Shown here piece after piece: positions 1 through 64,000 of a stretch of DNA of 64,000 bases (its first letter is position 1; the number at the start of each line of letters is the position of its first letter). The notes under the pieces are model-generated. The model was given only the letters and a program-made list of their open reading frames with translations. It was not told the DNA's origin and made no database searches. The stretch spans positions 4,800,001-4,864,000 of the forward strand of contig OZ242358.1 of the NCBI GenBank assembly GCA_965208835.1, in the 5' to 3' direction. Both the position numbers and the translations under genes were made by a program. This stretch comes from Candidatus Latescibacterota bacterium. GTDB lineage: Bacteria > Latescibacterota > UBA2968 > GCA-2709665.

Positions 1-75
1 CCTGATTGCCGACTTTAGTGGATTTCGTCTTTCGTGAGAATATGCATTCGCCGCCGTTCCCTAAGTGAGGTGGCG

Positions 76-1494
76 TCACGCCTCTTCCTTATGCGCGGCG
101 GCGGGTTGTTTCTTGTCCCACGGGGCGATCGATTCGAAGGCCGCGGAGGCGCGGAGCACGCCCGCGTCGTCGCGCCATCGGCCTGCAATCTGAAGGCCCA
201 CCGGCAGACCGTCGCCGGCAAAGCCGGCCGGGACCGTGGCAGCAGGCTGCCCGGTGATGTTGAACGGGTAGGTATAGGCTGTCCAGCCGAGGTAGCTGGT
301 CGGTTGCCCCGTGATATCCCCCGGTTGATCGCGGCCGGCGGCAAAGGCTGTAACCGGAAGCGTGGGGCAGAGAAACAGGTCGTAGGCGCTCATGAACTCA
401 CGCCATCCGTGGTAGTAGTCATTGCGCCGGGCGTAGGCGGTTGCCAGTTCGGCCCCGGAGACGGATTTCCCCTTTTCGATCACGGCGACGAGGCCGGCGT
501 CCAGGAGGTCCCTGACGTCGTCCAGGTTGTCCTTGAACACGCCCGCGAACGAAGCGGACCAGATCGTGTCAGCAATGTCCCAGGGGTCGGGCAGTCCGGG
601 ATGTGCCTCTTCGACGCGACAGCCGAGCTCCTGAAATCGAACAGCCGCTCCTGCCGCGATCGACAGGACTTCGGGATCGCCGCGGACGTAACCGAGATCG
701 GGAGACCAGGCTACGCGCAAGCCAGCGATATCGCCTTCCATTTCCAGGAGGTAATCGGTGGAATCGGGCAGCGAAAGGCGGTCCATGGGGTGTGCGCCGG
801 CCATGGCCGTGAGCATCAACGCGGCATCTTTCACGGTGCGGGTGACGGGGCCGGCGTGCGAGAGCAACTCGACCACACTGGCCGGGTACTGGGGAACACG
901 ACCCCAGGACGGCTTGAGTCCGTACAGTCCGCAGAAGCTGCACGGGATGCGAATGGATCCGGCTCCGTCCGTTCCCTGGGCAATCGGTCCCATACCCAGG
1001 CCAACGGCGGCCGCGGCGCCTCCGCTGGATCCGCCGGCTGTACGGCCGTACATCCAGGGATTGTGCACCGGACCGTTGATCCGGTTTCCCGAGTCACCCT
1101 TCCAGCCGAGTTCGGGGGTGGTTGTCTTGCCGAGCAGGACCATCCCGGCGTTTGACAGGCGTTCCGCCAGCGGCGCGTCGTAATCGGGCACCCAGTTCTT
1201 GTAGAGCAGGGATCCCCGGGCGGTGCGGATACCCCTGGTGGGGGTAAGATCCTTGAGTGAGCCGGGGACGCCGGCCAGAATTCCGGCCTCTCCTCTCATA
1301 TAGGCGCGTTCGGCACGAACTGCCTGTTCCACGGCGCGTTCGTGGGTGACTGTGACGAAGGGGTTAAAGGTGTGGTTCAACCGTTCAATCCGGTCCAGTA
1401 CGGCACGCGTAACCTCGACAGGCGAGAGTTCCCGCTTTTGATACAGGTTTCGCAGTTCGACCGCCGGGAGACGGCAAAGATCGGCTGAATTCAT
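76..1494 (-). CDS. Amidase signature family protein (GatA-like amidase)
   Basis: GGSSGG, GTDGAGSIRIP and LGKTTTPE amidase-signature motifs; 472 aa. Confidence 0.9.
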   Translation of the reverse strand: MNSADLCRLPAVELRNLYQKRELSPVEVTRAVLDRIERLNHTFNPFVTVTHERAVEQAVRAERAYMRGEAGILAGVPGSLKDLTPTRGIRTARGSLLYKNWVPDYDAPLAERLSNAGMVLLGKTTTPELGWKGDSGNRINGPVHNPWMYGRTAGGSSGGAAAAVGLGMGPIAQGTDGAGSIRIPCSFCGLYGLKPSWGRVPQYPASVVELLSHAGPVTRTVKDAALMLTAMAGAHPMDRLSLPDSTDYLLEMEGDIAGLRVAWSPDLGYVRGDPEVLSIAAGAAVRFQELGCRVEEAHPGLPDPWDIADTIWSASFAGVFKDNLDDVRDLLDAGLVAVIEKGKSVSGAELATAYARRNDYYHGWREFMSAYDLFLCPTLPVTAFAAGRDQPGDITGQPTSYLGWTAYTYPFNITGQPAATVPAGFAGDGLPVGLQIAGRWRDDAGVLRASAAFESIAPWDKKQPAAAHKEEA

Positions 1495-2165
1495 CCTTCC
1501 GCTCCGGGTTTGGAACGACCCTTCGCCGGGGCCGGCAGCGATGAACGGAACGGGTGGCCCAGGAGCGCCAGCAACTGCGAGACCAGGCGATATGAAATGC
1601 CCCAGAGGACACGCTGGCGCGGACCCGGCAGATCGATCGTGGAGAAGCGGCGTTTCGCGTCGTCGATCCGAAAGCTGCGCTCACGATGGCGCCCGGCGTC
1701 GGCGAGAACGTCCAACTGTACCCAGAAAGCGGCTTTGACCTCGTGGTTCGGATGAAGTCGATCTCTGGTTTCGACGTTGTAGACGAAACCCGACACGAGA
1801 ATGGGAAGGGTAGCGCCGGTGACGTCGTCCAGTCGACCGAGGTACTCCGCCTTCGCGAGATCCAGGCCGACTTCCTCCCGCGTCTCGCGCTCCGCGGCCG
1901 TTCGCGAGTTCACGTCGACAGGTTCCACCCTGCCCCCCGGGAACGCGACGTGGCCCGACCACGGATCGTCATCGCGCAGCGACCGCTCGATGAACAGCAG
2001 GTGAACGGATTCCTCCCGTTGATGCAGGACCATTGCGACGGCCGCGCGGGCTCTGTCTCCGGAGGCCAGATGCGGGCGATATCCGGCGAGGCGCCGGCGG
2101 ATTTCCGCAATCGAAGTCAGGTAGCCCCGGTCCGGGTTTCCGTGTATCGCGCGCTTTCCCGTCAT
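1491..2165 (-). CDS. NUDIX hydrolase, CoA pyrophosphatase-like
   Basis: SGHVAFPGG plus Nudix box GGRVEPVDVNSRTAAERETREEVG; start moved to ATG at 2165, which overlaps the upstream stop. Confidence 0.85.
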   Translation of the reverse strand: MTGKRAIHGNPDRGYLTSIAEIRRRLAGYRPHLASGDRARAAVAMVLHQREESVHLLFIERSLRDDDPWSGHVAFPGGRVEPVDVNSRTAAERETREEVGLDLAKAEYLGRLDDVTGATLPILVSGFVYNVETRDRLHPNHEVKAAFWVQLDVLADAGRHRERSFRIDDAKRRFSTIDLPGPRQRVLWGISYRLVSQLLALLGHPFRSSLPAPAKGRSKPGAEG

Positions 2166-2719
2166 CTGGATGGTTTGTGTTCGCGAAACCGGTTGTAGAC
2201 AAGAAAACCGAGGCCGAAGCCGGCGTTGACCAGCACCGGAACGCGGTAGATGCTGACGACGTCGTACCTGAACACGGCTCCGGAAGCGCCGGCGGAAACA
2301 ATCAGAAAAGACAGGAGGATAAGGGCCTTGCAGATTACCGGCGGCGCAAGGGCCGCGGTTACGATACACAGGAGCGCCGAGTGGAAGATAAGGAAGCCGG
2401 CGTAGCCGTTTCGAACGGCCATGTCGAATTCCCAATCGTACCGGAAAGCCCAGACCAGGTAGACGTGCGCGACGGCAACCAGCGCAACCAGGGCGATAGC
2501 CGGGCGGCTGAACGTACCCCTGGCTGTAAGTACCAGATTCGCAGACAGCCCGAGATAACCCAGAAAGGCCAGAAGGAAGGTGAATTTTTCGAGCGTCAAG
2601 TCGAGGTCGTTGTCGGCGTAAAAGCGCGTCGCGGATGCAAAAACCGCTGGACAGCACGGTGGGAAGACGATCGTTATGACGAAATCGCCCGTGCAGACGT
2701 CCGGCCGCCGGCGCAACAT
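2162..2719 (-). CDS. Hypothetical membrane protein (true start probably near 2599)
   Basis: Several hydrophobic helices; stop overlaps the Nudix start (ATGA). Confidence 0.6.
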   Translation of the reverse strand: MLRRRPDVCTGDFVITIVFPPCCPAVFASATRFYADNDLDLTLEKFTFLLAFLGYLGLSANLVLTARGTFSRPAIALVALVAVAHVYLVWAFRYDWEFDMAVRNGYAGFLIFHSALLCIVTAALAPPVICKALILLSFLIVSAGASGAVFRYDVVSIYRVPVLVNAGFGLGFLVYNRFREHKPSR

Positions 2720-2788
2720 GGCCCTTGGTCTGCATTAAACAGACGACTCTAACGTCAAACGGAATGTTCAGGGAGTGGGATTATAACT

Positions 2789-2891
2789 AACAGCCCGTTG
2801 ATAAAGCCCGTCCGGGCTACGGCCGGCCCTTGCGGTCGAAATACTGCGTTGCTCGGCCTCGCCTGCAGAGCGACTTTATCAACGGACTGCT
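2789..2891. mobile_element. MITE family B copy 1 (103 bp)
   Basis: About 18-bp imperfect TIRs AACAGCCCGTTGATAAAG ... CTTTATCAACGGACTGCT; interior shared with 20365-20514. Confidence 0.8.
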
Positions 2892-2948
2892 TTTCTGGAG
2901 GCGCGCCGGCGCGGGTGGATGACACGCCGGGTGTTCTGCTTCGTGTAC

Positions 2949-4163
2949 TTATTCTCCGGTGTCAACGGGGTTTTTGATGCGATCGATCTTGTCCTCGCAG
3001 TACTTTTTGAATTTCCGGTCTCCGAGACCCTTCCGGTAGCTTCGTATCGCTTTTTCCTTCCATCCCTGCGGCCGCCACGCGTCGTATACGTCGCCCATGA
3101 TGACGTACGCCGGCACCCCGTACCTTCCGCTCGAGGTGGCTCGTCTGGCGTAGTTGAGGGCGTTCTGGTACTGTTTGAGTTCGAAATAGGCGACCGCCGC
3201 CCTGTACTGGGCTTCGCTGTCTCGGGAGTTCAGCGCGAGCGCCTGCTGATACGCGGACACCGCACTCTTGTAGTTCTTACCCAACGCGTGGGAGTGTCCC
3301 AGCGCGGCGTAGATCCTGACTTTGTCTCTGTTGGTGGGGGCTACCGCCACGGCTTTTCTGAGCGTGGATACGGCCCTGGAAAATTGCTTCGTTCGGTTAA
3401 ATACGACCGCCAGGTTGCGATAGGCGTTGATATTCTTCTTGTCTTTACAGTTCGGATCGCTGTCGATCGCCCGGCCGTAACTCTGGATCGCCTTGCTGTT
3501 TCTCTTGGTGAGCCGATACAGGTCGCCCAGTTGTCGATGGGCCTTGGCGTACTTGGGGTTGAGCTCAACGGCCGTTGTAAAAGCATTCTCCGCCTGTTTG
3601 TATTTTCGGGCTTGTTTGGCGGCCAAACCCAGATTGTAGTAGTTGGTGGCATCCGTGGGATCGAGTTGTGTTGCGTTCTCGTATTCCTCGATGGCTTTCC
3701 TGTAGTTCTTCCTGAGCAGGTAGTCCCTGCCGTTCCTTGAATAGGCTGCTTTAAGGAGATCTCGTGCGTTGCCGTTCTGAAAATCGCCGTCGAGATTCAG
3801 CACCGCCTTGAACGCCGCCTGCGCGTCCTTGTACTTTTTCAGATTGTAGAAAAGGTTCCCCAGTTCGTAATGGGCTTCAACGTAATCCGGCTTTACCGTA
3901 GTGGCCATTCGGAAATTGGCGATGGCTTTGTCGGAATCCTTGAGTTTCTGGTAGGTTTTGGCCATGCCTCGATAGGCCTGGGCATTGTTGCCATCCAGTT
4001 TAACGGCTTCTTCGAACGCCTGAAGGGCTTGCTGATAACGCCTTTTTTCGAAAAGGGCCTGACCGGCGTTGTATTTTTCCGCCGATTCCGGAGCTACTTG
4101 AGCCCACGCGGGCTGGTAGCATAGAAGGCACAACAGCAGGAGCAATGACTGTCGACAACCCAT
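2949..4163 (-). CDS. Secreted tetratricopeptide repeat protein
   Basis: Signal peptide followed by multiple TPR motifs (AYRGMA, AHYELG, YYNLG). Confidence 0.85.
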   Translation of the reverse strand: MGCRQSLLLLLCLLCYQPAWAQVAPESAEKYNAGQALFEKRRYQQALQAFEEAVKLDGNNAQAYRGMAKTYQKLKDSDKAIANFRMATTVKPDYVEAHYELGNLFYNLKKYKDAQAAFKAVLNLDGDFQNGNARDLLKAAYSRNGRDYLLRKNYRKAIEEYENATQLDPTDATNYYNLGLAAKQARKYKQAENAFTTAVELNPKYAKAHRQLGDLYRLTKRNSKAIQSYGRAIDSDPNCKDKKNINAYRNLAVVFNRTKQFSRAVSTLRKAVAVAPTNRDKVRIYAALGHSHALGKNYKSAVSAYQQALALNSRDSEAQYRAAVAYFELKQYQNALNYARRATSSGRYGVPAYVIMGDVYDAWRPQGWKEKAIRSYRKGLGDRKFKKYCEDKIDRIKNPVDTGE

Positions 4164-4322
4164 ATCAGGTGATCCTCTCGAGATTGCAGGTTAACGGAAA
4201 TGCGATTTTCGAAGCGTTAATATTGCCAAATCCCGTGACGATGTCAATCGTTTCGGACATGCGGAAAGGCCACCACCGGTTGTGTGATGGCCTCCGTCGC
4301 GTTTGTTCTGTCCTGTCGGGGT

Positions 4323-4994
4323 TCAATCGTGGAGTTTAAACTTAATGGCCTGGGTCATCCAGACATTCACGGGCTTGTCGTTCTGGATTGCCGGTTTGAA
4401 TACGAACTGTCTGACCGCATCTATGGCCGCCTGCCTGAAGATTTCCTGGCCCCTTAACACCTGAACCTTGGCCGTCCGACCGTCTCTGCGCACCATGAAC
4501 TTGACGAAAACATTGCCCTCCAACCCTGCCTTGCGCGCGATTTCGGGGTATTTGGGCTGGACCCCCTTGATCATTTCCGGTTTCTCCTCCACGCTCCAGA
4601 ACTCCATCACTTCTTCTTCCATGGGCGCTTCAGTGGCGCCCGGAGGAGGAGGAGGCAGGTCTACGGGGGCCTGATCCAGGTCGAGGTCGGTCGTTTCGAT
4701 GGTAACGTCGTCGGGTACGTCGTCGCTCTCGGTTTCAACCGGCATGGCCGGCCGAGGAGGAGGGGGAGGCCGCTGAATCTGGCGCGTTTCCGGGATCTCC
4801 TCCATCTGGATGATGATCTGGTCTTTTTTGCCCGCCGAGGCCCGTATATCGAACGTGGGAAAAAGGATTGCCATGATCAGGTGCATGGCGCAGGAGATAC
4901 CGACCGACGTCCAGAAGACCTTTGGATAACGCCTTCTGAGGTCGTGTTCAGGGTACTTCCTCCGGACGATGTCCTTCCCTCTGATATAGGCCAT
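4323..4994 (-). CDS. tonB: Energy transducer TonB
   Basis: N-terminal TM helix, Pro-rich linker, C-terminal YPEIARKAGLEG...FKPA domain; start at MAYIRG. Confidence 0.85.
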   Translation of the reverse strand: MAYIRGKDIVRRKYPEHDLRRRYPKVFWTSVGISCAMHLIMAILFPTFDIRASAGKKDQIIIQMEEIPETRQIQRPPPPPRPAMPVETESDDVPDDVTIETTDLDLDQAPVDLPPPPPGATEAPMEEEVMEFWSVEEKPEMIKGVQPKYPEIARKAGLEGNVFVKFMVRRDGRTAKVQVLRGQEIFRQAAIDAVRQFVFKPAIQNDKPVNVWMTQAIKFKLHD

Positions 4995-4999
4995 ATGCG

Positions 5000-5410
5000 T
5001 TACCTCTCCCGATCGGTGGCAAAGTTGACGCGGAGCGCATCGGCTTTGCGAAGTTCTTCGATCACTTGTGACACCAGCCCGTAGGGCGCCCGCGTATCGC
5101 ACTTGAGCGAAACGATCAGCCGCGGGTTCTGCACCCGGCGTTCGTAGAAGATGGGAGCGACCTGATTGACCTGGGCGATCTTGTCGTCTATGTAGACCTT
5201 CCGGTCCGCGGAAATCCAGACATAGGATATGTGGCGACGCGTCTTGATTTCCTCGACCTTTTCAGCCCTGGGCAATACGATCCCCGTGACCCGGTAGCGG
5301 ACGAAGACCGTCGTGACCATGAAAAAGATCAGAAGGAGAAAGGCGATATCCGCCATCGAACCTGTCGGAATGGACGTATGTACCCCTGATTTTTTTGAAA
5401 AATCCGCCAT
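5000..5410 (-). CDS. exbD: Biopolymer transporter ExbD/TolR
   Basis: SMADIAFLLLIFFMVTT TM helix with the conserved Asp. Confidence 0.85.
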   Translation of the reverse strand: MADFSKKSGVHTSIPTGSMADIAFLLLIFFMVTTVFVRYRVTGIVLPRAEKVEEIKTRRHISYVWISADRKVYIDDKIAQVNQVAPIFYERRVQNPRLIVSLKCDTRAPYGLVSQVIEELRKADALRVNFATDRER

Positions 5411-5437
5411 GCTGAGAACTCCTGTTGCCGGACGAAC

Positions 5438-5854
5438 CTACTTTTCCGGGGATGCTAAAGAGATCCGCGTTGCACCCGAAAGCTTGATCTCATCCAGGAC
5501 GTCGATGAATGCGTTGTACGGCGTCTCCTCGTCCGCCTTGAGAGAAACGATCAGCTTGTCGTTTTCGCTCAGGCGCCGCTCGATGTCGGCCCGCAGCTGC
5601 CCCAGAGGAACTTCCTGCTCCAGGTTGATCAGGATATCACCGGCGGCATTCACCCAGACGTTGCAGATATTCTTCTTCTGGATCTTCTTGTTTTCTCCGG
5701 CGGGCGGAAGCTGCATGCCGATGCCCTTGTCCTGGTTCATCGTGGTGGTCACCAGGAAGAAGACAATAAGCAGAAAGGCGATGTCCGCCATCGACGAAGT
5801 CGGGATTTCAGGATTGGACTTGTTCCGCCTTGCCAGCTGTGGCTTGTTCGCCAT
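5438..5854 (-). CDS. exbD: Biopolymer transporter ExbD/TolR (second paralog)
   Basis: SMADIAFLLIVFFLVTT and LKADEETPY motifs. Confidence 0.85.
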   Translation of the reverse strand: MANKPQLARRNKSNPEIPTSSMADIAFLLIVFFLVTTTMNQDKGIGMQLPPAGENKKIQKKNICNVWVNAAGDILINLEQEVPLGQLRADIERRLSENDKLIVSLKADEETPYNAFIDVLDEIKLSGATRISLASPEK

Positions 5855-5857
5855 GGC

Positions 5858-6484
5858 TCACTCTCCCGCGGGCTTGTCGTAGCCGGCCTGGATCAGTTCG
5901 TCTATGAACTGAGAGGAACTCTCCTGCATGTCGATGATGATCTTGTCGATCTTGGAGACGAAAAGGTTGTGCAATGCCTGAATCGGAATGGCGATAACCA
6001 GGCCGGAGGCGGTGGTGATGAGCGCTTCCGAAATACCGGCGGCCACGATGCTGGGCTCTACGTCGCCGGCTTTTGCAATGGCGTCGAAGGCGCTGATCAT
6101 ACCGCTCACGGTGCCCAGGAACCCGAGCAGCGGCGCGATATTGGCTACGGTGGATAACCAGACCATGCCTTTTTCCAGAAAGGCCATCTCGATGGCGCCT
6201 GATTCTTCAATGGCCTTTTCCACGTGTTCGAGCCCCCGGTCCAGACGGAGAAGGCCGGCGTGGAGAACCGAGGCGACCGGGCCGCGGTGACTTGCGCAGA
6301 CCTCAGCGACGCCCTCCGGCCCACGCTGCTTGAGCGCTTCCTGAACCGCGGTGAAAAACTCCCGCGTGTCGATTGATGACCGCCACAGCGACCAGAAACG
6401 TTCGATACTGACCGCAATACCGAAAAGCAGCATCAGCAGAAGCGGGTGCATGAAGGGCCCGCCATTTACATAAAGTTCAACCAT
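5858..6484 (-). CDS. exbB: MotA/TolQ/ExbB proton channel protein
   Basis: APLLGFLGTVSGMI and GISEALITTASGLVIAIP motifs. Confidence 0.9.
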   Translation of the reverse strand: MVELYVNGGPFMHPLLLMLLFGIAVSIERFWSLWRSSIDTREFFTAVQEALKQRGPEGVAEVCASHRGPVASVLHAGLLRLDRGLEHVEKAIEESGAIEMAFLEKGMVWLSTVANIAPLLGFLGTVSGMISAFDAIAKAGDVEPSIVAAGISEALITTASGLVIAIPIQALHNLFVSKIDKIIIDMQESSSQFIDELIQAGYDKPAGE

Positions 6485-6671
6485 GCTTCAATCCCCCAGT
6501 TGATGTGAATATTCGCTGCGGTGGAATAACGCGCGCAAGAAGCGCATTTCGTCGACAATCGCTGGCGATCTGATTCGGGATCCCGGACGGTCCGTGAGCC
6601 CCGGCCATTTGAAGATCGCTACGACGACGAAAGAATCAAAAATCGATCGCACTTCCAAAGAACCGTATGAG

Positions 6672-7880
6672 TTACTTTTTCCCTTCGATATCGACCTCCT
6701 CCTCTTTCTTCTTCTTGAAGAACTCAAGCCTCTTCTTCTCCTCCTCGGACATGGGAGGGTCGATTTCATCGATCATTCGTTTGGCGTTTCCTTCCCAAAG
6801 AGGATCCTTGCGCGCCCTCTTGAACCACTTCAGCGCACTGACGGAATCCCGCGCGGCATTGGACTTTTTCCACCTCTTGTAATGGAACTCGCCCCTCATG
6901 TAGTTGAATTTTCCGTTTCCCGGATCCAGTCTGAGCCCTCTGTCGACCAGGTTGATTTCGCCGGTCAGGTCGGCGAGCTGTTCCACGACGCCCAGGTTAT
7001 CGGGCTGGAGCCTGAACATCTTCCTCAGGATGTTGATTTGAAACCGTCTGGATTTGTTCAGCTGTTTTCCAAGATTATGCAACTGGTCTAAATAAAGGAA
7101 ATCTTCCGGGCTGTGGGCATGGAGTTTCTCATACGCGTTGAACGCCTTCTGGACCATGCCCATACGGACGTACAGCTTGGCGAGATTGTCGAGCGTGGCG
7201 TAATCTTCGGGGTTTATTTCCAGAAGCCGCTCCATCTCCTTGAGGGCTTCGTCTTCGTCTCCCATATGAAGCGTGAGCTTCGCGATCGCATCCTGAACGT
7301 CGGGGTTTTCCGGTTCCAGTTCGCCCCAGCGGCGTGTATGCTTCAATGCCGAGTCGTAATCTTCCGTTTCGATGTAGAGCGCGACCAGTTGATGCAGGTA
7401 TTGAATCTCCTGTACCGGTTTCTTGGCGATGGCCAGAAGCTTTTCGTAAACCTCGATAGCCTCCTCCAGCATTCCTTCCTGCACGTATAGCTGACCCAGA
7501 TAGTATAGCGCATTTCGCGCATTTGGACCCTCTGGATTCAGTTCGATTGCCTTCTTGAACCAGGCAATCGCGTCCTCGGGTTTTTCCGTCTCATTGTACA
7601 ACTTGCCCAGGTAGTACGCGGTTTGGGCATTCCGAGGATTGAAGTCCCAGGATTTCGTCAGTTGCACCTGGGCGTCATCGTATTGTTTGTTGTCCAGATA
7701 TCGCTTGCCGAAATAAACGTGCTTCCTTGACATCGCCCCCGAATCAACGGGCGCCTCGCGCGGCTTGTGCTTGTGCTGGTCCTTCTTCGACTTCCGTCTG
7801 GCCTCGGCCGGCGAAAACAGGCCCAGCAACAGAAAACCGCAGAGAAAGACAACGACGCCGTCCGAAAGCCTGAATTTCAT
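6672..7880 (-). CDS. Secreted tetratricopeptide repeat protein
   Basis: Signal peptide plus TPR motifs (AYYLGKLY, ALYYLGQLY). Confidence 0.8.
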   Translation of the reverse strand: MKFRLSDGVVVFLCGFLLLGLFSPAEARRKSKKDQHKHKPREAPVDSGAMSRKHVYFGKRYLDNKQYDDAQVQLTKSWDFNPRNAQTAYYLGKLYNETEKPEDAIAWFKKAIELNPEGPNARNALYYLGQLYVQEGMLEEAIEVYEKLLAIAKKPVQEIQYLHQLVALYIETEDYDSALKHTRRWGELEPENPDVQDAIAKLTLHMGDEDEALKEMERLLEINPEDYATLDNLAKLYVRMGMVQKAFNAYEKLHAHSPEDFLYLDQLHNLGKQLNKSRRFQINILRKMFRLQPDNLGVVEQLADLTGEINLVDRGLRLDPGNGKFNYMRGEFHYKRWKKSNAARDSVSALKWFKRARKDPLWEGNAKRMIDEIDPPMSEEEKKRLEFFKKKKEEEVDIEGKK

Positions 7881-7980
7881 GACAACAACTCCTCGACGAT
7901 ACAGCCTCGCAGCACCGTCGATTCAGCGTAAATCGCTGGTACCAAGACGCATAGACACCTGCAACACTTAGAAACATAGA

Positions 7981-8009
7981 AATCTAACGAATAGGAAAAT
8001 GGATGTCAA
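7981..8009 (-). promoter_or_regulatory. Sigma70-type promoter for the TPR-exbBD-tonB operon
   Basis: TTGACA-17 bp-TAGATT on the minus strand. Confidence 0.6.
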
Positions 8010-8114
8010 GGCAAAATCCATACCTGTTTATTACGATTCCATTTGAATTCGTGGACGCGTTGAGACGAAGGCTGAACCGGAATTTCACCCCAGACTATGC
8101 TCGCCACATGCATG

Positions 8115-8143
8115 TTGACACGACCCCCGTAATCCCGTATATT
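8115..8143 (+). promoter_or_regulatory. Sigma70-type promoter upstream of the guaB leader
   Basis: TTGACA-17 bp-TATATT. Confidence 0.65.
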
Positions 8144-8295
8144 GCAGGACTCGTCAGACGGATGGACTATCGTTGCATTCGCACCCGGAGTTTCTCAATG
8201 CGCGACAGAATGCTTGGCGTCAGAAAAAGGTCTTCTCCGCCCGCTTTGAACCGCGCGCGGCGGAGGCGCCCGGCCTTGTAACGGGAAGTTGTGCG

Positions 8296-8327
8296 AACCC
8301 CTTGACACGTGTGTCAAGGGGTTTCTT
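8296..8327 (+). terminator. Hairpin / intrinsic terminator in the guaB 5' leader
   Basis: AACCCCTTGACAC-GT-GTGTCAAGGGGTT followed by TCTT. Confidence 0.6.
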
Positions 8328-8389
8328 GTATCCGGATATGATGTAATTGCCCAGCGTAGATGCGCGGTTTTATTGGGAAGCTGTTCCAA

Positions 8390-8599
8390 GAAGCTGTTTT
8401 AAAATTACCGGTGAGTTCCCGAGCGCGAGCGAAAAAGTGGCGGTTAAGAGGCACGAGGGGCGCACAGCGCCGACGGGCAAATTCGCCTATGAGAGGCGAG
8501 CAAGCGCAGCCTCGATCTCGTACGACGGGTGGATTTGACCAACGCCGACCGGCGCTTTTGCAGCCGTGCGAAGACCGTTGGGAATTTTAAGACAGCTTC
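8390..8599 (+). mobile_element. MITE family A copy 1 (210 bp)
   Basis: 17-bp TIRs GAAGCTGTTTTAAAATT ... AATTTTAAGACAGCTTC; six related copies in the window. Confidence 0.9.
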
Positions 8600-8617
8600 T
8601 AAACCACGGAGACAATA

Positions 8618-10090
8618 ATGGACAGATCCACGGAAAAAATCGCCAAAGAGGGACTGACGTACGACGACGTGTTGTTGATTCCCGGCAAATCCGAAGTACT
8701 GCCCAATCAGGTGGATCTGACCACGCAGCTTACCCGCGGGATCAGGCTGAATATCCCTCTGGTCAGTGCCGCCATGGATACGGTTACCGAGGCCCGGCTC
8801 GCCATCGCCCTTGCCCAGGAGGGCGGGATCGGGATTGTCCACAGGAATCTGTCCGTCGAGGAACAGGCCGAAGAGGTGGCCAAGGTGAAACGGTCGGAAA
8901 GCGGTATGATCGTCGATCCGTTGACGCTTTCGCCGGACAACTATATCCGTGAAGCGCTGGAGATGATGTCCAAGTATCGGATTTCCGGAGTGCCGATCGT
9001 CGACGGCGGCACGAGACTTGTGGGCATCCTGACCAACCGGGACCTCAGGTTCGAAAAAAACGTGAACCGCAAGGTGTCCGACGTTATGACGCACAAGGGG
9101 CTGGTGACGGCCCGGTTGGGAATCTCTCTGGAAGAAGCGCAGGAGATTCTGCAGGAACATCGTATCGAGAAGCTGCCCGTTGTCGACGATAAGGGCGTCC
9201 TCAAGGGCCTGATCACCGTAAAGGATATCGAAAAGAAAATCCAGTATCCGAACGCGTGCAAAGACCGGCTCGGCAGGCTCCGCGTCGGTGCCGCGGTCGG
9301 GGTGGGAGGCGATCTGGAAACCCGGGTCGGAACGCTGGTCGACCGTGACGTGGACGTGATCGTCGTGGATACGGCGCATGGCCATTCCAGGGGTGTTCTC
9401 GAGGCCGTGGAACGCATCAAGAATGCCTTTCCGGAAACGGAAGTGATTGCCGGAAACATCGTGACGGCCGAAGCGGCGCGGGACCTGATTCTGGCCGGAA
9501 CGGATGCCGTCAAGGTGGGTATGGGGCCGTCGGCGAGCTGCACCACCCGGGTCATCGCCGGGGCCGGCGTACCCCAGGTATCGGCCATCATGGACTGCGC
9601 CGAGGTCGCGGAGAAGGCAGGCGTCCCTGCCATCGCGGACGGCGGAATCACCCAGTCGGGAGATATTACAAAGGCCATCGCGGCCGGCGCGAATTCCGTG
9701 ATGATCGGATTCCTGTTCGCAGGGACGGACGAGAGTCCCGGAGAGACGGTTATCTATCAGGGACGGACCTTCAAAGTGTATCGCGGCATGGGTTCTCTGG
9801 GCGCCATGCAACGTGGAAGCAGGGACAGATATTTCCAGGGAGGCGTCGAATCCAACAAGCTGGTTCCCGAAGGCATTGAAGGACAGGTGCCGTACAAGGG
9901 TTCCATCTCCGGTTTCATATATCAGCTGATTGGCGGGTTGAGGGCGGGCATGGGCTATTGCGGAACGAGAAACGTCCTGGAACTCCGGAGGAACGGTCGA
10001 TTCGTGAAAGTCTCGTCGGCCGGTGTCCGGGAAAGCCACGCGCACGACGTGTCGGTCACGAAAGAGGCGCCGAACTATCGGCTGGAGTAA
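8618..10090 (+). CDS. guaB: IMP dehydrogenase with CBS pair
   Basis: [25 protein letters not shown], catalytic CTTR, YRGMGS and RYFQ flap. Confidence 0.95.
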
Positions 10091-10176
10091 GATTCAGGCG
10101 GCGGGAATGCATACGGCAGATGGTACTGTTACATCTGCCGTTTCACATGGTTTTCAATGGGGTTCCGGTATTGGGC

Positions 10177-11304
10177 GTGAAGATCGATATCGAAGAAATC
10201 CGGACCCGGTTTCCGGTTACCCGGAACTGGATATACATGAATCACGCCGGAATCGCGCCAATCTCACAGAGCGCCTACCGGGCAATGGAGGGCATGCTGC
10301 AGGACCTGACCCGCAATGGAATGGTCAACCTGCCCGAATGGGACGAAGTATGTGCGCAGACGCGGGAATCGGCCGCCCGTCTGATTGGCGCAAACGCATC
10401 GGAAATCGCCTTCGTCAAAAACACGTCCGAAGGAATCCTGATGGTAGCCAACGGACTGGCGTGGCGGCAGGGCGACAACGTCGTCATTCCCGATCGGGGA
10501 TTCCCGGCCAATGTCTATCCCTGGCTGAACCTGCGTTCACTGGGCGTAGAGGTTCGGCGTGTTCCCGAGGTCGACGGTCGTATCCCGCTGAAAGACCTCC
10601 TGAATGCCGTCGACGACCGAACGCGCGTGCTGTCCGTGAGCTCGGTGGAGTTCGCGAGCGGATTCCGGCACGACCTCCGGGAAATCGGCCGATTCTGCAG
10701 CGCGCGGGGAGTCCTTTTCTTCGTGGATGTCATTCAGAGCCTCGGTGTTCTGTCCCTGGACGTGACGGACGCAGAAATCGACTTTGTTTCGGCAGACGCC
10801 CACAAATGGCTTCTGGGTCCGGAGGGAATCGGGCTCTTCTATTGCTCAAGCCGCGCCCGGCAACATCTGCGTGTGGTAAATCTGGGCTGGGCGAACGTGG
10901 TGGAACCCAGGGATTTTCTGTCGTACGATACCACGCTCCTGCCCGATGCACAGCGGTTTGAATGCGGCACGTTGAATACCGTGGGCATCCATGGATTGAG
11001 GGCCGGTCTCGACCTCCTTCATCGCGTCGGCATCGACAGCATTGAAGCGCGGGTACTGTCGCTGACCGATCAGCTCTGTGCCGGACTTGAGGAAAAGGGC
11101 TACCGGGTGGTCAGTTCCAGGGCGCCCGGCGAAAAGTCGGGCATCGTGATCTTCCACCATTCCCTGATCGCCACGGATGCGGTTTATCGGATGTTGTGCG
11201 ACGCACGGGTCGTTTGCGCGGTCCGGGGGGGACGCGTCCGTCTGTCGCCGCATTTCTATAACACCGAAGAAGAAATCGATCGCGTGCTGGACGCGATTCC
11301 GTAA
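10177..11304 (+). CDS. Aminotransferase class V (cysteine desulfurase / selenocysteine lyase-like fold)
   Basis: YMNHAG, DVIQSLG, AHKWLLGPEG (PLP Lys), RLSPHFYN; start approximate. Confidence 0.85.
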   Translation: MKIDIEEIRTRFPVTRNWIYMNHAGIAPISQSAYRAMEGMLQDLTRNGMVNLPEWDEVCAQTRESAARLIGANASEIAFVKNTSEGILMVANGLAWRQGDNVVIPDRGFPANVYPWLNLRSLGVEVRRVPEVDGRIPLKDLLNAVDDRTRVLSVSSVEFASGFRHDLREIGRFCSARGVLFFVDVIQSLGVLSLDVTDAEIDFVSADAHKWLLGPEGIGLFYCSSRARQHLRVVNLGWANVVEPRDFLSYDTTLLPDAQRFECGTLNTVGIHGLRAGLDLLHRVGIDSIEARVLSLTDQLCAGLEEKGYRVVSSRAPGEKSGIVIFHHSLIATDAVYRMLCDARVVCAVRGGRVRLSPHFYNTEEEIDRVLDAIP

Positions 11305-11305
11305 A

Positions 11306-11529
11306 AGCGGGGAGAGGGGAGACGGAAGAGGGTAGAGGACCACACCACATCCCACCGCCTGGTGAGACGCAAGACGTGAGACGGGAGAGATTTCCAGCCT
11401 TGTAAGAATTCTTCTCGTGCCGGAGGCAACGAGGAAGAACATACCCGGCAATGATCTCATCTACCGTCTTACGTCTCCCGTCTACCCGCCTTTTTTCTAC
11501 CGTCTCCCCTCTACCGTCTTACCGCCTTT
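11306..11529. repeat. Family C heptamer-armed repeat element copy 1
   Basis: GAGACGG/GTAGAGG-type heptamer arms around a conserved core; homologous to 37695-37911, 60340-60510 and 62103-62287. Confidence 0.8.
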
Positions 11530-11554
11530 GGGCGACCACAAGGGTCGCCCCTAC
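11530..11554 (-). repeat. GTAG-type REP
   Basis: GTAGGGGCGACCCTTGTGGTCGCCC hairpin. Confidence 0.75.
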
Positions 11555-11626
11555 AAAAGCAACGAAGGCGCGTTCCATTTGAAGCGACAAAAAGGGATCT
11601 ACCTCACGACGGTACTAAAGGATTGA

Positions 11627-12043
11627 ATGATGACAGAACTTGCGACCGGCGAGGTCCAGGGCCTGCTGGACTCACTGAAGAATGTAGTAATAGAGGGGGA
11701 TTCCCGCGCTTTGGAGCAACTCCTCGCGGAGGACGTCTGCGCGTTTTTTTCGGGAGGAGACACACCCGTACGCGGCAGGGATGCCGTGCTGGCCACATGG
11801 ACAAGACACTTCGGGCGCTGGTCCGACGTACGAATCGATCGAAGGGATACCGTGGCGGGAACCCGGGGAAACGTGGCCTGGGTGCAATTTCTGTGGGACG
11901 GCGAAGGCAGAATCGGTGCGCAGCGCTACAGGCTCGAAGGCGAGCGGTGGACCGTCGTCCTGCGACGTGAGAATGGAAGCTGGCGATTCGTGCAGATGCA
12001 TTCGTCCATGCCATACCGGGATTGGGAATCGCACCGCGCGTAG
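11627..12043 (+). CDS. SnoaL/NTF2-like family protein
   Basis: 138 aa with RGRDAV and RWTVVLRRENGSWRFVQMHSS pattern. Confidence 0.75.
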   Translation: MMTELATGEVQGLLDSLKNVVIEGDSRALEQLLAEDVCAFFSGGDTPVRGRDAVLATWTRHFGRWSDVRIDRRDTVAGTRGNVAWVQFLWDGEGRIGAQRYRLEGERWTVVLRRENGSWRFVQMHSSMPYRDWESHRA

Positions 12044-12110
12044 TGATTGTTGCGGCTGTGCCGCCCGGGAGCTGACCACAGACGCCAGTACGTCAACGAG
12101 GATCGTGGTA

Positions 12111-13220
12111 TTGGAGTTGCCTGAGACGATTCTGCAATTCGGCGGAGGCAGCTTTCTCAGGGCGTTCGCCGACGTGTTCGTTCACGAGGCGAATGCGGGG
12201 GGTGAAGCCGTGGGGCGTATCGTCGTCGTTCAGTCCACCGACGGCAACCGCGCGGCCCTGCTGAACACGCAGCGCGGCAGGTATCACGTGGTATTCAGGG
12301 GATTGTCGGATGGGGAGAGAATTGACAGGACGCTCGCGGTTCGCAGTATCAGCCGGGCGCTGATCGCGAAATCGGAATGGGCAGAGGTGATTCAGGTTGC
12401 CCGGTCGCCGGCTTTGCGCATGGTGATCTCGAATACGACCGAAGCCGGGTATACGCTCATCGACAACGACGATCCCGAAATGCCCCGTTCATTCCCCGCC
12501 CGGCTGCTTTGCATTCTCAAGGCACGCTACCGGGCCGGCCTGCCGGGTCTGTCGGTGTTACCGTGTGAGCTGGTAGAGCCGAATGGCGATCTGCTCCGGG
12601 AACTGGTACTCGGCCAGGCCGGAGCCTGGCGCCTGGATGCGGGGCTTCAGGACTGGATTCTGCGGGAAGTGCGATGGGTGAACACGCTCGTGGATCGAAT
12701 CGTCAGCGGCAGGCCTGACACTCATCCGCTTCTGGCGTCCGACCGGTTGCTGACGGCGGCGGAGCCGTTTGCCCTCTGGGTAGTCGAGGAGAAAGCGGAA
12801 GCGCTATTCGCCCACCCCTGCGTCAGGTACGTTCCGGACGTTCGACCGTATGCGCTGCGGAAGGTGCGCATCCTGAACGGCGCGCATACGGCCCTGGTGT
12901 GCAAGGCGCTTCCTTCGGGACTGCGTACGGTTCGTGAAGCGGTCGGGGACCCGGCGATCGGCAAGTGGTTGAGGCGTGTGGTCTTCGAGGAAATCGTACC
13001 GGCGCTCGAGCACGTCGTGGAAGATGCCGGGCAGTTTGCCGAACAGGTCCTGGAGCGGTTCGCCAATCCCTTTCTGGATCACCGGCTCGAGGCTATCGCG
13101 CTGCATCACGACGAGAAAGTAAGGGTGCGCCTGGTGCCGACCTATGAGGCGTACTTGAAGGCATTCGGCCGGCCGCCGGAGTTGCTGGGGAACATCCTCG
13201 CCCCTTACATGAACGCATAG
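12111..13220 (+). CDS. Tagaturonate/altronate reductase (mannitol dehydrogenase family, UxaB-like)
   Basis: ILQFGGGSFLRAF, SNTTEAG, PCEL, NTLVDRIV, KVRILNGAHT, RFANPF. Confidence 0.85.
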   Translation: MELPETILQFGGGSFLRAFADVFVHEANAGGEAVGRIVVVQSTDGNRAALLNTQRGRYHVVFRGLSDGERIDRTLAVRSISRALIAKSEWAEVIQVARSPALRMVISNTTEAGYTLIDNDDPEMPRSFPARLLCILKARYRAGLPGLSVLPCELVEPNGDLLRELVLGQAGAWRLDAGLQDWILREVRWVNTLVDRIVSGRPDTHPLLASDRLLTAAEPFALWVVEEKAEALFAHPCVRYVPDVRPYALRKVRILNGAHTALVCKALPSGLRTVREAVGDPAIGKWLRRVVFEEIVPALEHVVEDAGQFAEQVLERFANPFLDHRLEAIALHHDEKVRVRLVPTYEAYLKAFGRPPELLGNILAPYMNA

Positions 13221-13297
13221 CGATGACGTCCGTCGAAAACCGTCGCCGGACATCCTCGGTGTTTGATTTCGCCGTGATACGCGCCAACCTCGTATTC

Positions 13298-13322
13298 GTA
13301 GGGGCGACTCTTAGAGTCGCCC
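13298..13322 (+). repeat. GTAG-type REP
   Basis: GTAGGGGCGACTCTTAGAGTCGCCC hairpin. Confidence 0.75.
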
Positions 13323-13436
13323 ACATAATGGCGCTGATTGAGAGGATTTGGTATCGCCAGGCCGTATCGTTATCCGGGTTTAGCTGACGGCTGATTGCTG
13401 ACAGCTGGGCCTCGGATCAAGTTAAAGGAGGTGTTG

Positions 13437-14666
13437 ATGGATAAGGCGGCGCTTCTGGGCGGGACCCCCGTCCGGTCCGAACCGTTTCCGTCCTGGCCGC
13501 AGTCGGACGGACGCGACCTGGATCATCTGCGCGACGTCCTGGAAACCAGCCTGTGGGGGGGCACCATTCACGGTCCGCGGGTGACGGCGTTCTGCGATAC
13601 ATTCGCGAAGTTCTCGAATGCGCGGCATGGCGTGGGTATGGGCAGCTGCACGGCCGGACTGGAGTTGTCCCTCCGGGCGTTCGGCGTCGGGCCGGGAGAC
13701 GAAGTAATCGTTCCCGCCTACACATTCATCGCAACCGCGCTGGCGCCCCTTGCGATCGGAGCCGATGTTGTCTTCGCGGATATCGATCCCCGGACGTTCT
13801 GCATAACGCCGGAGGCAATAGAAGGGGCGATGTCCTCGCGCACAAAGGCGGTGATTCCCGTTCATTTCGCAGGGCACGCGGCGGACGTGCAAGGAATTCG
13901 GGCGTTGGCGGACCGGCACGGGCTGAGAGTCATATGGGACGCGGCGCATGCGCACACGTCCGGGTGGCGGGAGAGGATGCTGGGCGGTCTGGGCGACGTG
14001 GCCGTTTACAGTTTCAATCACGCAAAGAATCTGACGTGCGGCGAGGGAGGGATCGTAACGACGAACGACGAAGGGCTCGCGGATTTTCTGAAGTTTACGC
14101 TATCCACGTTCGGAAGAAAGAAAGGACGGCCCTGGTACGAACATCACCATCTGGGATTTTCCGATCCGCTGACTGAGTTTCAGGGCGCTATTCTGCAAGC
14201 GCAGTTCGAACGCCTTGAAGAGCAGAGCCTCAGGCGCGAGGAGAATGCCAGGTTGCTGATACGAGGATTGACTGAAATTGAAGGTATCGAACCGCCGTAC
14301 ATGTCTCCGGATGTCACGCGCCATGGCTGGCATGTATTCGTCATGACCTATAACGAAGATGCATTCGGCGGGCTTCCCAAGGAGACGTTCAGGAAGGCGC
14401 TCGAAGCTGAAGGAATCCCGAACGGCGGGTATACCTATCCTTTATATGACAATCCGATGTTCAATACGGAAACGGGCGAGGTCGCCGGAGCGCAGGGCAG
14501 GTGCCGCGTGATGCCCTGTCCGGTGAGCGCGTGGGCGTGCCGTGACGGCGTCTTCAATCTTGCACAATCGGTGCTGCTGGATGAACCCGACGGGATGAAC
14601 GATATCGTGACGGCGATCGAGAAGGTGAAAGCCAATGCCGGCAATTTAATGGATTGGAAGGAGTGA
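13437..14666 (+). CDS. DegT/DnrJ/EryC1/StrS family PLP aminotransferase
   Basis: GDEVIVPAYTFIAT, DAAHAH, SFNHAKNLTCGEGG; AAGGAGG RBS. Confidence 0.9.
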   Translation: MDKAALLGGTPVRSEPFPSWPQSDGRDLDHLRDVLETSLWGGTIHGPRVTAFCDTFAKFSNARHGVGMGSCTAGLELSLRAFGVGPGDEVIVPAYTFIATALAPLAIGADVVFADIDPRTFCITPEAIEGAMSSRTKAVIPVHFAGHAADVQGIRALADRHGLRVIWDAAHAHTSGWRERMLGGLGDVAVYSFNHAKNLTCGEGGIVTTNDEGLADFLKFTLSTFGRKKGRPWYEHHHLGFSDPLTEFQGAILQAQFERLEEQSLRREENARLLIRGLTEIEGIEPPYMSPDVTRHGWHVFVMTYNEDAFGGLPKETFRKALEAEGIPNGGYTYPLYDNPMFNTETGEVAGAQGRCRVMPCPVSAWACRDGVFNLAQSVLLDEPDGMNDIVTAIEKVKANAGNLMDWKE

Positions 14667-14669
14667 GCA

Positions 14670-15485
14670 ATGGACGAGACGGTTGCTCTCACGCTGTCCC
14701 AGCGGTTTCACTTCGATACATACGGCTACGTCCTGCTGGAAAACGTGCTGACGCCGGACGAGGTGGAGCGCATGAAAGCGGCGCTCTACCGGCTCAAGGG
14801 CAACCCGGCGGCAGCTCCGCGCGTATATGTTCGTCCGCGGGGCGATCATCATGTGCTCTTTGGAAACCTGGTGGAATTCGATCCCGCCCTTCTGGAATAT
14901 GCGGCCCATCCCGGGCTGGTTCCGCTGGTGGAAGAGGTGGTGGGAGGCGCGGTGCGGCTGGAGGAGACGGAAGCGATCATCAACCGGCGGGATCCGGATG
15001 CGGATCTGGATCAACTGCATTCACGCCGTACCAATCCAACGGGTTTTCACAGGGGAACGACCGCAACGTGGGGTTGCTATACGGAGCAGGACAGGCATCA
15101 CTGTATCTTTGTGAAGACGCTCGCCTATCTGACCGACGTGGGACCGGACGATGGAGGCACGTGCCTGATCCCGGGAAGCCACCGGTTGACGTGGCCGCGT
15201 GAAGAAATGATCCGGGCGGCCATGGACGACGAGCGGCTGATCCACCAGGTTGAGGCCACGGCTGGTTCGATACTCCTGTTCGGCGAGTCGCTGATCCACA
15301 GCACCACCGCGATTCGGAGCGACAGGGAGCGGGTGATTCTGGTTGCCGGATACACGCCGCCGATGGTTCGGGAGTGGATGGGCAACGAAGTGAGCCCAGA
15401 ATTCGTCGCGACCCTGCCCGAAGCAATGCGACCGCTCATTTCGGGCAGCGACAGCTGGAACTGGCGGCGCAACTACACACAGTAG
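14670..15485 (+). CDS. Phytanoyl-CoA dioxygenase (PhyH) family Fe/2OG enzyme with HxG motif
   Basis: FDTYGYVLLENVL, YLTDVGPDDGGTCLIPGSH, distal His (LIHS) and Arg; HRG where HxD is expected. Confidence 0.85.
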   Translation: MDETVALTLSQRFHFDTYGYVLLENVLTPDEVERMKAALYRLKGNPAAAPRVYVRPRGDHHVLFGNLVEFDPALLEYAAHPGLVPLVEEVVGGAVRLEETEAIINRRDPDADLDQLHSRRTNPTGFHRGTTATWGCYTEQDRHHCIFVKTLAYLTDVGPDDGGTCLIPGSHRLTWPREEMIRAAMDDERLIHQVEATAGSILLFGESLIHSTTAIRSDRERVILVAGYTPPMVREWMGNEVSPEFVATLPEAMRPLISGSDSWNWRRNYTQ

Positions 15486-15647
15486 GAAGCCGTTTTAAAA
15501 TTACCGGTGAGTTCCCGAGCACGAGCGAAAAAGTGGCGGTCAAGACGGGAAAACCCGCCCATATTTGTCTATACGGGTGGGTTTGACCAACGCCGACTGG
15601 CGCTTATGCAGCCGTGCGAAGACCGCAGGGAATTTTAAGACGGCTTC
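15486..15647 (+). mobile_element. MITE family A copy 2 (162 bp)
   Basis: TIRs GAAGCCGTTTTAAAATT ... AATTTTAAGACGGCTTC; starts right after the TAG stop of the PhyH gene. Confidence 0.9.
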
Positions 15648-15678
15648 TAAGAGACAATACTTCCGAGGAGTTTTCCCA

Positions 15679-16422
15679 ATGGCGGACAAGCGAGTATTTG
15701 TAGGGGACCTGACCCGGACGGAATTTCGGCAGCGAATGGAATCGGGTGAGATCGAGGCGGCGATTGTGCCGGTGGGCGCCACCGAGCAGCACAATGAACA
15801 TCTGGCGATGATTCACGATGCGTTTCACGTCACCCACGTCGCGGAACAGGCGGCCAGACGTCTTCATCCCCGGGTTGTGGTGGCGTCACCTGTTAGCATC
15901 GGCGTATCGGAGCAATGGATGGAGCACATCGGGACGCTGACGGTGCGGCCGGAGATCTTCTGCGAGTACGTTTACGACGTGTGCGATTCACTCAGGCGGG
16001 CGGGTGTCGGAAATATTCTGATTCTGAACGGACACGGCGGGAACGTGAAACCGATCATGCGCCGCATAGACGAGTACCGGGAACGCCTGGGTCTGAATCT
16101 CCGGTTTCAGTCGTACTGGGACGTATGCGATCCCGCGCTCGTCTTTTCAACCATGGAGGCCAATCGTCTTCCCGGTCACGCCTGTGAATTCGAGACCTCG
16201 ACGATGATGGCGCTTGCGCCGGAGCGTGTACACGCGGCGCTTATGGTCAATGAGGCTGCGAAGCTGGCAACGAAGGAAAAAGGAGAACTGCTGATCGGGC
16301 ACGCGGTATCGGGTGTGGCGGATGTGATTGACAAAATGATCGCGGGCGAAACGGTGGACAAGCCTCCGGTCACGTTCGCGGAGGGACAGCGGATTCACAT
16401 GGTGACCGGCGACCGGGTTTAG
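15679..16422 (+). CDS. Creatininase family amidohydrolase
   Basis: GATEQHNEH...D, NGHGGN, HACEFETS; GAGGAG RBS. Confidence 0.88.
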   Translation: MADKRVFVGDLTRTEFRQRMESGEIEAAIVPVGATEQHNEHLAMIHDAFHVTHVAEQAARRLHPRVVVASPVSIGVSEQWMEHIGTLTVRPEIFCEYVYDVCDSLRRAGVGNILILNGHGGNVKPIMRRIDEYRERLGLNLRFQSYWDVCDPALVFSTMEANRLPGHACEFETSTMMALAPERVHAALMVNEAAKLATKEKGELLIGHAVSGVADVIDKMIAGETVDKPPVTFAEGQRIHMVTGDRV

Positions 16423-16489
16423 CCCGGCAGACCTGTTCAGCACGTGACCCGGCCTGCCGGCGGCGGAGGGAAGTTTGCGTCCGAAAAAA

Positions 16490-16564
16490 TGGAGCCGCCC
16501 GGGGGGTTCGAACCCCCGACCTACGGATTACAAATCCGTTGCTCTACCGCTGAGCTAGGGCGGC
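16490..16564 (-). tRNA. tRNA-Thr(TGT)
   Basis: GCCGCCC acceptor stem, TAGCTCAGCGGTAGAGC D-arm, ACGGA-TTTGTAA-TCCGT anticodon arm, GGTTCGAAC T-loop, encoded CCA. Confidence 0.97.
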
Positions 16565-16642
16565 CCGTTTTCACCAATTTATATGCCGTGTCCGATATAA
16601 ACGCCAGGGCCCTCGTACGGCCCTGAAGGCGCTCGCGGTCCG

Positions 16643-18055
16643 TCAGGACCGTTTCCACACCGTCCCCTCGGGTGTGTCTTCCAACGTATACCCCAATTCC
16701 GTGAACCGGTCCCGAATCTCGTCCGCCCGCGCCCAGTTCCTTTCCTTCCTCGCCCGGTCGCGTTCCACGATCAGTGCCGCAAGGTCGTCCGGAAGTTCCT
16801 CTTCACCGTCATCTCCGGGTGTCGCATAGAACACCCCCAGTACCCGATCGATCTCGTCCAGAAAACCGTCAATCCTGCCGGCGCCGCCCCGGTCCACCCG
16901 TCCCTCGCGGATCAGGTCCTCCACAGCATTTACCATTCCGAAAACGGCGCTCATCGCGCGAGGCGCGTTGAGATCGTCATCCATGTGCCTGACAAATCCT
17001 TCACGCGCCGTTTCAAGCAAAGGCTCGGGGTCTTCTCCACCACTTGTCCGCGTGACCTCGCCAAGCCTGCGCCTGAAGTTGTCCAACCTTCGTATGGTAC
17101 TCTTCGCGGCGTCGAGTACTTCCTTTGAAAAATTGAACGCGGTGCGGTAATGATTGCTTACCACAAGGTACCGGAATGCACGCGCGTCATCGCGCGAACT
17201 CACGATGTCGCGAACCGTCAGGAAATTGCCCAGGCTCTTGGACATCTTCTCGTCGTCGACATTGATATGCGCGCCGTGCAGCCAGTAATTGACGAAGCGC
17301 TTGCCCGTTACCGCCTCGCTTTGCGCGATTTCATTCTGGTGGTGCGGAAAAATCAGATCGACCGCCCCGGCGTGGATGTCGATGGTTTCCCCCAGATACT
17401 TGATTGACATGCACGAGCACTCCATGTGCCAGCCCGGCCTTCCCGTTCCCAGATCCGACTTCCAGAACACGTCTCCGTCTTCCGGTTTCCACGCCTTCCA
17501 CAACACGAAGTCCCTCGCGTCTTCCTTGTCGTATTTGTCCGTATCCACCCCGCTGGCGCCTGTCTGCAATCCGGAAACGTCCAGTTGCGCCAGCTCCCCG
17601 TACGAGGGAAAGCTCCGTATCGAAAAATACACCGAGCCGTCGTGGACGTACGCATGGCCGTCTGCAATCATCCGCGAGATCATCTCCACCATTTCGGGGA
17701 TGTGATCCGTCGCCCGTGGATAGTGATCGGCCGGCAGCACATTCAATGTTTCCATGTCCTCGAAAAAGGCCGCCGTATACCGTTCTGTGAGCGCCTTCAG
17801 CGTCGTCTTTTCGTCGCGAACCTTCCCGATGATATTGTCGTCCACGTCGGTGATGTTCATCACGTGATCAACCCGATATCCGCGATACGTCAAATAGCGC
17901 TTGATCAGATCGAAGACGATAAAGGTCTTGAAATTTCCGATATGGGAATAGTCGTGAACGGTCGGCCCGCAACTGTAGAACGAGACCCTTCCAGGCGCAA
18001 TCTCTCTGAACTCCTCTTTTTCCCGGGTCAAGCTATTGTAAAAACAAACGGCCAT
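16643..18055 (-). CDS. cysS: Cysteine--tRNA ligase
   Basis: CGPTV, HIGN, GRPGWHMECS, KMSKSLGN; start MAVCFYN after AAGGAG. Confidence 0.95.
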   Translation of the reverse strand: MAVCFYNSLTREKEEFREIAPGRVSFYSCGPTVHDYSHIGNFKTFIVFDLIKRYLTYRGYRVDHVMNITDVDDNIIGKVRDEKTTLKALTERYTAAFFEDMETLNVLPADHYPRATDHIPEMVEMISRMIADGHAYVHDGSVYFSIRSFPSYGELAQLDVSGLQTGASGVDTDKYDKEDARDFVLWKAWKPEDGDVFWKSDLGTGRPGWHMECSCMSIKYLGETIDIHAGAVDLIFPHHQNEIAQSEAVTGKRFVNYWLHGAHINVDDEKMSKSLGNFLTVRDIVSSRDDARAFRYLVVSNHYRTAFNFSKEVLDAAKSTIRRLDNFRRRLGEVTRTSGGEDPEPLLETAREGFVRHMDDDLNAPRAMSAVFGMVNAVEDLIREGRVDRGGAGRIDGFLDEIDRVLGVFYATPGDDGEEELPDDLAALIVERDRARKERNWARADEIRDRFTELGYTLEDTPEGTVWKRS

Positions 18056-18068
18056 TGACTGCTCCTTA

Positions 18069-18253
18069 GAAGCTGTCTTAAAACCCCCAGCGGTCTTCGC
18101 GCGGCTGCAAAAGCGTCGGCCTGCGTTGGTCAAATCCACCCGTCGTACGAGATCGAGGCTGCGCTTGCTCGCCTCTCATAGGCGAATTTGCCCGCCTTGA
18201 CCGACACATTTTCGCGCGCACTCGGGACTCACCAGGAATTTTAAAACAGCTTC
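18069..18253 (-). mobile_element. MITE family A copy 3 (185 bp)
   Basis: TIRs; TTA direct repeat on both flanks (18066-18068, 18254-18256), overlapping the cysS RBS. Confidence 0.9.
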
Positions 18254-18288
18254 TTAGCTGCCGCAATGCAGATCAACCCACGCGGATG

Positions 18289-19392
18289 TCATACGGACGT
18301 CCTGAGCCGCTGCTCCCGCCCGTGTCGTTCGAACGCGAGCTGAATCAGGCGGTCGACCAGTTCCGTGTAGGACACCCCGCTCGCCTCCCACAGCTTCGGA
18401 TACATGCTGATTCGCGTAAAGCCCGGAATGGTGTTGATTTCGTTGACGAGTACTTCATCTTCACCGCGCAGAAAGCAATCCACGCGCGCCATTCCCTCGC
18501 AACAAAGCGCTGTGAAGGCCTGGACCGCCAACGCCTGTACCCTGTGTACGGTCGCCTCGGGCAGGTCCGCCGGAATAACCAGTCCGGCCCCGTTCTCGTC
18601 GATGTATTTCGCCTCGTACGTGTAGAAGTCGTGATGGGGGATAATTTCACCCGGTACGGATGCGACCGGATCGTCGTTGCCCAGTACCGAAACCTCGATC
18701 TCGCGCCCCCCCGCGTTTGCCTCGATCAAAATCTTGTGGTCGTACTGAAACGCCAGTTCAACCGCATCGGCAAACGTCTCGCGTCCACCCACCCGGCTGA
18801 CGCCAACCGAAGATCCAAGATTGGCCGGCTTTACGAAAACGGGCAACCCCAGCCTTCTCACAACCGCGTCAAAGTCGATTTCGCCGCAGGACCGTGAACA
18901 TGCCACAAAATCGGGAGTCGGAATACCGGCCTCGCGCAGCAGGCGTTTCATTACGTCTTTGTCCATTGCCACAGCCGAACCCAGAACACCGGCGCCCACG
19001 AAAGGAATGTCGGCCAGTTTCAACATCCCCTGAATGGTGCCGTCCTCTCCGAACGGTCCGTGCAGAACGGGGAACACCACATCAAGCGCCTCAAGACTCT
19101 GATTGTCGGATGAACGTACGAGCCGGGCGCCGCCGGTATCCTGCGGTACGAGTGTCACGCCGTCGTCCGCGTCTCCTGACGTCAGCGCCGGGAGGGCAGC
19201 GCCGGCGGCCTCGACATAAAGCCGGGACGGGGCACTCAGGTGCCACGTGCCTCGACGGTCGATGCCAATCAATACCACTTCGTATTTTTCCCTGTCAATT
19301 GCTTCTACAACGTTCCTGGCGGATTCCAGCGACACTTCGTGCTCGGCGGATTTCCCGCCGAACAGCACGCCGACGCGGGTCTTTTTACCCAT
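18289..19392 (-). CDS. ddl: D-alanine--D-alanine ligase
   Basis: GGKSAEHEVS, LHGPFGEDG, KPANLGSSVG, NEINTIPGFT..SMYP. Confidence 0.95.
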   Translation of the reverse strand: MGKKTRVGVLFGGKSAEHEVSLESARNVVEAIDREKYEVVLIGIDRRGTWHLSAPSRLYVEAAGAALPALTSGDADDGVTLVPQDTGGARLVRSSDNQSLEALDVVFPVLHGPFGEDGTIQGMLKLADIPFVGAGVLGSAVAMDKDVMKRLLREAGIPTPDFVACSRSCGEIDFDAVVRRLGLPVFVKPANLGSSVGVSRVGGRETFADAVELAFQYDHKILIEANAGGREIEVSVLGNDDPVASVPGEIIPHHDFYTYEAKYIDENGAGLVIPADLPEATVHRVQALAVQAFTALCCEGMARVDCFLRGEDEVLVNEINTIPGFTRISMYPKLWEASGVSYTELVDRLIQLAFERHGREQRLRTSV

Positions 19393-19470
19393 CGACTCTT
19401 CCTTGAGCGTGTATTGGCTTCCGTCCTGCCCGGATCCGGTAAGGAGCTACATCGAGTAAAAAATCTGAAG

Positions 19471-19623
19471 CTACGAATAGGCGAGACTACGAAAGAACGA
19501 AACTACGAATTGGCGAAACTACGAAGGAACGAAAGAGCGGGAAGATATTATTCGTCTTATGGTTTTCTCGTATTCTCGTATTCTCGTATTCTCGCTTTAT
19601 GAAACGACGAATAGACGAAGAAT
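19471..19623. repeat. Octamer tandem array with inverted arm
   Basis: Nine CTACGAAW/NNNCGAAA-like units followed by CTCGTATT x3 and related units. Confidence 0.75.
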
Positions 19624-19664
19624 CCCAGGGTGAATTCAGTTGCCGAACGAGGTGCGGCAGGCGT

Positions 19665-20351
19665 TCAGGAGGCCCCGGTTTCGGGTGGCGTCGGATCTAT
19701 TGATTCATGTGATCTTTCCCGGCGCTTCTTTCGTCGCCACAGCCAGTACCCGATCCCTCCAGCCGCCATCAGTACGAGAATCACCCGGTTATAGGTCCGT
19801 AGCGCGTCGACCACCAATCCCCAGTTTTCGCCTACCTTCAGTCCGAAATACACAAGCAGGCTGTTCCAGAGCAGCGTACTGAGGACGACGTACACGAGCA
19901 TCCGAACGGGGTGTATCCGGCTGATGCCGGCGACGATCCCGACAAAGGCGCGCACCGTTGGCAGGAACCGGTTGAAGATGACGATCCGGTCGCCGTACCG
20001 GGAAAAACCCGCCTCCACCCTGTCCAGATTTTTCTCCGAGAAAATCCGGGACCTGAAACCCAGAAAGAACGCGCGACCCTTCCAGTACGCCACCGCGTAT
20101 ACCAGCAGACATCCCAAAGTGCTGCCCAACCACATCGCCAGATACGCCGGAACCAGGTGGACAATACCCATCCCTGCCAGATATGCGCCGAATACGATTA
20201 GGGTATCGCCGGGAATGGGCGGTATCAGATTCTCCAGAAAAGCGCCGAGGAACAAGAAGAAACAGATCAACTCCGGGGGCTGATCGTTCAGAATCAGCAG
20301 AAATTGCTCCCATGCCTGAGACACGAACGAAAGATCGAACGGAAAATCCAA
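19665..20351 (-). CDS. DedA family membrane protein
   Basis: LENLIPPIPGD, RFLPTVR, AGISR motifs; TTG start after AGGGAGG RBS (the ORF-track start lies inside a MITE). Confidence 0.9.
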   Translation of the reverse strand: MDFPFDLSFVSQAWEQFLLILNDQPPELICFFLFLGAFLENLIPPIPGDTLIVFGAYLAGMGIVHLVPAYLAMWLGSTLGCLLVYAVAYWKGRAFFLGFRSRIFSEKNLDRVEAGFSRYGDRIVIFNRFLPTVRAFVGIVAGISRIHPVRMLVYVVLSTLLWNSLLVYFGLKVGENWGLVVDALRTYNRVILVLMAAGGIGYWLWRRKKRRERSHESIDPTPPETGAS

Positions 20352-20364
20352 CCAGCCCTCCCTT

Positions 20365-20514
20365 AACAGCTCGTTGAAAAAGCCCATCCGGGCTACGGCC
20401 GGCCCTTGCGGTCGAAATACTGCGTTGCGCGCCCTCGCCGAATCGCAGGATGGGACTCGGTCGCGCGCCTTGTCTTCGACCTCGCCTGCAGAGCGGCTTT
20501 GTCAACGGACTGCC
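20365..20514. mobile_element. MITE family B copy 2 (150 bp)
   Basis: TIRs AACAGCTCGTTGAAAAAG ... CTTTGTCAACGGACTGCC; shares TCCGGGCTACGGCCGGCCCTTGCGGTCGAAATACTGCGTTGC with copy 1. Confidence 0.8.
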
Positions 20515-20521
20515 AGAAGCT

Positions 20522-21727
20522 CTATGCTGCGTTTTCTCTTACCGGGTCAAGGGGGCCCGCCCCCAGTGACACCAGGGCGACCGCCTGAGCGGCGATTCCC
20601 TGTTCCATTCCTGCAAACCCCAGGCCCTCGGTCGTCGTTGCCTTCACCGACAGCCGTTCCGTCACGATTCCGAGCGCCCCGGCCATCCTTTCACGCATAG
20701 GGGCGGCGTGCGGCGCAAGCTTCGGGCGCTGCGCGATCACGGTGGCATCCACGTTTACAATTTCGGCCGCGTTCTCGCGTGCCAGTTCCGACACTCGCTC
20801 CAGCAGAATCAGACTTGAAATCCCGGCGTATTCCGGATCGTCGTCGGGAAAGTGATCTCCGATATCGCCCAGACACATCGCGCCGAGAACGGCATCCGCA
20901 ACCGCATGGGAAAGCACGTCGGCGTCGGAATGCCCGTGCAGGCCCCGGTCGAACGGAACGGTCACCCCGCCCAGAATCAACGGGCGGCCGGAAACCAACC
21001 TGTGCACGTCGTAACCGTGACCCACGCGGAGATTCGATGGAACGCTCACCGTTCTGGATCTCAGGATCGAATCCGCCATCGCCAGATCCTCGGGCGCAGT
21101 AATTTTAAGATTATCCTCCCGGCCCCCCACCACGTATACCGGCATATTCAGTTGTTCGACAAGCGACGTATCGTCCGTACCTCCATACCCCCTCCGCGCG
21201 GCCTCGCCGTGCGCTTCCCGAAAGATCGTCGCGCGAAACGCCTGCGGGGTCTGAACGCACCACATTCGCGACCGGTCCAGCGTGTGCAGAACCCGTCCGT
21301 CTTCGATCACCTTTACCGTGTCCGTTACGGGCGTACCCAGCACAGCCGAGCCCTTCCTGCGCGCCAGATCGACGACAGCGTCGATCTGTTCGGGCAGTAT
21401 CAGCGGCCGCGCCCCGTCATGGACGGCAATGACACTCGCGGCGGCCGGCACCGCCCCAAGTCCCTCAGCAACGGAGTCCTGACGCCTTTCCCCGCCCGCT
21501 ACAACGGCGGTTACTTTTCCCATGTCCCACCGGCGGACGTCCTCCCGGCATCGATCCACGCGATCCGCCAGCGTGACAAGCACCACGCGGTCGACCTGAC
21601 TCGCGCGTTCGAACGCCGCCAACGCATGGAAAAGCAACGGACGCCCCGCCAGACTCATGAACTGCTTGGGCGGACCGCCACCCATCCGCCGGCCCTGGCC
21701 GGCGGCAAGCACAATGGCGTAGACCAT
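20522..21727 (-). CDS. ispDF: Bifunctional IspD/IspF (MEP cytidylyltransferase / MECDP synthase)
   Basis: LAAGQGRRM, HDGARP, QTPQAF, then GHGYDVH, GHSDADV, KATTTEGLG. Confidence 0.95.
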   Translation of the reverse strand: MVYAIVLAAGQGRRMGGGPPKQFMSLAGRPLLFHALAAFERASQVDRVVLVTLADRVDRCREDVRRWDMGKVTAVVAGGERRQDSVAEGLGAVPAAASVIAVHDGARPLILPEQIDAVVDLARRKGSAVLGTPVTDTVKVIEDGRVLHTLDRSRMWCVQTPQAFRATIFREAHGEAARRGYGGTDDTSLVEQLNMPVYVVGGREDNLKITAPEDLAMADSILRSRTVSVPSNLRVGHGYDVHRLVSGRPLILGGVTVPFDRGLHGHSDADVLSHAVADAVLGAMCLGDIGDHFPDDDPEYAGISSLILLERVSELARENAAEIVNVDATVIAQRPKLAPHAAPMRERMAGALGIVTERLSVKATTTEGLGFAGMEQGIAAQAVALVSLGAGPLDPVRENAA

Positions 21728-21750
21728 AACGACAGACGATTCCTGAACTC

Positions 21751-21780
21751 CGCCGGCAGAGCGACGTTATCAACGGACCC
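21751..21780. mobile_element. Remnant right end of a MITE family B copy
   Basis: CGCCGGCAGAGCGACGTTATCAACGGAC resembles CGCCTGCAGAGCGACTTTATCAACGGAC. Confidence 0.6.
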
Positions 21781-21783
21781 TTA

Positions 21784-21867
21784 GAAGCTGTTTTAAAATT
21801 CCCAGCGGTCTTCGCGCGGCTGCAAAAGCGCCGGTCGGGAACTCACCGGTAATTTTAAAACAGCTTC
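21784..21867 (-). mobile_element. MITE family A copy 4 (84 bp, internally deleted)
   Basis: Perfect 17-bp TIRs; TTA on both flanks; the right TTA is the queA stop codon. Confidence 0.9.
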
Positions 21868-22905
21868 TTAGAGAATCAACATCGCGTCGCCGTAGCTGTA
21901 AAACCGATACCGCTTCCGCACTGCCTCTTCGTACGCCTTCAGTATAAACGCCCGGTCCGCAAATGCGGAAACAAGCATCAGCAGCGTAGAACGGGGAAGA
22001 TGAAAATTCGTCACCAGCGCGTCTATCAGCCTGAACCGGTACGGGGGACAGACAAACAGCCGGGTCCATCCCGAACCGGGATTCAGAGTCCAGCTGTCGC
22101 CCGACTGCGAAGCCGACGACTCCAGCGCGCGCACGGTGGTCGTACCAACTGCGACAACGCGCCCTCCATTCCTCCGGCTTTCGTTCACCTTTTCGGCGGC
22201 GGCGGGTCCGATCTCAAAGTACTCGGCGTCCATTTCGTGCCGGCGCGGGTCCGTCACTTCCACGGGCTTGAACGTCCCCGGACCCACGTGGAGCAGAACG
22301 GGCGCGACTTCCACCCCGGATACACGGATACGTTCCAGCAGATCCGGCGTAAAATGCAGCCCCGCCGTGGGCGCGGCCACGGCCCCGCGGGTTCGCGCGT
22401 AAACCGACTGATATCGTTCCCGATCGGCCGGTTCCTCCTCCCGCCTGATGTATGGCGGCAGCGGGATGCGTCCCCGGCTTTCCAGCACGTCCTCGAGAGA
22501 CGAACCGCCCTTGAACCGGACCATGCGTCGTCCCGAGGGCAGGACCTCGGTCACCTGCGCAACGAGGTCCACGTCCGGAAAGGCCACCTCCGCGCCCTCC
22601 CGAAGCCTGCGGCCGGGACGAGCGAGCACTTCCCAGCATTCTCCGTCGCAACGAACCAGCAATAATTCAACGGATCCGCCCGTGCCGGGACGGTACCCGT
22701 TAAGGCGGGCCGGGAAAACGCGGGTCTCGTTGACGACCAGACAATCACCGGGACGCAGCAGTTCCGGAAACGACCGGAACACCGTATGGTCGATCCGCCC
22801 GGTTTTCCGATCCAGAACCATCAGCCGGGCGGCGTCCCGTTCGGAGGCCGGGTACTGCGCGATCAGTTCCTCGGGAAGCACATAATCGAAGTCGGCGAGG
22901 TCCAT
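21868..22905 (-). CDS. queA: S-adenosylmethionine:tRNA ribosyltransferase-isomerase
   Basis: FDYVLPEELIAQYP, AAPTAGLHF, LHVGPGTF, VGTTTVRALE, FYSYGDAMLI. Confidence 0.96.
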   Translation of the reverse strand: MDLADFDYVLPEELIAQYPASERDAARLMVLDRKTGRIDHTVFRSFPELLRPGDCLVVNETRVFPARLNGYRPGTGGSVELLLVRCDGECWEVLARPGRRLREGAEVAFPDVDLVAQVTEVLPSGRRMVRFKGGSSLEDVLESRGRIPLPPYIRREEEPADRERYQSVYARTRGAVAAPTAGLHFTPDLLERIRVSGVEVAPVLLHVGPGTFKPVEVTDPRRHEMDAEYFEIGPAAAEKVNESRRNGGRVVAVGTTTVRALESSASQSGDSWTLNPGSGWTRLFVCPPYRFRLIDALVTNFHLPRSTLLMLVSAFADRAFILKAYEEAVRKRYRFYSYGDAMLIL

Positions 22906-23024
22906 TGAGCCCGATGTCCGGACACGTTTGTTTACGTTTGGTCGCGCAAAGCAGGATTTTCGGGTCGGCTGCCGGACGGCGACCTCAGGCGGAGTGTGCC
23001 GTTGATGGATTCGCTCGATTCGGG

Positions 23025-23249
23025 TCAGCGACGGGAAATCAGGTTCAGCACGAGCGTAAGGACGATGCTGACCACGATGCACGTCACAACAGGGAAATAG
23101 AATCTGAAACCCTCGCGGCGAACGACGACATCTCCCGGCAAACGCCCTGCAAAAGGTAACCGGTCTCCGATCCAGAGTACCAGGCCCACGGAAAACAGGA
23201 GAATCCCAGCAATCATCAGGACCCTGCCAAAGCCGGAAAACTCGCTCAT
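23025..23249 (-). CDS. DUF2905-like small membrane protein
   Basis: GRLPGDVVVRREGFRFYFPVVTCIVVS pattern, directly upstream of queA. Confidence 0.8.
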   Translation of the reverse strand: MSEFSGFGRVLMIAGILLFSVGLVLWIGDRLPFAGRLPGDVVVRREGFRFYFPVVTCIVVSIVLTLVLNLISRR

Positions 23250-23418
23250 GACGACGACCCTTCACAGAAGTGAAAACTTACAGAATTCTCTATCCGACGT
23301 CAAGGTATTGCGGCCCGAGATGAGGACCCTGAACCAACGGGCGGGCAGCCGGAGCCGGTCGTATCCGCTCTCCGGAATCCCGGATGTGCGACCGGGTCCG
23401 GACCCACGGTTATTGAAG

Positions 23419-23465
23419 AAAAAAACGTGAAACATGCCACACCGCGGGGGCGGGCAGTTTCACGT
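23419..23465 (-). terminator. Intrinsic terminator after the dehydrogenase gene
   Basis: ACGTGAAAC...GTTTCACGT stem followed by a T-run on the minus strand. Confidence 0.65.
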
Positions 23466-23489
23466 CTGTTGGCTGGTGGAGGGTTTCAC

Positions 23490-24524
23490 TCAGGGCGCAA
23501 ATACGACCTTCAATGCCTCCATATTCTCGGCTGCCGCGAAGCCTTTCTCCCAATCCGAAAGGGGCAGTCGGTGTGTAATGATAGGATCCACGTCGATCTT
23601 GCCGTCGGCAATCATCCAGATGGTTTTATCCCAACTCGCGTATTCGGTGGACATGTTGAAAAAGAGCGTTACGACTTTGGTCATCGCCGCGTCCCAGTCC
23701 AGTTGCACGGGTCGCTTTCCTGTGAGGCCGATGCCACATATCCGGCCCCACTTGCATACCAGATCGACAGCCTGGGCAATGGCAGGAGGCGCGCCCGAAC
23801 ACTCGATCACCAGGTCCGCCCCTTTCCCGCCGGTCAATTCCAGGCAGCGCTCCACGGGATCCGCTTCCGCGAAATTCACCACGTGCTCGACGCCCAACCT
23901 GCGCGCCGTCGCCAGGCGCAATTCCTCGTCCGCGGGCGCGCCTACGATCATCACTTCGCGTGCCCCCGCCACCCGGGCAACCTGTGCGGCCAGCAGGCCG
24001 ATAGGCCCCGGCCCCAGAACCACCACGAAATCGCCCACCTCGATCGCCTGCCGATCGATGATATCCGTTACCGTGTTGGCCGCCGGTTCAACCAGCGCAC
24101 CCTGCTCGAAAGTCATATGGTCCGGAATCCGGTGCAACAGGTTCGTGGGATATTTCATGAATCTCGTAAACGCGCCGTCGATTCCCCAGCCTGGCGATCG
24201 TTTCTCCAGGCAGTTCTGAATGTGACCCTTTCGACAGAGGAAACACTTGCCGCAGTGCAATGTATGCGGCTCCCCAACCACGCGGTCGCCCACCTTCCAG
24301 TCCGATACCGATCTTCCGGCCTCTACGATCTCGCCCGAGAATTCATGGCCCAGGATCACCGGCGGCCAGTACGGAAATGTATCGTGTTTCACGTGTACAT
24401 CCGTTCCGCAGATGCCTGCCGCCTTAATCTCTATCAGAACCTCGTCGTCCGTAATTTCGGGCTCCGGCACGTCCTGCAATTCCAGAAATCCAACGCCCCG
24501 TTTGGTCTTGACAACTGCCTCCAT
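23490..24524 (-). CDS. Zinc-dependent alcohol/polyol dehydrogenase (MDR)
   Basis: GICGTD, GHE, CGKCFLC...C, GPGPIG. Confidence 0.9.
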   Translation of the reverse strand: MEAVVKTKRGVGFLELQDVPEPEITDDEVLIEIKAAGICGTDVHVKHDTFPYWPPVILGHEFSGEIVEAGRSVSDWKVGDRVVGEPHTLHCGKCFLCRKGHIQNCLEKRSPGWGIDGAFTRFMKYPTNLLHRIPDHMTFEQGALVEPAANTVTDIIDRQAIEVGDFVVVLGPGPIGLLAAQVARVAGAREVMIVGAPADEELRLATARRLGVEHVVNFAEADPVERCLELTGGKGADLVIECSGAPPAIAQAVDLVCKWGRICGIGLTGKRPVQLDWDAAMTKVVTLFFNMSTEYASWDKTIWMIADGKIDVDPIITHRLPLSDWEKGFAAAENMEALKVVFAP

Positions 24525-24686
24525 AATCCACTCCTTTTATATTGAATCGTCGTAATTTCTCATTGCCGGCCGGGGTAAAGAAACGCAAGGCCGCGATTCG
24601 CAAGCCTGGGGATCGCTGGTTTTATGCCGAACACGGAAATGGGGTGAATTACCACGAAAAAGGCGCACGCACGACGCGAATTAACC

Positions 24687-24715
24687 TTGAAATAACAGGT
24701 AGGATACTGTATAAT
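24687..24715 (+). promoter_or_regulatory. Near-consensus sigma70 promoter with no adjacent sense ORF
   Basis: TTGAAA-17 bp-TATAAT. Confidence 0.55.
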
Positions 24716-24774
24716 CAATTTCACGTCGCGGCCGACCGGAATTCACCGGTCGGCTGATCCGGTTGTAACCGCTG

Positions 24775-24966
24775 TCAGCCGCAATCCAGACAACGGACTT
24801 CGTCAAAAATCCGGTCCTGCTCATCCGGTTCGTCAATTGCAAAATTAACCAGGCAGCGCACGGCCTTGGAAGCGTCTTCGAGACGGTATCGGGCGGCGAC
24901 TTCGTCCAGAAACGCCATCTGGTGTGTTTCCAGCGAAATCTCGAAGGTCTGCTTATCTTTAAACAC
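24775..24966 (-). CDS. Small hypothetical protein (RHH-like, C-terminal CxxC)
   Basis: 63 aa, GGGAGG RBS, own promoter at 25248-25276. Confidence 0.65.
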   Translation of the reverse strand: MFKDKQTFEISLETHQMAFLDEVAARYRLEDASKAVRCLVNFAIDEPDEQDRIFDEVRCLDCG

Positions 24967-24984
24967 GCCAGCACCTCCCTGTTA

Positions 24985-25194
24985 AAAGCTGTTTTAAGAT
25001 TACCGGTGCGCTCCCGAGCGCGAGCGAAAAAGTGGCGGTTACGAGGCGCGAGGGGCGCGCAGCGCCGACGGGAAAATCCGGCTATGAGAGGCGAGCAAGC
25101 GCAGCATCGATCTCGTAAGACGGGTGGGTTTGACCAACGCCGACCGACGCTTTTGCAGCCGCGCGAAGACCGCTGGGAGTTTTAAGACAGCTTC
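24985..25194 (+). mobile_element. MITE family A copy 5 (210 bp)
   Basis: Slightly degenerate TIRs; interior collinear with copy 1. Confidence 0.88.
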
Positions 25195-25247
25195 TGATAA
25201 CGGATTCCACCGTATTGCGCGAAATAACCCTGCGATTTCGATTTTTC

Positions 25248-25276
25248 ATGATAGGGTTTCCGCAGTGTATTGTCAA
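25248..25276 (-). promoter_or_regulatory. Sigma70-type promoter for the small CxxC gene
   Basis: TTGACA-17 bp-TATCAT on the minus strand. Confidence 0.6.
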
Positions 25277-25375
25277 TGGGGATTCATCTTTCCGCACCCG
25301 TTCCTGCCGGACCGGCCGGCACCCGGAAATCCTTAGCGACGTCAGGTGGAATTCTGATCGCCGACGCCCGATTTC

Positions 25376-28234
25376 ATGTCTATACTTGACTCCTTCATCG
25401 CCATCGATCTCGAGACCTCCGGGCTCGAACCCCCGGGCGCCGAAATCCTGGAAATCGGCGCGGCTCGGGTGGAGAACGGCAAGATCGTCGACCGTTTCCA
25501 ATCTTACGTCAAACCCGTGGGCGACATCCCTGACGAGATCGTCCGCCTCACCGGGATAACCTTGGAAACTGTCAGCAATGCGCAGCCGATCGACGCCGTC
25601 TTCGGTCGATTCCGGAGTTTTGTGTCCGACGTGCCCCTGATCGCCCACCAGGGCCGCTTTGAATCCCGCTTTCTTGACGCCGCTGGCGATTCCCCCATTG
25701 CCAATTCGGTGCACGGCGTCCGCGAACTCGCCCGCGCAGCTCTCCCCACCCTCCACGACCATCGCGTTGAGACCCTGGCCGGACACTTCACCATACATTG
25801 CGACACGCCCCATAAAGCCCTGACCGACGCGGAAACCCTTGCGGGGATCTACCTCAAACTCGTAGAACTGCTCCGATCCGTATCGCTGCAATTGAAACAG
25901 CAGATGCTTCGATTGCTGCAGGGCTCCGGATCCGATCTGCTTCCCATTCTGGTCGAATTGGCGAGCGAAGGCGCGAGGAAGGAATTTCTGAGCTCGAAGC
26001 CGGGGGGCGGGTTACCGGACGCTCCGCTGTTCAATGCCGGAGGGGAGGCGCGTCAGATTCAGCGAGACCCTTCCGATGAGCCGCTGGACGTATCGGCGGT
26101 CTGCGACATGCTGAAGCCCGGCGGATGCTTCGAGGAGGGAATCTCCGGGTATGAATTCCGTCCCCAGCAGGTCGAAATGGCGCAGGCGGTAACCGAAGCC
26201 ATCAACAACGGGCGGCACCTGGCCGTGGAAGCCGGTACGGGCGTGGGTAAGTCGATCGCCTACCTCGCGCCGGCCATACTATATTCCGTACAAAACAACA
26301 TTCGATTCATCGTGTCGACCAACACCAAGAACCTCCAAGAGCAACTTTTCTATAAGGATCTTCCGTCGCTCGCGGCGATCCTGGACGTGCCTTTCCACTT
26401 CGCACTGCTCAAGGGTCGCAATAACTATTTGTGCCTGAACAGATGGGAATCCGCACTGGCCAATCCGGACGCAAGCTTCACGCAGAACGAACGCATCGGC
26501 GCCCTGCCCCTGGTGCTTTGGGCGGAAACAACAAAAACGGGAGACATCACCGAAAATACCGCATTCAACGCGGCGCGGCACGCCAGCCTTTGGGCCAAGA
26601 TCTGTTCCGACCCGGGCTTTTGCCGCAGCCAGCGGTGCCGCAACAACGGCCGGTGTTTTGCGAACAACATTCGGAGAACCTCCGCACGGGCGCATATGGT
26701 GGTAATCAATCATTCGTTGCTCTTCTCCGACCTCGTCACCGAAAACGCGATCCTCGGTGAGTACTCCCACCTGGTCCTGGACGAGGCGCACAACCTTGAG
26801 AAAGTCGCCGCGCACTACCTGGGCAGGGAACTCAGCATCTGGCGGGTCAGAAACATCACCGACCAGTTGTGCGGACCGGGTACGTCGGACGCGGGTACGC
26901 TGCCTGCCCTGAGACACTGGATTGCAGTTGCGGATCCCGAACCTGCAACAGTCAGAGCCTTTGACGCCGGAATCAAATCCGCGACGGCCGCGACGGAGGA
27001 CCTGTGGCTGCGTGCCAGGGCCTTTTTTGAAGACCTTACGCAGCACCTCGTGCAACAGACGGGGAGGCCGGGAAGCGCGTACAGAGAGAAGATTCGCTAT
27101 CGGCCTGGCGAATCCACCTTCGACGCCCTGACGGAATCGCTGGACCCGTTTTCGCATGCCCTGGGCGCGCTATGCAGCCGGCTCACGGACCTCTCGGACT
27201 GGCTTCGAGACCTGCCCGGGCACACGTTTGTAAACCAGGACGAGATCTGCAACGAACTTGGCGGGTGCATCGAGACCACCCAATCCGTTCTTGAAGACCT
27301 GAATGAACTCATCGCCGCCAGCGATGAAAACGCCGTCTACTGGCTGGAATTGCCCGGCCGGGAAAAAAGCGCCGACACCCGCCTCTTTTCCGCGCCACTG
27401 GATGTTTCCGAGATGTTGAACGGCGGACTGTACGAAGGCAAGTCCTCGATCGTATTCACGTCCGCCACGCTGGGCATCCGGGGCAAGCTGACCTATTTTC
27501 TCCGGCGCGCGGGCCTGGAGTCCATGCCCGGGACCCGCCTTCAGACCCTCTGCCTGGGCTCCCCTTTCGACTATCGAAAACAGGCTCTCGTGTGCGCGCC
27601 GCGCTTCATGCCGTCGCCCAAATCAGCCGAATATCAGGACGCCGTTGCCACGCTGCTGCACAAACTGGCGCTGAAGACGAAACGGGGTACTCTGGCCCTT
27701 TTCACGTCCTACGGAATGCTGAACCGTACATACGATGCCATCAAGCCCGACCTGCGCTCCAACGGCGTTCTCGTACTTGGACAGGGTATCGACGGCTCCC
27801 GAACCAATATCACCGACCGGTTCAAGCTCGAAGAATCCGCGGTGCTTCTGGGAACCGACAGCTTCTGGGAGGGCATTGACGTACCCGGCAACGCGCTCCA
27901 GGTTCTGGGGATTGTGCGTCTGCCATTCGCCGTGCCATCCGAACCACTCGTAGCGGCGCATATCGAGGAACTCGAAAAACAGGGCAAAGATCCGTTCCTG
28001 AATTATTCCGTGCCGGAGGCCATTCTGAAGTTCCGGCAGGGCTTCGGGCGACTTATCCGCAACAAGACCGACCGGGGCGCAGTCGTCGTGCTGGACAGCA
28101 GGGTGCTGAGCACCCGTTACGGACGGGCGTTTCTGGAGGCCCTGCCGGTGGGACATCATGCATTCAACACCCAGGACGAGATGATCGGCGCCATCGCCGA
28201 CTGGTTTGAAGATACAAACGGAACGAGCCATTGA
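25376..28234 (+). CDS. dinG: DnaQ-like exonuclease / DinG family helicase fusion
   Basis: DLETSG, HKALTD, EAGTGVGKS, Fe-S cysteines, DEAH, QGFGRLIR. Confidence 0.9.
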   Translation: MSILDSFIAIDLETSGLEPPGAEILEIGAARVENGKIVDRFQSYVKPVGDIPDEIVRLTGITLETVSNAQPIDAVFGRFRSFVSDVPLIAHQGRFESRFLDAAGDSPIANSVHGVRELARAALPTLHDHRVETLAGHFTIHCDTPHKALTDAETLAGIYLKLVELLRSVSLQLKQQMLRLLQGSGSDLLPILVELASEGARKEFLSSKPGGGLPDAPLFNAGGEARQIQRDPSDEPLDVSAVCDMLKPGGCFEEGISGYEFRPQQVEMAQAVTEAINNGRHLAVEAGTGVGKSIAYLAPAILYSVQNNIRFIVSTNTKNLQEQLFYKDLPSLAAILDVPFHFALLKGRNNYLCLNRWESALANPDASFTQNERIGALPLVLWAETTKTGDITENTAFNAARHASLWAKICSDPGFCRSQRCRNNGRCFANNIRRTSARAHMVVINHSLLFSDLVTENAILGEYSHLVLDEAHNLEKVAAHYLGRELSIWRVRNITDQLCGPGTSDAGTLPALRHWIAVADPEPATVRAFDAGIKSATAATEDLWLRARAFFEDLTQHLVQQTGRPGSAYREKIRYRPGESTFDALTESLDPFSHALGALCSRLTDLSDWLRDLPGHTFVNQDEICNELGGCIETTQSVLEDLNELIAASDENAVYWLELPGREKSADTRLFSAPLDVSEMLNGGLYEGKSSIVFTSATLGIRGKLTYFLRRAGLESMPGTRLQTLCLGSPFDYRKQALVCAPRFMPSPKSAEYQDAVATLLHKLALKTKRGTLALFTSYGMLNRTYDAIKPDLRSNGVLVLGQGIDGSRTNITDRFKLEESAVLLGTDSFWEGIDVPGNALQVLGIVRLPFAVPSEPLVAAHIEELEKQGKDPFLNYSVPEAILKFRQGFGRLIRNKTDRGAVVVLDSRVLSTRYGRAFLEALPVGHHAFNTQDEMIGAIADWFEDTNGTSH

Positions 28235-29703
28235 ATCCCCAGGGCCTGACATCCATCAAGGAGCCGCTGGCGAAGCTGCTCGCGCAGGTGCCCCAGACAA
28301 ACCATCCGCTGATCGGGCATGCGTATCACCTCGCCAACGCAAGCCACGAAGGTCAGCACCGCGACGAGGGGCAGCCGTTCATTACCCATCCTATTGCCGT
28401 GGCGCTCATCCTGGCATCCGAACTCGGCTTCGCAAGAGATACGGATATGATATCCGCCGCCCTGCTTCACGATGCCGCGGAAGACTCCGTACTGACGCCC
28501 GACGAGGACATTCTTCCCACATTCGGCGCCCGTGTTACCGAACTGGTAAAGGGCGTAACCAAAGTAGACGAACCCAGCACGCGCAGCCGATCCGCCCGCC
28601 GGTCCGCTACGCTCCAGCGTCTCTTCACCGCCGCACACCGCGATCCACGGGTACTTATTCTGAAACTGGCGGACCGGGTTCACAACATGCGCAGCATCGC
28701 GGGCATAAAGGACATCAAGCGGCAACACCGGATTGCACAGGAAACCGTCGACGTCTACGCGCCGCTCTCCCGCCTGCTGGGCATGGACCGCATCCGCAGG
28801 GAACTGGAAGACCGCAGCTTCGGATGCCTGCACCCAAGAGTCTACGAGCAGCTTGTCCACCTCATGCAGGATGGCCCGCCGCAATCCTATCTGGATTTCC
28901 AGACCGAAATACGCAATATTGTCACGCGCAACGGCGTCCGCACCCGCATCCGCCTTCAATCAAAGAGCCTGAGGAGTATCTACGGCAAGGCCGCCGGCGC
29001 CGGTTCCGGCGAGTCATCCTTCCCGGTGGAAAACGTCCACGACCGATACACCGTCATTGTCATCACCTCCAACCGTTACACCTGCTACAGAACACTGGGA
29101 TTGATCCATCACAGATTCACACCCTTAATGGATGGAATAAAGGACTTTATCGCCCTGCCCAAACGGAACGGCTATCAGGCGCTGCAGACAACGGTCATCT
29201 ACGAGGGGCAACGATTCGAAGTCGCCGTTCAGACGCCTTCCATGTACAGAATGAGTGAACTGGGGGTCGCGACCCTGCGCGGCGGGCAACTCCAGGAAGA
29301 GCGGAGGACCCGTTGGCTCCAGGAACTCGCCGAATGGCATGAACACGGCGGTTCCGGTGTTCACTTCCTGGACGAAGTCAAACGCATGCTCTTTGTCCAT
29401 GAAATGGCCGTTTTCACCCCAAACGGGGATCCAATTATCCTTCCCGAAGGCGCCACCCTCACGGATTTCGCTTTTGCCGTCCATACGGACCTCGGCCTCC
29501 ACTGTATCGGCGGGCGCATCAACGGAAGATCCGCATCGCGTTTTTCGGTTCTTAACTGGGGCGATACGATTGATATTGAAACTGCGCCCCACCATCAGAC
29601 GAAACGCAGCTGGCTGCGATACGTAAAGACCTACCGCGCCCGCCGCCTCATCCGGCGTCACATCACACGGGCCGAATCGTCGGGCGAACAAATCATCAAG
29701 TAA
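28231..29703 (+). CDS. RelA/SpoT homolog: HD hydrolase + degenerate synthetase + TGS
   Basis: HEGQHR, HP, LHDAAED, KLADRVHNMR intact; synthetase motifs altered; TGS motif DFAFAVHTDLG. Confidence 0.85.
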   Translation: MNPQGLTSIKEPLAKLLAQVPQTNHPLIGHAYHLANASHEGQHRDEGQPFITHPIAVALILASELGFARDTDMISAALLHDAAEDSVLTPDEDILPTFGARVTELVKGVTKVDEPSTRSRSARRSATLQRLFTAAHRDPRVLILKLADRVHNMRSIAGIKDIKRQHRIAQETVDVYAPLSRLLGMDRIRRELEDRSFGCLHPRVYEQLVHLMQDGPPQSYLDFQTEIRNIVTRNGVRTRIRLQSKSLRSIYGKAAGAGSGESSFPVENVHDRYTVIVITSNRYTCYRTLGLIHHRFTPLMDGIKDFIALPKRNGYQALQTTVIYEGQRFEVAVQTPSMYRMSELGVATLRGGQLQEERRTRWLQELAEWHEHGGSGVHFLDEVKRMLFVHEMAVFTPNGDPIILPEGATLTDFAFAVHTDLGLHCIGGRINGRSASRFSVLNWGDTIDIETAPHHQTKRSWLRYVKTYRARRLIRRHITRAESSGEQIIK

Positions 29704-29799
29704 CCGGCAATCCGCGTCCGCGCCGGCGGCGCATGCGGGCGGTGACTCCCGCCTGCAGCATTTCATTCACGTCTTCATTGATTTTGCAGGAGTCACACT

Positions 29800-30141
29800 T
29801 TGAGAGCCCTCCTTTTCCTTTTCGCCGCCCTGTTGACCCTCGCGGCCTGCAGCCGGGACGACGAGCGCCTGAAGGCTGAAATCGCCGCACAGGAAGAAAA
29901 AATCGTCCAGGCACGGACGATCCTTCAATTCGAGCAGAAACGTAAGGCAGCGTTGCAGGACAGCCTCGAAATCAACATCCGGCAGAATATCGCCCTGAAC
30001 ATGGATTCAACCGCTGCCGCGTCGATCGAGAAAGACCGCCTTGAACTCCAGGGGACGATCGTCGAAACGGCGAAACGCAACCTGGACAGCCAGCGGGAAT
30101 TCCTGGCACACCTGAAGAAACGCCTTCAAGCGCTCAGATAA
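29800..30141 (+). CDS. Coiled-coil lipoprotein
   Basis: Lipobox LAAC, AGGAG RBS. Confidence 0.7.
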   Translation: MRALLFLFAALLTLAACSRDDERLKAEIAAQEEKIVQARTILQFEQKRKAALQDSLEINIRQNIALNMDSTAAASIEKDRLELQGTIVETAKRNLDSQREFLAHLKKRLQALR

Positions 30142-30316
30142 TCCGTAGACGGCCGGAATCGGCCTTCGAGTGAGGTGCATCGTGAAAATTCCGCCGAAGG
30201 AATTCACGGTTTCGAATCGATTTATCTATTATTACGCCAACTTTGTGGAACGCTTCTACGGCTATGTCCTGCGCCGGGATGGCCGCAATATTCCCGACGA
30301 GCATTACGTGGGGCGC

Positions 30317-32443
30317 ATGAAAGAATCAGGACGGTCGTCACGTTCCCTCCCCGGCAGGAACCCACTCCATCCCGCGGTCCGACGCCGTTGGCGCGAACTG
30401 CGTCTTCCGCAATCGCCTTCGGGACGGGAAGGTCTGTCCGAAACGGCTGCCGGCGAAATCGTACTCTTTCTCTATCGTAAGCGTCTGATGCTGGGATGTT
30501 GTGCTCATCGACTCTGGGGGAACCGGATCTCCGTTGTCGCGGAAGACGGAAGGCGCCTCACCATCCGCAGGAAATCCCTGGTCTACCTTTCCGGCGTCGG
30601 CGTCAGGGACAATCGCGACTTCCTCCGAACCTACGGCGCGTCGGTACGCGCGTTGGCGAAGCACATCGACCTCGGGGAGATCTGGCACGCATTTAAAGAC
30701 GACCACTCCGTTATCGGCATCCCGGACATCGGCGCGCTTTACTGGGGCGACGACCCCGACCCCTCACGCTGGCTTGCGCTCTACATTCACCTGGATTCCG
30801 CGTGCCCTTACTTCGTACGGACCCGACTGGACGCCTGTCGTCCGCTCGAAGCGCACCAGGTAAAAAACCGAAGCAACCAGCTCGCGGGAAAGGAGAGAAT
30901 CACCCACGAACTGACGGAATTCCTTTACTGGCTTGGGAGCGACGAGGAGGTTTACGATCCGGAAACGCTTACGGGAAAGCAACGCAACTGGCTCGAACAG
31001 ATCAGGAGCTACGCGCTGTGGGGAACGGAAGCGGATGCGGGCGGGCGAACCCGGGTGATGCTCCGCAAAATGAATGACGCGAAAAGAGACCTTCAGCATT
31101 ACGCATTCGAGCTGATGGTCCGAAAACGCATCTGGCGCCCCGACGAGAATCTGGACCTCCTCCGCGCGGATCTCACACCCGATTTTCCGGCCGACGCCCT
31201 GAAAGAGGCCGACGATATCGACCTGTCGCGAACACTGAAAGGCCGTCGAAGACTCCGGCGTGCGTTTTTCTCCCTGCGCACGGGCTCCGACGACCAGCCG
31301 GAACTCGCTTTCTCACTCAGACGCCGGTGGCGGGGCGGATACGAACTCGGCATCCATGTCCCGGACATTGCCGCCTGCATACCCGCCGGGTCCGCGCTGG
31401 ACAGGACGGCTTCCGACAGGCTCGCAACGCTCAGGTTGTCCGACCTGTCACTGACCATGCTGCCGCCGCGATTCGCAGACGACATCGGCAGGTTCAGCGT
31501 GAATCATCATCGTCCCGCGCTCAGCCTGCTATGGAAGCTCGATCGAAGTCTGAATATCGGAGACCTCCGCATCGTCCGCTCGGCGATCAGGCTGCGAACC
31601 CGTCTCTCCGCCGATGAGGTCCAGGGGCTGGATGCAAAACAACAACATCCCCTTGCCGGAACCCTTCGAATCCTCAGAAACCTGGCCGATTCCCTCCGCG
31701 AACAGCGCAGACGCAACGGCGCGTCTGAGTATTTCGGCCACGCGCAGGTCAAGGCCGTGAAGGAGGGGATCGTCATCCATCGTACGGACCCGACCGACGT
31801 CACAGCCGCAATTCAGGACGAAATGGCCCTGCTGGCCGCCGTGGAAACGGGCAAGTGGTGCGTGCATCGCAATATCCCCGCTGTTTTCATTGTCCAGGAC
31901 GCGGTCGAAAACCGGCGCGAACTCGAGGAAATCCAACACCCGATCGTGCGCCGCCACGAAATCAGCCGCCGGATCCCCTACCCGGCGTACAGCGCCGAAC
32001 CCGCCGCACATTTCGGACTCGGGGTTCGCGCGCGCTGCGCGGCCGTCGCGCCCGGAGACCGATATGTGGACCTGATGATTCAGAGACAAATCGTCCATCA
32101 TCTTGAAACCGGCAAACCACGCTACACCGCCGCTGAACTCGATCCCGTCCGGTACCGCGCACACGAGGAGAACGCGAGCCACGCGAAACTGCGCTTCCGC
32201 CGTGAGCGTTTCATGATTCTGAACCGGCTTGCGGCATCAGGGGACCGGACTTTCCGTGCTGTCGTGCTCCATACCGGCCGCAATGGCGCCCTTGTTGAAC
32301 TCGAGGCGTTTCCCATCAAGACCCGGGTCCACGCGCCATGGCCCGTGACCGCGGGCGACACGCTTCAACTTCGCCTGACCGGCGTCGATCGCTGGCGCTG
32401 CAACCCCCGTTTTCTTGTTTTGCAGGCATCCCTGGAAACTTGA
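30317..32443 (+). CDS. RNB (RNase II/R-like) domain protein with degenerate active site
   Basis: LGIHVPDIA, LTMLP, RPALS, HFGLG, RYVDL..QRQ and a C-terminal S1-like region; start uncertain. Confidence 0.75.
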   Translation: MKESGRSSRSLPGRNPLHPAVRRRWRELRLPQSPSGREGLSETAAGEIVLFLYRKRLMLGCCAHRLWGNRISVVAEDGRRLTIRRKSLVYLSGVGVRDNRDFLRTYGASVRALAKHIDLGEIWHAFKDDHSVIGIPDIGALYWGDDPDPSRWLALYIHLDSACPYFVRTRLDACRPLEAHQVKNRSNQLAGKERITHELTEFLYWLGSDEEVYDPETLTGKQRNWLEQIRSYALWGTEADAGGRTRVMLRKMNDAKRDLQHYAFELMVRKRIWRPDENLDLLRADLTPDFPADALKEADDIDLSRTLKGRRRLRRAFFSLRTGSDDQPELAFSLRRRWRGGYELGIHVPDIAACIPAGSALDRTASDRLATLRLSDLSLTMLPPRFADDIGRFSVNHHRPALSLLWKLDRSLNIGDLRIVRSAIRLRTRLSADEVQGLDAKQQHPLAGTLRILRNLADSLREQRRRNGASEYFGHAQVKAVKEGIVIHRTDPTDVTAAIQDEMALLAAVETGKWCVHRNIPAVFIVQDAVENRRELEEIQHPIVRRHEISRRIPYPAYSAEPAAHFGLGVRARCAAVAPGDRYVDLMIQRQIVHHLETGKPRYTAAELDPVRYRAHEENASHAKLRFRRERFMILNRLAASGDRTFRAVVLHTGRNGALVELEAFPIKTRVHAPWPVTAGDTLQLRLTGVDRWRCNPRFLVLQASLET

Positions 32444-32480
32444 ACCGGGACGGACAGACGTACCAACGAGGGAGAACCCG

Positions 32481-34046
32481 ATGAACCATGACTCAGCCTT
32501 GATCGCACACTGGAAACTAAATGGCGACTGCCGGGACCATGCCGGCGTCAGCCACGGCGAGAATCACGGCGTGGCCTTTTTACCCGACGGCGCGCGGTTC
32601 GACGGCCGCGGCGCCCATATCCTGGTGCCCTCCACCCGGCCGCTGGGCTTCGGTTCGGATGACTTCTCCATATCCGTTCACATACATACCGACGCAATTC
32701 TGGACGACATACCGGGAGACATCCTCAGTAAATACGATCCCGACGCGCGCACCGGCGTCAACTTCGGCCTGGCGAACAACGCCGGCGTTACGGCGGCCCA
32801 GGCCAACTACCGCCACCTTCATTTCGGGATCGACAGCGGGCATACGGGCGAATGGATCGACTGCGGCCGCCCCGGAAACAACCTGCGCGTCTATTCTCTT
32901 TGCGTCTTCGAGGGCGATCTCTACGCCGGGACGTTCGAGACCGGCGCACACGAGTCCGGAGGCGTCTACAGATACGATGGAGACGCGGGATGGATCGACT
33001 GCGGGCACCCGGACAGGTGTAATACCATGGCATCGCTATGCGTGTTCAACGGCACGCTGTACGCGGGTTCGTCCCGCTACAAGGCCGGAGGTTCAGCCCT
33101 CCCGGAATCCGAGAACCAGAACCCGGGCGGCAACATGTTCAGGTACGAGGGCGGCTCCGACTGGACACCCATCGGCCACATGGAAGGCGCCGACTCCTGC
33201 GCCGGAATGGCCGTCTACCGGGGCAACCTCTACGCAATCCCCCTCTACAGCCAGGGCGTTTTCCGCTACGACGGCGGCGAGGTGTGGAGCCACTGCGGCA
33301 CCCCGGGTCGACGCATGATGTCCCTGGGCGTCTTCAACGGACATCTATATGGCGCGGGAAACGAAGGGGAAAGCGCCGGCGGCGTCTTCCAATACGACGG
33401 CGGGACCGGGTGGGCGCACGCCGGCGGTCAGGAGGGCGTGAACCAGGTCTATTCCTTCGCCGCCCACAACGGCAGACTCCACGTGGGCACCTGGCCGGAG
33501 GGCAAGGTCTTCAGGGACGACGGCAATGATCCATGGACGTGCGCCGGACGCCTGGGAGAAGAAATGGAAGTCATGGCGATGGCCGTGTACAACGGCAAGC
33601 TCTACGCCGGCACATTGCCCCTTGGCCAGGTCTACCGGTACGACGGGGGTGACACCTGGACCCTGACCGGCCAGCTCGATACGACCCCGGACGTCAGATA
33701 CCGCCGGGTCTGGTCCATGGCCGTCTACCGGGGAAAACTGTTCGGAGGCACGCTGCCTTCCGGTCGCGTCTACGCGATGGAGGCCGGCGCCAACGTGAGT
33801 CACGATCACGAACTCGCGCCGGGTTGGCGGCATCTCGTGGCGGTCCGCCGGAACAACCGACTCCTCCTGTACGTCGACGGCGAGCAGGTTTCCGCCTCTT
33901 CGACCTTCAATGCATCGGAATTCGATCTTTCAAACGATAAGCCCCTCAAGATCGGCGCCGGAGGCGTCGACACCTTCAACGGGCGGCTCAGGGACCTTCG
34001 ACTCTACCGCCGCGCACTCACCGCGGAGGAGATCGCAAACTCGTAG
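32481..34046 (+). CDS. LamG-like jellyroll protein with inserted beta-propeller
   Basis: AHWKLNG/FDG/DFSIS at the N-terminus, WRHLVAV..LYVDG..LRLYRRAL at the C-terminus, YDG/LYAG repeats between. Confidence 0.75.
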   Translation: MNHDSALIAHWKLNGDCRDHAGVSHGENHGVAFLPDGARFDGRGAHILVPSTRPLGFGSDDFSISVHIHTDAILDDIPGDILSKYDPDARTGVNFGLANNAGVTAAQANYRHLHFGIDSGHTGEWIDCGRPGNNLRVYSLCVFEGDLYAGTFETGAHESGGVYRYDGDAGWIDCGHPDRCNTMASLCVFNGTLYAGSSRYKAGGSALPESENQNPGGNMFRYEGGSDWTPIGHMEGADSCAGMAVYRGNLYAIPLYSQGVFRYDGGEVWSHCGTPGRRMMSLGVFNGHLYGAGNEGESAGGVFQYDGGTGWAHAGGQEGVNQVYSFAAHNGRLHVGTWPEGKVFRDDGNDPWTCAGRLGEEMEVMAMAVYNGKLYAGTLPLGQVYRYDGGDTWTLTGQLDTTPDVRYRRVWSMAVYRGKLFGGTLPSGRVYAMEAGANVSHDHELAPGWRHLVAVRRNNRLLLYVDGEQVSASSTFNASEFDLSNDKPLKIGAGGVDTFNGRLRDLRLYRRALTAEEIANS

Positions 34047-34138
34047 GGCCTGCGATCCAATTCACACATTCGACGATGGCCGGAACCGCTCCGGGGGAGG
34101 CATTGAAGCCGGACGCCGGCGAATTCTGGAGAACAACC

Positions 34139-35320
34139 ATGCTCAGGGCAGGCGCCTCAAAAGTCAACATCACCCCGTTTCTGGGCGGTCCGATGGCCGG
34201 TTATTCGGCACGCGACCGCGGAAGCGAGAGTATCCACGACGAACTTCACGCAAAAGCACTGGTGCTGGATGACGGGAGCACCGGCGTCGCGCTGATTACC
34301 ACCGACCTCATCGGCATCCACCGGGAGCTCGCGGCGCAGGTCCGCGGGCTCGTCGAAGCAAGTGTCGGACTTGGCCCCGACCGGGTGTGGATGACCGGGT
34401 CCCACACCCACTTCGGTCCGGCCGTCAGCCCTGGCGGGACCGAGGACGAACAGGCGGGCCCGCATGACCGGTCGTATGCGGACGTACTGGCGGCGAAGCT
34501 GACAACCGCCGTCAAGCTCGCGCACGACCGGCTTCGCCCCGCCCGCCTCGGCGCGGGCGCCACCCGCGCCGAAGGCATCAGCTACAACCGGCGGCTTATC
34601 CGCCAGGACGGAAAGGTGGAAATGAGTCTCACGCTGCCGCCCCCCTACGAGGGTTTGAAGTTCGGTCCGGTGGATCCGGAGGTGGGCGTGCTTAAAGTGG
34701 AAGGCGAAGCCGACGGCGAATCCATCGCCTCGCTCGTCAACTTTGCCTGTCACCCCGTCTCCAGCACGGACCGCAGGTACGAAATCACCGCCGACTATCC
34801 CGGTTACGCCATGGACCTCATCGAGTCCGTGGAAGGCGGCACCTGTCTGTTCGCCCTGGGCTGTGCGGGCAATATCGTACCCATCCAACGCCAGGGCCGG
34901 TCCAAACGCCAGGTGGGTCTGTCGCTTGGCGGCTGCGCGTTGAACGCGCTTCAGTGGATCCGGACGACCGACCGGGTCCGAATCCGCGCGGCCAGAAGAT
35001 CGATCGAATTGCCGCTGCGCAATCGTCGAGGGCGGGGGCGCAAAACCCGCCCTACGGAAGTCCAGGTGTTCTGGCTCGGCGATATCCCCGTGGTCGGGCT
35101 GCCGGGAGAGGCCTTCGTCGAACTCGGACTTCGTATCAAGAAAGCCCTGGATGCCTCTCCGGTCCTGGTTGTGAGTCTCAGCAACGACAGTGCAGGATAC
35201 ATTCCGGTCCGCCGGGCGTACCGGGAGGGCGGCTATGAATCCCGCGTGTCTCCCTACGCCCCGGGCTGTGGTGAGCTGCTCGTGAAAGAAGCACTGGAAC
35301 TGGCCGAATCGATACGTTAG
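34139..35320 (+). CDS. Neutral/alkaline ceramidase-like hydrolase
   Basis: ITP..MAGY, SHTHFGP, NFACHP, ADYPG, PGEAF, GYIP. Confidence 0.75.
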   Translation: MLRAGASKVNITPFLGGPMAGYSARDRGSESIHDELHAKALVLDDGSTGVALITTDLIGIHRELAAQVRGLVEASVGLGPDRVWMTGSHTHFGPAVSPGGTEDEQAGPHDRSYADVLAAKLTTAVKLAHDRLRPARLGAGATRAEGISYNRRLIRQDGKVEMSLTLPPPYEGLKFGPVDPEVGVLKVEGEADGESIASLVNFACHPVSSTDRRYEITADYPGYAMDLIESVEGGTCLFALGCAGNIVPIQRQGRSKRQVGLSLGGCALNALQWIRTTDRVRIRAARRSIELPLRNRRGRGRKTRPTEVQVFWLGDIPVVGLPGEAFVELGLRIKKALDASPVLVVSLSNDSAGYIPVRRAYREGGYESRVSPYAPGCGELLVKEALELAESIR

Positions 35321-35364
35321 AACGAATCGGGTCTGCTTGCTCGGCCCGGGACAAGGCAACGCTT

Positions 35365-36678
35365 ATGTCGATACTTGCGATTCTTCTACTTTTTGCCGTG
35401 GTGCTGCACGTTACAAGATCTCGTGCGTCAGCCGCTGATGTCACACTTGCAGCCGGCGCGGCAAGGACCGACGTCACACCCGATCCGGCGATGGTGAACT
35501 GGGTGGATGACAGACCCTACGACGGCGTTCTGGATCCGCTCGCCCTGCGGGGACTCGTTCTCTCGGACGGCACTACCGAGTTCGGCTTGATTTGCTGGGA
35601 CCTCATCGACGCCACGGAGGAGTGTGTCATCGACGTGCGCCGGGCGGTTCGGGACGCAACGGGCATCCCCGATTCGCATGTCCTCGTGGCCGCATCGCAC
35701 ACCCATTCCTCGCCCCGGTCTCCGTTTGCCCCATCCACGTTTACCGGCCGCAAGAGCGAACGGCTGAGAGCGATCCTGGACGATCCCGTCTTCGAGGCCT
35801 GGAGCCGGCGTCTGCCCGGACAATGCGCGGAGGTGCTGAAGCGCGCCCGCGACCGCCTGCAGCCCGTCACGATGAACATCGGCCGTGCGAATGCCTCGGA
35901 ATGGCTGTTCAACCGGCGGCCGCTGGATCCCGACGGCAACGTCGTTACGATGTTTCGGCCCGGCGATCCGCATTCGCTGCCCGACGGCCTGCGTTTCGGA
36001 TCGCTGGATCCCACCCTGACCGTCCTCTCCCTTCAGAACCCCGGCGGCGCAAACGTCGCAACGCTGTACAGCGTTCCCTGCCATCCCGTTTCCATCTATC
36101 CCTATCACCGCGGCGTCTCGGCGGACTGGCCCGGGCCGGCCAATGAGCGGATTTCGGAAGTCCTGGGAGGCGAGACCTTCTTCCTGCAGGGCTGCGCCGG
36201 AGACATCGTCCCGGCCGTTCGGGGAGAAGAAGCGCGCACGGAAATGGCCCGTTTCTTCGCGGAACGGGCCATCGCGGCGGCTGGGAATTCGCACTGCCTG
36301 CCGTCTTCACCGCTGAAAGTCGCTACCGGAATTGTCGGCTTGCCGCTCGTATCCGAAGCGCGAAACATTGCAGGCGCCGACATCCGGCCGGTCGAGATTC
36401 AGGTGGTCGTCTGCGGACCCTACGGCCTGGCCGTCCTTCCCGGAGAACCCCTCAACGGACTCGCGCGCGAGATTCAGGCGCGCTCACCGCTCCCGCACAC
36501 GCTTGCCATCGGCTATGCCAATGGGCGCGGCGTGAGCTACGTGGGACTTCCCGGAGAAAAAGCCAGGGGCGGATACGAAGCAGGGGCGGGACAGGGTACC
36601 GAAGAAGCCGGCGACTTTATGGTCCGGACCGCCGTTCGGCTTCTGCAGGAAACGGTTGACGGCACTTCAGAGGGTTAA
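35365..36678 (+). CDS. Secreted neutral/alkaline ceramidase-like hydrolase
   Basis: Signal peptide; ASHTHSSP, CHP, SADWPG, QGCAGD, PGEP. Confidence 0.75.
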   Translation: MSILAILLLFAVVLHVTRSRASAADVTLAAGAARTDVTPDPAMVNWVDDRPYDGVLDPLALRGLVLSDGTTEFGLICWDLIDATEECVIDVRRAVRDATGIPDSHVLVAASHTHSSPRSPFAPSTFTGRKSERLRAILDDPVFEAWSRRLPGQCAEVLKRARDRLQPVTMNIGRANASEWLFNRRPLDPDGNVVTMFRPGDPHSLPDGLRFGSLDPTLTVLSLQNPGGANVATLYSVPCHPVSIYPYHRGVSADWPGPANERISEVLGGETFFLQGCAGDIVPAVRGEEARTEMARFFAERAIAAAGNSHCLPSSPLKVATGIVGLPLVSEARNIAGADIRPVEIQVVVCGPYGLAVLPGEPLNGLAREIQARSPLPHTLAIGYANGRGVSYVGLPGEKARGGYEAGAGQGTEEAGDFMVRTAVRLLQETVDGTSEG

Positions 36679-37630
36679 ACGACGAATTCCCCGAGATGGC
36701 GTCGATCATCTCCATCGTCTTCACCGCGTCGTCCATACCGCAGGCCGGGAACGGAAGTGCGCCTCCATTCCCGACCCATCTCAAGAACGTGCGATCCTGC
36801 TGATAGAATCCTGGTTTGTAGCGGCGATCAAAGTCATCCCCTTCGACGTTCTCAGGCTGTACATCCCTGCGTTTGATCGTTGCGGACTGCCCAGGAGCGG
36901 ACGTGAAGGTAACCCCGTTGCCGCGCACTTCCACACGGTGCCCTCCCGGAGCGAACCAGTCCATAGAGGCACGCCCGACAGCCCCGCCCGCGAAGGTCAA
37001 CAGCGCCGAACAGCAGTCCGGCATGGGACCTTCCACCGTGTGGTGAATCGGCTGGACGCTCGCCACGTCACCTCCGAAGAATCGCAACAGGTCCAGGGCG
37101 TGGATGCCGTTTGCTACGCTCCAGCGTTTCAGTACCTCTTCCGGAAATTTCGGGTTTACCCGGACCCGCTGGATATCTTCGTGGGCTTCCACGGTGACAC
37201 TTTGAACCGGCCCGGATTCGAGGATCAGCTCCCTGCCCTTGAGAAGCGTGGAATAGAACCGGCGATTTACACCCACCATCGCCGGCGTACCCGCCGCTCG
37301 CGCCAGATCGGCCAGCGCACGGGTCTCGGACGTATAGAGGCCGGGAGGCTTTTCCAGAAAGGTCGGGATACCGGACCGAATGAAGTCTGCCGCGACCGCC
37401 GCGACCTGGAGAACACTCACGAGAACGAAGACGGCGTCGGGCCGATCCCCTTCCAGAAGGCTCTCGTGCGAGTTCAGGCGATTCGCCACGCCGAACCGCG
37501 CTCCAGTCTCTTCCAGAACGCGGAGGTTGGTGTCCACAAGCGTCGTCACACACCCCTCGTGAAGGTCGGTGAGTACTTTCAGGTGCCTCTGGGCAATGTT
37601 TCCGGCTCCGACTACCGCAATGTTCAGCAT
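36617..37630 (-). CDS. Gfo/Idh/MocA family oxidoreductase
   Basis: VVGAGNIA, EKPP, NRRF, IHALD. Confidence 0.85.
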   Translation of the reverse strand: MLNIAVVGAGNIAQRHLKVLTDLHEGCVTTLVDTNLRVLEETGARFGVANRLNSHESLLEGDRPDAVFVLVSVLQVAAVAADFIRSGIPTFLEKPPGLYTSETRALADLARAAGTPAMVGVNRRFYSTLLKGRELILESGPVQSVTVEAHEDIQRVRVNPKFPEEVLKRWSVANGIHALDLLRFFGGDVASVQPIHHTVEGPMPDCCSALLTFAGGAVGRASMDWFAPGGHRVEVRGNGVTFTSAPGQSATIKRRDVQPENVEGDDFDRRYKPGFYQQDRTFLRWVGNGGALPFPACGMDDAVKTMEMIDAISGNSSFNPLKCRQPFPAEAERRSGP

Positions 37631-37675
37631 CTGGTCCTGTTTCCTGTTAGCATTACCCGCCATAATGTACTATTC

Positions 37676-37911
37676 GGGCGACCGCCGGTCGCATAAAGGC
37701 GGTAAGACGGTAGAGGGTAGAAGAAATGCGGGGAGACGGTAGAGGTGAGATGGTAGAAGAAGCCCTTGCGCGGTATATTCTTCCTCTTTGCCTTTGGCAC
37801 GAGAAGAATCCTCACACGGCAGGCAATCTCTCCCGTCTAACGTCTCCCCTCTCACCAGGTGGTGAGGTGGGGTGTGGTCCTCTCCCCTCTACCGTCTTCC
37901 CTCTCCCCGCT
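37676..37911. repeat. Family C element copy 2 with attached degenerate REP
   Basis: Reverse complement of 11306-11554, including GGGCGACC-GCC-GGTCGC. Confidence 0.8.
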
Positions 37912-37912
37912 C

Positions 37913-38071
37913 TTATTCCTTTTCATCCTCGATCCGATGCTGGCGATCGATGGATTCGAAAAGGGACCGGACGTTGAAAAAGCCGCCGATTCCCACGATA
38001 ACGGCGACCATTGCGAAAATCAGCAATCCGATGAGGAGCACGGCGCCCCAGAAAGGAACCCAGAATGCCAT
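37913..38071 (-). CDS. Small single-TM protein (52 aa) downstream of the SSS transporter
   Basis: MAFWVPFWGAVLLIGLLIFAMVAVIVGIGGFFNVRSLFESIDRQHRIEDEKE; AAGGAG RBS; starts 4 nt after the SSS stop; absent from the ORF track. Confidence 0.7.
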   Translation of the reverse strand: MAFWVPFWGAVLLIGLLIFAMVAVIVGIGGFFNVRSLFESIDRQHRIEDEKE

Positions 38072-38074
38072 GGA

Positions 38075-39622
38075 TCACGTCTCCTTTTCGTCTCGTGAAC
38101 GGTCGGGAAACAGAAGAGAGCCGAGAACCATCAGGACGAGCGCCAGAACGGTCACCCCCAGGCCGATGTGCGCACCGGTGAAGGCGTCCAGACCCAGTGC
38201 CCTTTTCACCGGAGTCAGGCCGGTAACGGCAGCGGCGCCGGCCACAAGGGCGAGGTACGCCCCGGCGGTGCTGGCGCGCTTCCAGTAGAGGCCGGTGAGA
38301 AGCAGGGCGAACGCGCCCGTGAAGTAGATGGCGCCGCTCACGAGCATGTAGTCCCAGAGGTCCTGACCGAGCTCGTACCAGAGCCCCCACACAAGCAGAA
38401 AGGCACCGATGACAAATATAAAGATCCGGGAGAGCGTCAGGCGCGCGCGCGTGGAAAGGGTATCGCCGGTGGCGGGGGCGACCACGTCGTGCGTGAGCAC
38501 AGAGGACCAGCAAAGCAGGTAGCTGTCGTGGGTGGACATGAATGCGGCAAGCAGCCCCGCGCCTATCAGACCAATCAGACCTGCGGGCAGGATCTGGCTG
38601 AGGAAGACGGGCATGGCCATAAGGGTCAGGTCGGCGTTCCCCGTGGGTGCGCCGGCGGCGGAGAAGAAGACCGAACGGGTCACATCGTTCTGGTAGAGAT
38701 AGACAAGGGCGCAGATTCCCAGAAACTGGGGCACCATGAATCGAACGAGGAATCCGATGGCCGACCAGGCGTAGAGTTTTTTCACCACCGAGGTACTCTC
38801 GGCGGCGCATGCTCTCATGACAGCGGTCTGCCACACGGCGCAGGAGACGATCCCGGCAGTGAAGATCATCCAGACGACGTACGACGGTCCGAACCCACCC
38901 CCCGCGTGAAGTGGATCGAACCCGGGCTCGCCGTGAATTGACGCAACCGTATCCACGATCGCCGACCAGCCAAGCCTGTCCACGGCGATACCGCAGGTGA
39001 CGATAACGCCCACGGAAAGCACGATAAACTGGATGTAGTCGGTGAGCACAACCGAGACCATGCCCCCGAGAATGGTATATATCAGAACCAGCAGGAGCAT
39101 CACGGTCATGATCAGGCCGACCGACGTGGGGTTTGTGATACCGGTCAGGCCCGCAACAAAGATCGCGCCCGCTTTGAGGAACAGACCCATATTGAGGATC
39201 CCGGAAAGGGCGAGAAGCAGGCCGCCGAAGATGCGGACGCCCCGGCTGAAGCGCTTTTCGTAGAACTCGGGAATCGTCATCACGCCCAATTCGCGAAGCG
39301 GGACCACGATGAACCCGGTCAGGCCGATGATCAGAGTCACAATGCCTGCGATGAGACCGATGTGAAAGGCGGCGAACCCGCCCGTGAATCCCTTCTGGGC
39401 GGAATACATGACCGTCACGAGCCCCAGTTCGCTGCCGATCATGGTGGCGACGGCGAGATACGGTTTCAACGAACGGCCGGCGACGATATAGTCGCTCATG
39501 TTGCGAATGTAACGGTTGGCGTACAGACCGATCGCAACCGTGCCCAGCATATACAGGCCGACAATCGCCCAATCGATTGCGCCGAAGTTGGAACTGATGC
39601 TGTTCAGGAGATCGGATGACAT
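38075..39622 (-). CDS. Sodium:solute symporter family protein
   Basis: DYIVAGR, TIPEFYEKRF, GGMVSVVLTDYIQF, LAAFMST; many TM helices. Confidence 0.92.
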   Translation of the reverse strand: MSSDLLNSISSNFGAIDWAIVGLYMLGTVAIGLYANRYIRNMSDYIVAGRSLKPYLAVATMIGSELGLVTVMYSAQKGFTGGFAAFHIGLIAGIVTLIIGLTGFIVVPLRELGVMTIPEFYEKRFSRGVRIFGGLLLALSGILNMGLFLKAGAIFVAGLTGITNPTSVGLIMTVMLLLVLIYTILGGMVSVVLTDYIQFIVLSVGVIVTCGIAVDRLGWSAIVDTVASIHGEPGFDPLHAGGGFGPSYVVWMIFTAGIVSCAVWQTAVMRACAAESTSVVKKLYAWSAIGFLVRFMVPQFLGICALVYLYQNDVTRSVFFSAAGAPTGNADLTLMAMPVFLSQILPAGLIGLIGAGLLAAFMSTHDSYLLCWSSVLTHDVVAPATGDTLSTRARLTLSRIFIFVIGAFLLVWGLWYELGQDLWDYMLVSGAIYFTGAFALLLTGLYWKRASTAGAYLALVAGAAAVTGLTPVKRALGLDAFTGAHIGLGVTVLALVLMVLGSLLFPDRSRDEKET

Positions 39623-39682
39623 AGGTGATACCGAGGAAAACCGGAAGCGCGCCCGGCACTTGCCGGGTTCTTTTAAATCAGC

Positions 39683-40300
39683 TTAAGGCCAGGTGGGGCG
39701 TTCCATCGAGAAGGATTCGTTGACGCAGACGTAGTCCAGGTACCCGAGACGCCCCACGGGTCTCAGCGCCACGGTGTCGACGTGGCCATCCTTAATTGCC
39801 CAATCGGCAATGTGGATGCCAACCACATGACCGAAGACAACCGTGTTCGGATCGTCCGGATCGCCCGTGGGCAGTTCCACCGTCCGGGTATGGATACACT
39901 CCAGATGGACCGGGCTTTCCGCCACGCGGGGCGGCTTTACAAGCACCGACGGCGCCTGGGTGACGCCGGCGTATTCGAATTCGTTGACGTGACCCGGGGC
40001 GGGCACGGCAGTGGCGTTCATCTGCGCCCGAAGCTCCCAGGTGGCGAGGTTGACGACGAATTCGCCGGTTTCCTGCGCATTCCTGATCGAATCCTTCAAA
40101 CCGCCATGGCTGTGCGTGGTTGTCGCGGCGAACATGACCTGCGGCGGCACGTAGGCCACCGCGTTGAAGAACGAGTACGGCGCGAGGTTGATCGTACCCT
40201 TTGCGTCCATGGATGAAATCCATCCGATCGGTCGAGGCACGACGATGGCGTTGAATGGATCCCGGGGCAGTCCGTGGCCATCCGACGTCCTGTAAAACAT
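39683..40300 (-). CDS. Flavin reductase-like FMN-binding protein
   Basis: VPRPIGWISS, NLAPYSFFN, KDSIRN, GRLG. Confidence 0.88.
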   Translation of the reverse strand: MFYRTSDGHGLPRDPFNAIVVPRPIGWISSMDAKGTINLAPYSFFNAVAYVPPQVMFAATTTHSHGGLKDSIRNAQETGEFVVNLATWELRAQMNATAVPAPGHVNEFEYAGVTQAPSVLVKPPRVAESPVHLECIHTRTVELPTGDPDDPNTVVFGHVVGIHIADWAIKDGHVDTVALRPVGRLGYLDYVCVNESFSMERPTWP

Positions 40301-40350
40301 GTTTGCGGCCTCCCTTTCCGGATGTCAAGCCGCTTTCTTTGCAGCAGGTA

Positions 40351-41352
40351 CTACTTCCACTTGAACACAACGCCCAGCGCATCTGTCGGATCGTCGGCGA
40401 GCATGGTGTAGATCTCCTGGCACTGTTCCGGATCCGCGACGTGGGTGATAAGGTCTTCTACCGGCAATTTGCCCTCGCCCATCAGGCGCATCACCAGCCT
40501 GCGGTCCCGTTCCTTCGCCCATCGGTAGTAAATGTGGTCGGCCTCCGGCGTCTTGGGCTGGTGGGCGCCCAGGATGCTGACTTCCCGCAGATGCACGTCG
40601 GCCAGAAAATCCATGTCGACGGTGCCGCGCGGGGAGCCCAGCGCAACCACACGGCCTGCCGTACACGCGAGCCGGACGGCGGTGGGATACACGGCGGGTT
40701 TGCCGGTCGCTTCGATGACGACGTTGACGCCGTCTTCCACGCAGTATTGTCCGACCGCGTCCCTGACGTCGTCCACGTCACCGGGATTGATACAGACGCC
40801 GGCGCCGCGGCTGCGGGCAATATCCAGGCGAAAAACGTCCAGATCCATGGCGATAACGGGAAGGGCGCCGGAGAGCCGCGCGAGGGTTGCCGCGAACTGA
40901 CCGACAATTCCCAGGCCGATGACGAGGACAACCTCGCCCAGTTCAATGCGCGCCACGCGGACTCCGTGGATGGCGATAGCGCCCATGACCATAAAGGCGG
41001 CGGCCCTGGACGACACGGAATCCGGGACCTTCACGTAGAAGGCCCTCCCGCCGTAGAGAATGCAATGGCTGGCGTGGTTACCCTGGCCGGCGACGCGGTC
41101 GCCCGGGCGGATGCCTTCAACGTCTTTGCCGACTTCCAGCACGGTGCCGACGTTGCAATACCCGGTGGCGCGGGGAAACCTTACGGGATTCCCGGGTTCT
41201 CCGCCGTGGGTCCATCCGTGGATCTCGGTGCCCACGCTGACGGCGGTGTACTCGTTTTCGAGAAGAATGCCGTCATCCGGCAAGGGCCCCGTTTCGAACG
41301 GTGCGACCTCCATCCGTCGAATACCGGGAATCAGGAGACGACTCGCTTTCAT
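40351..41352 (-). CDS. MDR-family dehydrogenase (lacks canonical Zn ligands)
   Basis: SVGTE, GYCNVG, GLGIVG, IEATG. Confidence 0.8.
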   Translation of the reverse strand: MKASRLLIPGIRRMEVAPFETGPLPDDGILLENEYTAVSVGTEIHGWTHGGEPGNPVRFPRATGYCNVGTVLEVGKDVEGIRPGDRVAGQGNHASHCILYGGRAFYVKVPDSVSSRAAAFMVMGAIAIHGVRVARIELGEVVLVIGLGIVGQFAATLARLSGALPVIAMDLDVFRLDIARSRGAGVCINPGDVDDVRDAVGQYCVEDGVNVVIEATGKPAVYPTAVRLACTAGRVVALGSPRGTVDMDFLADVHLREVSILGAHQPKTPEADHIYYRWAKERDRRLVMRLMGEGKLPVEDLITHVADPEQCQEIYTMLADDPTDALGVVFKWK

Positions 41353-41438
41353 CTGTATGTCCTTTCGGGTGCTTGAAGACCGGCAGGTACCCGTATCAGC
41401 AGCGGATGCAGGTACCAGCCAGGGGCCGGGCGCGGTCT

Positions 41439-42476
41439 CTACGCCTGCCCGCGGTCCAGGGTTTGACGGAAGAGCCGAAGGAAGTTCCCTCCCCATACCT
41501 TTCGGATTTCTTCCTCGGCGAGGCCGCGAGCGAGCATGGCGCGGGTGAGGCGCACAAGCTTCGAGACATCCCCGAAAACAGGCGTCTTTGAACCCATGCC
41601 GTCGTAATCGGAACCGACGCCGACATGGTCGATGCCGACCAGGTCCGCCACGTGGCAGATATGGTCGACCATCCGGTCCACGGAAGGATTCTCCGGATCG
41701 ATAAACCCCGGGAGAAACGCGATGCCCATCACCCCGCCGACCCCGGCCAGCGCCCTGAGCTGATCGTCGGTCAGGCAGCGCCAGTGGTTGCAGACGGAGA
41801 AGGCCGCGGTGTGGGTCATCGTCACCGGGAGCGAAGACCGCTCCAGCACCTGGTAGAAAGCCTTGTCGTTTATATGGGCCAGGTCCGTGATGATGCCCAG
41901 CCGGTTGCTCTCCTCGAGTACGGACCTCCCGAAGTCCGTCAACCCGACGGCATTTCTGCGTTCGCGGTCGCGGTCTACAGGCGTGCACGGCCCGAAAGAA
42001 CTCCTGCTGCCCTGCAGCAGCGACGGGTCGTCGCCACCTTCGCCGTGGGTGATTCCGATACACCGAACTCCCAGACGGTAGTAGAGACGCAGTGTATCCA
42101 TTTCGCCTTCCAGCCAGCGTCCGGCGCCTTCGATAGTGAGCAGGATCCCGATTTTTCCGGATGTTCTTGCCCGTTCAACATCCCGTGACGAGAACACCAG
42201 CATCAGGTCGTCGGGATAAAGCTCCACCGACGCCAGGGTCTGCTCCAGGGTAACCCTGACGTTCGCCGTGGGCCCGTTACCGACCACGAAGAAGCCGGCG
42301 TCGAACCCGCCTTCCCGCATCCGCGGAATGTCCATGTGATACGCGAGGTCCCGTCTTTTCAGGTCCATGGGACGATCGCCCCGGTGTACGTGCTCCACCG
42401 GCGTGTCGTTGTGGCCGTCGACGATAAGGCAGCGGTCGTGTACCGCCTGCGCTTCTTCAAGGGTGATTTCCGGCAT
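41439..42476 (-). CDS. Membrane dipeptidase (peptidase M19)
   Basis: DGHND, IEG, DLAH, THT, VGSDYDG, GGNFLR. Confidence 0.9.
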   Translation of the reverse strand: MPEITLEEAQAVHDRCLIVDGHNDTPVEHVHRGDRPMDLKRRDLAYHMDIPRMREGGFDAGFFVVGNGPTANVRVTLEQTLASVELYPDDLMLVFSSRDVERARTSGKIGILLTIEGAGRWLEGEMDTLRLYYRLGVRCIGITHGEGGDDPSLLQGSRSSFGPCTPVDRDRERRNAVGLTDFGRSVLEESNRLGIITDLAHINDKAFYQVLERSSLPVTMTHTAAFSVCNHWRCLTDDQLRALAGVGGVMGIAFLPGFIDPENPSVDRMVDHICHVADLVGIDHVGVGSDYDGMGSKTPVFGDVSKLVRLTRAMLARGLAEEEIRKVWGGNFLRLFRQTLDRGQA

Positions 42477-42537
42477 GTGGTTTATCCTGGGCTGAGTGGT
42501 GGCTTCGCAGAACGGATGGATGGGTCTTGCACGTGCG

Positions 42538-43860
42538 CTACGGCGGATCGACGGGTACTTTCTGTCTCTTGCTGACCAGCGGATCGTATGTAAATCCGTC
42601 GGCGCGTTTTTCGAACTCCGCGCGCGCTTTTTTCAATTTCTCCGGGTCCCGGCACAGGTCGACAGCGCTCCCTGCGAAGACTTTGGCTGTCTGACGGACC
42701 GCGCGCTCGGCAAAGGGCAGGGCGGCCTGCGCAGCCATGTCCCGGTGGTGGCCTGGGGTTCCCTTCGCATAACAGACCATCTCGAAGCGTCCCAGAGGGG
42801 CCAGCCAGGATACGTTATCCTCGTCCGTAGATCCCCTGCCCTGCGAGCCGCTGCCCTTGGCGATCTTCGTGTTGAATCCCTTCTTGTAGCCGAGGGCTTC
42901 GGCGTGCTTCACGTCGGCTTCCGTCGGCTTGGGAGGCCCGAAAAGCTTGAGGTTCTTGCGGACGATCTCACACATCGCCTTGTTCGGCAGACGCGGGTAC
43001 ACGGCGGTGATTCGCGACCATTTCATCTTCGTATCCGTCGCCCTGGCGGCGCCCCGGGCGCAGGCGGTGAGGCGTTCACGCACTTCGTCGACCTGCGCGC
43101 GGTCCTTGCCTCGAACGAAGTACCAGATCTTGGCATAGGCCGGCACCACGTTGGGTGCGTCGCCTCCATCGCGGATCACGGAGTGGATCCTGACGTTTTC
43201 GGGGACATGCTCCCGGAGATAGTTGGCGGCGATATCCGTGAGCATCACCCCGTCCAGCGCGCTGCGGCCCCGGTGGGCCGACGCGCCGTGGGCGGTACGG
43301 CCGAAGAACTCATAGACGAGGGAGTCCAGCGACGACCCGCCGAAGTTGTTGACGCCCGAAGCATCGTCCGGATGCCACGCAAGGCAGACGTCCAGGTCCC
43401 GGATGGCGCCGTCGCGGGCCATGTACACTTTGCCTCCCAGGGTTTCCTCCGCCGGACAGCCATAATAGACGATCTTGCCCGGTGTTCCGGTTGATTCGAG
43501 GACTTTCGCAGCGGCGACCGCACCCACGGCCGGGGCAACGCCCAAGAGGTTGTGACCTCAGCCGTGACCCCATTGACCTTCTTCGGGGCCGCAGTTGGGC
43601 AGCGCGTCGTACTCCCCCAGCAGTCCGACCGCCGGTTCTCCGGTTCCCCTGGTAGCGCGAAATGCTGTGGGAATTTTCTTGAAAGGGAATTCGACCTCGA
43701 AGCCCCGTGAGGTCAGGTATTCCCCGATAGCCCGGGAGGACTTGACCTCGCGGAAGGGCCGCTCCGCCCAGCCGTGCACCTTCCTCGAAAGTACCCTTGC
43801 CCGTTTCGACTCGGCGGCGACGGCGCGGTTAACGAGACGCTTCTTTTCTTTTCCGGTCAT
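42538..43860 (-). CDS. AbgB-like M20 amidohydrolase with in-frame TGA at codon 101 (putative selenocysteine)
   Basis: Two in-frame ORFs join as GEYDAL...GHG-TGA-GHNLLG; GCPAEE, WHP, GRSALD, GSTD; 440 aa if read through. Confidence 0.85.
43513..43542 (-). promoter_or_regulatory. Candidate bacterial SECIS element
   Basis: GGCG-UUGC-CCC-[GGCCGU]-GGG-U-GCGG-U-CGCC hairpin starting 16 nt after the UGA; folded by hand. Confidence 0.55.
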
Positions 43861-43967
43861 GTGAAATCTCTCTTGTGAACACCCGGATTCGCGAACGATC
43901 GGGTTGACGAAATCTCTCGTCGAGCGTACCGGCTCGAACACTTTCCCGGGTAATCAATCGATGGTTT

Positions 43968-45056
43968 CTACGGATGAACGATGGCATCCACGACCGCGTC
44001 GCCCACCCCGGTTGTCCCGGCGGCGCCTCCGAGATCGGCCGGGTGGTTCTTCGGATTCTCCAGCGCCCGATCGACGGCGCGGTCGATTGTGTCAGAGGCG
44101 GCGATGGCCTCCTGATCCTCATGGCGGGCGCCCAGCCAGGACAGCATCATCCCGGCGGAGAGGATCTGGGCCATGGGGTTGGCGATACCGTTCCCGGCGA
44201 TATCCGGCGCGGTGCCGTGGGATGGCTGGAAGACGCCGTAACGGTCGCCGACGTCGGCCGAGGGCGCCATCCCCATGCCGCCGATGGTTGCGGCGGCCAG
44301 GTCCGAGATGATGTCGCCGAACATATTCTCGGCGACGACGACGTCGTACCAGGAGGGGTTGCGCAACTGGTACACGGTAAACGCGTCCACATAGGCATAA
44401 TCCCGTTCGACGTCGGGATAGGATTCCGCGACCTCGTCGTAGATCTGTCTGAAAAACGCCATGCTCTTCAGAATGTTGGCCTTGTCGACGGAGGTGACGC
44501 GGCTCCTGCCGTCGGCGGGCGCCCCCTTCCGCTGCTTTGCGATTTCAAAGGCGTATCTGACGATCCGCTCGGTACCGGCGCGGGTGATGACCATGTTATC
44601 CACGGCAAGGCTGTCTCCAAGCCGGACCCCGGCGCCGCGGGAGGCGTAGAGGCCCTCGGTATTCTCACGCAGGATAACGTAGTCGAGCGGCGGATTCCCG
44701 TCCAGAAGCGGCGGCACGCCATGATATTTCTTGATTGGCCTGATCCCGGCGTAGAGGTCCAGTTCAAAGCGCAGCGTCAGTTGCGGCGCGATTTCAGTAC
44801 CGTCGGGGAAGCGGATGTCCGGGTCGCCGGCGGAACCAAAAAACACGGCGTCGGCCGCCTTGCAGGCGTCGAGCGTGGCTTTCGGGAGATCTTCTCCGGT
44901 TTCCGCGTAACACCCGGCGCCGACCGGATGCTCGGAGAAGGTGAAACGAAGATCGGGATGCGGCTCCTCGAGCGCCAGAAGCACTTTGAGCGCTTCCGCG
45001 ACGACTTCCGGGCCGACGCCGTCTCCTGGGAGTACGGCGATGTTGTACGTGGGCAT
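43968..45056 (-). CDS. Isocitrate/isopropylmalate/tartrate dehydrogenase family protein
   Basis: LPGDGVGPEV, RENTEGLY, DKANIL, NMFGDIISD, HGTAPDIAG..ANP. Confidence 0.9.
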   Translation of the reverse strand: MPTYNIAVLPGDGVGPEVVAEALKVLLALEEPHPDLRFTFSEHPVGAGCYAETGEDLPKATLDACKAADAVFFGSAGDPDIRFPDGTEIAPQLTLRFELDLYAGIRPIKKYHGVPPLLDGNPPLDYVILRENTEGLYASRGAGVRLGDSLAVDNMVITRAGTERIVRYAFEIAKQRKGAPADGRSRVTSVDKANILKSMAFFRQIYDEVAESYPDVERDYAYVDAFTVYQLRNPSWYDVVVAENMFGDIISDLAAATIGGMGMAPSADVGDRYGVFQPSHGTAPDIAGNGIANPMAQILSAGMMLSWLGARHEDQEAIAASDTIDRAVDRALENPKNHPADLGGAAGTTGVGDAVVDAIVHP

Positions 45057-45080
45057 GCACGTCCTTTCTGGATTTGTGGA

Positions 45081-46235
45081 TCAGCGGGATCGCTGGCGAT
45101 CATCGATGCTGACACGGAATCCGCCCTCCGACTTCACGCCCCGTTCCAGCGCGTCCGGTTCGACGTCGAATCCCGCGCCGGGCGTATCGGGCACGATCAG
45201 CCTGCCGTTGCGCATCTGCCATCCGTCCAGGGCGATGCCCGGCAAGTCCGCCGGGGCCGCTTCCAGGAGGCTGTAGTTGGAAATGGAAGCGGCGAAGTGG
45301 GCGTGGGCGTATCGTTCGACGACACTTCCCCAGCAATGAGGGGCGCACTTCGCACCCCAGGGCCCGATTCGGTCCGCGGCGGCTTTCCACCACGTCAGCC
45401 CCTTGTAACGAAAATCGTGCTGCACGATGTCGATCCATCCACTTTCGACCATATCGAAGAAATCGGGCGGAGGCGGCCCGGACTCCCCGTCCGCCACGAG
45501 CGTATTGTAACCCTTCCGGTCAATCGCTTCCTTGAACGCCTCGTTGAACGCCCGGTCTTCCGGGAAGGGCTCTTCGAACCAATAGACTCCGGCGTCCCGG
45601 CAGCGTTCGAGGATGTCCAGCGCGATATTGAGCGTGGTTCCGTTGTTGGCGTCTATAAGGATTTTCGCATCCGGTCCCGCGGCCTCCCGGACCGCGTGGA
45701 TCACCAGCACGTCCCGGTCCGTTCCTTCCCGGACGGGCATCCACCGCGCGCCGCGCCCGATCTTGATTTTGAAATTTCGGTAGCCGTAATCGTGCCCGGT
45801 TCGGACTTCCTCTCGGAAGATCCGCCGCGCCTGGTCGTCGGTGGCTCCCAGATCGTCGATGTAGACGGAGCCGTCGTAGAGTTCGACTTCCCGGGAACCG
45901 CGCGCGCCCAGCAGTCGATAGAGGGGCACGCCTTCACATCTGGCGGCCAGATCCCACAGGGGAAGGTCTATGGCCGCGCCATCGCCGGTTGACCCGACCG
46001 GAAATTGAAAAAGCTCCGGGGGGCGCATTCCGAGAAGTGCTTCGGCGCGCGCCCTGTCAAGGGTAGACCAGCCGATGCCCACGCCGCCGCCAGCGGTGCC
46101 GATGCGCACGACCGGATCGGTGACCGCCGGACCGTGTACGCCGATACGCGCGTTGGATCCGATGTTGCGCGGGCGCGTGCCGTGCAGGACCGCCTTTTCG
46201 ATTATGACGATGGGATCGGAGAATGAGCCGCACAT
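45081..46235 (-). CDS. Mandelate racemase / muconate lactonizing enzyme family protein
   Basis: IDLPLWDL, KIKIG, DAN, EEP, DGE, APH. Confidence 0.85.
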   Translation of the reverse strand: MCGSFSDPIVIIEKAVLHGTRPRNIGSNARIGVHGPAVTDPVVRIGTAGGGVGIGWSTLDRARAEALLGMRPPELFQFPVGSTGDGAAIDLPLWDLAARCEGVPLYRLLGARGSREVELYDGSVYIDDLGATDDQARRIFREEVRTGHDYGYRNFKIKIGRGARWMPVREGTDRDVLVIHAVREAAGPDAKILIDANNGTTLNIALDILERCRDAGVYWFEEPFPEDRAFNEAFKEAIDRKGYNTLVADGESGPPPPDFFDMVESGWIDIVQHDFRYKGLTWWKAAADRIGPWGAKCAPHCWGSVVERYAHAHFAASISNYSLLEAAPADLPGIALDGWQMRNGRLIVPDTPGAGFDVEPDALERGVKSEGGFRVSIDDRQRSR

Positions 46236-46356
46236 AAGGGGTTCCTGTGCCCGTAACAGAACAGAACGATCCGGTAAAGTACGCCAAAAACCGGCGGTTG
46301 GAAATCAAAAAAGCCGGTGTCGAAAGGCCCCGTCTGTCGCACACGGGAATTAGGTC

Positions 46357-46385
46357 TTGACGGGCGCTACAAGATGTAGTACTTT
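46357..46385 (+). promoter_or_regulatory. Possible sigma70 promoter for smc
   Basis: TTGACG-17 bp-TACTTT. Confidence 0.45.
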
Positions 46386-46621
46386 TCGGACACCGCAGCG
46401 GATTATTCCCCAATCTGTTGCGTATTCCTCACCTCCCCTTCATTCCCCTTTCATTCCCATACTCGCTATTTCAGGCCAATAGCGAGCGTCCGGCGCAGTC
46501 CGGGTCATCATACGGCGGATCGGCGCGGCCTCGTTTCCTCCTTGCCGTCGCGCAGCATCTGACTCGTCCCGTTCGTATGTACCTACAGGCCGGATGCGTG
46601 TGTCTTTCAGGAGGCAGAACT

Positions 46622-49600
46622 TTGTACCTTTCCCGACTGACGGCATTGGGTTTCAAATCCTTCGTACAACAACTGGATCTCTCGCTGCAGAAGGGCATTA
46701 CGTGCGTTGTGGGTCCCAACGGCTGCGGCAAATCCAACGTGGTGGACGCCCTTCGCTGGGCGCTGGGCGAGCAGCGGGTCAGGTCGCTGCGCAGCAACAA
46801 TATGGAGGATGTGATCTTTTCAGGGACGCGGAACCGGAAACCGCTGGGCATGGCCGAGGTGTCCATCACCGTCGACAATGCGGAACGAATTCTGCCGGTT
46901 GACTACACCGAAGTGACCGTGACCCGCCGGCTGTTCCGGTCCGGAGACAGCGACTATCTGCTCAACAAGGTCCCCTGCAGGTTGAAGGATATTCAGAATC
47001 TCCTGATGGATACTGGGCTGGGCGCACACGCCTATTCCGTAATCGAGCAGGGGATGATGGACGAGATCATCAGCGACAAACCCGAAGAGAGGCGGCGGCT
47101 GTTCGAAGAGGCGGCGGGCGTAACGCGGTACAAAGTACAGCGCCGGGCGGCGTGGAACCGTCTGGAGTCCGTCAGGCAGGACCTGCAGACAGTGGATGCC
47201 GTGATGGCGGAAGTCGAGCGTCAGGTGAAGTCACTCGCCCGGCAGGAGCGGAAAGCCCGCCTCTACGGGCAGCTATCGGACCAGATGAAGGACCTCGAAG
47301 TCCGGCTGGGAAGATACCGGTTCTTTCGGATGTCCGAAAGGTCCCGCCCGATCGCGGATGAGACGGCATCCCTGAAAGAGGACGTCGAGGTGGCCGCGGG
47401 GGACATCGTCCGACTGGAAGCCCGACTCGAGGAAGTCAGGTCTGAACTGACCAGACGTGATCAGGCGCTCAGAGAAGCGAACGCGGAAGTGAGCAGGCAG
47501 AGTCAACTCGTGCACAGGAAAGACACGCATATCCAGGTGGCGCAGGAGAGAATCCGATCCATTGACGCCTTCCTGAAGCAGGCGGACCGGCGACAGGTAG
47601 ACATGGCGGACCGGCGGGATACGGCACGGAAGGAAGCAGCGGAGGCGCGGCGGCTGGGGGTGGAGGCCCGCGAGACATTGCAGCACGCGGAAGGCGCATT
47701 GGAGGCGGAGCGCGACGAACTGGAAGCCAGGAACCGGGCGCTTGACGCGCGGAGAACGCGCGCGGACGAACAAAATACCCAGCTGATAAGCGCCATGGAT
47801 GAACTCAGTGAAGGAAGCGTCCGGCTGGAACGCGGACGGGAAAGACTGGAGGGAATTGAGCAACGTCAGGCCCGCCTTCAAGCCGACGCGAGGCAGTCGG
47901 CGCTACGCAAAGAGGAGGCGGACGCCACAAGCCTGGAGGCGGAACGGCAGATCGATCGCCTGGAACGCGACGTGGCCGACAAAGTCCGTCTCAGGAAAGC
48001 TGACGCCGCGGAGTACGGACGGCTACGCGAACAACTGGAGAGAATGACGGAAGAGCGCAACCGGCTGCTGGCCAGCAGGGAGGCCGACGATGCGAGGATT
48101 GGACTGCTGAAAAAGCTTCGCGAGGGATTCGAGGGGTATTCAAGCGGCGTCCGCGCGCTGGTTGTGGAATCTCCATTTGTCGATCGCGTGCGCGGCGTGG
48201 TTGCGGACCGGATTGAAGTGGACGGGCGATACGCGACAGCCATCGAAGCTGCCCTGGGGCGTGCGCTGGAATGTCTGCTGGTGGACGAAGCGGCAGATGC
48301 ATTGAAAGCCATCGACTATTTGCAGGCGGGCGACCTCGGTTCGGCGGCATTTCTGCCCCTGGACTCCCTTTCGAACGGTAACGGCGCGCCCTGGACCGCG
48401 CCGGATGCGGAAGGCGTGGTGGGCAGAGCGTCTGACCTCCTGAAGGGCGAGGACTCTCCGGTACACGCGCTGCTTCACCGGACACTCGTGGTGAGAGAAA
48501 CCGAAAACGCGCTTGCGCTGTTGGAAGAGATGAGGTCTCTCGGCGTCGACCTGGTTACCGAGAGCGGCGAGTTATTCTCGGCTGACGGTACGATATACGG
48601 GGGTAAGACAACTGAGAATGGAACGGGCCTGATCGGGCGCAGGCAGGAAATCGAAACGCTGGAAGCAAACCTGAGCGCCGCAGGCGCGGATCTGCAGTCG
48701 CTGGATACGAGACTCGAGGAGACCTCTACGTCGCTGGCCGAAATTCAGACCCGAATAGAAGAAACAGACGGGATTCTGGCGGACCTGAACACCCGCCTGG
48801 CCGCACTCCGCAGGGACCTGCAGATCGCGCAGGAGGAAGAACAGCGACAGTTGCGCGTGGAGGTGGACTTGCGGAATGAAATCGCTGCGGTGATGTCCGA
48901 CGAAACCGGGCTGAGAGAAGCAATCGCTTCCGAGGCAGCGGAATTGAACGTGCTCGAGAAACGCCGGGAGCAGCTGGAAGCGGCGACACGTGACGCGGAC
49001 GCGGCGCTGCGGGAGCAGGAACATCAGCAGCGGGCCGGACAGGATGCGTTCTCTAGCCGGCAGGTGGAAATTGCTTCGTTGACAGCCAGAGTGGACCGTC
49101 ACGAACACGAAGGACAAAGGTGGACGCGGGACCTGACGGATACCGACAGAGAGATGAAACGACTGGCCGCCGACTGCGAGGAACGGCGTAAGGAAAGACT
49201 CGGACTGGAGAATGCCGCGCAGGTTTCCGGGAAGGAACTGCAGACCCTGCATCGTACACAGGACGAACTGGAAGCAAAGCGGGACAAGCAGGCGGAGCGC
49301 CAACAGGCGTTGTTGACGGATGCCCGGCAACTGGAAGAAGAAGTGAGGGACAAGAACCGTCGCGCGAATCAGAACCGGGACCGGCTGGGTGAACTGCAGG
49401 CAGAGATGGCGGAACTGAAAACCGGAGCCGAGGCATTGCGGGCGCGAATCCTGGATGAGTACGAAGTGGACGTCAGAGAAGCGGGCGCATTGGACGATCC
49501 GGAATTCAACGAAGACACAACGGAATTGCAAAAAGACGAGCTTCGCGATCGCATCCGGCGGATGGGTCCGGTAAATCCGGGCGCCGTGGAAGAATACGAG

Positions 49601-50218
49601 GAACAGAAGAAACACCACGAGTTTATGTCAAAACACAGGAGCGATCTGCTCGAGGCGGCCGAAACCCTCCAGAGGACCATATCCCGGATCGACCGGACGG
49701 CCCGCGGACGATTCATGGCCACGTTCGATCAGATCAAGGAGAACTTCCGGAATACTTTCGAGGCGTTTTTCGACGGAGGCCAGGCGGACCTCCTGATGCC
49801 CCCGGACGAGGATCCGCTGGAAGCGCCGCTGGAGATCATCGCCCGCCCGAGAGGCAAGCGGCTCCAGCACATCAATCTCCTTTCAGGGGGAGAGCGTGCG
49901 CTCACCGCGATAGCACTCTTGTTCGCGATCTACCTGGTCAAACCCAGTCCGTTCTGTATCCTCGACGAGGTCGACGCCCCTCTGGACGACGCCAACGTCA
50001 CCCGCTTCGTGCGGGTGCTCAAGCGGTTCGCGGCCGACACCCAGTTCATCGTGGTAACTCACAACAAGGTTACGATGGACGCGGCGGACTGCCTGCACGG
50101 GATCACAATGGAAGAACCGGGGGTGTCCAGGCTGGTATCGGTCAGGCTAGACCACGAAACCCACGGCGGCAACGGGCAGGCGGAAGCGGTGGCGGAGTCC
50201 ACGGCCGCGGACGATTGA
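46622..50218 (+). CDS. smc: Chromosome segregation protein SMC
   Basis: GFKSF, GPNGCGKSN, coiled coils, hinge, LSGGE, LDEVDAPLD; TTG start after AGGAGG. Confidence 0.96.
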   Translation: MYLSRLTALGFKSFVQQLDLSLQKGITCVVGPNGCGKSNVVDALRWALGEQRVRSLRSNNMEDVIFSGTRNRKPLGMAEVSITVDNAERILPVDYTEVTVTRRLFRSGDSDYLLNKVPCRLKDIQNLLMDTGLGAHAYSVIEQGMMDEIISDKPEERRRLFEEAAGVTRYKVQRRAAWNRLESVRQDLQTVDAVMAEVERQVKSLARQERKARLYGQLSDQMKDLEVRLGRYRFFRMSERSRPIADETASLKEDVEVAAGDIVRLEARLEEVRSELTRRDQALREANAEVSRQSQLVHRKDTHIQVAQERIRSIDAFLKQADRRQVDMADRRDTARKEAAEARRLGVEARETLQHAEGALEAERDELEARNRALDARRTRADEQNTQLISAMDELSEGSVRLERGRERLEGIEQRQARLQADARQSALRKEEADATSLEAERQIDRLERDVADKVRLRKADAAEYGRLREQLERMTEERNRLLASREADDARIGLLKKLREGFEGYSSGVRALVVESPFVDRVRGVVADRIEVDGRYATAIEAALGRALECLLVDEAADALKAIDYLQAGDLGSAAFLPLDSLSNGNGAPWTAPDAEGVVGRASDLLKGEDSPVHALLHRTLVVRETENALALLEEMRSLGVDLVTESGELFSADGTIYGGKTTENGTGLIGRRQEIETLEANLSAAGADLQSLDTRLEETSTSLAEIQTRIEETDGILADLNTRLAALRRDLQIAQEEEQRQLRVEVDLRNEIAAVMSDETGLREAIASEAAELNVLEKRREQLEAATRDADAALREQEHQQRAGQDAFSSRQVEIASLTARVDRHEHEGQRWTRDLTDTDREMKRLAADCEERRKERLGLENAAQVSGKELQTLHRTQDELEAKRDKQAERQQALLTDARQLEEEVRDKNRRANQNRDRLGELQAEMAELKTGAEALRARILDEYEVDVREAGALDDPEFNEDTTELQKDELRDRIRRMGPVNPGAVEEYEEQKKHHEFMSKHRSDLLEAAETLQRTISRIDRTARGRFMATFDQIKENFRNTFEAFFDGGQADLLMPPDEDPLEAPLEIIARPRGKRLQHINLLSGGERALTAIALLFAIYLVKPSPFCILDEVDAPLDDANVTRFVRVLKRFAADTQFIVVTHNKVTMDAADCLHGITMEEPGVSRLVSVRLDHETHGGNGQAEAVAESTAADD

Positions 50219-50331
50219 CCAGGATTCGTATGTCTTCGGGGACGTAAATCCAAATATAGGCAAGTAGATTAAGGCGATTAGACTGCGGATTGCCAGGATA
50301 CACCAAGTTGCTGGACGTGAACGGAAAAACG

Positions 50332-50366
50332 AAAGGATCGGCTGCTCACAAGCTGCCGATCCTTTT
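50332..50366. terminator. Bidirectional terminator-like hairpin between smc and the TlpA gene
   Basis: AAAGGATCGGC...GCCGATCCTTTT. Confidence 0.65.
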
Positions 50367-50441
50367 CTATTTGCGCGAAGCCAGGTCGATACCGTACTCC
50401 CACGCGAGCCTGACGTCAGGGTTGACGTATACGGGATGTGT

Positions 50442-52520
50442 TCACACGGTACCCAGGCTCTTCAGGATCTTCGCGAAAACGCCGTCGGTATCCGTCTTCA
50501 ACTCGATCTGGGACAGTCGCTCCAGGATCCGCCCTTGCGGATCCACCAAAAAGTACGCCGGTATCCCGCGAACATTGTAGTCGCTGGCTGGTCCGGAACC
50601 GGAGACCCCGGAGCGCACGTGCACGCCTTCGATCCCGTGTTCCTCGATGGCCTTGCGCCATGCCGCCTCGTTCGAATCCAGTGAAAGGTTGAGGAAAACC
50701 ACCGGTAGATCGGTGGTCTTCTTCTTCAATTTCCGGATGTGCGGCAAGTTGGCGATGCAGGGACCGCACCAACTCGCCCAGAAATCCAGCAGCACCACCT
50801 TTCCCCTGAACTGGCTCAAAGACACGGGTTGTCCGTCCAGGTCCCTCAATGTGAAATCCGGCGCCGGACGGCCCGGCCGCAGCGCCATCGCCTTGTCCAG
50901 AGCCGCCAGTACCGCCGCGTTGTATTCCGGATAGGGGTTGGCCGCCTGGAATTCCCTCCACATACGGTTGACGGCCGCAAAGCTCGCCCCTCCGCGCTGA
51001 AAACCGCTGATCAGCTGTCCGGCCAGAAACCAGTATCGCACCCGCCCCTTCAGTTTCTCCTCGGCCAGATCGAACCTGCGTGGAAGTGCCGGTATCGACC
51101 GTCTCTTGATTGCATAGATCGAGTCGAGCTTCGCCTCCATCGCCTGCGACAAACCCAGGCCAGCGAGATCGAGGATTTGAGACAACCTGAGCGGCTGTCG
51201 ATTTTCGTAAAGTGAATCCAGATAGGCGCCATTCTCAGTGGATAGACCCAATCCCGCCAGATCGACCATATCGGACAACTTGCGTTTCCTTTTGAAGGAG
51301 CGCAACCCTTCCATTCCACTCGCGCCATCCTTCGCCGGTAGCCGGAAAACAAGCGCGCCGCTCGTGGTGTCTATCTCGGGCTCTTGGAGTTTGCTTGACG
51401 TGGTAATTCTGTACGATCCATCACTCTTCGCGTAGAAGGAGTCGATCTCTGCCCGGGCCGGTTCCGACAGGCCCATTTTCTCCAGGTCAAACATCTGAGA
51501 AAGGTTGGGTCTCCCTCTGCTGGCGTACAATGAGTCGAGTCTGGTTTCGACCGCGGCTGACAGACCCAACGTTGACAGGTCGATCATCTTCGACAGGCCG
51601 GGATGCCACCCGAACCGCGCATAGAGTGAATCCAGCACGGTGAGAGTCTCCTTCGACAGTTCCAGGCTTGTAAAATCGTACAAGTCCGACAGCGTTTTCG
51701 ACCTGGGCATCTTCATCATTTCCAGATCCATTGTCCTAACCAGGTAGGTTGCATATGGATCCACACCGATCGCCTTCTCGTCCACCAGCGGGATCTGTCT
51801 AAGGAAGTCATAGAATTCAGGTGGGATATTCTTGTTCTCCCGGCCTGTGGCGCGCCGGTAGTTGGCAGAGTATGAGATCTTCAGGAAAGCGTACGTGTAG
51901 TTGAAATAGCGTTCCACATGTTCGATGAATCCCGGCGAGAACGCGTATCTCGTACGTCGCCGGTCCAGGAATTCAAGCTGGTCCGCGCGCCATCCGTCCG
52001 CCAGGCGAGAAAAGTCTTCCGCCTCCATTTCCCTGGAATCCCTGATTTTACGCTGGAATTCCCCGAACCTGGGGTACCACTCGGCAATAAAGCGGCTGTT
52101 GTCCGCATTCCTGCCGCTGAACCGGTAGGAGGTAGAAAGATGGCCGGGATGGATCCTGATATGCAGGCTGTCGCCGGGCTCGACAAACAGCACCAGCGGA
52201 CTGCGTTTGACGACGTACGACGCGGCCTGCCGGGCCCATTTCCACGGGACGCTTCTGCCCTTGTAGCTTCCCCGTACAAGTGTTCCGCGAACAACTGGAA
52301 TCTCCAGCGCGAAGCGGTTCCGGCTGTCCAGGTCAACGCGCTGTTCGGTCTGTCTCCCCAGCGCCGTCGGCGAGTTGTACCTGAACGTGATTTCCCGTGC
52401 GGTCGGGTTCCGGACTTCACCCGTGACAATCGCGACCGACGACTCGCTGCCTTCCGCCGCCGGACCGGCAGTTGACATTGCGAGTATGGTGACGAGGATA
52501 AGTCTGGATATATTCTCCAT
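50442..52520 (-). CDS. Secreted TlpA/ResA-like thiol:disulfide oxidoreductase with internal repeats
   Basis: Signal peptide; C-terminal APDFTL, DFWASWCGPC, YNVRGIP. Confidence 0.85.
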   Translation of the reverse strand: MENISRLILVTILAMSTAGPAAEGSESSVAIVTGEVRNPTAREITFRYNSPTALGRQTEQRVDLDSRNRFALEIPVVRGTLVRGSYKGRSVPWKWARQAASYVVKRSPLVLFVEPGDSLHIRIHPGHLSTSYRFSGRNADNSRFIAEWYPRFGEFQRKIRDSREMEAEDFSRLADGWRADQLEFLDRRRTRYAFSPGFIEHVERYFNYTYAFLKISYSANYRRATGRENKNIPPEFYDFLRQIPLVDEKAIGVDPYATYLVRTMDLEMMKMPRSKTLSDLYDFTSLELSKETLTVLDSLYARFGWHPGLSKMIDLSTLGLSAAVETRLDSLYASRGRPNLSQMFDLEKMGLSEPARAEIDSFYAKSDGSYRITTSSKLQEPEIDTTSGALVFRLPAKDGASGMEGLRSFKRKRKLSDMVDLAGLGLSTENGAYLDSLYENRQPLRLSQILDLAGLGLSQAMEAKLDSIYAIKRRSIPALPRRFDLAEEKLKGRVRYWFLAGQLISGFQRGGASFAAVNRMWREFQAANPYPEYNAAVLAALDKAMALRPGRPAPDFTLRDLDGQPVSLSQFRGKVVLLDFWASWCGPCIANLPHIRKLKKKTTDLPVVFLNLSLDSNEAAWRKAIEEHGIEGVHVRSGVSGSGPASDYNVRGIPAYFLVDPQGRILERLSQIELKTDTDGVFAKILKSLGTV

Positions 52521-52831
52521 AAAACGATCCCTCTGTTCGGATTCCGTTTTACCGGCAACCTGATGAGAAGCCTTCTACAAAGCTACGATTCCCCACGGAC
52601 GGATTTCCCACATCGTGAGCGCTGGCAATGGACGCTACACCCGAACATCACCTGTGTTCCCAACTCACGGGGCCTGTGGCGATTGGACCTGATTCGACGG
52701 GCATGATTCCGTCACCACCGGCACCCTAAAGATAGCCAATTCGCTTATCTGAAGCGAATGGAAACGTGGAATCGACGGTATCATCACGTCGGGCTATATA
52801 TCGCGGCGGCGTTTGACGGCATGGCCGTGAA

Positions 52832-54904
52832 TTATTCCGTTTTCCTCGGATTCTCAAAGATTGCCAGATTATTCTTGAGTATGGCGTAGATGTGATCGCC
52901 TTTAACAATGAACCTGTCTCGCGCCACGTGATTCGCTACAGTCTCCAGGTTTACCATTTCGAGTCCGCGCAGATACGCGTCATAGCCTTCAAGACCCAGT
53001 TTCTCGTGCGAAGAATAGGTGCCGTAGCTGGTCTTTGCATAGGTCTTGATATCTCCCCCATGCATAGCGTATGCGGAAGCCCCCACGACGGTCATCCGTC
53101 GCGGAAGATGTGTCCAGGGGATGTAATCGACCTCAAGCGGTTTCCGGGGGTCGCTGATGTCCAAGACGGCAATCTCGCGGGGCAGGTGTCGTTCAACATA
53201 GACCCTCTCGTTCCCGACGGCAAGAGGCCCTAACCCGGGCGGTGCTTCGAAATTTGAACTTCTAAACTCACGAGGACCGAGCATCGGAAAATGCGGTGAC
53301 CCAGACTTCCCATCTGATTTTCTCGCCTGCTGTGCGAGAAGCTCTTTGTACGAACTGGAATTGACTATTCCGTGAACTTCGTCCACCAATCTTTCATAGT
53401 TTTTTGAACGTCCGAAACGCCTCACTGGCGTCCGGCTTAAGACCTGGAGCCGTCCGGGATCTGACAGATCAAGCACCACGAAGTCGTGACCAAGCACCAT
53501 AAACGCGTGAGAATCCACAATCCGCATCTCCCATCCGTTATTCCAGAGATGTTCGGTCGTTTGTTCAATTTGTAGTTCTTGAATTCGTCTGGGCGAAGCT
53601 GAATTCCGCACGTCGAAGCTGTGCATTTCCAGGAATTCATCCCTGATAAGTCCGACGTACAGATGATTCTTCCAAATCCCCCACCCCACGAGCCTGGGAA
53701 TGCGACGTAGCCAAGCGGTGGTGCCTTTTTCGACAGGGTACATCAGACTCTTCATCTGTAACCGGGGGCGACTTGGTTGACTGAGGTCAAATGTCATGAC
53801 ACCTACGCTGTCCCGAACCTCGCCCCACACATAGGCACCGGCGCCTGACAACGCCAACCGTTCGAGCCGGCATCCATCCGTTTCCACCCGACCGATCTCG
53901 ACGGGCGCCTCCGGGTCTGTCACGTCCGCCACGCTCAGACCCTGTTCAAGCAACACGACAGCAAGTCCATCTTTCAACGCCATGTCCACCATATTGAGAT
54001 CGTACTTTTGGCTTCCGATCGGCGCAATTGGGGTGCGCCAATTGCGGGAACGGTCGATGTTCAATCCAATGACGACAATCGTACCAATGATTGCGAGGGT
54101 AACAACGGTCCATTGGAATCTTTGGTCCGACCGTGTACGTAACGCTTTGCAAGCCCAAAGCAACGTGCATCCAGTGAGCAGGGCGGTCGCGCCGGTTCTT
54201 ATTAGTAGAAGGGACGTGTCGAACGCCTGTCGGACAATCTCCGCGTCTGTCATTATCTTAAGAAAGAACAACAGTCTAAAATAGAACTTGGCTATCGGCG
54301 GGGCCAGCGTCCAGCATAGGATAAAGAGAACGAACGCGACCCAAACTGCCATCAGGCTCGTCATCGCCGCCTTATAAGGGTGGTCGGCCAGAGTCGATGC
54401 CAACGCCGAAACCCCGTACGCGATCAGATATACCAGAAACCACAATGACAACACCCGTATGTACCCAATTTCCGATAGTATTCCGGCCTCTGGAATAAAC
54501 GTCCGTACTGAGAAATCTGGGTATCGAATCTGACTCTGTAATGACACCCAACCCGCGCTTGTTGCAATCTCAATGAATACGGCACCCCAATACACGGCCA
54601 ACACCAATAGTAATCCAATAGCTCCCACCGCGAATTTTACCGTCATTATCTTCCACGACTCCACGGGTCGGCATAGCAGGTACGACAGCGTCATCCGATT
54701 GCGTTCGCGCGCGACCGCGTCCATCCCGAACAGAACCGCGCCAAAGAGACCTACCAGGTGGCCGAAAATCTGCATTCCGGAGTCGTTATACTCCTCCTTG
54801 CCGGCGCTGACTAACGCCACAATCATCGCCAACCCCGCGCATGCGGCGATTTTGTAGGCGGCCTCGCGTCCTTCTTTCCAGAACAGAGCCAGAGTCGGGT
54901 TCAT
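52832..54904 (-). CDS. ABC-2 type permease fused to a LVIVD-like beta-propeller
   Basis: LFWKE, ARERNRMTLSYLLCRP, TM helices, then DVTDP/DLSDP/DISDP repeats. Confidence 0.75.
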   Translation of the reverse strand: MNPTLALFWKEGREAAYKIAACAGLAMIVALVSAGKEEYNDSGMQIFGHLVGLFGAVLFGMDAVARERNRMTLSYLLCRPVESWKIMTVKFAVGAIGLLLVLAVYWGAVFIEIATSAGWVSLQSQIRYPDFSVRTFIPEAGILSEIGYIRVLSLWFLVYLIAYGVSALASTLADHPYKAAMTSLMAVWVAFVLFILCWTLAPPIAKFYFRLLFFLKIMTDAEIVRQAFDTSLLLIRTGATALLTGCTLLWACKALRTRSDQRFQWTVVTLAIIGTIVVIGLNIDRSRNWRTPIAPIGSQKYDLNMVDMALKDGLAVVLLEQGLSVADVTDPEAPVEIGRVETDGCRLERLALSGAGAYVWGEVRDSVGVMTFDLSQPSRPRLQMKSLMYPVEKGTTAWLRRIPRLVGWGIWKNHLYVGLIRDEFLEMHSFDVRNSASPRRIQELQIEQTTEHLWNNGWEMRIVDSHAFMVLGHDFVVLDLSDPGRLQVLSRTPVRRFGRSKNYERLVDEVHGIVNSSSYKELLAQQARKSDGKSGSPHFPMLGPREFRSSNFEAPPGLGPLAVGNERVYVERHLPREIAVLDISDPRKPLEVDYIPWTHLPRRMTVVGASAYAMHGGDIKTYAKTSYGTYSSHEKLGLEGYDAYLRGLEMVNLETVANHVARDRFIVKGDHIYAILKNNLAIFENPRKTE

Positions 54905-55800
54905 AGCTGTCCTCCTGTGTCAGGCCGGACATGAGCGACGAATGCCTCCTCCAGGCCCACGTCCAAGACATCCTCGATTTGCCCGCCCTGCGCCTTGATG
55001 CGCGCGGCCTGCGCCTCGCCATATCCCACCACCGTCAGCTGCCGCCGCGGCCCCTCTCCCTGCACCTGGCGCAGGCCCTCGATATCCGACAGATCATCCG
55101 CGCCATCCCGCATGCGCACAACCACGCGTTTGACCGACCCCTTCACCTCGTCCACGGTGCCGTCGGCCACCAGGCGGCCGTTATCGATGATGGCGACGCG
55201 GTCGGCCACGCGCTCCACCTCGTGGACGAGATGCGAAGACAGGAAGACCGTGCGCCCCTCCTCCTGGATGAGACCGATAATGCTCTCCAGAAAATCGCGG
55301 CGCACCACCACGTCCAGCCCCGAGGCCGGCTCGTCCAGGATCAGCAGCCGGGGCTCGTGGCCTAAAGCCAATGCGAGGGCCAGTTGGGCGTTCATCCCGC
55401 GGGACAGATGCTTGACCTTCTGTTCCGGGTCCAGACCGAACCGGCTGATGAGGGCATCCACCCTTTTCTGATTCCAGGTCTCGTAGAACTGCCCGGTGAA
55501 CCAGACGATTTCACGCACCTTCATCCAGCCGTACATCACACGATTCTCAGCCACGTACCCGACCTGCCGTCTGAGCACCATGGAGTCCGCAGCGGGATTA
55601 AGCCCCAGGACCTCGACCGTCCCGGCTGTAGGCCGCAGCAGGTTCATGAGTATCTGGATCGTGGTGGTCTTGCCGGCGCCGTTGCGGCCAAGGAAGCCGC
55701 ACACGTTGCCCGCGGGCACCTCCAGCCGCAGATCGTCCACGGCAGTGAGTTTGCCGAAGCGATGGGTCAGGTCCTCTGTAGCGATCGCTGTACCGTTCAT
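54901..55800 (-). CDS. ABC transporter ATP-binding protein (YtrB-like)
   Basis: GRNGAGKTT, LSRGM, LDEPASGLD, SSH. Confidence 0.92.
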   Translation of the reverse strand: MNGTAIATEDLTHRFGKLTAVDDLRLEVPAGNVCGFLGRNGAGKTTTIQILMNLLRPTAGTVEVLGLNPAADSMVLRRQVGYVAENRVMYGWMKVREIVWFTGQFYETWNQKRVDALISRFGLDPEQKVKHLSRGMNAQLALALALGHEPRLLILDEPASGLDVVVRRDFLESIIGLIQEEGRTVFLSSHLVHEVERVADRVAIIDNGRLVADGTVDEVKGSVKRVVVRMRDGADDLSDIEGLRQVQGEGPRRQLTVVGYGEAQAARIKAQGGQIEDVLDVGLEEAFVAHVRPDTGGQL

Positions 55801-55819
55801 AAAGACTCCTTCCTCACGG

Positions 55820-56218
55820 TCAATCGTCTTCCCCCTGCTGCCGAAACCGGTCGAGGCGTTCCCGGATCACCTGCGCCATCTCCTCCGGGCTCAATTCCAG
55901 CTCCACGCCCTGTACGAGCGCCCTGTCGAGCAGTTCTCTGACAATCTCCAGCTTTTCCTCCCTGGAAATGGTCACATCCCGGTCCGCGACGTACGTGCCC
56001 ATCCCCCGCTTCTTGTAGATGAAGCCCTCTCGCTCCAGCTCCAGATAGGCGCGCACCACGGTATTCGGGTTGATCAGGTACTGGCCGGCGAGTTCCCGCA
56101 CCGAGGGCAGTTCTTCGTGCGGCTTCAGCACACCACGGGCCATCTGGTACCTGATTTGTTCGATCATCTGCAGGTATATGGGTACCCCATTGGCTGAATC
56201 GATGCGCAAGGGCAGCAT
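55820..56218 (-). CDS. GntR family (YtrA subfamily) transcriptional regulator
   Basis: PIYLQ, LPSVRELA, INPNTVVRAY, RGMGTYV; short C-terminal domain. Confidence 0.92.
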   Translation of the reverse strand: MLPLRIDSANGVPIYLQMIEQIRYQMARGVLKPHEELPSVRELAGQYLINPNTVVRAYLELEREGFIYKKRGMGTYVADRDVTISREEKLEIVRELLDRALVQGVELELSPEEMAQVIRERLDRFRQQGEDD

Positions 56219-56344
56219 GAAGACGCTCCTGGTCCGTGGCGAAACTGCACGACCGGCGAAGCCAAATCCGGATGCCGGCGGACAGCTACCGGAGGGTGGT
56301 CGGCAAGGGAACTGACATCACGCCCTCGCACGAAGCCTCCGTCG

Positions 56345-56376
56345 TATTACTGTATCGGTTAACCGATACAGTAATA
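56345..56376. promoter_or_regulatory. Putative YtrA operator (perfect 32-bp palindrome)
   Basis: TATTACTGTATCGGTTAACCGATACAGTAATA upstream of the GntR gene, next to TTGCAT-17-TAGTAT. Confidence 0.75.
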
Positions 56377-56455
56377 TACTAGCGAATCGCGTCAGGGAAT
56401 GCAAGCAGTTTTTTTCTGAGAGGAAAATAAAATCTGTCGACAGACGCGGAAGGCA

Positions 56456-56480
56456 GGGCGCCCGCGAGGGACGCCCCTAC
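56456..56480 (-). repeat. GTAG-type REP
   Basis: GTAGGGGCGTCCCTCGCGGGCGCCC. Confidence 0.7.
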
Positions 56481-56698
56481 AAAGGATGAAGATTCAATCA
56501 GTACGGTGAAGGCGCACCGTACTGTCGCGCGAATCGACAATTCGCGGCACGGATATGGGGTAATGCGAACCGATCCGGCTTGATCGGCGCCGCGATCCGT
56601 GTTATATAATCACGTCTACACGCCGTGGCGTGGATAGAGATGACAACACAGTCGACCGATTCTCACTGGGGAGCCGGTTCGAACAGGAGCAGGATATC

Positions 56699-57376
56699 TT
56701 GTTGACCTCCGAAGAGTGGACGGTTCTGGCCCTGTCGCTACGCGTGGGGCTGGTTTGCGTCCTGTTGAGCCTGCCGGCCGCGGTGGTTCTGGGATGGGTA
56801 CTCGCCCGGCGCGAATTCAGAGGCAAAGTGCTGCTGGACGGGCTGTGCCACCTGCCCCTGGTGCTGCCTCCCGTCGTGACCGGATACGTGCTTCTGCTGC
56901 TGTTCAGCCGTCGAGGGATTCTGGGCGGTTTTCTGGAGGAGGCCATGGGTATCCAGGTGGCCTTTTCGTGGAAGGGGGCCGCGCTGGCGTCGGCCGTCGT
57001 AGGGTTTCCCCTGGCCCTGCGCGCCGTCCGTCTGGCCATAGAGCACGTGGACCCCCGGCTGGAGCAGGCTGCGCGTACATTGGGTGCCGGCCCGCTCCGG
57101 GTCTTTTATACGGTAACGATGCGGCTGGCCGCGCCGGGATTGCTGGTCGGCGCGCTGCTGGCGTTCGCAAGAAGCCTGGGTGAGTTCGGCGCGACAATCA
57201 CCTTTGTGTCGAACATCGACGGGGAAACCCGTACACTGCCCCTTGCGATCTTCACGTACATCAATCGGCCCGGCGGTGACGCCGCGGTCACCCGCCTGGC
57301 GATATTGTCCGTGATCCTGTCATTTGCGGCGCTGGTGGCCAGCGAGGCGGTGGCCCGGCGCACGAGGAGAAAATGA
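56699..57376 (+). CDS. modB: Molybdate ABC transporter permease
   Basis: LPLVLPPVVTGY, AARTLGA, FARSLGEFGAT, TRTLPLAI. Confidence 0.92.
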   Translation: MLTSEEWTVLALSLRVGLVCVLLSLPAAVVLGWVLARREFRGKVLLDGLCHLPLVLPPVVTGYVLLLLFSRRGILGGFLEEAMGIQVAFSWKGAALASAVVGFPLALRAVRLAIEHVDPRLEQAARTLGAGPLRVFYTVTMRLAAPGLLVGALLAFARSLGEFGATITFVSNIDGETRTLPLAIFTYINRPGGDAAVTRLAILSVILSFAALVASEAVARRTRRK

Positions 57377-57377
57377 C

Positions 57378-58457
57378 GTGCTGTCCATCCGTGTGAAGCG
57401 GGCGCTGTCGGGATTCACCCTCGACGTGGCGGTGGATTGTTCCTACCCCGTGACGGCCATTTTCGGTCCTTCCGGAGCCGGGAAGACCACGCTGCTGAAC
57501 CTCGTGGCGGGTCTGCTGCGGCCGGACGCGGGGGAGATCCGTCTGGGCGACCGCGTGCTTTTTTCCTCCGAAACGGGTGTCAGTCTGCCGCCCGAGGCGC
57601 GCCGGGTGGGGTACGTATTTCAGGAGGACCTGTTGTTTCCCCACCTGACCGTGTTGGAAAACCTGCGGTACGGGTACGATCTCCTGTCTCCCCGGTCGCG
57701 CCGGTTCGACGTGGCGCCGATCGCGGACCTGATGGGATTGATGGGGCTGATGGACCGACGTCCCGCGCGTCTGTCCGGCGGCGAGCGGCAGCGGGTGGCG
57801 CTTGCGCGGGCGATTCTGACATCGCCGGACCTGCTCCTGATGGATGAGCCCCTCGCTTCGCTGGATCAGGAGCTGAAAGATCGCATCATCCCGTACCTGC
57901 GGCATATCAGATCGGACCTGGGCATACCGATCCTCTACGTGAGCCACTCGGTGGCGGAGATCCTGGAGTTGACGGGTCAGGTGATTGTGCTGAAAGGCGG
58001 GCGGGTGCTCGCGCACGGCGACTTCTTTCACGTAGTCCATCATCCCGAGGTGCTGCCGCTGGCCGAGGCGCACGGGTTCGAAAACGTCTTGCCGGTAGAG
58101 GTGGTGGCACAGGGCGGGATCCGAGACGGCTGCCGCGTGCGTTTTGGAGATCAGGACCTGCGGGTGCCCCCGTGCGACAGGCCGGTGGGAAGCCGCATTT
58201 TCATCGGCATCCGGGCAAACGACATCATCCTGAGCAGGAGACGGCCCGAAGGGTTGAGCATTCGCAACGCGATGCGTGGCCGGATCCTTGACATGCAGGA
58301 CGTGGACGGAAAGCAACTGGTCTACGTGGACGTGGGAAAACGCCTTGCCGTGGAGGTAACTCTGGAGGCGCTGGAAGAGTTGGGCCTTGAGGTGGGTGAC
58401 TCCGTGATGTGTCTTGTGAAAGCTCACTCGATCCGGATCGGACCGGACGTGGATTGA
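57378..58457 (+). CDS. modC: Molybdate ABC transporter ATP-binding protein
   Basis: GPSGAGKTT, LSGGERQR, MDEPLASLD, C-terminal TOBE/Mop domain (LSIRN). Confidence 0.92.
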   Translation: MLSIRVKRALSGFTLDVAVDCSYPVTAIFGPSGAGKTTLLNLVAGLLRPDAGEIRLGDRVLFSSETGVSLPPEARRVGYVFQEDLLFPHLTVLENLRYGYDLLSPRSRRFDVAPIADLMGLMGLMDRRPARLSGGERQRVALARAILTSPDLLLMDEPLASLDQELKDRIIPYLRHIRSDLGIPILYVSHSVAEILELTGQVIVLKGGRVLAHGDFFHVVHHPEVLPLAEAHGFENVLPVEVVAQGGIRDGCRVRFGDQDLRVPPCDRPVGSRIFIGIRANDIILSRRRPEGLSIRNAMRGRILDMQDVDGKQLVYVDVGKRLAVEVTLEALEELGLEVGDSVMCLVKAHSIRIGPDVD

Positions 58458-58491
58458 AGGTCGGCGGGCGGGCGGCCGCCGCCCGCGATCT

Positions 58492-59445
58492 TCATTCGCC
58501 CGCTTCCTCATCTTCATAGAACAGCTTGAGCAGCGCAAGGAAGTGCCGGTCCCGCCGGTTTCGTACCCGATCGATGGACTCAGGCGTGTAATGATGAAAA
58601 CCGCGACCGGTTTTTACGCCGTAGTGCCCGTCCTCAACCAGCTTCCGGATGCTGCCCGGGAGTTCGGTGTCGGAACGGATTTCAGGAACCAGAATCCCGT
58701 AGACCAGCGCCGAGACGTCCAGACCCCCGAAGTCCCGAACCGAAAGGGGCCCCGTAGCGGCCAGGCGGAACCCCACGCTGGCTCGAACCGCCCGGTCGAT
58801 GTCCTCGGGCGCGGCCACGCCCCGGTCAAGCAGGTCCCAGACCTCACGCTGCATGGCGACCTGAATTCTGTTGACCAGGAAACCCGGAAGCTCCTTCTTG
58901 AGGCGGACCGGCACCTTGCCGATTTTCTTCAGGACATCTACCGCGGTCTGTGCCGTCCGCTCGGTCGTACGTTCACCGGGCACGACTTCCACGAGCGGTA
59001 CGATATGCGGCGGATTGAACCAGTGGGTCACCACGGCTCGCCCGGGATGCAAAAGGCCCCGGGCAATGTCGGTCATGGGAAAAGACGACGTGTTGCTGGC
59101 CAGTATCGTCTCCCGTGAGACGTTTTTTTCCAGTCCGGCGAAGAGTTCCCGCTTGACGTCGAGGTCCTCTCGAACGGCTTCCGTGACGAATCCGGCGGGT
59201 TCCACGGCTTCGCGTTCGCTGCTGAAAACCATAATGCGACCAAGTGTTTCCCTGGCGGAATCGGGCGTGTCCATCCCCGCCTGAATGCGTTGCCGCAGAT
59301 TCGACTCAATGCGGCCGTAAAGAGAGTCACGGGCCGCAGGGGATTCGTCGTAGCAGCGGACAGGGTGGCCTGCCGCCGCGAATGCCTGCGCGATCCCATG
59401 GCCCATCGTGCCCAGGCCGAGGACGGCAACTGTCTGGAGCGCCAT
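58492..59445 (-). CDS. 3-hydroxyacyl-CoA dehydrogenase family protein
   Basis: GLGTMGHG, EAVRE, ASNTSS, HWFNPP, PGFLVNRIQ. Confidence 0.9.
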   Translation of the reverse strand: MALQTVAVLGLGTMGHGIAQAFAAAGHPVRCYDESPAARDSLYGRIESNLRQRIQAGMDTPDSARETLGRIMVFSSEREAVEPAGFVTEAVREDLDVKRELFAGLEKNVSRETILASNTSSFPMTDIARGLLHPGRAVVTHWFNPPHIVPLVEVVPGERTTERTAQTAVDVLKKIGKVPVRLKKELPGFLVNRIQVAMQREVWDLLDRGVAAPEDIDRAVRASVGFRLAATGPLSVRDFGGLDVSALVYGILVPEIRSDTELPGSIRKLVEDGHYGVKTGRGFHHYTPESIDRVRNRRDRHFLALLKLFYEDEEAGE

Positions 59446-59491
59446 TTCAGTAATCCCCGGATTCGCTGCCGGAAGCAGATTCTGGCATGGG

Positions 59492-60232
59492 TTAAAGCGT
59501 CTTACCGCCGTCCACAACCAGGACCTGCCCGGTGACCAGTTCGTTGATGACCAGGCCCAGGATCGCGTTGGCGATATCTTCAGGTTCCGCAACACGCTGG
59601 AGGGGAGTGGCTTCGCGATTTTCGCGAATGAATTCGTCCCATCCCTTCACCCAGCGCGTGTTGACGATGCCGGGGGCCACGGCGTTCACCCGAATGCGGG
59701 GCGCCTGGCTGATGGCCAGGGATCTGGTGAGAGAAATCAACGCCGCCTTGGAGGCGCAATAGGCGATGGAACTCCCCTGCCCGCAGGTGCCGGCGATCGA
59801 AGCCACGTTGACGATCTGCCCCCCCGCTTCGGGCATCTTAGGTATCGCGGCCCTGGCGCAATAGAAGGCGCCCTTGACGTTGACGTCGAAGACCGGGTCC
59901 CAGGCCTCGTCGGTAAGGGCCTCGAGGTCGGCAAGCGGCACGAAGACGGTAGTACCCGCGTTGTTGACCAGGATATCCAGTCGACCCAGTTCCTCACCCA
60001 CGCGGTCCACCATTTCACGGACGGCGCTTTCGTCCGACACGTCTGTGCGGACTGCGATCGAGTTTCTGCCCAGCGCACGAATATCCGCGGCCGTGGCTTC
60101 GGCCTCGGTCCTGGAACGCGAATAGTTGACGGCCACGTCGGCCCCTTCGGAGGCGAGGAGCAGCGATGTCGCTCTGCCGATTCCCGTGCCGCCGCCGGTG
60201 ACAAGCGCAACCCTTCCGTCCATGCGGCCCAT
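59492..60232 (-). CDS. Short-chain dehydrogenase/reductase
   Basis: TGGGTGIG, NNAG, YCASK. Confidence 0.92.
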   Translation of the reverse strand: MGRMDGRVALVTGGGTGIGRATSLLLASEGADVAVNYSRSRTEAEATAADIRALGRNSIAVRTDVSDESAVREMVDRVGEELGRLDILVNNAGTTVFVPLADLEALTDEAWDPVFDVNVKGAFYCARAAIPKMPEAGGQIVNVASIAGTCGQGSSIAYCASKAALISLTRSLAISQAPRIRVNAVAPGIVNTRWVKGWDEFIRENREATPLQRVAEPEDIANAILGLVINELVTGQVLVVDGGKTL

Positions 60233-60339
60233 ATTGAATCCTTTCGATTTGGTTAATATTGGTTGTTCTCAGGGGTTACGAGTCGTCAACTTCAATTCGA
60301 AAAAAGACCACGGTCAAATTGGCCACGAAAAACCTGAAT

Positions 60340-60510
60340 GCGGGTAGAGGGTAGAGGGAAGACGGTAGACCAAGAGCGGTGAGACGGGAGCCGGTAGACG
60401 GTAGAAGAAATCCTTGCCCGGTATGTTTTTCCTTCTTGTCTTCGACACGAATAGAATCCTCACGAGGCAGGCAATCTCTCCCCTCTCCCGTCTTACGTCT
60501 CACCCGGTGA
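60340..60510. repeat. Family C element copy 3
   Basis: Heptamer arms plus core CCTTGCCCGGTATG...GGCAGGCAATCTC. Confidence 0.75.
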
Positions 60511-60626
60511 TAGGGCGGCCGGGGGGAGAGGTCCCGAAAGCGTCCAGCGATCTGGTGTATTCTGGTAATCCGCCGTCTAATCGCCTTTATTAACTGGCAT
60601 ATATTCGAATTAACGTGCACGAAGAC

Positions 60627-61910
60627 TTACGAATCAAGGCTAAACGGAATGGCGACCACGTCGCGGATGTGCCTTGCATCGGTAAGCACCATCAAGAGAC
60701 GATCGACGCCCAGCGCGATTCCGCCGGCGGGCGGCATTCCGGCTTCGAGCGCCCCCAGAAATTCTTCGTCGATCGGGTAAGCCGGACGACCGGCGTGTTT
60801 TCGCTGCGCGGCTTCGTTTTCCAGCCGGGCTCTCTGTTCGGCGGGATTGTTCAGTTCCGTAAAGGCGTTGGCGAGTTCCACGCCCGAGACGTAGAGTTCG
60901 AACCGTTCCGCGATGCCGGGCGCATTCTGTTTCAACCTGGCAAGAGCAGCCATTTCCGCGGGATAATCCATGAGAAAGGTGGGCCGCCCCGCGCCGAGTT
61001 GCTTTTCCACGGCATCCAGGAACACCTTGAAGTAAGCGACCTCGAAAGGATCGTCAGGGGATACCGAACGGTGGCCATGCTGCCTGGCTTCGCGAATAAA
61101 CGCATCGAGGTCGGCAGCCGGGTCGGCGTACACGCCGGCGTACCTGGCGAATGCTTCCCGCACGGTCAGACGTTGCCACGGCGGCGTGAAATCGATGGTT
61201 CGACCCCTGTACACAACCGAAGAATCGCCGGTAACTTCGCGTACCAGGCCGTGAATCAGATTCTCCGTGTCCGCCATGATCGTCGTGTAGTCGGCAAACG
61301 CCCGGTACCATTCCAGGAGGGTGAATTCGGGGCTGTGCATCGGACCGGGTGCGTCCTGCCGAAAGGATTTGCAGATCTGGAAGATGCGTTCGTACCCGGA
61401 CGACAGGAGACGCTTCATCGCGTATTCGGGTGAAGTAGGCAGGTAGTAGCGCCTGACGTGTCCGTTGTCGCTGTAGACGGTTTCGAAGGCGTCCAGATGG
61501 GGTTCCATCCCGGGGCTCCGGACGAGCAACGGGGTCTCGACCTCAAGGAAGCCCGCGTTCTCAAAAAACCGCCGTATAAACGAGAGAATCCGTGCGCGGG
61601 TACGCAGAATCCCGGGGGCGCGACCGGCTTCCGGAGCGCGCAGCGCCGGCGCAAGCACGCGGTGGGTTCGGACTTGAAAAACCGGGGGCTGCCAGGTCCC
61701 GCGCAACTCGACAACGTCTCCATTGCGCGGTCTTTCAGGTGTCTGGCCGAATGCCAGGGAGACTTCGCCGGATTCATCTTTCAGTCGCGGTCCGTCCGTT
61801 CCGATGCCCGAGGCGATCCGGCCGGCCAGTACTGCTTCGTCGCCGGGCGCAAGTTCGGCGATGAGATGGGTCCGGGCGCACCCGGCGGGGTAGACTGCAG
61901 ATTCAGTCAT
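60627..61910 (-). CDS. epmA: EF-P lysine aminoacylase (EpmA/GenX) with N-terminal extension
   Basis: EVETP, YLPTSPEYAMKRLL, HSPEFTLLEWY, ERFELY..GVELANAF, GIALGVDRL. Confidence 0.88.
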   Translation of the reverse strand: MTESAVYPAGCARTHLIAELAPGDEAVLAGRIASGIGTDGPRLKDESGEVSLAFGQTPERPRNGDVVELRGTWQPPVFQVRTHRVLAPALRAPEAGRAPGILRTRARILSFIRRFFENAGFLEVETPLLVRSPGMEPHLDAFETVYSDNGHVRRYYLPTSPEYAMKRLLSSGYERIFQICKSFRQDAPGPMHSPEFTLLEWYRAFADYTTIMADTENLIHGLVREVTGDSSVVYRGRTIDFTPPWQRLTVREAFARYAGVYADPAADLDAFIREARQHGHRSVSPDDPFEVAYFKVFLDAVEKQLGAGRPTFLMDYPAEMAALARLKQNAPGIAERFELYVSGVELANAFTELNNPAEQRARLENEAAQRKHAGRPAYPIDEEFLGALEAGMPPAGGIALGVDRLLMVLTDARHIRDVVAIPFSLDS

Positions 61911-62102
61911 GGACATGGCCGAACGGTACGGGAACTTCCTGCAACAGGTCCAGGAAGCAGTTTTGGAATTCTCAGCTTTTTAAAAAGGCGATTGAGAATA
62001 TAGGATAACCGGTGTCGAGGAGCAACAGGCATCCGTACGGGACGGGATCTCCGGCGGAAAAATCCCTTGCCGCCACTACATTTCTCGCGATATATTTTCA
62101 CT

Positions 62103-62287
62103 AGGCGGGGAGAGGTGAGAGGGTAGACGGTAGATGAGATCCTTGCCCGACATCTAATCCTCGTTGCCTTCGGCACGAGAGGAAGCCTCACAGGGCAGGT
62201 AATCTCTAACCTCTCCCGGCTTACGTCTCACCAGGTGGTGGGGCGGGGTGTGGTCCTCTCCCGTCTAACGTCTTCCGTCTCCCCGCT
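62103..62287. repeat. Family C element copy 4
   Basis: Heptamer arms plus core with CTCGTTGCC-TTC-GGCACGAG. Confidence 0.78.
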
Positions 62288-62345
62288 CTTTGCTGACAGC
62301 TTCTTGAAGCAGTATACTGTTTCTGCACAGGAGAACCTGGCTGAT

Positions 62346-62927
62346 ATGAGACTTCGAATAGCACGGTATTCCATTTCACTGCATTTCGCCCTTGTCGCCG
62401 TATTGGCCGTTCTCCCTCGAAGCCTGCCCGTGTCGGCCGGTACATTCCGGGCGAGCGGCGGGATGTTCTTCAACAACAATGAGCCGGGCGGAGGTATTTC
62501 CGTCGATCTTGGCGACAAGGGGATGATGCTCTCGCCCTACGTGGATTTTTTCGGCAAGTCCGGCTCGCGCATTTTCGGCGGCGGGCTCAACCTCGTCGTC
62601 AAACGCACCGGAGGCGAACAATCGCAACTCTATGTGGGCCTGGGAGGAGGCATCGCCTCCGTTAGAATGGAAGAGAGCTCGAGCGGCATCACCGGTTCGG
62701 CGTCAAAGACGCAGGCAATGGCGGATCTCGTGCTGGGTGTGGAGTTCGACCTGCACGAAAACGTCGGCGGGTTCGTCCAGGTCAAGTGGCTGGGGACATT
62801 CGGCGGCGGCCGGGTGGACATTACGGGTCAGGTTGAAGGACTGACGGTTACGATACCGGACGCGATTGACCTGGAACTCAGAAATTTCGCGGTCCAGGCA
62901 GGAATTACGGTCGGTTTCTGGCGATGA
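62346..62927 (+). CDS. Outer membrane beta-barrel protein
   Basis: Signal peptide, amphipathic strands, C-terminal aromatic residues; paralog of the next gene. Confidence 0.75.
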   Translation: MRLRIARYSISLHFALVAVLAVLPRSLPVSAGTFRASGGMFFNNNEPGGGISVDLGDKGMMLSPYVDFFGKSGSRIFGGGLNLVVKRTGGEQSQLYVGLGGGIASVRMEESSSGITGSASKTQAMADLVLGVEFDLHENVGGFVQVKWLGTFGGGRVDITGQVEGLTVTIPDAIDLELRNFAVQAGITVGFWR

Positions 62928-63112
62928 CTGCGAATCCGGCGGCCGGCGGATGTAAACGGTTCGCCGCACAGCATCTGTTGAGCCGTAGAAGCGCGTCAGG
63001 CCGTTTTTGGGTTGATTTCCGGCGGTATTTTGGCGATTATTATTGTTGTTGAAACGTCCTTCTATCCCGACGATCCGGAAGTCAATACCACGGCAGCCGC
63101 AGGGAGGCTTGA

Positions 63113-63715
63113 ATGCAGGCGCTTTTCCGCGTACTCTTTGTCATCTGCTTGACTGTAATGCTCACCACTTCCACCACGTGGGCGCAGCACGCGCTGAAGT
63201 TGGGCGCGGGTGTACACTTGGATGAACAGACGCCGGGCATCGGACTCGCGTATGACATCAGCGCCTCCGAGGGCCTGGTCGCGTTTTCGCCGTTTATCGA
63301 TTTCTTTACCAAATCCGAAAACAGGGTCTTCGGCGGCGGCCTGAATTTAGTCGTCAAACGTCCCACCGGTGAAAAAGGGATCATCTACTTCGGAGGCGGA
63401 GGTGGCATAGGCAGCGTGACGTCAAAGAGGGAATTTGACGTTGACATTGGCGAAACCACCGACAGATCCGTAGAGACGGTTGAAGCTTCAAGAACCCAGG
63501 CCATGGTCACTGTGCTGGCCGGCCTGGAATTCGCCACAACCGAGACGGCGTCGGTCTTCCTGCAAGGCAAGTGGATTGGCATGTACAGCGGAGATCCCGA
63601 AGTCATCACACTCTCCAGCGGCCAGGAGGTGGCGCCACAACTGGATGTGAAGAGTTTTGCATTTCAGATTGGCCTGTCTCTCAATATCGGCCGATCGGAA
63701 TATGAGGACTATTAG
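63113..63715 (+). CDS. Outer membrane beta-barrel protein
   Basis: Signal peptide; SPFIDFF..FGGGLNLVVKR and ASRTQAM shared with the previous gene. Confidence 0.75.
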   Translation: MQALFRVLFVICLTVMLTTSTTWAQHALKLGAGVHLDEQTPGIGLAYDISASEGLVAFSPFIDFFTKSENRVFGGGLNLVVKRPTGEKGIIYFGGGGGIGSVTSKREFDVDIGETTDRSVETVEASRTQAMVTVLAGLEFATTETASVFLQGKWIGMYSGDPEVITLSSGQEVAPQLDVKSFAFQIGLSLNIGRSEYEDY

Positions 63716-63778
63716 GCAACACACGCCGCGCCTGAATCATCAATCTGGCCGGGGCTGAACGCGAATATTGGAGGCATA

Positions 63779-64000
63779 ATGAGAATCCGAATTAGAAGCT
63801 GTCTTAAAATTCCCAGCGGTCTTCGCGCGGCTGCAAAAGCGCCGGTCGGCGTTGGTCAAACCCGCCCGTATAGACAAATATGGGCGGATTCTCCCGCCTT
63901 GACCGCCACTTTTTCGCTCGCGCTCGGGATCTCACCGGTAATTTTAAAACAGCTTCTGCTGGTTTTGCTGTCCGGCTTCGCCTTATTGGCTGCCACGCCC
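63779..64000 (+). CDS. 5' part of a secreted protein with an in-frame MITE in its signal peptide (runs off the window)
   Basis: GGAGG RBS and ATG at 63779; frame open to the window end; removing the MITE gives MRIRIMLVLLSGFALLAATP. Confidence 0.7.
   Translation, partial: MRIRIRSCLKIPSGLRAAAKAPVGVGQTRPYRQIWADSPALTATFSLALGISPVILKQLLLVLLSGFALLAATP
63795..63956 (-). mobile_element. MITE family A copy 6 (162 bp)
   Basis: TIRs; reverse complement of the copy 2 subtype. Confidence 0.9.

Follow-up and report, generated by a model that had tools for sequence, protein, structure and literature searches.

Does the single TGA that interrupts an M20-family gene of a Candidatus Latescibacterota genome act as a stop codon, is it a lesion, or does it encode selenocysteine (Sec), and in the last case, what would selenium be doing in a hydrolase? 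The gene lies in the window, i.e. the whole stretch of 64,000 nucleotides that was analysed (contig OZ242358.1 of assembly GCA_965208835.1, positions 4,800,001 to 4,864,000), and positions given below, as well as those in the feature table, are counted within it. As we argue here, the product of this gene is highly likely to be a genuine selenoprotein, namely an M20D amidohydrolase in which SelB and a conserved RNA would place Sec at UGA 101 and in which this residue would bridge two metals.

Features of the M20D locus, in window coordinates
Feature	Position	Strand	Basis or remark
Putative Sec-containing M20D amidohydrolase CDS	42538..43860	(-)	translation with TGA=U; 440 codons + TAG stop 42540-42538
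UGA codon 101, proposed selenocysteine codon	43558..43560	(-)	at the metal-bridging Cys position
His103 codon (C/U-x-H motif), putative metal ligand	43552..43554	(-)	invariant; corresponds to N-AGA His-107 (PMC7209930)
Glu138-Glu139 codons (PAEE), putative general base and metal ligand	43444..43449	(-)	N-AGA Glu-140, Glu-141 (PMC7209930)
His163 codon (WHP), putative metal ligand	43372..43374	(-)	N-AGA His-168 (PMC7209930)
His371-His372 codons, one the putative last metal ligand	42745..42750	(-)	N-AGA His-370 (PMC7209930)
Isocitrate/isopropylmalate/tartrate dehydrogenase family, upstream neighbour	43968..45056	(-)	PF00180, 306 bits
M19 membrane-type dipeptidase, downstream neighbour	41439..42476	(-)	PF01244, 272 bits
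Conserved block GGGCGUUGCCCCGGCCGYNGGUGCGGUYG, SECIS candidate	43515..43543	(-)	17-45 nt after the U of UGA
Candidate hairpin H2	43515..43532	(-)	7-bp stem, NGGU apical loop (loop 43525-43522)
Candidate mini-hairpin H4, GGGC-GUU-GCCC	43533..43543	(-)	4-bp stem and triloop
Hairpin H1 of the original prediction, alternative fold of the block	43513..43542	(-)	RNAfold minimum for this genome

The reading frame and its TGA

The original prediction regarded two minus-strand open reading frames (43558-43941 and 42538-43545) as a single frame broken by one TGA, and translation of the region bears this out: 440 codons run from the ATG at 43860 to the TAG at 42540-42538, the sole in-frame TGA is codon 101 (43560-43558) in the context GEYDALPNCGPEEGQWGHG-[TGA]-GHNLLG, and the GCPAEE, WHP, GRSALD and GSTD motifs that had been listed are all found in the frame. 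With TGA translated as Sec (U), the peptide across residue 101 is WGHG-U-GHNLLGVAPAVGAVAAAK. By family profile the product is an M20D/TIGR01891 amidohydrolase or dipeptidase, scoring 183.5 bits against NCBIfam TIGR01891 (cut-off 153.75, residues 25-373) and 29.6 bits against Pfam M20_dimer PF07687 (cut-off 21, residues 184-272), the dimerisation or lid domain that is inserted in the catalytic domain.

The TGA is a stable feature of this gene. Among 61 related genomes it is present in 49 of 52 matches, at an identical column in all 49 TGA-bearing orthologues, and a wider search for homologues with TGA at the equal column, covering 168 genomes of the phylum, found it kept in 55 of 56 orthologues (at least 67% identity), more distant homologues having Cys. 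It occurs in all 24 named close loci and also in 32 metagenome contigs, and the genomes that bear it comprise 55 species-level genomes from three families. That the codon is real in the sequencing data is confirmed by independent assemblies, contigs of four runs from four studies (one of which, X1, may be the source sample) agreeing without difference at 43558-43560. Before the TGA (codons 2-100) the ratio dN/dS is 0.14, and after it (codons 119-440) 0.08, and thus it appears that both flanks of the TGA are translated; other stops or frameshifts were seen in none of the 49 TGA-bearing orthologues. For a nonsense pseudogene, or an error in sequencing or assembly, it can be said that TGA is one base away from TGC or TGT, yet neither would be expected to recur across species-level genomes, metagenome contigs and the contigs of separate runs, with low dN/dS on both sides and without further lesions, and we consider the probability of this explanation next to negligible.

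One may also consider that UGA 101 simply terminates translation, leaving a split gene that yields an N-terminal peptide of 100 residues and, from a start of its own, a C-terminal protein of about 330. Public collections hold 15 shortened calls (294-336 residues) with starts beyond the TGA, among them one called 'peptidase dimerization domain-containing protein [Candidatus Latescibacteria bacterium]', as a split gene would predict. However, these calls start at differing residues (MGAVAAAK, MGTAPAVG, MLGVAPAAG, MQQNKLKGK, MARDGAF), and there is therefore no conserved restart. Moreover, the break would have to fall exactly on an invariant Cys codon, between residues of the ligand motif, in all 55 genomes; the C-terminal piece would be devoid of the C/U-x-H ligands; and neither the conserved block that follows the TGA nor the Sec machinery, both described below, would be accounted for. 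Termination at UGA 101 is, in our view, extremely unlikely.

The block 3' of the TGA and the selenocysteine machinery

Shortly after the TGA, synonymous sites are frozen in codons 107-114, in line with the conservation that one would look for 3' of a Sec codon. Codon entropy at conserved columns of 4-fold or higher degeneracy is 0.10 in these codons as opposed to 1.45 elsewhere, which makes them the lowest-entropy window of the gene (0 of 100000 random draws were as low), and within-genus dS is 0.17 in codons 102-118 versus 0.49-0.64 in the flanks. The corresponding 29-nt block is near-invariant in 60 distinct sequences, and a Cys-type relative (L066) differs across this stretch. We therefore treat the block as a SECIS candidate, in which the exact fold can only be proposed and the hairpin of the original prediction (H1) is one of three options.

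H1 was indeed located where it had been drawn, and RNAfold returns it for a 60-nt stretch of this genome, but it is well formed only in the window's own genus; across the 60 distinct sequences 91.5% of its cells pair, the apical C-G pair being broken in 46 and a second pair in 9. At least as good a match to the conserved block is given by two further folds, the three mutually exclusive structures pairing 99.8%, 97.7% and 91.5% of cells, and the loops of the three alternative hairpins all contain G and lie 21-38 nt after the U. The highest value belongs to H2 together with H4 (660 cells in the 60 distinct sequences). The four pairs of H4 are invariant in 60/60 sequences with a loop that varies (GUU, GUA, ACA), and one pair of the H2/H4 set is GC in 47 sequences, GU in 9, AU in 3 and other in 1. 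In its stem length and GGU-containing loop H2 resembles the selD and fdhA hairpins of the same genome, and the GUU loop of H4, 21-23 nt after the U of UGA, is like the GUU loops of the genome's two SelW-like genes. When the stretch that is folded is 76 nt long and begins upstream of the TGA, the fold is a different one and no better than those of shuffled sequences (z = -0.95). Since the block is almost invariant, covariation is weak, being confined to a compensatory change in one pair, with 14 of 500 shuffles reaching the score; decisive covariation emerged neither from the three structures on 60 sequences nor from RNAalifold on 38. No Rfam family matched the block, apart from chance-level matches to a CRISPR repeat and TLS-PK5 (E-values 2.9 and 5.4).

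The original prediction had also made the reading depend on Sec machinery, and selA (483 bits), selB (361 bits), a tRNA-SeC (tca) gene adjoining selB and a Sec-containing selD are all present in the genome. The selD gene has its own TGA, at CG-U-AAK, and fdhA has one at CSRA-U-H. Of the 55 genomes with the TGA, 54 gave a SelA match; the remaining one is 91% complete and in 430 contigs. No SelA match was obtained in the Cys-type genome G059 or its genus mate, and TGC stands at the column of codon 101 in the closest lineage that lacks such a match.

An alternative to Sec insertion is read-through of UGA 101 by some other tRNA, near-cognate or suppressor (for Trp, Cys, Arg or Gly), the block then being a generic stimulator of read-through. 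Such a scenario gains from the fact that we infer Sec in the protein from sequence, and from the position of the best-paired hairpin, whose GGU loop (H2) is 36 nt downstream of the U of UGA, unlike the 13-25 nt seen in five other selenoprotein genes of the genome. It sits poorly, however, with the invariant Cys in homologues, which is the hallmark of Sec/Cys pairs, with the distribution of SelA among TGA-bearing genomes and the TGC of the nearest lineage that has no SelA match, with tRNA-SeC being the only tRNA with a tca anticodon among 48 tRNA genes (Aragorn), and with the use of TGA as an ordinary stop, in fact the commonest of the genome (it ends 1100 of the 2079 open frames that have 400 codons or more), all of which make read-through of this kind very unlikely. 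UGA 101 is very probably read as Sec, judging from the gene and its relatives and from the ordinary role of TGA elsewhere in the genome. The conserved RNA element would recruit SelB and Sec-tRNA(Sec), and Sec would be inserted at codon 101 in place of termination.

For the selenoproteome of the genome we relied on family searches in place of an ad-hoc scan (TGA, GGU-loop hairpin and high GC3) that gave 182 raw and 21 filtered candidates and was dropped as unreliable, because it missed the M20D and fdhA genes. An AhpC/TSA match with a TGA (G000:C1:433241-433627, FFRGTW-*-RRSRR) had neither a hairpin nor a UxxC-type motif and was not counted as a selenoprotein.

The metal site, related enzymes and gene neighbourhood

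What would a Sec at this position do? The idea that the M20D Cys at this position is a metal ligand agrees with N-AGA (CsAga) of Corynebacterium striatum (MEROPS M20D, PDB 6SLF), where the sulfur of Cys-105 ligates both zincs, together with His-107, Glu-141, His-168 and His-370, as described in PMC7209930. The match of N-AGA to the family profile (E-value 6.1e-10) indicates a distant relationship, and N-AGA has Cys where the present protein has UGA; nevertheless the two share the C/U-x-H ... EE ... H ... H pattern (PMC7209930), which is invariant in the present family. Across 36 homologues the invariant columns are C/U101, H103, E138, E139, W162, H163, P164, H371 and H372. Family alignment and residue spacing thus point to residue 101 as a metal ligand. 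Sec101 would sit where the conserved Cys sulfur bridges two active-site metal ions, the other ligands being His103, Glu139, His163 and either His371 or His372, with Glu138 as general base, and the selenolate would bridge the binuclear centre at which water is activated for hydrolysis of the amide. The original claim that Sec replaces the metal-ligand Cys of a hydrolase is supported from several sides, by the conserved UGA, the Cys homologues, the Sec machinery and the frozen synonymous sites.

The closest solved relatives are HmrA of Staphylococcus aureus (3RAM, E-value 2.5e-40) and the human and mouse PM20D2 Xaa-Arg dipeptidase (7YH4, 8XZC, about 1e-32); HmrA, YxeP (1YSJ) and 6SLF all match the family profile. 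HmrA and PM20D2 resemble the present protein in having both catalytic and dimerisation domains and in a GHACGHN motif that aligns with GHG-U-GHN, but they all have Cys, their identity to it is low and their gene neighbourhood is another one. HmrA-type M20D enzymes have been described as Met-X carboxydipeptidases (PMC9486568).

There are precedents for a Sec that takes over from Cys the direct ligation of a catalytic metal, namely formate dehydrogenase (Mo/W) and the [NiFeSe] hydrogenase (Ni), as summarised in PMC13188914. In contrast to these enzymes, whose metals cycle through redox states, the binuclear centre of M20D activates water without redox change, and Sec in M20D would bridge two metal ions. 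In known selenoproteins, Sec coordinates redox-active metals or carries out thiol-like redox chemistry (2005 Sargasso Sea paper, PMC1088965), and the 'non-redox use of Sec' that had been put forward for this gene would follow by analogy with the enzyme family.

As for the substrate, an operon with an M19 dipeptidase, an MDR and an SSS transporter had been proposed; these three are present and downstream, accompanied by a flavin-reductase-like gene, and the picture needs amending in that the immediate upstream gene is an isocitrate/isopropylmalate-type dehydrogenase. Within about 5 kb the neighbours are MR_MLE, Iso_dh, M19, MDR, flavin reductase and SSS transporter genes. In 20 of 24 named relatives' loci an Iso_dh-type gene lies directly upstream of the M20D gene, and in 15 of 24 the M19 dipeptidase lies downstream. 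The conserved neighbours suggest catabolism of a small peptide or an N-acyl amino acid. The partner genes abgA and abgT define the AbgB system, AbgB being subunit B of p-aminobenzoyl-glutamate hydrolase. Neither abgA (the second M20 subunit) nor abgT (the transporter) is present within about 5 kb of the M20D gene, so that of the double label AbgB/M20D originally given, the M20D part passes the family profile and the AbgB part lacks its partners beside the gene. Some Cys homologues carry the JGI name 'aminobenzoyl-glutamate utilization protein B', and the match to PDB 3IO1 is weaker than that to HmrA.

A Sec/Cys pair and a probable new selenoprotein family

Sec-type and Cys-type proteins share one column, in which we counted 76 unique sequences of the former and 125 of the latter, the residue aligned with codon 101 being Cys in 125/125 Cys-type sequences; the closest Cys form has 76% identity to the Sec form. 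In a tree, the Sec forms make up a single clade nested among Cys forms, with Cys as the root state, and six Cys-type metagenome proteins nest within the Sec clade. Because of these six, the M20D enzyme appears to work without Sec, i.e. Sec is dispensable.

In Table 1 of a 2026 review (PMC13188914), which lists 119 prokaryotic selenoprotein families, there is no M20, peptidase or amidohydrolase entry and no mention of PF01546, PF07687 or TIGR01891, in keeping with the original statement that the protein falls outside the classical families; the same table served to cover the families of Haft & Gwadz 2023 and Haft & Tolstoy 2025. The main text of that review nowhere uses the words peptidase, hydrolase, amidohydrolase or M20. 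Literature searches found no M20 or peptidase selenoprotein, nor did the main texts of GOS 2008, ISME J 2016 and BSepDB contain one, although the supplementary tables, including BSepDB's 111 families, could list one. Other hydrolase-fold bacterial selenoproteins in Table 1 of the review are likewise computational predictions outside the thioredoxin-fold redox set, but their folds and families are others, and no clan MH/M20 metallopeptidase is among those listed there (PMC13188914).

A new selenoprotein family is thus a well-supported conclusion. With moderate confidence, we would go further and see in it the first selenoprotein family in metallopeptidase clan MH, in which a selenolate would replace the thiolate that bridges a binuclear hydrolytic metal centre, a non-redox use of Sec that is structural and electronic. 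Joined to this reading, and held with the same reserve, is the suggestion of a single origin of Sec from Cys, in Latescibacterota that are marine and in part sponge-associated, with retention across at least three families.

Selenium may here affect which metals are preferred, Lewis acidity or how well the enzyme resists oxidative inactivation: if the Sec reading is true, it could retune metal choice or Lewis acidity, and in oxic habitats it could keep the bridging ligand from being oxidised irreversibly. A hydrolase with Sec as the bridge between its metals would also add to the kinds of chemistry that cells find worth the expense of UGA recoding, and Sec/Cys pairs at 76% identity offer a natural experiment on selenium at a non-redox metal site. 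In public annotation the Sec M20D genes are mis-called as shortened proteins, and for this reason selenoproteome surveys built on known families would miss them. Latescibacterota of marine and sponge metagenomes would then be keeping a conserved, lineage-specific recoding element.

A TGA codon within an M20D amidohydrolase gene

On translation, the two open reading frames that the original prediction had joined across a TGA proved to be halves of a single M20D frame, which runs on the minus strand from an ATG at 43860 to a TAG at 42540-42538 (440 codons) and is interrupted only once, by the TGA at 43560-43558 (codon 101, in the context GEYDALPNCGPEEGQWGHG-[TGA]-GHNLLGVAPAVGAV). The read-through protein scores 183.5 bits against the NCBIfam model TIGR01891 "amidohydrolase" (cut-off 153.75; residues 25-373) and carries the M20 dimerisation domain of Pfam. 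Among solved structures, the nearest are those of S. aureus HmrA (3RAM, E 2.5e-40), whose GHACGHN aligns with GHG-U-GHN here (U being the proposed selenocysteine, Sec), the PM20D2 Xaa-Arg dipeptidase (7YH4 and 8XZC) and Arabidopsis ILL2 (1XMB), and the family profile also matches YxeP (1YSJ), 4EWT, N-acyl-glutamine aminoacylase (6SLF) and the AbgB-like 3IO1. We consider this very probably a genuine, conserved selenoprotein gene, in which Sec would be inserted at the TGA.

An alternative explanation is that the TGA reflects a sequencing error or a pseudogene. Among 61 related genomes, 52 had a match (E <= 1e-30), 49 of these with exactly one internal TGA (identity 67%-100%), and the column was identical in all 49 loci (WGHG-*-GHNLLG). 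When all 168 genomes examined for the phylum were considered, 80 had a match (E <= 1e-40); copies of at least 67% identity carried TGA in 55 of 56 cases and TGC in one (genome G059), while the weaker matches (36-45% identity) had no stop in 27 of 27. On named contigs, TGA was found in 24/24 loci of close relatives (titles Candidatus Latescibacterota, some Gemmatimonadota or "uncultured bacterium"), and 20 loci at 35-37% identity (titles Blastocatellia, Acidobacteriota or Aminicenantes) had TGC (19) or TGT (1). A codon-pattern search of metagenomes added 32 stretches encoding W-G-H-G-TGA-G-H-N, all with the frame open on both sides. Contigs from four runs of four studies (one labelled sponge metagenome and one marine metagenome) cover 43558-43560 with zero differences at the TGA and vary at nearby synonymous sites, e.g. 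43545, 43546 and 43555; one run, X1, is identical to the window and may be its source sample. The checks that had been proposed in sequencing data and in homologues bear the TGA out. Within the genus, dN/dS was 0.14 before the TGA (codons 2-100) and 0.08 after it (codons 119-440; Nei-Gojobori counts, 105 pairs), with similar values between families (35 pairs), which means that both sides of the TGA are translated. Given the sharing of the TGA across genomes, metagenomes and four runs, and these dN/dS values, error and pseudogene were both rejected. Reassignment of TGA was likewise rejected, since 1100 of the genome's 2079 stop-to-stop frames that are 400 codons or longer end in this codon, as do two neighbouring genes.

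The 49 Sec-type genes themselves (L017-L065; 42538-42540 in the window) end in TAG (38) or TAA (11) and never in TGA, in contrast to 53% of the long open frames of the genome and to the Cys-type locus L066, which ends in TGA. Since the sequences are related, this may reflect inheritance rather than avoidance. The labels of these MAGs conflict: among near-identical contigs (93-98% protein identity), several bear the title "Gemmatimonadota bacterium" and others "Candidatus Latescibacterota bacterium".

Selenocysteine machinery and the block 3' of the TGA

The genome, a single 5.18 Mb contig, contains all of the machinery that the original prediction had proposed looking for: selA (483 bits on PF03841; E 3.7e-169 on TIGR00474), selB immediately downstream (361 bits, cut-off 242), an adjoining tRNA-SeC (selC, anticodon tca) and selD (359 bits). 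SelA (TIGR00474, E <= 1e-60) was detected in 131/168 genomes of the phylum and in 54 of the 55 with a TGA-bearing M20D gene, the exception (G032) being 91% complete in 430 contigs. No SelA match at this threshold was found in G059 or its genus mate, an absence not proven because these genomes are 86% and 90% complete. Several other genes carry a TGA followed by a simple hairpin (see table); that of selD is a perfect 7-bp stem beginning 13 nt after the U of the UGA, and that of the fdhA-like gene also has 7 bp. A further AhpC/TSA match with TGA (contig positions 433241-433627) is doubtful as a selenoprotein, having neither hairpin nor redox motif. Within the window, 50526-50876 (minus strand) encodes an AhpC/TSA and thioredoxin-like domain with zero internal stops, inside a 710-residue open frame.

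Features of the M20D neighbourhood (window positions) and of TGA-containing genes outside the window (positions on the whole contig); loop distance is that of the first loop base from the U of the UGA
Feature	Position	Strand	Remarks
Enolase-superfamily protein (MR_MLE)	45081-46235	-	first in order
Iso_dh-family dehydrogenase	43968-45056	-	between enolase-type and M20D genes
M19 dipeptidase	41439-42476	-	next after M20D gene
MDR dehydrogenase	about 40351-41400	-	after M19 dipeptidase
Flavin-reductase-like protein	39683-40300	-	after MDR dehydrogenase
SSS transporter	38075-39622	-	after flavin-reductase-like gene
selD (L013)	4401300-4402223	+	TGA at classical CG-U-AAK site (ARTCG-U-AAKISPVG); loop GGUC, 20 nt
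fdhA-like molybdopterin enzyme (formate-dehydrogenase-like; L113)	2632877-2633935	+	TGA at CSRA-U-HAP; loop GGUCU, 21 nt
Prx-like	2175427-2175765	-	U-P-T-C; likely selenoprotein gene; loop GGCG, 13 nt
SelW/Rdx-like	1297536-1297754	-	CAAU; likely selenoprotein gene; loop GUU, 25 nt
SelW/Rdx-like	4003183-4003395	-	CARU; likely selenoprotein gene; loop GUU, 25 nt

We examined codon entropy in the 167 columns where a 4- or 6-fold degenerate residue was common to at least 45 of the 49 sequences. Codons 107-114 form the lowest-entropy window of the gene (mean 0.10 bits in 7 columns, versus 1.45 bits outside), and none of 100000 random draws was equally low. Just one further column falls below 0.2, namely Gly100 (43561-43563, minus strand), directly 5' of the UGA, which is GGC in 48/49 orthologues (entropy 0.14); its codon would pair in H3, a fold that includes the UGA, but 3 of 60 wider sequences have G or A at this position. 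Among these 60 distinct 63-nt segments, out of 105 collected, a near-invariant block, GGGCGUUGCCCCGGCCGYNGGUGCGGUYG, lies 17-45 nt after the U of the UGA (window 43543-43515). The codons right after the TGA and those past the block vary freely, and L066 differs in sequence across the region.

This block admits three mutually exclusive folds. The first, H4 + H2, is a GGGC-GUU-GCCC mini-hairpin with a 7-bp stem, capped by an NGGU loop, immediately after it, and pairs 99.8% of 660 cells in the 60 sequences; one pair occurs as GC 47, GU 9, AU 3 and other 1, and H4 has a constant stem below three variable loop bases. The long stem H3, which is the choice of RNAalifold, pairs 97.7% of cells, with one pair broken in 13/60. 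The hairpin originally proposed, H1, pairs 91.5%; its apical pair is broken in 46/60 and another in 9/60, and energy minimisation favours it mainly in the genus of the window. The SECIS-like element of the original prediction was thus placed within what is a conserved block, and its particular stem is one of three candidates. Bacterial SECIS loops have a conserved G, and a GU in the loop is contacted by SelB. The GUU loop of H4, at 21-23 nt after the U, agrees with the loop spacing of the genome's other selenoprotein genes, whereas the GGU of H2 (36-38 nt) is farther out; the GG of H1 is at 29-30. Strong covariation was sought in all three folds and not found in the 60 sequences, the H4 + H2 score being reached by 14 of 500 shuffles. 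In view of this and of the differing loop spacing, it is the block as a whole that we regard as the SECIS candidate.

Residue 101 and the selenocysteine and cysteine forms

In N-AGA (6SLF, also M20D), the Cys-105 sulfur binds both zinc ions, together with His-107, Glu-141, His-168 and His-370 (PMC7209930), a point about the Cys that a passage of a review echoes (PMC11511702). Invariant columns in 36 M20D homologues include C101, H103, E138, E139, H163, H371 and H372, in the same order and spacing as these ligands, and 6SLF matches the family profile. From this we infer that residue 101 is the metal-bridging ligand, which would here be a selenolate.

By homology, Sec would thus occupy a metal-bridging position in an enzyme family that is not among the catalogued selenoprotein families. 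In agreement with the original prediction of a gene outside the classical families, M20 peptidases or amidohydrolases are absent from Table 1 of a 2026 review (119 prokaryotic selenoprotein families/subfamilies with domain identifiers), where UshA-like proteins and a CTP-synthase-related glutamine amidotransferase are nearest in spirit. The main texts of that review, BSepDB 2026, GOS 2008 and the ISME J 2016 survey contain none of the words peptidase, hydrolase, amidohydrolase or M20. Full-text searches of the literature, covering main texts, found no report of an M20 selenoprotein, though an earlier listing elsewhere is possible, and NCBIfam has no model specific to the protein.

Among the database matches listed, every full-length homologue (about 440 residues, at most 76% identical) has Cys in this position. 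Annotated as amidohydrolase or "aminobenzoyl-glutamate utilization protein B", these proteins come from Planctomycetota, Kiritimatiellia, Chthoniobacteraceae and Phycisphaerae. At least 15 of the 120 matches listed are shortened calls of 294-336 residues, whose starts vary, just past the TGA (public records P0015, P0043, P0053, P0055, P0075, P0085 and others), one piece being annotated in an NCBI MAG as "peptidase dimerization domain-containing protein". This is a systematic mis-annotation of the Sec-type family.

In a tree of 201 unique sequences (76 Sec-type, 125 Cys-type; FastTree LG+gamma, rooted on the Acidobacteriota group; partial sequences, i.e. loci products < 400 and database proteins < 420 residues, excluded), a single clade of 82 tips holds all Sec forms and six nested Cys-type metagenome proteins. 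The G059 copy belongs to a Cys clade of eight members that branches just outside it. With Cys at the root and five parsimony changes, the simplest reading is one change from Cys to Sec and a few later reversions, whose count is uncertain because internal supports are often low.

Gene neighbourhood

The M19 dipeptidase, MDR and SSS transporter genes named in the original prediction all lie downstream on the minus strand, and the gene immediately upstream, to be added to that list, is Iso_dh; membership in AbgB is unsupported by the neighbours. Of 24 loci in named relatives, 20 have Iso_dh directly upstream of M20D, 20 an MDR match downstream and 15 M19 downstream, and the four f3-type loci have a different context. 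These conserved neighbours suggest that the enzyme takes part in breaking down a small peptide or N-acyl amino acid. The order MR_MLE, Iso_dh, M20D, M19, MDR, flavin reductase-like is conserved across the window's family (38075-46235; loci L069-L092), and the Iso_dh-M20D-MDR core reaches into a second family.
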